Assembly: GCF_024256425.1 (NCBI RefSeq)
Contig: NC_071110.1
Span: 2,663,451-2,727,450, forward strand
Origin: Clarias gariepinus
Taxonomy: Eukaryota
Direction of reading: 5' to 3'
DNA length: 64,000 bases
Part shown: positions 1-64,000 of the stretch, piece by piece
Layout of the letters: each line of letters starts with the position of its first letter
Position numbering within the stretch: the stretch's first letter is position 1
Made by a program: the position numbers and the translations under genes
The notes under the pieces: model-generated
What the model saw: only the letters and a program-made list of their open reading frames with translations
What the model was told of the DNA's origin: nothing
Database searches by the model: none

Positions 1-175
1 GTTTATATTACCAGTTACTCAGTACTTGATGAGTCTTTTCACCGAATACTTTTTTAATCTACCTTGAGTAATATTTTGGACGACCACTTTTCACTTCTAC
101 TTAAGTAATATTGTTTTGAAGTACAGTTACTCTTAATTAAGTAAATTTTTTGGCTACTCTACCCACATATGCTTA
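1..175. repeat. Probable DNA-transposon terminal region with repeated 'acttgagtaa/acttaagtaat...tacttttac' sub-motifs. Similar motifs recur at 52140-52330.
   Basis: Direct sequence motifs only. Family not identified. Confidence 0.25.
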
Positions 176-526
176 TCACCATGGACCAGCCCTGCTGTTG
201 CTTGTCACATTATGTGTTTTATGCGATGTCACGAGCACCTGCTTCATTAGGATATATAAGGCACTGTGGGGATAGGTGGGTGGGAGTGTTACCTTTCTCT
301 TGAAAGTGTGTGTAACGGAGATGTCCAGTGCTGTTTAAATAAAATGCTACTCTTGTTGTGATACTATTTCAAGTCTTCAGAGTTGTTAATTTAATTTTCA
401 CCACAAAAGATAGGTGATTTGCTTTCCCACAAATCAAATCCAGTTAGCTTAAATTTATATTAACATCTCCCTTCTCTCGCCTTACCATAACACTTCCTCA
501 TCTCTTCTACTGTGTGGGATGACCTT

Positions 527-535
<9 letters not shown>

Positions 536-571
<36 letters not shown>
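536..571. repeat. (CA)n microsatellite
   Basis: Perfect dinucleotide run. Confidence 0.95.
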
Positions 572-573
<2 letters not shown>

Positions 574-699
574 CCATTCGAATGGATCGAAGAATAACAA
601 AATTGGCAAAGACTCAGCCAATGATCAGTTCCAGCAGGAACAACACCTAAAGTTACCTTTCAGTACTGTTACTATTAGAAGTCGGCTATGTGAAGCCAA

Positions 700-1330
700 G
701 CTATCGGCAAGAAGTCCCATTGTTGAAAAAAAAAAAACGTGCTGAAGTGGTTACAGTTCGCCAAAGAACACACTGACTGGCCTAAAGAGAAATTGCGCAA
801 TATTTTGTGGACTGATGAAAGCTAGATTGTCCTTTTTGGGTCTAGAGGCCACAGACAGTTTGTCAGGCCCCCAAACACTGAATTCAGGCCACAGTACACT
901 GTGAAGACACTAAAGCATGGAGGGACAAGCATCATGATATGGGGATGCTTCTCGTACTATGGTGTTGGGCCTATTTATTAAATTTCAGGGATCATGGATC
1001 AATTTAAGTACATCAGAATACTTAAAGAGGTCACGTTGCCTTATGCCGAAGAGGAAATGCCCTTGAAATGGGTGTTTCAACAAGACAACGACCCCAAACA
1101 CACCAGTAAGCGAGCAGCATCTTGGTTCCAGACCAACAAGATTGACGTTATGGAGTGGCAGCCCGATCCCCAGACCTTAATCCAATAGAAAACTTCTGGG
1201 CTGACAATAAAAATGCTGTTTCTGAGGCAAAACCAAGAAATGCAGAGGAATTGTGGCGTGCAGTACGATTGTCACAGATGTAAAACAGTTCTCAGAAACC
1301 TGGTTATACAACTAAATATTAGTTTAGAGA
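700..1330 (+). mobile_element. Tc1-like transposase fragment (DDE region), degenerate.
   Basis: ORF 994..1188 encodes '[10 protein letters not shown]...[10 protein letters not shown]', resembling Tc1 'QDNDPKHTS...[12 protein letters not shown]'. Upstream frames show transposase-like text with frameshifts. Confidence 0.6.
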
Positions 1331-2029
1331 TGCGCAAGAAAGATTAAACTTCAAGCATCTTTGTTTAAACTGTAAATTCATCACTTTGTAAAGATGAATG
1401 ATGACACTGCTGTTTTTTTAACAGACTAATATTTGTTTTTCTTCACTTTCTGTAAACTAATAATCCATTTATAACATTTTTCTTCGTGTTGTGATTCAAA
1501 ATAATACGTGCAGGGAGTCCAATGCATTTCTGTGATTTAAATGAAAAGTTATTATTTGGATATGGAGCTTTACTCACTTTTTTAACACACTGCTATTCTT
1601 TTGAAAACAACTGTAATTTATTTAGGGTATTAATCAATAGAAATGTAGGTGAAAAGATGAAAATACAGCCAGAGGTTAACATACACTCTATATTGACATG
1701 AATGTAATGGCGTTCAATTTATTATTTTAGGTCCTTTTCCAAGAAACAGTGCTGTTTTTTCAATTGCTAATAAAAAGACCTTACAATGACCTTTAAAGAC
1801 CTGTAAGACAAATCTTACATATAGAATACATCGTGCATTAAGATGCATTAAATCTTTTCAACATGCAGAAACAACTTCTGTCTGGATAACACGGGGCAAA
1901 GCCAAAATCAAGCGGTTCTGTTGTGTGTTATGTGAAATTTAATTAGATGCCTTGATTATATTTTTTGTAAATCTTTGACATAAGTTTCATTTCGAGTCAC
2001 ATATTCTGAGAGTTGAGTGGATGTGATGC

Positions 2030-2470
2030 ATTCTCTGTGAAGGAGCTTTATTGTGTCAGAGACGCTGTAAAAGGACAGAGTTCCTACACTGTGATCCATA
2101 CACTCCTATACTGGAGGACACTGGACTTTGGAACTTTGTCTTACTTTTGTTGTGGCAGAAACCGGCATGTAAAGGAAAACACTCCAGACTCCAGGACTGA
2201 CTACTGTGTTCAAACAAGATGTCATCCTCTCCTTTCCTACTGATCTCTTTATATGAGACTGGATACAATGTTATGGATACAACGCCACTCCACTCCACCT
2301 CCCAGTAACAGCGTCCACACACACACACTCTTTACGCAACACCTACTCCCAGTAGCTAAATCTCTCTGGATGATCAGAGTATTGCTGTCTTGTCTCACTG
2401 CATGTCACTGATCTGTTCTTCTTAGACAGAATGAGGTGATGATGTGCTGGGTTGGGATCCAGATAAAGGA
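2030..2470 (-). pseudogene. finTRIM-like B30.2/PRY-SPRY terminal exon (copy A), frameshifted. Its upstream small exons lie at about 2805-2850 and 3340-3400. No RING exon is found upstream.
   Basis: ORF 2056..2328(-) reads 'CGRCYWEVEWSGVVSI...SSSIGVY', then goes out of frame relative to copy B ('IGVYVDHSAGTLSFY'). A 2-bp gap at about 2085 is the cause. The B30.2 continues in another frame ('MDHSVGTLSFYSVSD'). Confidence 0.55.
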
Positions 2471-2519
2471 TAACAGAAATCTAAAATAATACAATTTTTA
2501 CAGGTTAGAAATAACTGGT

Positions 2520-2660
2520 TGTGGTAGGTTAGTGATGTTGGACGATTGGACAGAACGTTTGGGTTCAAATCATCGCAGCATCAAGCTGCCACTGCTGGGC
2601 GTTTAAACAAAGCTTGTTCAATTGAGATTGAGATAAATGTCAGCTGTGAAATAAAAAAAA
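2520..2660 (+). mobile_element. Small tRNA-like SINE/MITE ('ggttcaaatc...gagataaatgt'). A related copy lies at 6780-6900.
   Basis: tRNA T-loop-like motif and a shared 3' end with the 6780-6900 copy. Confidence 0.3.
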
Positions 2661-3019
2661 ACCTTAATCACAGAACATATGATAAATGTGTGTGAGACAG
2701 CTTTTTGTATTTTCTGTCCTCTTAGTGCAAAATTTTTATAAAAAATATTTTACATATTAATAAGGTAAAAAAGTGTTTACTGTACATTGCATAAAATCCT
2801 CTTTGCCTTCCAGCTGTGAAGGTAATATCGGAACCGCTGCAGCTGGGAAATAAAGTGGAGACAGAAATATGACATGAAAACAGTTTAAAAACTCAGGTGG
2901 ACACATGAAATAAACGCTATCTTGGTGGGTCAGAAATCCAAAATTGAATGTAAGGCCTCGAATAATTTTTTATGGGCTCCGAGATTAGTTTGTGGGTTTG
3001 GTAAATACTGTTGGAACGA

Positions 3020-3195
3020 CATGCTGGTGTAGTGGTTAGCACTGTCGTCTTGCACCTCCAGGGTCCGGGTTCGATTCCAGACCAAGTTTGATTCCCATCT
3101 CTGTGTGCATGGAGCTTGCATGTTCTCCCCGTGCTTGTGGGGTCTCTCCAGGTACCTGCAGACTAGGCTAGTTGGCATTCCCAAACTTGCTGCAG
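3020..3195 (+). mobile_element. tRNA-derived SINE (teleost 'gtggttagcactgtcg...gggttcgattcc...gtttgcatgttctcc' family).
   Basis: tRNA-like A/B box head followed by the conserved fish SINE core. Further copies lie at 42470-42600(-), 46615-46900(+), 50335-50420(-) and 61080-61260(+). Confidence 0.7.
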
Positions 3196-3599
3196 TGGGT
3201 GAATAAGTGTGTGTGTGCGTGCCAGTCTTGTTCCTTCTTATTTCTGTTAGATGAATTTTATGACTCTTTACTGTGATGCAGAACTGTAGTTTACCTTGTC
3301 AAAGGCTTTTGTTAAATTATATCCTTGACTCATTTTTTCAGATCTGAGAGAGATTTCCTCACTCCATCAAATGAGAGATGTTAACGAAGGAATCTCAGAC
3401 TGAATCAGAACAAATCAGAGAAAATAATTTACTAATGTTTATAATAAATTAACTTAAATAATTTACTTATTTATTAAAGTTTATTATTTATTTATTGTTT
3501 ATTATTTATTATTTATTAACTTAAGTTTATTCAAGTTAATAACGGTGCAAACGTTTCAAAGAAGGCCATACATCTGTGCCCTATGATTTAGGCCAAGGT

Positions 3600-3790
3600 G
3601 GCTCAGCGCCACCAAAATCGACAGATATATCATCATCATCACCATGCAGAACATATCCGTCTGTGGGAACTGTACACACAATCATTCTCCACACTACTTG
3701 CACATTTAAAGGAACTTGGCTGGGAGTTGTTGCCACATCCAATATCGCTCCAAGCCATTTCCACATGTTAGGGCACTTACATGAGTAAGT
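3600..3790 (+). mobile_element. mariner-like transposase fragment
   Basis: Encodes '...LPHP.YSPDLAPS'-like text. Compare the mariner motif 'HPPYSPDLAPSDYHLF'. A paralogous fragment lies at 11210-11410. Confidence 0.45.
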
Positions 3791-4438
3791 CCATGGGGGG
3801 TCAGCATTTTAGATCTGAAGCAGACAGTCTGGTTGTGACTCCAGTGTACTGAGAAAACTTTCTACCTGGATGGTATCCAAGCACAAGTGAAACACTGGGA
3901 TAAGTACATTAATGTAGAACAGGATTATATAGTGAAATAAAGGGAATTTTCTCACTTTGAATTGAATGGCCCATGTAAAATAAATTCCTAGCATATATTA
4001 CCTTCTGGATTTTCTTTAGGACCAAATAGTTGTTTGATGATCACATAACAGTTCAATTTTCCTTGAATGTGTGGAACAAAAAAAACTTTCTTTAAATTTA
4101 GTTTTGAAAATTTGTTCTGATGTCCTGAGGTGGTCAAGAAAGTTGATCAAAATGTTTAAATCAGGCAGACATGAATTCCACATATAGTGCAGTGATTCAG
4201 GGAGATTCTGATTAACAACTGACTGTAGGTGAGTCTAAAGAAAAAGAATAAGTGGTGTTAGGTCTGGATCGAATTGATTTTAAAAATTTTTACTATCAAT
4301 TATATATATGTATAGATATATAAATTAAATTTTATTAAATTTATATAAAAATGCTTACGTATCTTGAATTTTAGGCCATCCTGCATAAATATATTTTAGC
4401 AGTATTGACTATAGTGCAATATGCTATGAATACTCTTT

Positions 4439-4444
<6 letters not shown>

Positions 4445-4525
<81 letters not shown>
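4445..4525. repeat. (TA)n(GA)n compound microsatellite
   Basis: Direct repeats. Confidence 0.95.
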
Positions 4526-4527
<2 letters not shown>

Positions 4528-6214
4528 GTATGATAGGCAAATAAGTTTTGCATACAGTACAGAAAGACAGATGTTTGAGTATATTTTATTATTTCAGAAG
4601 AAACAGTCTTTAAGAAAGTAAAAGTAATACTTGTCATTCATGAGAAATTAAATTTTTTTATTGGGGTGTAATAAATTAGCTTATAGTGCATGCAGCTCAG
4701 TTTTGTTTTTTTGTTTTTTGTATACGGTGTGTAACAATGGCAGCTATACAGGAATATAACTCCAGATCTGAGAAAAAAACTGTATATAGCAAAAATAATA
4801 CAGTTTAATAGTTTGATTTCAAAACATTTTGTATTAACCTTTAGAATGGATGCATTTCAAAATAATACAGTCAGAGGTTTATAGACAATGTACATTAACA
4901 TGAATATTATGGCAATATTAGGCTTTTCATTTAAATTTACAGTAACTTAAGGTGTCTTAAGGAATAACACAATTATTAAATAAATTACATTGTTATAAAT
5001 AACAAATTAAACAAAATAAAATTAATGAAAAAATGTAATTGGAGTTGCTCATCAAATTGTTTTTGATTACAAAGGCGTTACATCCAGATATATTATTTTC
5101 AATCAAAATATTTTATGCAGTCTACAACATGCATTAAGCTTTTTAATCTTTTAATCTTTTTGCAAAGCAGGAACGACTACTTTTGCCATTGTCCTGGATA
5201 CCACCGGGACAAAGGCTCTGTTAATTTGACAATATGTGCTCAAATTTTCAGCACTGTTTCTGGTGCATCACTTCCCATTTGCCAGTTAAATTAATGTACA
5301 TTGCTCCAAGCAACCCGGGTTTGCCATGCTTGTTATATAAGTTTCAGTGCTGGAAATTCAACAGTATTCAGGAGCATTGAAAATGCTGTCAACATTAAAA
5401 TACTTGATGTCAAACTGGAAAGAGAATTGTAATAAGGTACATTACTTTGATCAAGTAATTGAAATACTGTAGCTACATTACATTTTAACAAGGTAACCAG
5501 TAATCTGTCAGCTATTACATTTCCAAATTAATTCCAACACTGCTGGTGGATATGATGGAGAACTTCAGAATTCTTCGGCAAACCCTTAAATCATCAGATA
5601 GACACGTACAAGATGGACAAAATTGAGTGATCCAACAGTGACAATGCCCCCAAACATACAACATGGCTTGGTGTCGAATGGATAAAGCAGGTGAACTTTA
5701 AGTTTTTAGAGCAGTAACCCTATTAAAAACTTGTGGACCATGCTTTAAAATTAAGTCTGAATCAGGAAACCAACATATTTAACTGAACTCTATTAAATCT
5801 AACAAGGCAACTGGGCACATATGCAGCCAGAAGCTTGGAAAGGGTGACCTTAAGTATCTACTAATGAGAAGGTTGCTAAGGGTATATATTAGTATATAAG
5901 GGCAAATACTACATGCGCTTTCGATAAAAAAGTTGACCCTGTATGTACACATACATGTATGTGTAATTTTGCCCCAGAAAATGTACATGTGCATGAAACT
6001 TGAAATCCATTTAAAAGTGTATGTTGACCTACAAAAAGACCACTTTAAAAAAAGCCTGTATTGCTTTTACATTAATTTACATGATGTGTGTATGTACATA
6101 TTATGTAATAATAATAATAATAATAATAATAATGTGATTAATTTTATGCACACATCTTAGGACCAAATTGAATCTGAAACATTAATAAAAATTTTTGTAA
6201 ACCCTTTAACTAAA

Positions 6215-6740
6215 CGTTTATTTTAAGTCACATAACCTTAGACTTGAGATTTTACCTAAACAGAACCCGGCGTACAGAGGTTGAGTGAATGTGGTGTGGA
6301 CTCTGTGGAGGAGAGTCAGCCCTATGTCAGAGACGTTGTAAAAGGACAGAGTTCCTGCACTGTGATCCACATACACTCCTATTCTGGAGGACGCTGGACC
6401 TCGGAGCTCAGTCTTACTTTTGTTGTGGTGGAAACAGCCATGTGAAGGAAAACACTCCAGACTCCAGGAATGACTATTGCGTCCAAAAAGGTTGTTTTCC
6501 CGTCCTTTCCTGATGATCTCTTTATATGAGACTGATATGGCCACTAACCTACCATTCCACTCCACCTCCCAGTAACAGCGTCCACACACACTCTCTTTAC
6601 ACAACACCTGAGCCCAGGAGTCAAATCTCTCTGGATGATCTGAGTATTGCTGTCTTGTCTTACTGAGTGTCACTGATCTGTTCTTCTCAGACAGAATGAG
6701 ATGACCGTATGCTGTGTTGGGATCCAGAGTCAAAAATCTA
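6215..6740 (-). CDS. finTRIM copy B terminal B30.2 (PRY/SPRY) exon, including stop.
   Basis: ORF 6218..6766(-) 182 aa with hallmark 'LDPNTAYGHLILSEKNRSV...VCGRCYWEVEW...SWSLEC...GVYVDHSAGTLSFY'. Confidence 0.8.
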
Positions 6741-9700
6741 AAATCTAAAACAATAAAAATGTCCACAAGTTAGATATTAATGTGATGTGGTAGCTCGGTG
6801 CTGTTGGTCTACTAATTGGAAAGTTTGGGTTTAAATCACGGCACCAAATGCTCTTAGCTCTCAATTGCTCAGTTGTATTAATGAGATAAATGTAATTCTC
6901 AATTTTAGAATTTATAATAAATGTGTGAGACATGTGCATCTGTTCCTGTCCTAATTATTCAACTCTACATAAAATATTTTACATATTAAATATAATTCAT
7001 TAGATGTTTACACAGTGTGTAAAACACAGTCATTGTTACACTTACATTGCCTAAAACCCTCTCTGCTTTCCATTTGTGGAGGTAATATCTGAACTGCTGC
7101 AGCTAGGAAATAAAATGGAGAAAAAAATATGACATGGAATTTTATGGACATTTTTCATTTCTGTTGTTGTTGTCTGATAAATTTATTTTAATTTAATTAA
7201 CAAGGCTAATGCTAATATTATGTGACTTTATCCATTAGATAAATTTTATGTCTCTCTTTACTGTGATGTTTGCTTGTTTACCTTGTGGACGGATTTTGTT
7301 GAATTCCTCCTCACAGATTTCCTCGACTCGTTTTTTCAGATCTGAGAGAGATTTCCTCACTCCATCAAATGAGAGATGTTGATTGACAGTGAAGCTGGGT
7401 GCGTCCTCACATCCAGGAGAAACACAGAGAGACGGGAAACTCTACAGAGAGGAAACACATCATAGAGAAGGAGAAAAGTGTAGGAGAGGAACGAATGAAT
7501 CTCAGACTGAATCAGACCAAAGACACACTTGTGATCTCAGACAGGAACATTTATTGTTGCTGTAATGAGCTTTTAGGAGGAAACTTTGTGAGGAACAGCG
7601 CCCTCTGTAGATCAGACAGTGAGTGTTACCTGGAGGAAGTGGACGTCATTGTGTGTTTGTGAAAGCTGCTCCAGCTCAGTGACTCTCCTCTTAAGATCAG
7701 CAATCTCCTGCTCCAGTTGCTTCAGGAGTCGTTCAGCTCGACTCAGTTCAGCCTTCTCCTGAGCTCTAATTAACTCCGTCACCTCCGAGCGCTTTTTCTC
7801 CATAAGGCTGATCAGCTCAGTAAAGATCATTTCACTTTTCTCTACTGCTGCCTGTGAATGCATCTGTTAGGACACACACCAAAAAAAATTGAGCTTTGTT
7901 TAAATCTCAAGTCTTTCTTGTACAGTCCCCCCATAATGTCCATTGTGTGTGTGTGTGTGTGTGACCCTAGTGCAGCTTTTGTTATTATTGATCATAGTAT
8001 TATTTTCATAGATTAGAAAATATGATAAAAGTCAAGGAAATGGAGCTCACCTGGCTTAGAGGCTATTTGACTGATCGTTATTTATATATTTAAAAGGTAA
8101 CTATTCTACAGTGAAGTTTGGTGTTCCCCAGGGATTGGGTTTTAGGCCCACTCTTATTGACGTATAAAGCACCAAATGGTCTTGCGCCAAAGAACCTGCT
8201 AGTAAAGGATGCAGGCTGCTTGTCAGTTCCGCATATTACAAAAACTATAGCAGGGGGGTGGAGCTTTTTCTTACAAAGCCCTAAAGTTAAAGAATAGTTT
8301 AAGTCTAGACTAAAAACCTATTTATTAAGCCAAGATTTTTTTTTTTTTTTTGTGAATAGATTTGCCTTACGTAAAGAAGCAGATCTGGGGGACTCTAGAG
8401 TATTTTGGTGAACTGGTATGTTTGGATGCTGCCTTCACCACTTTCATTGATCATTTGGTTTGTTAATGGAGTGACAGGTTGCTTTTCTTCCCAGGGAGTC
8501 CTCATGTCTGTGTTAATTTCTGGCTGTCCCGTTTAGTTATGCTGCCATAGTTCAAATTCAAATTTAAATTTTATTTGTCACATACACAGTCATACACAGT
8601 ACGAAATGTAGTGAAATGTAAACATAAACATGTAGTGTAGATGTGAAGGTAGATGTGCGTGGAATTGTCCATAGTGTCCATGGATGTAAAAAGATTGATT
8701 GATTGATTGATTGATTGATTAATTGTTTGTGAAAAGATTGTGTTAGTTCTGCATAGTGGTGTGGTTGAAAGACCGTATCGCCTGCGGGAAGAAGCTCCTC
8801 CTCAGTCTCTCTGTGTTGGCCTTCAGGGAGCGGAATCACTTCCCAGACCGCAACAGAGTGAACAGTCCATTGTTGGGGTGGCTGAGGTCCTTCACGATCT
8901 TCCTGGCCTTGGTCCAGCACCGCTTGGTGTAGATTGAGTGCAGGTCAGAGAGCTCGGTGCGGATGATGCGCTCAGCTGATCGCACCACCCTCTGTAGAGC
9001 TTGTCTGTCCTGTATGGTGCTGTTCCCGAACCAGGTCGTGATGTTTCCCGTCAGGATTCTCTGTATGGTGCAGGAGTGGAAATTCCTGAGCACCTTGGAG
9101 GGCAGTCTAAAGTCTCTCAAGCGTCTGAGGTGGTACAGATGCTGCCGGGCCTTTTTTACCATGGTGTTGATGTGACAGGACCATGCCAGGTCCTGCCTGA
9201 TGTGAACACTGAGGTATCTGAAGCTGTCCACTCTCTCCACTGGGCTCCTGTTGATGACGGGGGCTCACCTGCTTTGTACTGAAGTCTTGCTGACGTTCAG
9301 GAGGAGATTGTTTTTCTGGGACCAGTTCTCCAGATTTCCAACCTCCTCCAGGTAGGCCGTCTCATCGTTGTTCGTGATCAGGCCCACCACAACAGTGTCG
9401 TCAGCAAACTTAATGACGGTGGTGGAGTTGGTAGTGGCCACGCAGTCATAGGTGTACAGAGAGTACAGCAGGGGGCTCAGAACACAACCCTGGGGGGCTC
9501 CAGTGCTGAGAGTGAGGGAGGCTGAGACATGTCTGCCCATCCTTACTGCCTGCGGTTTGCCAATCAGAAAATTGGAGATCCACTGACACATTGATGATCT
9601 GAGTCCCAGGTGCTGCAGCTTGCTAGCTACCTCTAGTGTTTTGTGACCTCTTGGATGAGTCGTCGCTGCACTCTTGGGGTGATTTTGCTTGTCCAGCCAC

Positions 9701-12038
9701 TCCTGGGAATGAGTCTCACTGTGGTTTCCTGCAGTCTGAAGGCTTTAGAAATGGCTTCATAACATTTTCTAGACTGATAGATCTAAATTATCTTCCTTTT
9801 CATTTGTTTTTGAATTTCTTTTTATCTCTGCATGATGTCTAGCTTTTAAAGATCTTTTGGTCTACTTCACTTTGTCAGGCAGGTCCTATTTAAGTGATTT
9901 TTTGGATTGGGAACAGGTGTGGCAGTAATCAGGCCTGAGTGTGGCTAGAGAAATTAACTCGTATGATAAACCAGAGCTTTGTTTTTTTTTACGGGGGGAG
10001 GGGGGGGGGGGGGCACTTTTTCACACCACTATACAGTACATTATGTGACTTTGACCATATCTAAATATTATCATTCTTTCTCTTCTTTTCCCTTTCTCTC
10101 TCTCCCCCTTTGAGCGACACATGCCGCTCCTGAGCAGCCTGTGACCAGACCCCCTGTGCCCTCCAGACCTGTCAGACTCATCCTGGTGCCCTGCTTGTGG
10201 TTGGAGATTTGGTCACATGGAGGCCCTGTGTGTGATGACTGGGGACGGTTCCATTTTACCATAAAGACGGCCCTGACCTCGGCTGATGCAGACAGCTGAT
10301 CTCTGAGGATTTGTAACTGCAGTCACTTAATAGTCCAGGACTGGAAATCCCTACAGTCTACATGAGCCTCCAATAGGAAAGTGGACTTTATATTGACTTA
10401 AAGAAATCATCCATTATATTGAGCTGGCAGCCTCCTAACACACAGTATGATGCAGATCAAACCCTGCCATCTGTTATCACCCAAATGAGGATGGGTTCTA
10501 TGTTTGAGTCTGATTCCTCTCAATGTTTCTTCCCATTTGCCATCTTGTTGAGTTTTTCCTCGTCATCATCACTCTTGGCTTGTCTATCACGGATGATCTG
10601 AGTCATTATGGTTTATACATATTTTCTCAAATTTCATAAACCTTTTTTCCTTTTGATTCTTTAAAGCTTCTTTGCGACAATGAAGATTGATAAAAACACT
10701 GTACAAAAGAATTAATTGAATTGAATTTGTGTTTGCACAAGGACAAGCATGCATGGGTGCCAGTATCTCTCTGTAATCTCTCTGCTCTCCCCTCACCTTA
10801 ATAGTGTCCACAGTCTGTTTTAGCTCTTGAACCTTCTTCTGCTTCTCCTTGATTCTCTGCTGGGATTTCCCCTGCTCTCCCTTCAGTTCATCCTGAGACC
10901 AAATAAAATAGACTTCATAATTTCCGTATCAAAAAAGCATCAAGGTTTTATTTGCATGAACTTTGGAGAAAATAATCTACCTAAAAAAAGACAAATTCCA
11001 TCTTGAAATAACAAAACTGCGAGTAGGGTTTAAGTCATACTGGGACTTGTGTGCAACATTCTGGTGACTGCAGGCATAAAACCATTTAACATTTACAAAA
11101 GACTTCAAACACAGTAGGGTGATGAGACCCTTAGCTGCCTTATAACATTTGAATGTTGCAAGCGATTTAAAGAAGGCTGAGGTAACTTGGAGTCCACTGG
11201 AGTCGTTCAGTGGAATGCGTGATTCCTAAAACTTAAAAAGATGGATAATCTTGTCACCAACTTGTGGAAGACACACATCTGTCTGTGGGAACTGTGCACA
11301 CAATCATTCACAAACACTACTTGAACATTACAGGAATCCTGCTGGGAGTTATTGCCACATCCCTGTACAGTCCTGACCTCGCTCCAAGTTTGACTTAAGT
11401 GAGTCAAATTCTATACTTTCAGGTTATTCAGGTCATTTATCTTGCCTTCTTGCTCTATGATTCTAACCAATCACAGACAAGAACTAATCATCTTAACCTC
11501 ACTTGGGCTTGGTAACAGATAAAGCGTTTTTATATATCTATGGCTTTTTTTTCACTGACCCGAATATAGACTGTGTGGTCCAAAATCCTATCATCATCAT
11601 CATCTTATTTTGTGCCACTTGTCTATACTGTGAATACAAGACCATTGAATTTAACAACATTATGTACAGTATAGTGCAGTGATTGTTTTAAGTGATGCTG
11701 ATAAGACTATTGACTTCCAAATGAGCTATGGAATATATGTTGTATAAGAAAGTCTAATTAACAGGAAGTTTTAATTGAAATAATAATGTAAACATCAACA
11801 CCTTATCACTATTACACAGCTTTAACACTGCAACAGCACTGTGCTCTGTTGTTCTGACTACATCCCAGGATTATATCCCAGTATTTCAAGGTAGAAAGTT
11901 TTCTCAGTGCACTGACACGTCTAATTTAACTGACTGGTTTAACACATCCTTACCAGCAGGCCTTTTAGTAGAAAAAAATTATGTTAAAGTGAATGACAAG
12001 CAAAAAAATTTTTTTATTTTCATCTTAACGAAAACTAC

Positions 12039-12095
<57 letters not shown>

Positions 12096-12701
12096 AGATT
12101 CAGTTCTCACCTGCTTTTTATTTCTTTCTGCTTTAGTTGAACCTGTTTCATGACCTTTATGGTCATCCATCATACACAAATAACAGATGAAGCTTTGGTC
12201 AGTACGACAGTAGATCTCGATTGGTCTATTGTGCTGAGAGCAGATCTTCTCTTGAAGCTCTGCACAGGCTTCCACTAACTTGTGCTTCTTAAAGGCAGGA
12301 GACTGATAATGAGGTTGAAGATGATCTTCACAATAGGAGGCCTGACACACCATACAGGAATTAACAGCTTTGCGTTTTCTCCCGATGCAGAAATCACACT
12401 CCACATCTCCAGGTCCAGCGTTACAGTGAGGAGCAGATGCAGCTTGGAGTTCAGTGTTATTTTGTTTCTCCATCATTTCAGCCAGCATGTTGTTCCTGCG
12501 TAGAACAGGCCTTGGAGCGAAAGTCTCTCTACACTGAGGACAGCTGTAGACTCTCTTTACATCCTCCTGATCCCAGAAGCGATTAATACACACCTTACAG
12601 TAATTGTGGCCACAGGGAGTTGTCACGGGATCCTTCAAAGGGTCCAGACACACTGCACAGCTGAACTGATCCTGATCTACTGAAATACTGGCCTCTGCCA
12701 T
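6215..12701 (-). CDS. finTRIM-like TRIM gene (copy B), full gene span: RING, B-box, coiled-coil, B30.2. It has at least 5 coding exons.
   Basis: N-terminal exon encodes RING 'CAVCLDPLKDPVTTPCGHNYCKVCI...SCPQCR' plus a B-box. A 96-bp exon and a 234-bp exon encode coiled-coil. The terminal exon is B30.2 'CGRCYWEVEW...LDPNTAYGHLILSEKNRS'. GT/AG sites were located by hand. Confidence 0.8.
7282..7395 (-). CDS. finTRIM copy B small exon ('FDGVRKSLSDLKKRVEEICEEEFNKIRPQ').
   Basis: Open frame with donor 'AAG|gtaaac'. Conserved in copy A (3340-3400) and copy C (63880-63935). The 5' boundary is uncertain. A further conserved micro-exon candidate lies at about 7085-7120. Confidence 0.45.
7630..7863 (-). 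CDS. finTRIM copy B 234-bp coiled-coil exon
   Basis: ORF 7612..7863(-) encodes 'AAVEKSEMIFTELISLMEKKRSEVTELIRAQEKAELSRAERLLKQLEQEIADLKRRVTELEQL'. Acceptor 'aacag|', donor 'CAG|gtaaca'. Confidence 0.7.
8080..8340 (+). mobile_element. Non-LTR retrotransposon 3' fragment (L2/Rex-like tail, 'LDYCN...KTYF' family), interrupted. It continues at about 9990-10300.
   Basis: Near-identical to 52990-54000, where ORF 52913..53425 encodes '...LDYCNALLSG...LTRTRIYEHITPIL...KSRLKTYFF'. Confidence 0.5.
8560..9600 (-). mobile_element. LINE reverse-transcriptase fragment
   Basis: ORF 9265..9591(-) shows 'GAPQGCVLSPLLYSLYT...KFADDTVVVG' (RT motifs). ORF 8836..9240(-) is RT thumb/C-terminal. Confidence 0.7.
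10797..10892 (-). CDS. finTRIM copy B 96-bp coiled-coil exon
   Basis: Encodes 'SQDELKGEQGKSQQRIKEKQKKVQELKQTVDTIK' between AG and GT. 96 bp is the length typical of finTRIM exon 2. Confidence 0.65.
11210..11410 (+). mobile_element. mariner-like transposase fragment, paralogous to 3600-3790.
   Basis: '...YSPDLAPS' motif. It sits in the corresponding intron of the duplicated TRIM copy. Confidence 0.4.
12111..12701 (-). CDS. finTRIM copy B exon 1 (ATG at 12701; RING plus B-box). Donor CAG|gtgaga.
   Basis: ORF 11979..12719(-). The true ATG is 'atggcagaggcc'. The donor is immediately followed by a (TA)n tract. Confidence 0.75.
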
Positions 12702-12797
12702 TTTCGTACACTCACACACACTCGCTCAAAAAGTAAACATTCGAGTTTCGTTTTTCTGTAAAATAACTTCCTGGTTCTGTCTGTGGTGTAGGGTGAC

Positions 12798-12833
<36 letters not shown>

Positions 12834-13000
12834 CAGGTGTGGCTTTAAAGAGACAGACACTCCAGAATAATCGTATTTCAGGAGTTTGCAACGTATATAA
12901 CTACATCTACCAGTCAAACTGCAATGAACTTCACCTGTTCAAACCGTTGTTTTTGAACATCAGTTATTATGCTTTATAGGCTACACAGGCTACACTGCAC
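12702..13000 (-). promoter_or_regulatory. Presumed 5'UTR/promoter region of finTRIM copy B. It contains a (GA)n tract at 12795-12832.
   Basis: Position immediately 5' of the ATG. No motif was verified. Confidence 0.25.
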
Positions 13001-13109
13001 CACTAGCTAGTTAGGCAGCAACAACAGCTGGCTTACGAGATCTCAGAAGACATGAGGGTTCGTTTCCCATGACATAGGATGACTAATTGTGTATACATAT
13101 ATATATATA

Positions 13110-13920
13110 TATACTCAGCACAAAAAGAAACGTCCTCTGACCTTCAAGCAGTAAACTTAATGTGTAAATATTTGTATGAACACTTGGAGTCAACACCATA
13201 AGACATAAACTAAAAATGTTTCCCAATGTGTCCCTGAATGAAGGGAGGCTCAAAATCAAAAGTACCAGTCAGTATCTGGTGGCCACCAGCTGCTTGAAGT
13301 ACTGCAGTGCATCTCCTCCTCATGGACTGCCTATTGCGGACAGTCTGAGCACTGATGGAGGGACTGTGTGTTCCTGGTGTGACTCGGCCAGTTGTTGTGG
13401 CCATCCTGTACCTGTCACGCAGGTGTGATATTCGGATGTACCCATCCTGTGCAGGTGTTGTTACACGTGGTCTTCCACCGCGAGGATGATCAGCCGTCCT
13501 TCCTGTCTCCCTGTAGCGCCGTCTTAGGCGTCTCACGGTGCGGACATGGCAGTTTATTGCCCTAGCCACATCAGCAGTCCTCATGCCTCCCTGCAGCATG
13601 CCTAATGCACGTTCACGCAGATGAGCAGGGACCCTGGGCATCTTTCTTTGGGTGTTTTTCACAGTCGGTAGACAAGTCTCTTTAGTGTCCTGCGTTTTTA
13701 GAACTGTGACCTTAAATGCCTACTTTCTGTAAGCTGTTAAGGTCTTAACGACCATTCCACAGGTGCATGTTAATTAATTGATTATGGTTAATTGAACATG
13801 CATGGAAAACATTGTTTAAACCCTTTACAATGAAGATCTGTAAAGTTATTTGGATTTTAACAACATTATTGTTGAAATACACAGTCCTGAAAAAGGGACG
13901 TTTTTTTTTTTGCTGAGTAT
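13110..13920 (-). mobile_element. Internally deleted Tc1-like transposon with terminal inverted repeats
   Basis: TIRs 'actcagcacaaaaagaaacgtcc' (13113-13140) and its reverse complement 'ggacgtttttttttttgctgagtat' (13893-13920). ORF 13210..13662(-) encodes only the transposase N-terminal paired-like/HTH part ('...LRERALGMLQGGMRTADVARAINCHVRTVRRLRRRYRETGRTADHPRGGRPRVTT...'). Confidence 0.7.
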
Positions 13921-16433
13921 ATATACAAATAACCAGACTGGTACCTTTAATCAGAACATGTTTTATACCAAATAACTACTTTACAACTTGAAATTATCGT
14001 AAAATTTATCGTAGACTTTTACAACTATGTACAGACAACCTAATCATCCAAACTAACCATCTCACAAATGCAATAATTATAGTACATTAGAGATGAGCGA
14101 ATCTGGATTCATCCGGGTTAAATAACACAATCCTTTATATGACTCACGAATAACGAATCCTTCTATTCTTTTACTCTAATCAGTTGAGTCCTACTGTAAG
14201 TTATCTTGTTGCTAACAACAACATACAAAAACACAAACTGATAATTACACCATTCAGTTGTTTTACTGTAAATAGTTGTTAGCTAGTAACTGTAGGAACA
14301 AGTGGCTGACTGAGTTGTTTAGAAAACTTTCTGCAGGTCAGAAACATGAGAGACTCAGATTACTGGGTACTGATTCGTCTGATTCATCTGAACCGGGGGA
14401 CTCAGCGGATCCCCTGAACTCACACAGCGGAGTGAAGCAGTCGGTCTGGGAGACTCAGTGTGTGTTCATGAGTCCAAGGATTTGGTGAATTCTGAAGATC
14501 CACCAAATGGAGGACCTTGGCAAAAAGCGCCCCAGTGGAGGACCATGGCAAAAAACAGGTAGAATCCATATCACAATGATATAACAAAGCAAAGCGATTT
14601 CAAATCACAGTCATACACAGTACGATATGCAGTGAAATGCTTAGACAACTGCTCGTGACCTTAAAATAAAAGACTATGAATAGAAAATAAATATGAAAAA
14701 TAAAATAGAAGATAAATTTAACTATAATAAAATAAAGAAATAAAATAAAATATAAAATGCAAATAAAATAACTGTACACCAAAAATACACAATATAGAAA
14801 ATATATCAAGAAATATGGAACAATGAGAAAACAGCTGTACAAAGTGGATAAAGATTTATGGCATTTTTCTGCGGAATGAAGTTAGATATAAATGGTAATA
14901 AAAAAATGGTAATGTCCAGGGTTGTGCAATCCACATATTTAAAATGTCTTGTGCGTGCAAATATGCTTAAAGTTCATTTATTTAAAGTGGCTTGTGATTC
15001 AGAAGTTTATCATCTCTATAGTACATCTGGCAAACCAGATCTCTGTTTGTTCTCAGCAAAAAAAAAAAAAAAAAGAGCATTCAAGCATTCGTCCAGATGC
15101 CCTGATTTGCATTTTCCGTTTAAACAAATGGGTTTCAGCAGACACGAGCTGTTTGGATGTATATTCATCTGGATACAGCCTACAGGAGGTGGTGTTACCA
15201 TACAGGAGTCAGGAAGCACAAGGAAGGGGCTGCACTGGAACCTTCTCATCAGATTATAATACGTTACAATTTGCAACATCATTCACACCCTACAGTAATC
15301 CCGCTTCTTTTCACCTGCTTTCCAGTTACATCCCAAACAATTCACACCCATCCCCAGCTCCGTACTCACCTCAGGACAAACAACCCGTCAAAACTAATCC
15401 TAAATCATAATCATATACACAAGCTGTATACGCAAAGTTGGTCTTAAAACTTTCCTGCAGTGTTTTAGGAATGTGTTAATGGCTAGTTGACTAGTGTGTG
15501 CATGTACAGTCATCGTAGTAATGGAGTTGTGAGGTTTTCCGTGATGATTATATTCCTTTCCTTTCGCTTCTATTAGTCTGAAAATTTGTAGCAAATAGGA
15601 TCAAAAGAAATGGTTACTATTCCTACTGCTATTCTTTGCCTATAGAGAGTTGACCCACGCATGCACAGAGTTTTCCACCTTGGAGTGACTACTGTAGCTG
15701 CGTGGCGAGTCAGGGGTCCACTGGGCTTTTGCTTGTGTGTTGAAGGAGAAGATGCCTGCTGAGTATTGTTCAGTAACTAGATTGTAGGTGAAAACAGTAA
15801 ACGGCTAATTCAAATAAAATAATTAACCAGACAGTTTTGTGCCATTTTTTTCCCTCCTGTTATGTCTGCATGTAGCCCTCTGGTTTTGTTCAAGGTAACT
15901 AGGCTACCTAAATTATGTCTGTTGCAGGTATGGATGATGGACCATATCACAAGCAGTGGAGATTTGCTCAAAAACTTAAAACTTTCTGAGTTGCAAAATA
16001 TTTTGTTTATATATTTTTGAGTACTGAGCACATTTAATATTAATGGTACAGTACATTAATGACTGATAACTAAAGGGGTTCAGTGGAGAGCTGGCTGTGA
16101 AACTGCGAGCACCTCCATATTGTGTATTTAAGCCGCCAATGGACATCAAGAAAGGACCACTTTTTTTCACTGTATTATTTATTTTTATTCTCACACTCTT
16201 TTGAACCTCTGGGAGACAAATGTAGGTGTCACATATCAGCCATTTTTTCACAAAATATGTGACTTTAAAAACAAACATGTGCAAAGCTACTATGAAACAA
16301 ATAGCTCTGGAGTGTGTACAGTACATACTTGTCAACATTCAGTTGAAAAAAAAAAAAAACCTGCACAAAGTGTTAAAGTGCTAAACGTGGAGTGTTGAAT
16401 GTTAAACTGATGGTGTGTGCAGTGTGAGGATGT

Positions 16434-16555
16434 TAATTAGCCCTTCCAGGACAGGAAGTAGATTTGCCCCAGTGCGTCTCCACATACGATCTGACTCGGG
16501 TCATTCGGGTTCACCTGCAGAACCTCGACTGGAGCGTCACACACAAACAGGCCAA

Positions 16556-16556
<1 letters not shown>
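16434..16556 (-). CDS. tep1: tep1 last coding exon ('LGLFVCDAPVEVLQVNPNDPSQIVCGDALGQIYFLSWKG*').
   Basis: The acceptor is the 3' end of the (CT)n tract (plus-strand (GA)n 16558-16600). Stop TAA at 16434-16436. Confidence 0.65.
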
Positions 16557-16604
<48 letters not shown>

Positions 16605-19077
16605 ATATACATAACATAAAACACAATACAACACAATACACACACACACCTGTTTCTTAGTCTTCCTGTCCCACAGTTTGATGGTCCTGTCGTACGAGGC
16701 TGAGATGATGATGCTCTCCGTCAGACGCAGCGCACTGATCCTGTCACTGTGCACCTGCAGCATTCACATCACATTTACTTCAGTGTAGATTCAGGAACTT
16801 ATTCATGCGTATTCATGCAAACTAAATCTAAAAAAATATCTGATCAAATCCGTACAGGTTTTTAAAAGGTACAGTAGCAGAGAGTCGGCTTAATGATTAA
16901 AAGTAAATAATGTTTGTTGAATGAAACTTCAAAGAAAGGCTAAAATATGAGAAGGTTCTGAACGTGGATGAGCGTCAGACTCACACGTCTCCTCGGAGTC
17001 CAGGAGCTCAGGGTCGGCGTCTCATTAAACCACATGTGACCCTTTAAATCTCCACATACAATCAGATCTGTGGATAAAATGATAAAACACAGACCGTCTC
17101 AGCGTGTGTGTACCGTTGATGAGTGTGTGTTCACAGTGGAATGAAGTACAAAGCAATACAGATTCTGACTTTAATACACACTCACACAAACAATAAAATA
17201 AAGTTTATTATTTACATCATGCTGCATATTAAAATGAAGTAAAGAAACCTTTTACTTATGTCAATATACAGCATAATAATAAAGTTAACTTCCATTTATT
17301 CCATTTATTTTTCTGTAGTTCTCAAGGAATCTAAAAACACTCACAATAGAAGAAAAAGGGAAAAAACAACAATGTTCGTAATTCTAAATATAAAAACAAG
17401 GTTGTATGCAAGTCTTTAACCTTGTTTACCATTTATAGAGTTTTAATCTTTTGTATAAATAATCAAAAAAAGTTTTAGGCAGAACTCCCTTTAAAAAAAG
17501 AAAAAGTGTTCACACTGAGATATAATCAAGTCTTCTATTTTTGAACAAAAAATAAACAATTTAAATAAATAATTTCTAAGCTCTTAAACAAGATACATTT
17601 AAATATTATACATATATAAACGGATTGGCTATTTAAATAAAAAAATACTTTAAATTGCAGATGATATCATTAATATGTAAATAATGAAATGTAATAAAAT
17701 ATCAGAAATTAATATTGCTAATTAAATAACAAAATGTATATCATTTAAACTCACAAAATATACAAACTTTATATAAAATGAGACTAAAAAAATTAATCAG
17801 ATGCTTTATTTTGTGTATAAATAAAATATATAAATAAATAAGGTGAAAATAATTTTTCTTGCATGTTTCTGAAAACTAAAAAAATATTGGTTAAACTTTA
17901 AACTAACAAAATGCTTATTTAAAACATACAACATTCTTTTACTAATTGTATGTAATTTATTATCTCAGATAGTCATAGTGTAATTTTAATTATTATTTAA
18001 AATAATGAGTACAGTGTTTATATTAACTCTTATTAGAAAAACAAGTATGCAGCAGCTTATCAAATAAATCACTGATGCATTATTGCGGGTGTGTGTGTGT
18101 GTGTGTGCGTGTGATTGCATGCGTGTGTGTGTGTGTGTGCGCGTGCGTGTGTGTGTGTGTGTGTGCACGCTCTTTACTGTGTGAAATAAATAACACACCG
18201 TTGTGCAAAGCAGCAGCCGTGATGTTGTACTCCCTGCTCTCATGTTTCTCCCCCTGATGATGATGATGATGATGATGATGGACTCGCTCCTCTTCCTCCT
18301 GAGTCTGATCAAAACCTGACTTCAGGCTGGCATTTGTGTCCAACTGCAGCAATTCTTCTGACTCTTCTTTTCCTTTTCCTTTTCTTCTTCTTTTTGCTCC
18401 TTTTTCACTTTTTTCTTCACTGCAACGGGTGTGCTGCGAGCAAAGTGATAAATAAATCTGAATCCTGAGAGAGACGCAGCTGAAGCTCGTTCACATGATG
18501 TTTTAAGATCAGGTCTCGTTTCATTCGCGCTCCATTTAGAGAGTGATTTACTGAACTATAAGGACAAGTGACAGCACTCACCAGGTGTGCCAGTACAGGC
18601 TTGTTGTGCTCTTCTCCCACCAGCCACAGGCCGTGTTCCCCGCTTCCTTCGATACACAACACGTGGGTGCGGCGATACAAACTGGGACAACAACAAGTCA
18701 GTCATGACAGTTTAATTTTCAGTACATTTTTAGTCCAATATTTAGCCAGATTTCCCTGGAGGAAGTTTTAAGAATGTAATCATTAAAAGCCTTAAAGGTA
18801 AAATACAAAGAGGCCTGACACTGACAGCGTAAAGACATTATTTATATATCAGTGTATTTTAGTGTGAGAATGATGTCAACACAGGAACCTGATACTGTAT
18901 GGTCCAGGTTTTATGTCCTCATCTGATGAGGCCAGATCGCTCAGGTCTACACAGGTTACAGCATCATATCTATGGAGTTTTTCTTTCCTGATGGCACGGA
19001 CGTATTTCAGGAGTCAGATTGTAAAAATGTGGCTCTGGGAGCACGAGGAATAATTTTTACACATGAACTGGACACCA

Positions 19078-19131
<54 letters not shown>

Positions 19132-21464
19132 GTGTGTGTGTATCTTGCTTACTTCCACATATTCTGGTGCTCTTCTTTTGCATTTGAAAAGACGTTGATG
19201 ATGATGGAGTCTAAAGACACGGCCAGCAGAGTGGTGCAGTAGTGCAGAAACATCGCGCTACTCTTCAGAGTGTACGACTGAACTTTGGAAAGACTGGGAT
19301 GGAATAAAAAAAACATTAAATAAAAAAAATAAATAATAAAAAATTTAATAAATTCATATTTAAGGTATATTTATAAAATGTCCATCCTATGTTTGCCTTG
19401 TATTTGAAAGTACAGTCTCTGTTGTGTGTTTATATTGTGCTTTTGTTTCTTCTATGTACAGTTTATTTGGTTGTAGAATATTTTAATATTTAATTTTAAT
19501 TATAGATATTTATGCTTCTATATTTATACTTTTTTGTCTGTGTAAAAGTATTATTATTAATTCATTTTTATTATAATTATTTCTATTAATAATAATATTG
19601 TTATGCTGTCGTGTTTTATAAACCCTATGTTTGTGTGCGTGTATACATGTAGAAGTGTGTGTGTTTATGTGTGTGTGAGATTACCCTGCAATACACTGCT
19701 GCGAGTCCTTCTTCAGCTTCCACACACTCACTGTAGAATCACTGCAGCCCACCGCTAACTGCTCATCCGGCATACTGCATAGTGCAGTGATACGGCTATC
19801 ACTCAGCTTCACACACACACACACACACACTTCTTTATAAATACCCACATATTATAAATATGGTCTCATATCAGGAAGGACAGATGGATGTCTAGCTAGA
19901 CAGAAAGACAGACACGTAAGCACTCAGTAAGATAAACTAACAGTATTCTGTACATCTTGGTTTCTGCATATCTAGATACCAGTCTGGCTGTCTATTTCCA
20001 TCTTCATTCTGCATTTTGTATTCCTTTAAGCATAAAGTGATTGAGTATAAAGGCACTTATCTAAATGCTTCTAATTGAAAAAAATAAATAAATAAACCTC
20101 GTCTCAAACAGTGAAATGTTAAATACTCCAGATGAATATCTTTTAACCTCAGAGGTGTGACCTAAACATAATGTGAATAAAGCAGCAAGAAACTCCACGT
20201 GAGCAGGAGCGTAACCCAACTCTGAAAGCAAATGACGATGTGACGTGTGTAGTTTGGTACGTGAGGATAATCATAAACACGTCGCGTTGTTAAACTCACC
20301 TTATTGGAGTAAAGGAGTTCGAGCTGCTGCCACATCTCCAGTCTGCCGGAGCTGAAAGCACACACCAGGACATCCTGCAGCTCCAGGAAACACATCGCAC
20401 TCACACTCTCCATCGTTCTGGGGGGCAGGCCTACACACACACACACACACACACACAAGTATTAACGTGTTTAAGCATTCTGAAAGGAGTCTACAGTGTC
20501 AGTGCTTTGAAACACCCAGAGGTAAAGCTGTAACTTTGGATTTTATAACATTATTAAAACAGAAATGAGTGTGTAAATGTTTTAATATTAAACTAATAGA
20601 AACAGAGACACAAATAAATACGTAAGGGTGATGATGATCAGACTGCACACCTGTATTAACGCTCCAGGCTCTGAGACTGCGATCGTCAGACACAGTGAGG
20701 AAGTGTGGACCAGAGCCGCTCGCTAAAGCACGAACACCTCCACTGTGACCAAGCAGAGTGCTGCGGTGCTCAACCTACAGACAGAGATGAATTATGAGAC
20801 AGCTGCACAAACTCTATATAGGAAATAACGTTAAATAAATGTCCCTTTACCATATTAATGATTACACACATTTTAAATGTGTTTATGAGCTGTTACTATA
20901 GAAATAATAACTTGTCAGTTGACCAGATTTAATATTTGTTTTAGTATCTGAGTCGCATATAGAGATGGTTTCTACCTGTAGCGGTTGCCAGATCTTCACA
21001 GATCCATCATCAGACGCTGTAGCGATCAGGACGTCCTCGGGATTCTTCACCAGTCCTGCGAATACATTCATGGAACTAATCAATGATAAGTATTTTGTAA
21101 GTTACAGTATATTTTTGGTGCAGGTATGAGACGGGAACCAGTGGGCGTGGCCGAGCGGGAAGATGTGCTGCAGAGAATTAGCAGGAAATGAGAGAGTCGC
21201 TTCACCTGTGTGTGAATAACGGGGAGGTGAGAGGTCGTGTGTGTCTTATAGAAGAGTGAGTTTGTGTATTGATTCCGGTTAACTGATTTCTGTTTCAAAA
21301 CTGTGTGTGTGTGTGTGTGTGTGTGTAACCTGGTTTAGGTATGATGGCGGTGTGGTGGATGCGGGAAAGATGAGCTTTGATCTCAGCAATTACTCCAAGA
21401 TTAGATTTCCACACCGTCAGCAGTCCATCAGCAGAACCCAACATCACATAGTCCTCCTGCAGCC

Positions 21465-21510
<46 letters not shown>

Positions 21511-24500
21511 ATACAGCATTTATACACATCTTCACTCGCACTATAAATCGCTATATTAACAAACAGTCCATCTACTGACTCACCCAGCAGCACAGCGAGC
21601 CCACGGAGGACGCAACTGAGACTTCCCTGATGCAACTTCCTGTCTGGATGTCCCACAGTCTCAGCCTGCAGTCGTTAGAGCAGCTCAGCTACAGACACAT
21701 TAAAATTAATTAATATGATTGACCGTCTAATGCCTAAACACACAGAGTTCTATAAACCTACTGATCAGTTCTTGTCCATGTGTTATAAAGGTGTTATAAA
21801 CCTGTCCTCCGTCTTTCAATACAATTTACATGATTTTACAGAAGGTGCCAATACTTCTGGAGACGAACGTACAGTTCAAGTGTTGAATTTGGGAGTACTG
21901 AGCCTCAACACCCCATACACACACACACACACACACTCACCAGGGCGGATGGAGTCCAGGCGCATGCGGTGATCCAGTCTCCGTGACAGTGCAGTAAAGA
22001 GCGAGACAGAGACGGAGGGGAGGAGTTTATCGTCCACACCATCAGAGCCTGACACAAACACAGCACTCTTACATACACAATCAGATCTGAAACTAATAAA
22101 ACATTAGCACTTAAACCTTATTTTTATTCATTCTGCCACAGCGATGCTAAACTCTCCATTCTGATTGGTCAGATGGTGTCGATTAAGTCTCTGTCATTTA
22201 CGGAACTAATTTGTGTCGAAAAAGTATGATGTCATTCTTTAATATAAATGATCATTGCTTTCAAGTAGGAATAGAACACTTGAGGATATGGCTGGTGTTT
22301 AGCGTACCTTGTCTTTTCCTCCTGACAGCAGCTGATCTCCTTTTGGACTGAAGGCCAAACATGTGACCCCTCCACTGTGACCCCTCAGAACACTCACTGC
22401 TCTCGGTTCAGCCCAGGGGTCGCAGGTCAAATCTTTCTTCAACCACAATGCGATGGTGAAGTCGTCTAAGAGATCAAACACAGGTTTAAAGAAACTATCC
22501 AACAAAAGTGAAACAAAAAGTTACATTATCCTAAAACGATGAATTTCCAAAGCTTTAATTCCTCTCGTTTAAAAGTTATAAATTACAGGTACAGTACGTT
22601 ACCATTAACAGCCTTTTTTTGCACTGATTTCTGTCTCTGAGAGAATCATTACTGTTACGGAGTTCTGAGTTTGTGTATCGTACTGACCCGATGCTGAGGC
22701 TACATGAGTGGAGTTCTGGTTCAGAGCGAGGACGGCGCCCTTCTGGACACCGAAGACTCCTGCGAGTGTTGGAGTTTTCTCGTGTCCTCTCTGCTTTCTC
22801 CACAGACGCAGACGCTGATCTAACCCTCCAGACAGCAGGAGATAACCTGCTGGAGTCTTAAGCCAGAGCACACACAGCATGGACACACGCAGGTCCTCAG
22901 TGGACCACACACAGCCCCCTACAACACACACACACGTAGACAAATGTCAAATCAGTAGTTTGAATTCTGTAGTGTTTTAAATAAATGGAAAAAAAGAAAA
23001 CTAAACCAAAGCACTGTAGAGTTATATAACCCAAGGTTAAACTAAGACGGTTTATGGATGATGTTTTATTGTACCTGAGTTTATGTTGTAGAGTTTAAGC
23101 CCATTTCCATGGTAACCTACAGCAGCAAAGTGACCGTTCACAGCCACACAGAGAGCAGCATCTTTAGACACCTGTCTGGTCGCTGAGGATTTCAACAGCT
23201 TCTGCACAGGAAAAAGTTCTTCATCATCATCATCATCCTCTCCACCATCATCCTCATCAACCTCTTTACCATCATCACCATAATTATCCATTAAATCATC
23301 ATCATCACCCTCATCTAGATCATCATTACTCTCATCATCCTCTTTACCCTGATCATCTTCATCACCATCTTCATCACAACCACGAATGTCATACTATTAT
23401 CATCATCATCATCATCATCATCTTTCTTCTCACCATCATCACCTTAACCATCATTATTATCATCATAGATCATTATAGACAGACAGACAGACAGGGAGCT
23501 CTTATCATAGTTTTATTAACACGTGGAGTACCTTTTCTTCCCCCAACACGGAAACTGAGCGCCCGAGACCTCCAGACCACATCTGGACCTGAAACACACA
23601 CAAACACACATTTAGTGTCCAGCACTAATACACTTTTCTGGGCACGTGTGTGTGTGTGTGTGTGTGTTCGCGTGCGTGTGCATGCGTGTTACTTCTCACC
23701 ATGCCATCATGTCCAGCGCTGAGTAGTGACTCACCATCACACAGGAAGTGGAGTGCCTCAGTAGAGCCGTGGTGAGCGTGATAGCGCCACACACAGGACG
23801 AGCCGGGAACCGACCACAACCTCATCTCTCCATCCAACGCCCCCGAACAAAGTGAGAGAGAGGAGGACGGAGAGAACGACACACTGCGTACTGAACACTG
23901 ATGACCTGAAAGAGTCTGGAGGAGAGGGGGAAAGAGGGAAAGGGAGAAGAAAAAAAAGAGACACAGAAAGTTAAGTACAGAGGGAAAAAAAACACAGGGA
24001 ATGAAAAAGAAAAGATACAGATGAAAGATTGTAAAAGTGAAAGAAATTAGGAGAGAAAGAGAGAGATATGAAGGAAAATGTTAAGAAAGAAAAAAAGAAA
24101 AAACAAAAAAAGGAATGAAAAAGTAGTGAAGAAAAAAGATATAATGAGAAGAAGAAAAAAGTGAATTTGGAAGAGAAAAGAGGGACAAGTGATAAGTGGA
24201 GCAAAAACACATAAAATAAGATTCATATGAGTGAAAGAAAAAGAAAGGAGAATAAAAAGAGTTAAAAGAAAATGAAAAAGCAAACAGAAGCAACAGATAG
24301 GAGGGATAAAGTGGTGGAAATAAAATAGATAAGAAAATGAGAGCAAGAGAGAGAGATCATTTGATTAATAGGTGGTTGATAATTGGGACTCCAATACCCA
24401 TAATTCTCAGTTTACCCATAATACCCAGCATCCTCCTTACCATGCAGTTCTCCTGTTTGATCCAGTCCCACACTCGCACCGCTCCGTCCCAGCAGCCCAC

Positions 24501-26675
24501 TGCCACCAGACTCCCGTCGGGGTCAAAGGTCACACAGTTTAGAGGGCAGGGGTTCTCCAGAGATGCCTCCTGCTTCCCTGTTCTGGAGGACCACACCTAC
24601 ACACACACGGCCACGCACACTGTAAATAATTGTTTATGCTATACAACATATGTGTGAATGTGATTCATTCTGACCTTCAGAGTGAAGTCTAAAGAAACAG
24701 TAGCGAAGTGCTTTCTGTCTGAGCTGACATCACATCCTGTTATCCTGTTGGAGTGGGCGGGCAGGTGAGCCATCCTACAGAAAACATCACAGGAATGTTT
24801 AAAACACAGATTCATTATTTTCAGATAATTTAAATATTTAGACAAACAGACAAACAATCAAACAAAAGTTCAGATATGAAGATGTTCAATTTGACAGATG
24901 TTTTAACAGACATACAGAATTGATATCCAGATGTTCAGACAGACATCCAGACAGTAAGATGTACATAGACACACACTATCTGTTATGGTTGGTTTATTGT
25001 ATTTTTTTCATTTCTTTTCAACACACCGACCTGCAGCCGCTGTTAACGTCCCATGTCTCCACCTGTCCGTCATAGGAGGTCGTCCACAGAATGCACTCAT
25101 CCAGAAATAGACACCCTGAGATCCCATCACAGTTACTGACTAGTGACTTTAGTTCCTGTTGTGATTGAAGGAGAACAACAAAAAAATACATTTTTCTCAA
25201 AAGCATATGACAACATGAGAGAACGACAGGTGTTACCTCTCCTATTACAACAGTTATAAACCTAAAAGAAAAGACATGAGAATAGAGACATGGATAAAAA
25301 AATGGCTGTTACCTGGTTGGTGTGTGTGTGGTAGAGATGGAGAGAACCTTGTTCTGTCCCAACCGCCATGAGACCTCCACTAGGACTCAGAGACACACAG
25401 GACGGAGTCTGCTGAAAGGTGGAAACCAGCTCGCTGCAGAATAAAAAATGATTTTCCTTTTGTAATGTCAGGCACACATATAGGTAGTCAAAATTGCTTT
25501 CTCAGCAGAAACCGATGGATTGTCTACTCCAGGTGGGGAGCGAGTCGTTACCCCAAGTGAAGGGGTTTAAGTATGTTGGGGTCTTGTTTACGAGTGATGG
25601 AACATTGGAATGTGAGGTTGGCTGGAGAATTGGAACAGAGGGGGCAATATTGCATTCGCTTTACCGCACTGTTGTGACGAAAAGAGAGTTGAGCCAAAAG
25701 GCAAAGCTTCGATCATTTTTTATTTGAATTCCAAAACGTCAAACTTTTTATCGTCATTAAGAATATAATATGAAATCGCAGCTGAGGTGTTGGACCGCTA
25801 ATACACCATTTCTATAAATGGTATTTTTTAATAACACGGGGTAAGTCAAAGTGCTTCGAGTGATTCCTACCCAGCTTCCTGTTGGGATTCTTTGGACTTG
25901 TTCACCCATCTGACAGTGTGGACGCTTCCCTCTTCCACTGCACTTTTAGCCCAGGCATAAGCAGCCGAGGTGTCTGGTTCATTCAGGGCTTGCTGCACAA
26001 ACAAAGCTGGCCAATGGGAGAGAAGAGGGGCGTGGCGCTTCAGAAACGAGTGACAAGCCAGGACCTCATCCGAGCAATCTGCGAAGATGAGGAGGTTTAC
26101 CATGCGGTTAAATCATTTAAAGCTAAAATCAGCTGAAATAAATAGGAATGATGGATGAATGTACCGGATGCCTCAGGACAGAGAGCCATGTCCACTTCAT
26201 TCCACTTTTCTAATAATAAAGAGACAAAGAGCAGGGTCAAACAGATGTCATAACTGGATTCAGTAAGACACCATTGAAGTCTCCATGCTAATGAAATCCA
26301 GTAACACAGAACTTTTTAAACTCTTAAGAATACTGGATTGCTTGAAAACCCCTACCATAAGTGACGTAATTCTCCATCAGGCTGCGCAAGTGTCCGTGAC
26401 ACAAATTAGCATACAGGAAGTAGTAGTTGCAAAGCAGGAAACGCATCGGCTCCCACTGACCAGATTCCATCTGGAGATGAAAATAAAAAGGGGGTTAGAT
26501 TTTCTGTAACTGTGGGAAATGTGTTAAAGAAGCGTGGGAGTCAGTGGGAAGAGCAACTAACCAGATGAGCAGGAAGCTGTGCGAGTGTGTCCGGGTCACA
26601 GTGCAGGAACGTGTCATGTCCATGAGGATCTGACTGAACCCACAGGTGAGCTACAGAAATATAAAGACACATTTT

Positions 26676-26715
<40 letters not shown>

Positions 26716-51379: not shown

Positions 51380-51600
51380 ATCATAATTAATAAATATGTT
51401 GACATGTCTAGGTCAAAGGTCATCGTAATTTGCAAAAAATGCTTAGGAGTAATTAAGGAAGTAATTAAGAAACATGTTGACAAGTAATTAATAAATATGC
51501 TGACAAATCTAGATTAGCATAGTGATAATTATGCTGACAAGTAATTGATAAATATGCCGACAAATCATACGTAAATATGCTAACAAATCTAGATCAGTGT
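51380..51600. repeat. Minisatellite of an imperfect 40-bp unit ('gacaagtaattaataaatatgctgacaaatctagat...').
   Basis: 4-5 imperfect tandem copies. Confidence 0.7.
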
Positions 51601-52989
51601 ATTTAAAAAAGAATTAATGATATAATTATTTAATTGTAATTATGTTGCCATTTTCCAAACAGGTTGTATGATTAAAGATTGTAATGATATTAAATGATTC
51701 CGTGTGTCCCTGACACACACACACACATCCACATATGGAGCGATATCTAGGACAATATTCAAAAGGCTTAATTTGCAATTGCGTTTGTATATGTGGAAGC
51801 ACAAAGTGTGTCATACTTTAAATGCAATTGCAAACTTTGCATTACCGTTTGCTGTTTCGCCTTTGTGAACGCACACTGATTGCCAAATTTTAAATGAAAA
51901 AGAAAAGTCCATTTGCATTTGTATTTCCCATGTCTTACAAGTCATGAACCTGTCATATTTAAATAGCTAAATCAATGACCAATTCACTTTCTCTGCGTCG
52001 CGCGTCAAGCCGGCCAAAATTCAAACGCAATCGCTAATCTATTTGCAATTGCATTTCCAACACGTTACACGGAAACCAGCGTCAGGGGTGGGTCTTTACT
52101 TTGGGGAGGGATTGTGTGGGGAGTGACGTCACTCGCAGTCGCCGACCACGTTACTTTTACTTTTATACTTTAAGTAGTTTTGAAACAAGTACTTTTACAC
52201 TTTTACTTGAGTAAAAAGCTTGAGTTGATACTTCAACTTCTAAAGAACACTTTTTAAACCCTAGTATCTATACTTCTACCAAAGTAATGAATGTGAATAC
52301 TTTTGACATCACTGGTTACTAGCGTCACCACCTCTGCTAGCCTTACTGACTACGGGAATCACTACACTGAGTTAGGGAGGAAAATCACAACTCAGCTTTA
52401 TTATACATGTGATACCGGTTCCAAGTTAACACAGGTTGGTCTAAAGTAGTAAACCCGCTGATGCAAAATGTCTGTGATACGCTTCTCTCGTTTCTTCCTC
52501 TCTCTCTCCTGCAGAATACTTCCGCCTCAACCAAAGGTGGCTGCGATAGGGATAGGCCTCCTTGTGGTGATGTTGGGTAATGCTTTGCAGACTCATATCT
52601 TCCAGCCATTACAACGTAACTGCAACAGTTCCGCTGCTGAGTATTGATGTAAAGACGACACCGGGCGGAGAGTTGAAGAGGGAATATTCCCCGCGGCCGC
52701 AAGCCACAGAAGTAATTTGCCAATCACCATAGCCATAGCCAAAAGGAATCCAGTTAGTGGCGATTTCCAAACCGGTGTTAGTCCAACCAAGTTCGTGCGA
52801 TGTTGCGTACAGTCACAAGATAAAAATAAACTAAAATAAAAAATCTAAAATCTAAATCCTTCCAAGTAGCAGCAACGGCTGCTAATAGCGCCAGCATTTG
52901 CCCCGGAAGTGAATGGATGTCCCGAGTGCCAAAAAACCTCCCAAAAAAAAACAACCCCACCCCCCTTGTCCCACTTGGTTGGACTATTG

Positions 52990-54000
52990 TAATGCCTTAC
53001 TGTCTGGTTGTTCAACTAGATGCATAAACAAGCTTCAGGTAATCCAGTATGCAGCAGCGAGAGTTCTCACTAGAACCAGAATATACGAGCACATCACCCC
53101 TATCTTATCTTCACTTTATTGGCTCCCCGTGAAATTTCGCATTGACTTTAAAATACTACTCTTGACATATAAAGCATTAAATGGTCTCGCGACGCAGTAT
53201 CTGAGTGAACTGCTGGTGTCTTATGATCCGCCACGCCTACTTCGATCAAAGGATGCAGGCTGCTTGTCAGTACCGTGTATTATGAAAACTACAGCAGGGG
53301 GCAGAGCTTTTTCTTACAAAGCCCCAAAGTTATGGAATAGTCTTGCAAATAATGTTCGGGACTCAGCAGTCTCAATGTTTAAGTCCAGGCTAAAAACCTA
53401 TTTTTTTAATCAAGCATTCTTATAAATAGATTTGTCTTGGGTAAAGGAGCAGATCTAGGGGACTCATGGACGTAGAGTATTATGGTGAACTGGTATGTTT
53501 AGGTGCTGTCTTCCCTATTCTCATTGATCACTTAGGTTTGTTGACGGTGAGGTGATTGTTTGCTTTACATATCAGGGAACCCCCATGCCTGTGTTTCCTT
53601 CTGGCTCTCCCCTTTTAGTTATGCTGTTATAGTAAGTCCTGCAGGAGTCTCTTCTTGCACTCTACACTAAATATTTATTCACATTATACATCATGTGACT
53701 GCGACCATACCTAACTGTTATCTCTCTCTTCTGCTCTCCCCTCTTCTGTTCTCTCTCCTCCTATCGCCCCCTCTCTCTTCTTCCCTCTCTCTGTCGAGCT
53801 ACCGTGTCGTTCCTGAGCTGCCAGTGATCCAGACTCCCTCTGCCCTCCGGACCTGTCTGACCCATCCTGGTGCCCCGCTTCTGGTTGGAGATCTCTTCGC
53901 ATGGATGCCCCGTGTGTCTTTTTGGAATGCGTCTGGTGTCTGGGGATGGTTTTACTTTACCATAAAGACAGTTCTGGCCTCAACTGGTGTTGACAGCTGT
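52990..54000 (+). mobile_element. Non-LTR retrotransposon 3' fragment, same family as 8080-8340 plus 9990-10300.
   Basis: ORF 52913..53425(+) has 'LDYCNALLSG...KSRLKTYFF'. The downstream block 53690-54000 is homologous to 10040-10300. Confidence 0.55.
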
Positions 54001-54779
54001 TTCTCTGAGGACTTGACTTGATCGCAGTTGCTCAATAGTTTCAAGATTGCAATTGTCTCCAATAACTACCTGGACTCCATACATCAATTAACATCAACTG
54101 TTATAGCTGAACTGCCTGCCATCACACACACAAATACACATTTACAATGTGTAAATGCAGATCAATTCCTCTTAAGGGTTCCTTGTAGCCCGCGGTTTGC
54201 TTACCAGGGACAATCTGCTCATCTTGATTCATGCACACTTACATTCCATAAAGACTTAAATAATTCTTTATTAAACTTCCAATTATAGGGGTCCCTTTCA
54301 AACGGATCGGAATGGACCTTGTGGGTCCTTTCCCAAAGTCTGCTCATGAATAACATTGACTGGACAATCATGGACACATTCATACACACTTGCACTACAT
54401 ATTTATATTTTCATTCTGGACCGTTTCACAGGACACTTTAATAAGTCATTTTTTATGCATATTTGCACAACCATTGCCACTTTTACATTTTATATATATA
54501 TATACTTTTTTTCTATATTTCTATATTTTGTAATATTTTAATTATGCCCTTATTTGTACAGTTTATTTTACTAGTCAAATTTATTTTCTTTAGTATTTCT
54601 CTTTATCCATATTTATTTGTTACGTATAAGTTTTTATTTTATTATTATTATTATTTTTTTAAGGTCACTTGCAGTCGTATAAGCATTTCACTGCATATCG
54701 TACTGTGTATGACTGTGTATGTGACAAATAAAATTTATAATTTGAATTAGAAATTTGAATATATATTGGTAATTGTGGA

Positions 54780-56800
54780 CTACGCAACAAGATATCCCGA
54801 AGCGCTCCAACTGCGAAATCCACCTCTAAAAATATCATGCATGAACTGGTACTGCTCTTCAGCTGTATGGGAATACCAAAGAAGCTCCTCACAGACCAAG
54901 GTACACCTTTTGTGTCTAAATTAATGAAAGATCTCTGTCTGCTACTACAGGTAAAGTGACTCTGCATGTCAGTTTTATCACCCTCAGACTGACGGCCTAA
55001 TGGAGCGCTTCAACCAAACCCTGAAGAGAATGCTACGAAAAGTAGCTGACAACAAAGGTCAGAACTGGTATCAGCTGCTGCCCTACGTACTCTTCGCAGT
55101 ACGGGAGACCCCCCAAACCTCCACGGGGTTTACTCCGTTCAAACTCCTATTTGGAAGGAGAGCCTGAGGATTACTGGTTGTAGAAAAAGAGACATGGGAG
55201 GAACAACCTTCCCCGTTCAGGTCAGTCATAGAATACATTCAAAATATGCAAGAGAAAATTCAGTGTGTTACCCATAGTGAGACGGCATATGGAGAAGGCA
55301 CAGGCGGAGCAGAAGAATTCTTACGACCGTCCAACACAACCCCGCGAGTTCCGACCTGGTGACCGGTTGCTCTTCTTGGTTCACAGTGCCAACTGTAAGT
55401 TCCTCGCACGCTGGCAGGGGCCCTTCACCATAACGGAAAGGGGAGGGCGAAGTGAACTATAGACTCCAACAACCAGGTAAACGAAAGACGTCTGAACTAT
55501 ATCATGTTAATTTGCTTAAAAAAATGGATAGAACTGACACCACAGACACAGCTATGGAGGCTGTATCTCTACTAGAACAGGCATGGGATCTAGCACAATG
55601 CGGAGAGGATCTGAGCCCATCCCAGGTCCAAACAATGAAGGACATAATCGACCAACACCAAGATGTATTCTTCTTAGAACCTGGGCTCACGCATCTCATA
55701 CAGCACGATATTAAAACACCACCGGGCAGCATCATCCCCCAGCGCCCATACCGGGTACCAGAAGCACGATGACGCGCTATCGAGGCAGAGGTGGGCAAAA
55801 TGTTAAAAGCCGGTATAATCAAGGAGTCCATAAGCCCGTGGTCCAGACCAATCATAGTGGTACTAAAACCTGACAGTAGCCTACGTCTTTGTAATGATTT
55901 CCGCTGACTGAATCAGGTGTCAGAGATCGGCTAGGAAGAGCCCGCTTCATATCCACCCTGGACTTAACAAAAGGATACTGGCAGTTAGCCCTCACTCCCA
56001 AGAAAAAACTGCTTTCAGCACAGAGCGCGGTCACTGGCAGTATCGAGTTCTTCCTTTTGGATTACATAGTGCGGCAGCTCCATTCCAAAGGCTTATGGAC
56101 ATTGTATTACGCAACCACCGGTCGTACGCCGCTGCTTACTTAGATGATCTTATCATCCATTTAAATAGCTGAGACGACCATATTTTCCACCTTCAACAGG
56201 TGCTGGCGCTACTGAGGAAAGCCAGTTTCACAGTCAACCCAGAAAAATGCCACCTCGGTCTGACGGAAGCACCGTATCTAGGGTACCGCATTGGCTGAGG
56301 TTGGTTGAAACTCAGGAAAAAAAGGTAAAAGCTATTTATAATTACCCACAACCACAAATAAAAAAACCAGGTGTGTGCGTTTATAGGTCTTGCAGGCTAC
56401 TATCAGCATTTTGTGCCTAACTTCTCTTCCCTTTCAACTCTTCCTTCTGATCTGCTGCGAAAGGGACAACCAGAAAAAATAAAATGGACAGATGTAACCA
56501 AACAGGCATTCAATCAGCTAAAAACCCTCCTAACTAGCTCTCCATTTCTTCGCAATCCGGATTTCGAAAAACAAGTCATCTTCCACACAGACGCCCCCGA
56601 GACTGGACTCGGAGCAGTGCTATCCCAGTTGTTTGAGCACCCGGTCTTATACGTGAGTAGAAAACTCAATAATGCAAAGCATAAATATGCAGCAGTAGAG
56701 CGGGAGGCTATAGTGATTAAATGGGCAGTGGATGAATTACGGTATTATTTAACAGGAAGACTTTACTGATTACAGATCACGCACCCCTAAAAAGGACACG
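54780..56800 (+). mobile_element. Degenerate Ty3/gypsy-like pol. An integrase-core piece (54780-55450) precedes RT/RNaseH pieces (55600-56770). Frameshifts and stops are present.
   Basis: 'YHPQTDGLMERFNQTLKRML...' is an integrase motif recovered across frames. ORF 55452..55772 shows 'LIQHDIKTPPGSIIPQRPYRVP' (RT N-terminus). ORF 56371..56769 shows 'FIGLAGYYQHFVPNFS...' (RT/RNaseH connection). Confidence 0.6.
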
Positions 56801-57561
56801 AACCCACGCATCAAACGCTGGTTTTTATCCTTAAAAAAAAAAAAAAAGTTTGCTTGTCATGTATCAAGCAAATGATTCATTTTACAATGACTTTTTTCTT
56901 TTTGGAAGTTATCTAAAATCTCGTGGGTTGGGTGTGACAGGAAAGTAATTGACAATTTTGTAAAATGACAATCTTAATAATCGTTCAGTGGGCTCACAAA
57001 TGTTGTACTTCATTTTAATTTAGGATTTTTTTTTTTGCTATTATATGAAAAAAAAGTAGTTCAGAACTATACTGTATAACGAGCAGAGGTATATACAGTC
57101 AGCAGATTAATAACACTGTCATAATTAATGATAGAATTTTAAACATCAAAAACACTTTACAAATGTTTTAAAACATTTTAAACATTGAAAATGTTGCAAA
57201 CTGTCTTAATTTACAAATTTTAATTGTAAGTGACAGGTTACAGACTGTTCCTCCAGATGTTCCTGAACTCTCTAACTGCCCTCTGGATCGAGGGTAAGTA
57301 AATGTAATGGAGACTGAATAAATAGATCTCACAACAAGACACTACTCTATTTAACCCTGCCCTTAATCTTTTTATTTGTTGAATATGGACACTGCCCCCA
57401 GCAATAATAGTTCTTCTATTAAGGCCTCTTCTACTGTATGTAACATGTAATGTGCAACCTCAACATTTTCCAAACCATGGTCACATCAGACCCTTGATGG
57501 TAATCCAAAGTTGCACCCCTTCTCTGAACAAAGATAGAACAGTTAATATTATTATTAAACA

Positions 57562-57605
<44 letters not shown>

Positions 57606-57639
57606 ATATATAATATTATAATATTATTATTATAAAAAC

Positions 57640-57749
57640 GGAAAAAACTAAATAACAAATTCAAAACCAAATTAACAAATCTGAAAACAAAATAACAAAA
57701 CCCAAAACAAATCAACAAAACCCAAAACAAAATAACAAGTTTTTTTTTT

Positions 57750-57780
<31 letters not shown>

Positions 57781-57960
57781 GGGGTTGTTATTTGTTTTGG
57801 GTTTTGATAGTTTGTTTTTGAATTAGTTATTTTGTTTTCTGTTTTGTTAATTTGGTTTTAAATTTGCTATTTTGTTTTGGGTTTTATTGTTTTGTTTTTG
57901 GTATTGTTATTTCGTTTTTTCATTTATTTTGTTTTCAGTTTTGTTAATTTGTTTTGCACT
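57640..57960. repeat. Long imperfect palindrome (A/C-rich arm | T19 G29 | G/T-rich arm), flanked by (TAA)n/(ATT)n.
   Basis: Left arm 'aacaaaacccaaaacaaaataacaag'. Right arm 'ttgttatttgttttgggttttg...'. Its reverse complement matches the left arm over about 100 bp. Confidence 0.8.
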
Positions 57961-58739
57961 TCACTGTAAGGGTTAACTCCTAGAGGGCGCCAAACGCCCA
58001 CTAATTATGTTTATGTTTGTAGCTTAGTTTGAGTTGGACTTCGTGTCCCAGACTGCACCACGGTAAAGTGAGGGGAGTAATCACCTAACCCGAGGAGAGT
58101 AATTAAGTGAATTAATATAAATAGCCTGACTGAAGTTCAGCCAGGCATCCAGCATTTGTTGTGGTAGTTATTGTTACTGTTAGTATGACTAGAGTAAAGA
58201 ATTCTGTTGGGCTCAAACTCTAGCATTTTGTTTCAGTTTTGTTTTGCTTTGTCATTAAATAAAAATAACATCTAAAACGTCACTCTCTGCCTCTGCATTT
58301 ATGCCATGCCGACACAAGACCCGCAAACGTGACAGAATGCTAGACCTCTACAGTGGCATAGCAGAGGTGTCTCCCCTAGATGTTTTTTGGGGGGAAGCAG
58401 TGACTAGGTTGCCGGAGCGAGCGGACTTTCGGAGTGACTTCGAGGAGTACAGAAAGCAAAGTAAGCGAGGGGTGCTGCAGAGCTGGGAAAGCTGCAGGCT
58501 CACCATTCGGTGGACACCACTTAAGAGTGACGCAGCTCGGGGTGACAGACTTCCCCGCATTCACCAGGAGGTATGGACCAAGAAGGTCAGGTATGGCGGT
58601 GGCGAGAGGGAAGAGGAACCTCAATGGTTCACAGAGCGGCAATGGAAAGAGGAAGGAACGAGTAATTTTTACAGGTTTGGGGCAGAGGTGAATGAGGAGC
58701 GCATTCAAACCTGCTCGTTCAGCTCTACGAGAGCCAGGC

Positions 58740-59040
58740 AGCAGGCTTTGAGCCTCTTCCTGTGCCTCAGCTGGACAGCGAGGACGACACGCTTCTTCCT
58801 CTGCCGCCGGGCTTTGAGGACACTGTGCCAGCTCCTCAACTCGACATCGAGGACGTTGCGCTCCTTCCTCCGCCTCCCGGCTTCCAGGATATCTGGCCAG
58901 CTCCTCGACTCGACAGCGAGGACGTCCCGCTTCCTCCTCCTCCGTCTCAGCTCGATACAGAGGACGACGCGCTTCCTCCTCCTCCGTCTCACTCAACACA
59001 GGGGACAATGCGCTTCCTCCTCCTTGGCATTAGCTTAATA
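58740..59040. repeat. About 69-bp x roughly 4 tandem repeat, proline-rich in the + frame ('PQLDSEDD..LPPPPGF').
   Basis: ORFs 58301..59038(+), 58762..59109(+) and 58376..59008(-) all traverse it. Confidence 0.75.
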
Positions 59041-60429
59041 GTGAGGACGTCTCGTTTCCACCTCCGCAGCCTCAGCGTGCCAGCTAACATTTGTACCCAG
59101 CCCCCCTAAAAATTATCCATAAACTTCACACAAATTGGTGATCGCTCATCGTCCCCTTTAAATTTGATATGAAAGTGTCGGCAGACTTCGGCTTCGCCCC
59201 GTCTTTCAGTGCGGTCTTCAATTCGCCATCACAGAGGGAGGATTAAGGCAAGGTGTGTGTTTTTCAGTGCAGTCCTTTTTAATAAATACAGTTTACAAAA
59301 TGTCATGAGGAATTAATCAGTTAAATCTTCGCTGTGTTCACCCTCATCACACCAGCTGTTTCTTCTAGTGAAAATAAAGCCCTAAATACATACTCTATGA
59401 ACTTATAGTCTACTTTATAAAACATTCATGCTGTTGCTGTTTTAATTGGAAAACCCAACTGTCTATATAAAACATTACACAGTGCATATGGCATAAACTA
59501 ACATAGAGTTATGCACATAAATGATTAAAAATAGTGACAGACAGCATACAGTGCACTCGCTTTACCTGCATAGCAGTGTGATTTACAGAGAGAGAAAAAT
59601 CCTGTTTTTGTAATAAATATTGTATTGTATTAAATAATGTCCCAAATCGTAAAATACATTTATTAGCCTTAGAGTAGGGTTTGTGTCACTTTGATTTAAA
59701 AAAACTTACTTTTTTAATGAATAGAAACAAAAAAAGAATGATATTAAAAAGATGCTTTTTAACAATGTTTGTCTATATTAATGAATTTGAATAAAATTAG
59801 CTATGAATAACCGAGTAGCTATGAAATTTTGAGGGGTTGAAAAGAGAACCTACTGTCTTATTAATGTAGCTAAAACACTAATTTAAACTAGATCAAAGTT
59901 TTAATATTTATATTTAACTGTAGATGTAAGGTTTTTAAAAGGTTTGTAAAAGTCACATAAAAAAGATGTTCCATTCTTACCTGCTGCTCATTTGGAGACC
60001 TACTCCCATGTGACTTGAAAAACCTTCCATCTCCAGTTCTACAGTTCAGTTCTCTGAAAGCGCAGCCTCTCAGACACATTGACACTGTTTCCAACATTGA
60101 TTGAAGTCATTGCATAAGAAACTATTTTTCACATTTTTTATGTGTGCCAGTTTCTAACAAAAAGCAGCAGCATTGTCAAAGAATTAACAGATAAATGTTT
60201 GACATTATTGGCTCCCACACAGTTTATTCCATTGCCCAGCTGTATAGTGGTGTTGTTTATATTGCTAATCAATGTAAGTTATATGCTGGTTACATTTTTC
60301 TGATGGTACCTGTACATAGAAAAAGGTTTATACGGTAAACAGCGTGTGTGATCAAGAAGATTCATTTGAGTACTGATTCTGTGTTAAACATCTATGGGGG
60401 CTGAGCCCCCTTAACTGAAAATCCTAGAA

Positions 60430-60700
60430 ACGCCCCTGCTCCCAATAGGGGTTGCCACAGCAGACCATTTATATCCATCTAACTCTGTATACCACATCGT
60501 CCTTTGTCACTCCAACCTCCTGCATGTCCTTCCTCACAACATTCAGAAAACCCCACTTGGGCATTCCTCTTCTCCTCCTGCCTGGCAGTTTCATCGCTAA
60601 CATTCTTCTCCCAATATACCTCTCATCCCTCCTCTGCACCTGTCCAAACCACCTTAATTTAGCCTCTCTAACTTTCCCCCCAACCACCTGACTTGTAATA
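60430..60700 (-). mobile_element. LINE ORF2 C-terminal tail fragment.
   Basis: ORF 60469..60687(-) has '...LRWFGQVQRRDERYIGRRMLAMKLPGRRRRGMPKWGFLNVVRKDMQEVGVTKDD', the conserved fish LINE tail. Confidence 0.55.
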
Positions 60701-61079
60701 TACTCATTTAGTTTACTGAGTGTTATAGAAAAAAATATACCTTACACACAATGCAGCTTGTTCACCATCTGATAGCATTGCAGTGGGTATTTAACATTGC
60801 ATAATCCCTGCCTAAAGAGAGCGATGCAGCATCGCTTTAGTTCTTTAGTCTGTGCAGGTTTCTTATCTTACTATCTGGACACTCTGCCCAAAGAAATCAG
60901 CTTCAAAGTTTTATGTTGATACCACTGTAAACATCACTGCACGTCAAATAAAGTTTAAAAAAGAGGGGAGCTTAAAAAACAGTCAACTCTGAATTTCTTT
61001 ATAACATGCAGCCTTATCTGAAAGCACTGGAACAGCATGGCTACTTCTTTGCCTTTGCTATACACTGATGGGATTTGGG

Positions 61080-61260
61080 GCAGCATGGTGATATAATGGT
61101 TTCCACTGTGGTCTCCAAGGTTGGGCTTTGATTCTCACCTCACATCTATGCTCATGGAGTTTGAATGTCCTCCTTGTGCTTGGTGAGTTTCCTCCAGGTA
61201 CTTCAGTTTCCTACTACAATCCAAAGTAATGCAGGTTGGGCTAATTAGTGTTAGTTTAGA
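61080..61260 (+). mobile_element. tRNA-derived SINE copy.
   Basis: 'ggtgatataatggtttccactgtggtctccaaggttgggctttgattc...gtttgaatgtcctcc...'. Confidence 0.55.
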
Positions 61261-62372
61261 AGTGTTAGCAAGTATAAGCTTGGGGACAGCAATGACCATT
61301 AACTGGGGCTTTTTATAGAAAGAGATGGGAAGGTTTTTCTAAAGAATGTCCCATTAGTGTAATTTAACACAAAGGAGTTGTGACTTCAGTCGTTCAGTTA
61401 AAATAGGCAAAAGTGATATAAAAAAAGCATAAAATATATGAAAAAAATTATGATCTAGTTATTTAAACACTTGTAAACCCTTTTACCAGTGGCGGCCTGA
61501 TTAGTTGTGATGCCTTGGCGTGATCATGAAAACTGGGCCCACTGGTGTAATAGTGTATGTCATTTCAGAGTCTACAATTAAGAATGTGTATTAAAAGTTA
61601 GTTTTTTGCTTGAATTATTAATGCTAATTAATTTCTTAATCTACAGTATTTATGTTTAATATTTAATTTGAAAAAGAATTCTTATATTAAAATATCACAC
61701 ACCTATACACACAAACCATGTGTATGAACAAACTGTACCACAGTAAAATTGTGACTGCAACAATGATGAGAAACAGATTCTTCTTCAGATTCTGTTAAGC
61801 CATGGGCTCTCCGTCTCTGAATCTGATTTATATTTCTGTAGATGTTTTTCTTTTTTTACATGATGGACTAGGTTGCCATCCTGAGCTGCTTGCTGTACAG
61901 TTAAATCTTCCGGTGCTGTCAGATAGCATCCAGGCAACGTAGCAACACCCAATGACAGAGAGAACTCACGAACGCACATTTAGGTTCACTCTTTAATTCA
62001 GCAACTGTAAATACCGCTACCTTGTACAGACATTAGGCAAAACATGAGAGGCAAAACACAAATCAGTTAAATCCATATTACCATAAAGATTAAAACATTC
62101 TCCCTGTAGGCAGCATTATGCAAATTAGTATGTGTTGCTTTCAGCAATTTGTCATTTGTTAATTATACACAGCTTTTTTTTTTATTTAATATGCAGGGTA
62201 AGAATTTTTTTCCCCACCGTCTTAGTGAATTGTATCATGTTAAACGGGTCCATATGTTGCAAGCATAATTATATGTTTATGTATTTATGTTCGATTGTGT
62301 TAAAAAGGAAATACTTTTAATGCTGTGCGAGACCCTTGCTGTAAGGCGGGCACTGGCACTGCCTTATACTAT

Positions 62373-62890
62373 CATTTAATATGAGTCACATAACCTCACA
62401 GTTGAGTTATTTCTGAATACCTTGAACCCAGCGTACAGAGGCTGAGTGAATGTGGTTTGGACTGTGTGGAGGAGACTCATCGTGTCAGAGATGCTGTAGA
62501 AGGACAGAGTTCCTGCACTATGATCCACATACACTCCTATTCTGGAGGAGGCTTGACCTTTGATCTGTGTGTAAACATCATTGTGCCAAAAAGAGACAGA
62601 GGCAGGATAACACACCAGACTCCAGGACTGACTGTTGAATCCAAACCTACAGTCATTACCCTTTCCTTTCCTGCTGATCTCTTTATATGAGAGTGATATG
62701 GACACATCACCGCTCCACTCCACCTCCCAGTAACAGTGTCCACACACACTCTCCTTAGACAACACCTGATCCCAGTAGTCGAATCTCTCTGGATGATCAG
62801 AGTACTGCTGTGTCTCACCATATGTTACTGATCTGTTCTCCTCAGACAGAATAAGGGTAGGATGTGCTGTGTTGTGATCCAGAGTCAGTG
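62373..62890 (-). CDS. finTRIM-like B30.2 terminal exon of a third TRIM copy (copy C). The gene continues 5' beyond the window end. Conserved small exons lie at about 63400-63450 and 63880-63935.
   Basis: ORF 62376..62765(-) has 'VCGHCYWEVEWSGDVSISLSYKEI...GVYVDHSAGTLSFYSISD'. Sequence 63900-64000 is near-identical to 7340-7450 of copy B. Confidence 0.7.
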
Positions 62891-64000
62891 ATCTAAAATC
62901 TAAAACAGTAAAATGGTCACAGGTTACATGTTAATCAAAGGTTTATAGTTAGTGCATGAGACACCGTCTGTGTTCCTGTCCTCCTGCCCAAAATGAAATA
63001 TTTTAAATAAAAAATATCAGACTTTTATGTACAAATATATCATCCCACCATCTCTAGGGATTGAGGGCGGCATTCATCCAGACTCTTTTCCGTTCTGACA
63101 CCTAGGTGATGGAACAAACTTCCTCTAGATGTCCCACAGCAGAGACTTTGACTTATTTTAAACTACGACTACGAAGACGTATCTGTTTCTCCAGTACTTA
63201 GACTAATTCCCCCCAAAAACCCTCTCCCAGTTGTGTTGGACTAATGGCACTTAGTTATTAACCTAGTTAACCCAGTGTAAGTATGTATCCAATGATGTAA
63301 ACTTTAAAGCACTTTTTTAAGTCGCTCTGGATAAGCTCCTGCCAAATGCCTAAATGTAAATGTAAATGTGTGTCTATACTTACATTGCAAAAAATTCTGT
63401 CTGCTTGTCAGCTGTGAAGGTTGTATCTGAAATAACGCTACAGCTGTGGAGATAAAATAAAGACAGCGTCCAGCCTTATTACAGATAGACACATCAATTA
63501 AATGCCACCTTGGTGGTAAACATTCTCAAACTCTTAATACAGGTATTAACTAAAATTTTCTGAATTGTTTCTAAGATGATTTTGCAAACTTGTGATTAAC
63601 TTACATTTACATAATTTGTCTGGTAAATTTATCTTGATAGTGTACAAGGCCAATGCTAATACTTTGTGATTTTATTCATTAATTCAGTCGTCTGCCTATA
63701 ACAGCATATTAGATCCACTTTAGAGCTATGCGGGTAAAATAAAATAAAAACATTTTTTTTTAGAAAGTAGTTTTAAAACTGCTTTCTTCTTATTTCTGTT
63801 AGATGAATTTTATGGCTCTCATTAATGTGATGCATTAAAAATGTTTGCCTGTTTACCTTGAGGACTGATTTGCTCAACTTGTGTTTTCATCTTTGAGAGA
63901 GATTCCCTCATTCCATCAAATGTGTGATGTAGATTAACAGTGTACAGTGAGTCCTCACATCCAGGAGAAACACAGAGAGACGGGAAACTCTACAGAGAGG

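Follow-up and report, generated by a model that had tools for sequence, protein, structure and literature searches.

Does the partial TRIM copy (copy A, or psiA) that lies 2.8 kb downstream of an intact finTRIM-like gene (gene B) in Clarias gariepinus represent a gene put out of frame by a single deletion, or a dead fragment of the array, and can it date the duplication from which it came? A preliminary description of the 64,000-nucleotide stretch of DNA analysed here (the window) had read A as a truncated, frameshifted member of a tandem finTRIM-like duplication. Tandem paralogues are indeed present. In gene orientation the order is C, tep1, B, psiA, D, E and F, and the TRIM copies C, B, psiA, D, E and F all fall within about 100 kb as a tandem cluster, in which paralogues D and E have lost coiled-coil exons. 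The third copy that had been placed on the far side of tep1 was confirmed as copy C by its open B30.2 exon and its exon 4, and the 5' exons of this copy fall past the end of the window. The gene between C and B (minus strand, L001 1-6265, the window from about 16437 upward) encodes a 2,644-aa product with TROVE, NACHT and WD40 families, the architecture of TEP1 (about 2,600 aa); its exon pieces gave WD40 matches and faint matches to the "TEP-1 second beta-propeller".

Gene B runs from 12701 to 6218 on the minus strand, and our hand-built model has six exons with GT-AG at every intron. Its 554-aa product is 100% identical to the annotated C. gariepinus protein P0002. Domain profiles scored 45 bits for zf-C3HC4_4, 41 for B-box, 173 for TRIM_CC, 81 for PRY and 44 for SPRY, and residues 102-141 gave an ANCHR-like B-box match of 26.5 bits, just below the cut-off, which fits a degenerate B-box 1. 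The domains (RING, two B-boxes of which the first is degenerate, coiled coil and PRY/SPRY), the six-exon layout with RING/B-box in one exon and B30.2 in another, and the dense tandem clustering are those of the teleost finTRIM (ftr) family (van der Aa et al. 2009, PMC2657112), although the animal here is a catfish (Siluriformes) and not zebrafish or trout. In keeping with a teleost-specific, multicopy and clustered family, the best 120 of 6,906 matches were all from fish bar one metaclust entry. Homologues are named by their sources as "finTRIM family, member 14" (Silurus), or as TRIM16-like or TRIM25-like; true trim16 has a truncated RING/B-box region (PMC2657112), whereas gene B has a full RING. 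By architecture, exon layout, clustering and the source names of homologues, B would be a finTRIM-type gene. The ISRE-like motif upstream of its ATG has a conserved counterpart, GAAAACGAAACT, ahead of paralogues D and F, at a distance of 53-109 bp from the ATG in B, D and F, and paralogue B is probably interferon-responsive.

Table 1. Window coordinates of the TRIM copies B, psiA and C and of the repeats associated with them.
Feature	Position	Strand	Basis or remark
Gene B exon 1 (RING, degenerate B-box 1, B-box 2; ATG at 12701)	12111-12701	minus	gene model, domain profiles
Gene B exon 2 (coiled coil)	10797-10892	minus	gene model, domain profiles
Gene B exon 3 (coiled coil)	7630-7863	minus	gene model, domain profiles
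Gene B exon 4	7282-7441	minus	gene model, match to P0002
Gene B exon 5	7046-7102	minus	gene model, match to P0002
Gene B exon 6 (B30.2 in one exon, with stop codon)	6218-6744	minus	gene model, P0002, PRY and SPRY
ISRE-like motif AAAAACGAAACT	12744-12755	minus	54 bp upstream of the B ATG; consensus match only
Mariner-type element in B intron 1, 3'-truncated	11140-11400	plus	four-copy alignment
Mariner-type element by psiA, internally deleted, degenerate, antisense to the TRIM genes	3541-3940	plus	four-copy alignment
psiA intron 3 remnant, last TRIM-homologous sequence on the 5' side	3383-3414	minus	93.8% to B 7490-7521 and to F intron 3
psiA exon 4 remnant, 3' part only	3295-3382	minus	six-copy alignment; tblastn 3380-3315 at 82%
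SINE-like dispersed repeat in psiA intron 4, absent from B intron 4	3019-3148		repeat matches
psiA exon 5 remnant	2786-2842	minus	alignment with exon 5 of B, C and E
psiA exon 6 (B30.2/PRY-SPRY) remnant	1996-2480 (3' end about 1996)	minus	five-copy alignment, three-frame translation
Copy C B30.2 exon, open reading frame	62379-62899	minus	three-frame translation, tblastn, alignments, domain profiles
Copy C exon 5	about 63395-63450	minus	alignment with other copies
Copy C exon 4	about 63867-63989	minus	alignment with other copies

Copy A occupies 3414-1996 on the minus strand and comprises a fragment of intron 3, exon 4 reduced to its 3' part, exon 5 and the B30.2 exon, so the view that it retains the B30.2 exon and two exons upstream of it was correct. 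An AT-rich low-complexity stretch (3415-3540) adjoins the intron 3 remnant. In exon 4 a 109-bp deletion took the acceptor together with 61 bp at the start of the exon, CGA has become TGA at 3330-3332 and 11 bp are missing at about 3318; the GT donor survives. Exon 5 has an open frame and its CAG acceptor, with the donor weakened from GTAAGT to GTACAG. The acceptor of exon 6 is also kept and the exon itself carries an insertion of 1 bp within 2459-2471, a CAG to TAG change at 2343-2345, a 2-bp GT-slippage insertion within 2313-2333, an in-frame insertion of 9 bp within 2259-2276, a 2-bp deletion at 2097/2098 and a 37-bp deletion at about 2011, with which the conserved PLYAGF terminus of SPRY has gone. 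When its frame is repaired, the B30.2 scores 65 bits for PRY and 26.2 bits for SPRY and ends at position 88 of 121 of the SPRY profile; PRY and this truncated SPRY are the only domains that a profile search found in psiA. Intron 4 is about 450 bp long in A, compared with 179 bp in B, and holds a SINE-like repeat that has further matches at 46627-46677 and 50326-50397 of the window and at 25983-26101 and 31704-31739 of L001. No remnant of the RING, B-box or coiled-coil exons (exons 1-3) was found in 1-6217 by tblastn (E<=10, word size 2) or blastn (word size 7), which bears out the reported lack of a RING/B-box exon. Nor was an ISRE-like motif found near psiA, whereas one stands upstream of the ATG in each of B, D and F.

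Copy A is thus truncated and frameshifted as first described, but the damage had been put down to one 2-bp deletion at about 2085, with the full B30.2 recoverable by a switch of frame. The deletion exists, at 2097/2098 rather than at that position, and the two frames read IGVYGSQ and DHSVGTLSFY. It is one of about ten independent lesions, and with the +1, TAG, +2, +9 and 37-bp lesions in the same exon a single frame switch fails to recover the B30.2. These lesions also bear on whether the frameshift could be a sequencing or assembly error, with A a functional B30.2-only or alternative-cassette gene. Catfish genomes, this chromosome included (P0122, P0138), have many annotated B30.2-only ORFs of 170-230 aa, and like A these "TRIM16-like / stonustoxin-like" ORFs have exon 5 and B30.2 without RBCC and are 65-66% identical to repaired A. 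Their frames are open, however, whereas A is disrupted and lacks the C-terminal end of SPRY, the PLYAGF strand being physically gone. The assembly was made from 110x HiFi reads (PMC11458897), and the lesions, about ten in all and among them two nonsense substitutions and 11-, 37- and 109-bp deletions, are not HiFi error types. A second assembly of the same individual carries the identical sequence, with every lesion; the two agree at 99.996% over 22.7 kb and differ only in a poly-C run at 9999, which lies outside A. Sequencing error can be ruled out as the cause of these genuinely disabling mutations and the artefact reading is effectively refuted, its chance being negligible. With about ten lesions, resequencing at about 2085 could not rescue copy A. 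That psiA is unannotated follows from the annotation procedure, which discarded models with in-frame stops (PMC11458897).

The relationship between A and B is far beyond chance: 81% over 528 bp between A 2054-2572 and B 6325-6838 (E=1.5e-112), 85.7% between A 2779-2876 and B 7040-7136, 95.3% between A 3319-3382 and B 7317-7380, and 93.8% between A 3383-3414 and B 7490-7521. The homology is collinear across exons 4, 5 and 6 and includes the introns, so A is not a retrocopy. The flanks had been called near-identical; this holds for only 64 and 32 bp around exon 4, while the exon 5 region stands at 86% and intron 5 at about 65% (K2P about 0.49). The B30.2 exon has a nucleotide identity of 84.6% and a dS of only 0.14, and such a low dS beside a high intron K2P may reflect gene conversion limited to the exon or poor alignment of the AT-rich intron. 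For the A-B pair dN/dS is 1.26, against 0.42-0.65 for pairs of intact copies. The B30.2 exon of psiA is itself a mosaic in which PRY resembles paralogue E most closely and the remainder B, and sequence has therefore been exchanged within the array. Rather than a recent duplicate nearly identical to B, copy A is an old and mosaic one. No intact database protein is closer than 68% to its frame-repaired B30.2. One candidate orthologue, P0121 of Clarias magur, was rejected: it reached 316 bits because it concatenates PRY three times, and real matches are at most 68% identical.

The duplication had been dated from a mariner fragment said to sit at equivalent intron positions in both copies, so that duplication would post-date insertion. 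Fragments do lie at both places, but the places are not equivalent, since the element is in intron 1 of B and beside the intron 3 remnant in A. Its membership of the mariner group is given by transposase homology: the F intron 1 copy shows similarity to the SETMAR (Hsmar1) and Mos1 transposases at their C-terminus (E=1.4e-4 to 1e-3; phmmer, PDB sequences). Pfam gave no useful match for the translated A and B mariner fragments or a Tc1 fragment. Four copies occur in 58 kb, one of which (X) is inverted and lies downstream of E, outside any TRIM intron. A 3651-3740 is 84.6% identical to B 11273-11362 over 91 bp and the A element is 73% identical to the F intron 1 copy over 302 bp. The element is a dispersed, non-autonomous, internally deleted mariner.

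The dating could still hold if A began as a full-length copy of a B-like gene with the intron 1 mariner, in which one deletion joined intron 1, from a point shortly downstream of the mariner, to intron 3 with loss of exons 2-3, and a second deletion took exon 1; the A and B mariners would then be orthologous and their insertion would pre-date the duplication. The element runs antisense in A, B and F alike and stands 5' of the A exon 4 remnant, as collinearity requires, and B and F have it at the same relative place in intron 1. Such deletions do happen in the array, as coiled-coil exons lost in D and E attest, and at about one copy per 14 kb a correctly oriented chance copy within 500 bp of the 5' end of A is estimated at the order of a few per cent. 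However, local alignment found no non-transposon flank common to the A and B mariners on either side (the single "significant" flank alignment, with a score of 54 against a shuffle maximum of 36, is a (TA)n microsatellite), no derived indel within the mariner is common to A and B, and no remnant of exon 1 or of 5' intron 1 lies upstream of the A mariner. Over the common 109-bp core, A and B are 80.7% identical, not above the 83.5% of B and X. Favoured by no test that we ran, this history is unlikely, and with a dispersed element, no shared flank and B-X identity at least equal to that of A-B, the claim that duplication post-dates insertion falls.

A different role for A is suggested by P0009, annotated as isoform 1, which joins exons 1-4 of B (100%) to exons 5-6 of E (100%), the change-over falling precisely on the exon 4/5 boundary and the E cassette lying 31 kb downstream. 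Copy A might in the same way be, or have been, one exon 5/B30.2 cassette spliced onto B exons 1-4, and might still give a B30.2-less RBCC isoform or act as a donor in gene conversion. Exon phases are common to all copies, the mosaic B30.2 of A records exchange within the array, and finTRIM transcripts with short C-termini without B30.2 are known (PMC2657112). Yet isoform 1 is a pipeline prediction (StringTie, miniprot, ab initio) for a family whose exons are nearly identical, the whole of gene D is skipped in it, and no gene with the P0009 product is recorded in the collection. The exon 5 donor of A is weakened as well, and any product would stop about 18 codons into exon 6. We consider a cassette role for A very improbable, although A exons in read-through transcripts of B may, judging from the exon anatomy, give a B30.2-less isoform. 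Broader and highly speculative is the idea that the array partly works as "one effector head, many recognition tails", with B exons 1-4 spliced onto the B, E and formerly the A cassettes and psiA dead, still a conversion donor. If true, an innate immune TRIM would here have a mechanism of combinatorial diversification, and the annotated long-range isoform that joins B exons 1-4 to the B30.2 of another paralogue is the one point worth following up.

Taken together our results point with high confidence to psiA as a non-processed, 5'-truncated finTRIM-type pseudogene fragment that most probably has no coding function. We infer that unequal recombination or segmental duplication within the array is its most likely origin. 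It would then have lost the promoter, the RING/B-box exon and the coiled-coil exons, or never had them, and would since have drifted neutrally, swapping sequence with paralogues on the way; A is presumably not expressed. Pseudogenes with frameshifts or missing parts and truncated members have already been described in finTRIM arrays, as has a 2-bp-deletion allele of zebrafish ftr39 (PMC2657112); A differs in that it is a bare 3' fragment and not a frameshifted full-length gene. With the non-processed pseudogenes of other immune arrays (TRIM5/6/22/34, NLR-B30.2) it shares retained introns, a functional paralogue next to it, several lesions, dN/dS near or above 1 and signs of gene conversion, and with no substantive difference it is a typical case.

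The finding matters little beyond annotation, where it documents an unannotated pseudogene fragment and provides a correct gene model for its intact neighbour B. The locus shows an array on which partial copies, loss of exons, inserted transposons and exchange between paralogues have all left their mark, dynamics that match the earlier description for zebrafish finTRIMs, and the decay of psiA is ordinary wear in a fast-duplicating gene array.

The damaged partial copy A (psiA) is a routine non-processed pseudogene fragment within an immune gene array of a known, rapidly evolving type. Its preliminary description as a truncated, frameshifted tandem finTRIM-like copy proved largely real: the core reading is right, resting on collinear homology to the intact neighbour copy B, on the lesions and on the missing first three exons, and its details need correction. 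When the word size is reduced, the alignment of A to B runs unbroken from A 2878 to 2011, taking in exons 5 and 6 with intron 5 between them, and since its introns are kept A is a non-processed copy. As to a RING exon for A elsewhere, neither tblastn (E<=10, word size 2) nor blastn (word size 7) found any remnant of exons 1-3 in 1-6217. A dispersed SINE-like repeat whose 5' part is tRNA-like (3019-3148; also at 46627-46677, 50326-50397 and ~61060-61240) has one copy inserted in intron 4 of psiA; intron 4 of B lacks it. A fragment of a Tc1/Sleeping-Beauty-like transposase, carrying internal stops, lies downstream of psiA (~750-1160, +; match to the SB100X catalytic domain, E=4e-38). A 257-bp segment ~1.5 kb downstream of psiA (466-216) is 81% identical to one ~2.3 kb downstream of paralogue E (L001 49980-50235), and is either a common 3' flank of the duplication unit or another repeat.

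Features of the array, of copy A and of the mariner copies (window positions unless marked L001, the haplotype-1 locus)
Feature	Position	Remarks
Array order, gene orientation		C, tep1, B, psiA, D, E, F
Copy C	62.4-64 kb and beyond	
tep1	3' end ~16437	2,644 aa product with TROVE, NACHT, WD40
Copy B exons, minus strand	12701-12111, 10892-10797, 7863-7630, 7441-7282, 7102-7046, 6744-6218	hand-built model
Paralogue D	L001 23995-30735	
Paralogue E	L001 39750-40337, 44036-44212, 46835-46885, 47153-47680	exons 1, 4, 5 and B30.2
Paralogue F	L001 from 55064	
A/B, intron 3	3383-3414 / 7490-7521	93.8% identity
A/B, exon 4	3319-3382 / 7317-7380	95.3% identity
A/B, exon 5 and flanks	2779-2876 / 7040-7136	85.7% identity
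A/B, B30.2 exon and end of intron 5	2054-2572 / 6325-6838	81%, E=1.5e-112
A, 109-bp deletion	junction 3382/3383	removes intron-3 3' end, exon-4 acceptor, first 61 bp of exon 4
A, exon 4 nonsense	3332-3330	CGA>TGA
A, exon 4 deletion	~3318	-11 bp
A, exon-5 donor		GTAAGT to GTACAG
A, B30.2 exon start	2480	
A, B30.2 exon insertion	within 2471-2459	+1
A, B30.2 exon nonsense	2345-2343	CAG>TAG
A, B30.2 exon slip in GT run	2333-2313	+2
A, B30.2 exon insertion	2276-2259	+9, in-frame
A, B30.2 exon deletion	2098/2097	-2, previously described
A, B30.2 exon deletion	~2011	-37 bp; conserved PLYAGF end of domain gone
Mariner copy	B intron 1	between exons 1 and 2
Mariner copy	F intron 1	same relative place as in B, intron flanks collinear
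Mariner copy	beside A	
Mariner copy X	L001 48210-48650	inverted, downstream of last exon of E

Lesions were read from multiple alignments of A with B, C, D, E and F. The 2-bp deletion first seen in A is real but is not the sole damage, being one of about ten lesions, and a single frame switch does not recover the B30.2 (PRY plus SPRY), which is also interrupted by the +1, the TAG, the +2 and the 37-bp loss. Exon 5 (2842-2786) still has an open frame. The repaired translation scores 65 bits for PRY and only 26.2 bits for SPRY, whose match ends at profile position 88/121, and a protein search returned nothing closer than 68% to the repaired B30.2. A sequencing artefact is ruled out, as the lesions are found in both assemblies, with 110x HiFi reads plus ONT and Illumina behind the assembly (PMC11458897). 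A is without annotation because the pipeline threw out models with in-frame stops (PMC11458897).

Copy B, in contrast to A, is intact. All introns of its six-exon model are GT-AG, and its 554-aa product is identical over its full length (100%) to the annotated protein P0002, [quoted passage not shown], which marks the window as African catfish DNA. Pfam identifies RING, B-box 2, a sub-threshold B-box 1, a TRIM coiled coil, PRY and SPRY. Measured against the published finTRIM description (PMC2657112), B is alike in domain architecture, in having RING/B-box in one exon and B30.2 in another, in its six-exon structure and in its tandem clustering. An ISRE-like motif AAAAACGAAACT lies at 12755-12744 (-), 54 bp upstream of the B ATG, and D and F have it conserved in their upstream sequence as GAAAACGAAACT (L001 ~23886 and ~55011); the form (G/A)AAAACGAAACT is found 53-109 bp upstream of the ATG in B, D and F and is degenerate upstream of E. 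A scan of the whole 64-kb window gave 2 matches to the pattern and none near A. As a consensus match, the motif would fit interferon-inducible finTRIMs. Much of intron 2 of B (2.9 kb) resembles transposon debris, and the intron contains LINE-type reverse-transcriptase ORF fragments in sense to the gene (8836-9591, -), with motifs such as QGCVLSPLLY and FADDT.

To place A among its paralogues we compared 143 gap-free B30.2 codons. A and B form the closest pair, with 84.6% nucleotide identity and a dS of 0.14 against 0.30-0.50 in all other pairs; their dN/dS of 1.26, against 0.42-0.65 in pairs of intact copies, is compatible with A drifting neutrally. As a mosaic, the exon is E-like and then B-like: identity in its first third is 90% with E and 82% with B, and in the remainder 84-88% with B and 77-79% with E. 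Of the sites that distinguish B from E, 83 have A agreeing with one or the other; upstream of ~2257 the count is 24:8 in favour of E, and downstream it is 37:14 in favour of B (for the best breakpoint, Fisher p 3.4e-5, ~2.5e-3 allowing for the breakpoints tried). Intron 5 of A and B is ~65% identical (K2P ~0.49, in an AT-rich intron that aligns imperfectly). A is therefore old and mosaic rather than the near-identical recent duplicate it had been taken for, and its exon and intron have differing histories, which, within the limits of that intron alignment, points to gene conversion. The very close match around exon 4 extends to copies other than A and B. From exon 3 to exon 4, B is 92% identical to F (94.6% by megablast), and from intron 3 to exon 4 it is 91% identical to E (96.3%). 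The exon 3-intron 3-exon 4 stretch, intron included, is 94-96% identical among B, E and F (7266-7878 against L001 57030-57637 and 43966-44208), and their exon 1 and B30.2 exons are only 75-83% identical, suggesting local homogenisation by gene conversion.

The presence of mariner fragments in A and B at supposedly equivalent intronic positions had been used to date the duplication after the insertion. The fragments are real (A 3651-3740 and B 11273-11362, 84.6% over 91 bp) and belong to an internally deleted, degenerate mariner with four copies in 58 kb. The F copy is better preserved and matches the SETMAR (Hsmar1) and Mos1 transposase C-terminus (E=1.4e-4 to 1e-3); across 302 bp, the A copy (3541-3940) shares 73% identity with it. 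The B element lies in intron 1 and that of A adjoins the intron-3 remnant via 126 bp of AT-rich filler, so that the positions are not equivalent as they stand. A history of two deletions would make the A and B elements orthologous all the same, which we regard as unlikely. In the non-transposon sequence on either side of the element we found no homology of A to B or to F, while the B-F flanks, as positive controls, were clearly significant; the single "significant" A-B flank match was (TA)n. No derived indel is common to A and B, and within the 109 columns that all four copies cover, A and B are 80.7% identical, which does not exceed the 83.5% of B and X. The dating is therefore unsupported.

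The haplotype-1 assembly (CM044214.1; locus L001, that of P0002) matches 22701-1 at 99.996% over 22.7 kb and reaches 35 kb past the left end of the window. The sole mismatch, the length of a poly-C/G homopolymer at 9999 (run 9985-10010), is either assembly uncertainty or a true length polymorphism. The third copy reported beyond tep1 was confirmed: C has an open B30.2 exon (~62379-62899) with PRY and SPRY, and exons 5 and 4 are also present as far as the window edge. The gene between C and B is TEP1-like on its domain content, and pieces of its WD40 exons match the TEP-1 propeller family faintly. A 220-aa ORF (44626-45288, -) with several copies of a Ser/Leu-rich repeat LSSTASSSSLLSTSSS and no Pfam match could represent a tep1 exon, among other possibilities; retroelement-like ORF pieces occur at 55450-56770 (+). 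Paralogues D and E also look degenerate: by tblastn exons 2-3 were not found in D, whose annotated product has 454 aa, nor exon 3 in E. A lone exon-4-like fragment lies at L001 36992-37120, and a minisatellite-like tandem-repeat block of ~1.4 kb (L001 37945-39306, copies ~88-94% identical) just upstream of E.

The deposited "isoform 1" (P0009) joins exons 1-4 of B to exons 5-6 of E, each at 100% identity, with the switch falling precisely on the exon 4/5 boundary. Over a span of 37.7 kb (L001 10001-47683, from window 12701 to past the left end), it uses E exons 31 kb downstream of B and leaves out exons 5-6 of B, psiA and all of gene D. P0009 may be a pipeline or annotation chimera; alternatively, it may reflect long-range alternative splicing between array members. 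A genuine P0009 would suggest that B30.2 cassettes are used as alternatives.

Follow-up and report, generated by a model that had tools for sequence, protein, structure and literature searches.

Foldback transposons, represented by Drosophila FB, Tetris and Galileo, consist of inverted arms of tandem subrepeats, unequal in length, around a short middle domain, with an outer flanking domain and TSDs of 8–10 bp (PMC4079207). Their arms extend over hundreds to thousands of bp. Tc1/mariner MITEs and the IR/DR ends of fish Tc1-like elements offer a second point of comparison, being palindromic as a whole, with CAGTG...CACTG-like termini, CACTG|TA on the right, and a TA duplication on either side. 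Template-switch quasi-palindromes, or inverted duplications, which form at repetitive DNA by intra-molecular template switching (fold-back priming or snap-back synthesis), are composed of inverted arms of unique sequence separated by a short, asymmetric spacer, carry no TSD and apparently belong to a single locus. Inverted arms around a hard-to-call centre are also produced by technical long-read foldback artefacts, and inverted duplicates are known to lower nanopore base-calling accuracy (PMC7229812).

The locus considered here was analyzed within the whole stretch of 64,000 nucleotides of Clarias gariepinus DNA, hereafter the window. It reads from an A/C-rich arm through a T run and a G run into a second, G/T-rich arm reverse-complementary to the first, and is composed of the following features:

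57544–57638, no strand: compound (AAT)n to (ATT)n microsatellite, itself a small palindrome, abutting the outer end of the left arm
57643–57738, plus strand: left arm, A/C-rich, 4.8 copies of the 20-bp unit AAAACAAAATAACAAAACCC (TRF period 20, 80% matches)
57739–57784, no strand: spacer of 46 nt, corresponding to the hairpin loop, with exact run lengths of one G (57739), T20 (57740–57759) and G25 (57760–57784)
57785–57878, plus strand: inner right arm, units in reverse complement, each mirroring its counterpart in the left arm (86.3% over 95 nt by blastn)
57879–57956, plus strand: outer right arm, about four further units of the same array, resembling the inner right-arm units
57957–57968, plus strand: GCACTTCACTG followed by TA, with a weak resemblance to a Tc1-like terminus that was noticed post hoc by comparison with GCACTTTTTCACACCACTATA

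A preliminary description of this DNA had already reported this layout, with arms matching over about 100 bp, a unit duplicated inside the right arm, and a palindromic (AAT)n/(ATT)n microsatellite directly upstream, all of which our analysis reproduced; its T19–G29 junction, however, has to be corrected to T20 and G25. The microsatellite resolves into two TRF tracts of period 3 (57562–57623, 20.3 copies; 57597–57633, 12 copies), which form the inverted pairs 57584–57608/57609–57633 (84%) and 57587–57607/57613–57633 (95%), and weak homology of the left arm reaches outward to about 57634. TRF reports the whole right arm (57785–57955) as 8.8 reverse-complement, T/G-rich copies of period 20, and the two arms are unequal in length, with 96 nt on the left and 172 nt on the right. 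Within the right arm, blastn aligns 57891–57955 to 57791–57858 at 82%, so that this arm has a higher-order periodicity of its own of 80–100 bp; its outer part is also complementary to left-arm units (57664–57695/57924–57955, 94%).

On the T/G-rich strand, the repeat unit consists of a variable trinucleotide, often GGG, followed by TTTTGTTATTTTG and TTTT, and its T and G tracts vary among the units outside the centre from T4 to T6 and from G2 to G3. The left arm contains two exact copies of the 18-mer AACAAAACCCAAAACAAA, and the opposite strand of the right arm contains four with 1–2 mismatches. The only further match in the window is to a poly-A stretch, and the nine matches found with up to three mismatches in the 64-kb window compare with 0.33 expected. 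A single degenerate, T/G-rich copy of a unit pair (TTTTGTTTCAGTTTTGTT), 89% identical to 57928–57945, was observed at 58226–58270, which is 270 bp downstream of the array. The minisatellite may have grown out of this copy, or the similarity may be due to chance in T/G-rich DNA.

The complementarity of the two arms is far stronger than their composition would produce. A blastn comparison against the window pairs 57644–57738 with 57785–57878 at 86% over 95 nt (E = 1.7e-25), and a longer ungapped register pairs 57634–57741 with 57821–57928 at 77% over 108 nt. In the inner alignment, 82 of 95 positions are identical, and the differences amount to 12 substitutions (5 transitions and 7 transversions) and one indel. 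These substitutions represent real divergence rather than homopolymer noise and, together with the indel, indicate that the inverted repeat is old and did not come from a chimeric foldback read. As a null model, each arm was shuffled 1000 times separately with its own composition kept, because A/C-rich and T/G-rich blocks pair partly through composition alone. When the left arm was locally aligned to the reverse-complemented right arm, the score was 54; the shuffled arms (n = 1000) averaged 16 and reached at most 28–31. The order of the units was compared as well: the four full inner units, aligned in mirror order, gave 68 matches out of 80, the best of the 24 possible permutations (mean 62), in a test that is weak, since it can reach 1 in 24 at best. 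Mirror order thus gives modest support to a block copy or flip over two unrelated arrays of one satellite.

The centre of the structure is in phase with the repeat. From the spacer into the right arm the sequence runs G-T20-G25-TTGTTATTTG-TTTT-GGG, and the homology between the arms ends exactly at AACAA | TTGTT, abutting the spacer. When T20 is collapsed to T4 and G25 to G3, the spacer becomes GTTTTGGGTTGTTATTTG, which preserves the unit-consensus register and differs from it only in the length of the T run: G-T20-G25-TTGTTA collapses to G-TTTT-GGG-TTGTTA, and the collapsed centre, G-TTTT-GGG-TTTTGTTA, coincides exactly in register with the reverse-complement unit, G-TTTT-GGG-TTTTGTTATTTT. Because of this register, the two homopolymers look like expanded tracts of the repeat unit at the tip of a hairpin, and the spacer itself is best understood as an incomplete repeat unit, probably unpaired at the tip, in which both the T tract and the G tract have lengthened. 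The junction of T20 and G25, with no base between them, is the only one of its kind in the window, and G25 is by far its longest run of G or C.

A second T-run/G-run junction lies elsewhere in the window, in a Tc1-like transposon end on the minus strand (9500–10035; TIR TAGTGGTGTGAAAAAGTG at 10014–10031). Within its inverted repeat (9984–10013), what is natively about G6 reads G6AG14 after T9. G runs thus do lengthen from short seeds, whether in the genome itself or only in its assembly. An independent Tachysurus assembly contains runs of G9–G10 and C13, together with a T6G10 junction.

The window is eukaryotic DNA of about 40% GC with dozens of microsatellites, and the palindrome occupies an intergenic position in a transposon-rich TRIM/B30.2 cluster. 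The TRIM cluster is of fish type and lies entirely on the minus strand (2014–2613, 6218–6766, 11979–12719 and 62376–62909); it comprises one RING/B-box first exon and at least three PRY/SPRY (B30.2) exons, and its best relatives are catfish TRIM16-like or 'stonustoxin-like' proteins. For the B30.2 exon at 62376–62909, the best protein matches come only from catfishes (Clarias, Tachysurus, Silurus, Pangasianodon, Ameiurus and Ictalurus), at 72–76% identity, and an exon-like stretch reaches up to 92% nucleotide identity with Tachysurus fulvidraco, as befits DNA of a siluriform-like fish. To the left of the palindrome lies a dead, rearranged Gypsy-type pol (54960–56847), in which the integrase C-terminal segment stands directly upstream of the RT/RNase H segment (Pfam RT_RNaseH_2, E = 6e-29); the fragment is interrupted by in-frame stops and breaks off at an A15 run. 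To the right follows a GC-rich block (58301–59109) with tandem repeats of 69 bp (x2.6) and 42 bp (x2.6) at 58765–59024. This block is open in several frames on both strands and encodes a proline/acidic repeat (PQLDSEDD...PPPPGF), and its ORFs, including 58301–59038, have neither a Pfam domain nor, in a search of 5.8 billion proteins, any homologue.

Two other ORFs in the window were recorded. A 220-aa ORF on the minus strand (44626–45288) contains a serine-rich repeat, encoded by a 48-bp unit present in 4.2 copies at 98% identity (44914–45116). A 170-aa ORF (52913–53425) resembles the C-terminal part of a LINE (L2/RTE-like) reverse-transcriptase ORF, and DNA related to it, at 76–78%, is present in Tachysurus and Pangasianodon loci (L005 and L006).

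Searches for further copies of the repeat covered the window, related catfish loci and unrelated sequence collections. A degenerate two-unit pattern matched the window four times, in every case within the arms, and had no match in viral contigs. Five catfish loci from Tachysurus, Pangasianodon and Hemibagrus, obtained through TRIM/B30.2 homologues and totalling 106 kb from four assemblies, contained neither unit copies nor any match to 56.8–59.3 kb. No other copy was detected either in the 64-kb window or in these 106 kb. In JGI metagenome contigs, which include some fish DNA, the pattern matched four contigs, all of them unrelated A/C-rich low-complexity stretches with neither inverted arms nor a T/G core. 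One contig, Ga0209628_10006189 (L004, 6250–6840), carries an A/C-rich minisatellite with a unit of about 23–24 bp (AAAACAACAAAAATAACAAAACC) that the pattern picked up through its composition; it lacks both an inverted partner and a T/G core, and seems unrelated to the window locus.

The account that we favour, and consider just about probable, is that the locus is a single-copy, non-coding quasi-palindrome that arose by local rearrangement of a 20-bp T/G-rich minisatellite, followed by slippage in its centre. An array of about nine or more units, still seen as the right arm, would have come first. The left arm would then have formed from the proximal five or so units of this array, either as an inverted copy of them or through a small internal inversion; the likely cause is a template switch or fold-back while the DNA was being replicated or a break was being repaired. 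This event would have left behind a short unpaired tip, part of one repeat unit (G-TTTT-GGG), whose T4 and G3 tracts were presumably lengthened later by polymerase slippage to T20 and G25, while point substitutions would have lowered the identity of the arms to 86%.

We infer the switching event from the mirror order of the units, the exact AACAA|TTGTT boundary, the lack of a TSD and the strand-switching microsatellites nearby; slippage of the loop tracts is suggested by the position of the centre in unit register, and the proposed order of events likewise goes beyond the anatomy. An origin by replication slippage or template switching, already put forward in the preliminary description, thus fits best, given the register of the centre and the nearby microsatellites that also switch strand. 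The least secure step is the slippage from G3 to G25, which starts below the usual slippage threshold. In addition, the 80–100-bp periodicity of the right arm (82%) means that three cases are not cleanly separable: an inverted duplication, a partial inversion of one array, and a pair of arrays from the same family.

Compared with template-switch quasi-palindromes, the locus shares the inverted arms, the short asymmetric spacer, the missing TSD, an occurrence that appears single in the window and the 106 kb of catfish DNA, and a low-complexity setting beside strand-switching microsatellites, and it presents adjacent, colinear mirror arms around a short spacer of local sequence. It differs in that its arms are 20-bp minisatellite arrays instead of unique sequence, that its spacer has grown to a 46-nt T20G25 block, and that the event itself can only be deduced. 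A further small rearrangement of this inverted-repeat type affects the tandem repeats at 41967–42443, where microsatellites switch strand from (AC)n to (GT)n to (CA)n; in the first pair, bases outside the repeat (AAAATTTC/GAAATTTG) are also complementary, across a 29-nt spacer. Taken by its anatomy, the palindrome is a repeat rearrangement of an ordinary kind, with a T20G25 centre of unusual length.

An origin in transposition seems unlikely to us, although several features would suit it. The locus would then be the remnant of a non-autonomous DNA transposon, either foldback-type or a Tc1/mariner-derived MITE with TIRs of 20-bp subrepeats, whose left terminus was eroded or overwritten by the (AAT)n microsatellite and whose middle domain is T20G25. 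Its architecture matches that of Tetris, Galileo and FB in the tandem-subrepeat inverted arms, the unequal arm lengths and the short middle (PMC4079207), and the two opposite 20-bp arrays, with 4.8 and 8.8 copies, have the form of long TIRs with tandem subrepeats. The total length of about 330 bp is MITE-like, the whole is palindromic as in Tc1/mariner MITEs, a unit-like motif occurs once more at 58226–58243, and the right end, GCACTTCACTG plus TA (CACTG|TA), resembles the Tc1-like end GCACTTTTTCACACCACTATA at 10013–10033, which likewise has a T run followed by an expanded G run. However, the arms measure about 100–170 bp instead of hundreds to thousands, no transposase relative lies nearby, and the sequence searched for further copies (64 kb of the same genome, 106 kb of catfish DNA and the metagenome contigs) yielded none. 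An exhaustive comparison of boundary pairs (57500–57660 x 57900–58010) detected no direct repeat of 7 bp or longer for any pair, and the two 6-mer candidates lack a terminal inverted repeat. Nor do the two ends share a unique outer domain: the left arm meets (ATT)n and the right arm ends in GCACTTCACTG. A left Tc1/mariner terminus (TA-CAGTGAAGTG...) is absent anywhere to the left, as is a second CAGTGAAGTG terminus, and the similarity on the right, seen post hoc, extends over 13 nt and requires an 8-nt gap. The internal order also differs, the Tc1 repeat running T run, AACAA, G run and the present locus AACAAG, T run, G run. The proposal of a foldback element or MITE in the preliminary description is therefore not supported, as the locus shows neither a TSD of at least 7 bp nor a common terminal sequence, and neither the window nor the 106 kb of catfish DNA holds a second copy; GCACTTCACTG plus TA is possibly the only trace of a transposon end, or may be due to chance. 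We are more doubtful still that the locus is something new, whether as a member of a lineage-specific, undescribed catfish family of foldback or MITE-like elements with 20-bp subrepeats and a T(n)G(n) core, or as a distinct five- to eight-fold expansion of loop homopolymers in the tip of a quasi-palindrome.

With similar reserve we regard the reading in which the arms are real and the centre is a sequencing or assembly artefact, that is, T and G lengths overcalled at the hairpin tip or a false join at the homopolymers. It would account for a T20G25 junction that is unique in the window and a G run that far exceeds every other run of G or C, and a collapsed T4G3 centre identical to an ordinary repeat unit is what would be expected if only the lengths were wrong. 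The degradation of nanopore base calling at inverted duplicates (PMC7229812) points in the same direction, and a systematic technical bias could also explain the second over-long G run, in a Tc1 repeat that canonically has about six G. Technical palindromes resemble the locus in having inverted arms around a hard-to-call centre (PMC7229812), but their arms are near-identical, whereas here 12 substitutions in 95 nt and unequal lengths separate the two arms, which argues against a palindromic chimeric read or a missed-adapter artefact; nor are there the gaps nearby that would often accompany a chimeric read, the window containing no N. The window also spans many long microsatellites, among them (GT)38, a (TCA)n tract of 246 bp and the 98%-identical 48-bp array, and its exons keep long open frames, all of which is typical of a polished long-read assembly. 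The long G and C runs and the T6G10 junction of the Tachysurus assembly likewise speak against an artefact. Of the earlier suggestion of an assembly artefact, the chimeric foldback join thus falls away, and doubt about the run lengths in the centre persists at the level just given. A functional role for the hairpin, as a hairpin-RNA or miRNA-like precursor or as a regulatory or origin-like DNA structure downstream of a TRIM gene, appears to us highly improbable. The predicted fold is strong and the palindrome lies about 4.4 kb downstream of the stop codon of the B30.2 exon, but no Rfam family matches the palindrome even at E <= 1, the low-complexity arms diverge freely by pair-breaking substitutions, conservation at related catfish loci and evidence of transcription are both missing, and a similar strand-switching repeat nearby has no obvious role.

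Other candidate explanations were tried and rejected. The poly-G artefact of two-colour Illumina sequencing arises at the 3' ends of reads and would lack real sequence on both sides; here, real sequence flanks the run on both sides in a gap-free assembly that spans long repeats. A retroposon tail, with T20 as a minus-strand poly-A, or a pair of tail-to-tail retroposons, was discarded on the grounds that the flanks of the arms share no similarity and that C25 before A20 is unprecedented. In L1-style twin priming, the poly-A would be expected at one end and not between the arms, and an LTR/PBS reading of 57960–58300 found no second LTR copy in the window.

Under the origin favoured here, by local rearrangement of the minisatellite, the locus has no detectable function, and its consequences are structural. 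Rfam returned no match at gathering thresholds in the whole window and three chance-level matches (E = 0.29–0.85) in 56800–59300, none of them on the palindrome, and no database protein has a word in common with the peptide obtained by translating the arm's T/G-rich strand. As single-stranded DNA, 57625–57960 has a predicted folding energy of -61 kcal/mol (z = -7.9; none of 100 shuffles folded as well), and the minimum-free-energy model contains a stem of about 100 nt and a 42-nt unpaired T/G loop, so that an imperfect hairpin of about 100 bp is predicted for the single strand. The preliminary description had suggested a hairpin or cruciform: the hairpin is supported by this model for single-stranded DNA, while extrusion of a cruciform from duplex DNA is made less likely by the 46-nt spacer and the 14% mismatch between the arms. 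These same two features are of the kind that would let such a structure persist, given the instability of palindromes. The G-quadruplex competence that it ascribed to the G run also holds by sequence rule, the uninterrupted G25 (57760–57784) containing at least four G3 tracts, and the G25/C25 run could accordingly form G4 or i-motif structures. An inverted repeat centred on T20G25 is likely to be an obstacle to replication, a site of length instability and a hard-to-sequence spot.

The biological importance of the locus is small: it is one more unstable, hairpin-capable stretch of low-complexity DNA in a transposon-rich, intergenic part of a fish TRIM cluster. Its practical value is that of a caution flag, as T20G25 within an inverted repeat of about 100 bp is prone to sequencing and assembly error, length polymorphism and replication stalling, and variants or breakpoints called there deserve raw-read support before they are believed. 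If expansion of the loop held true across many similar loci, it would be a small example of secondary structure shaping the growth of homopolymers.
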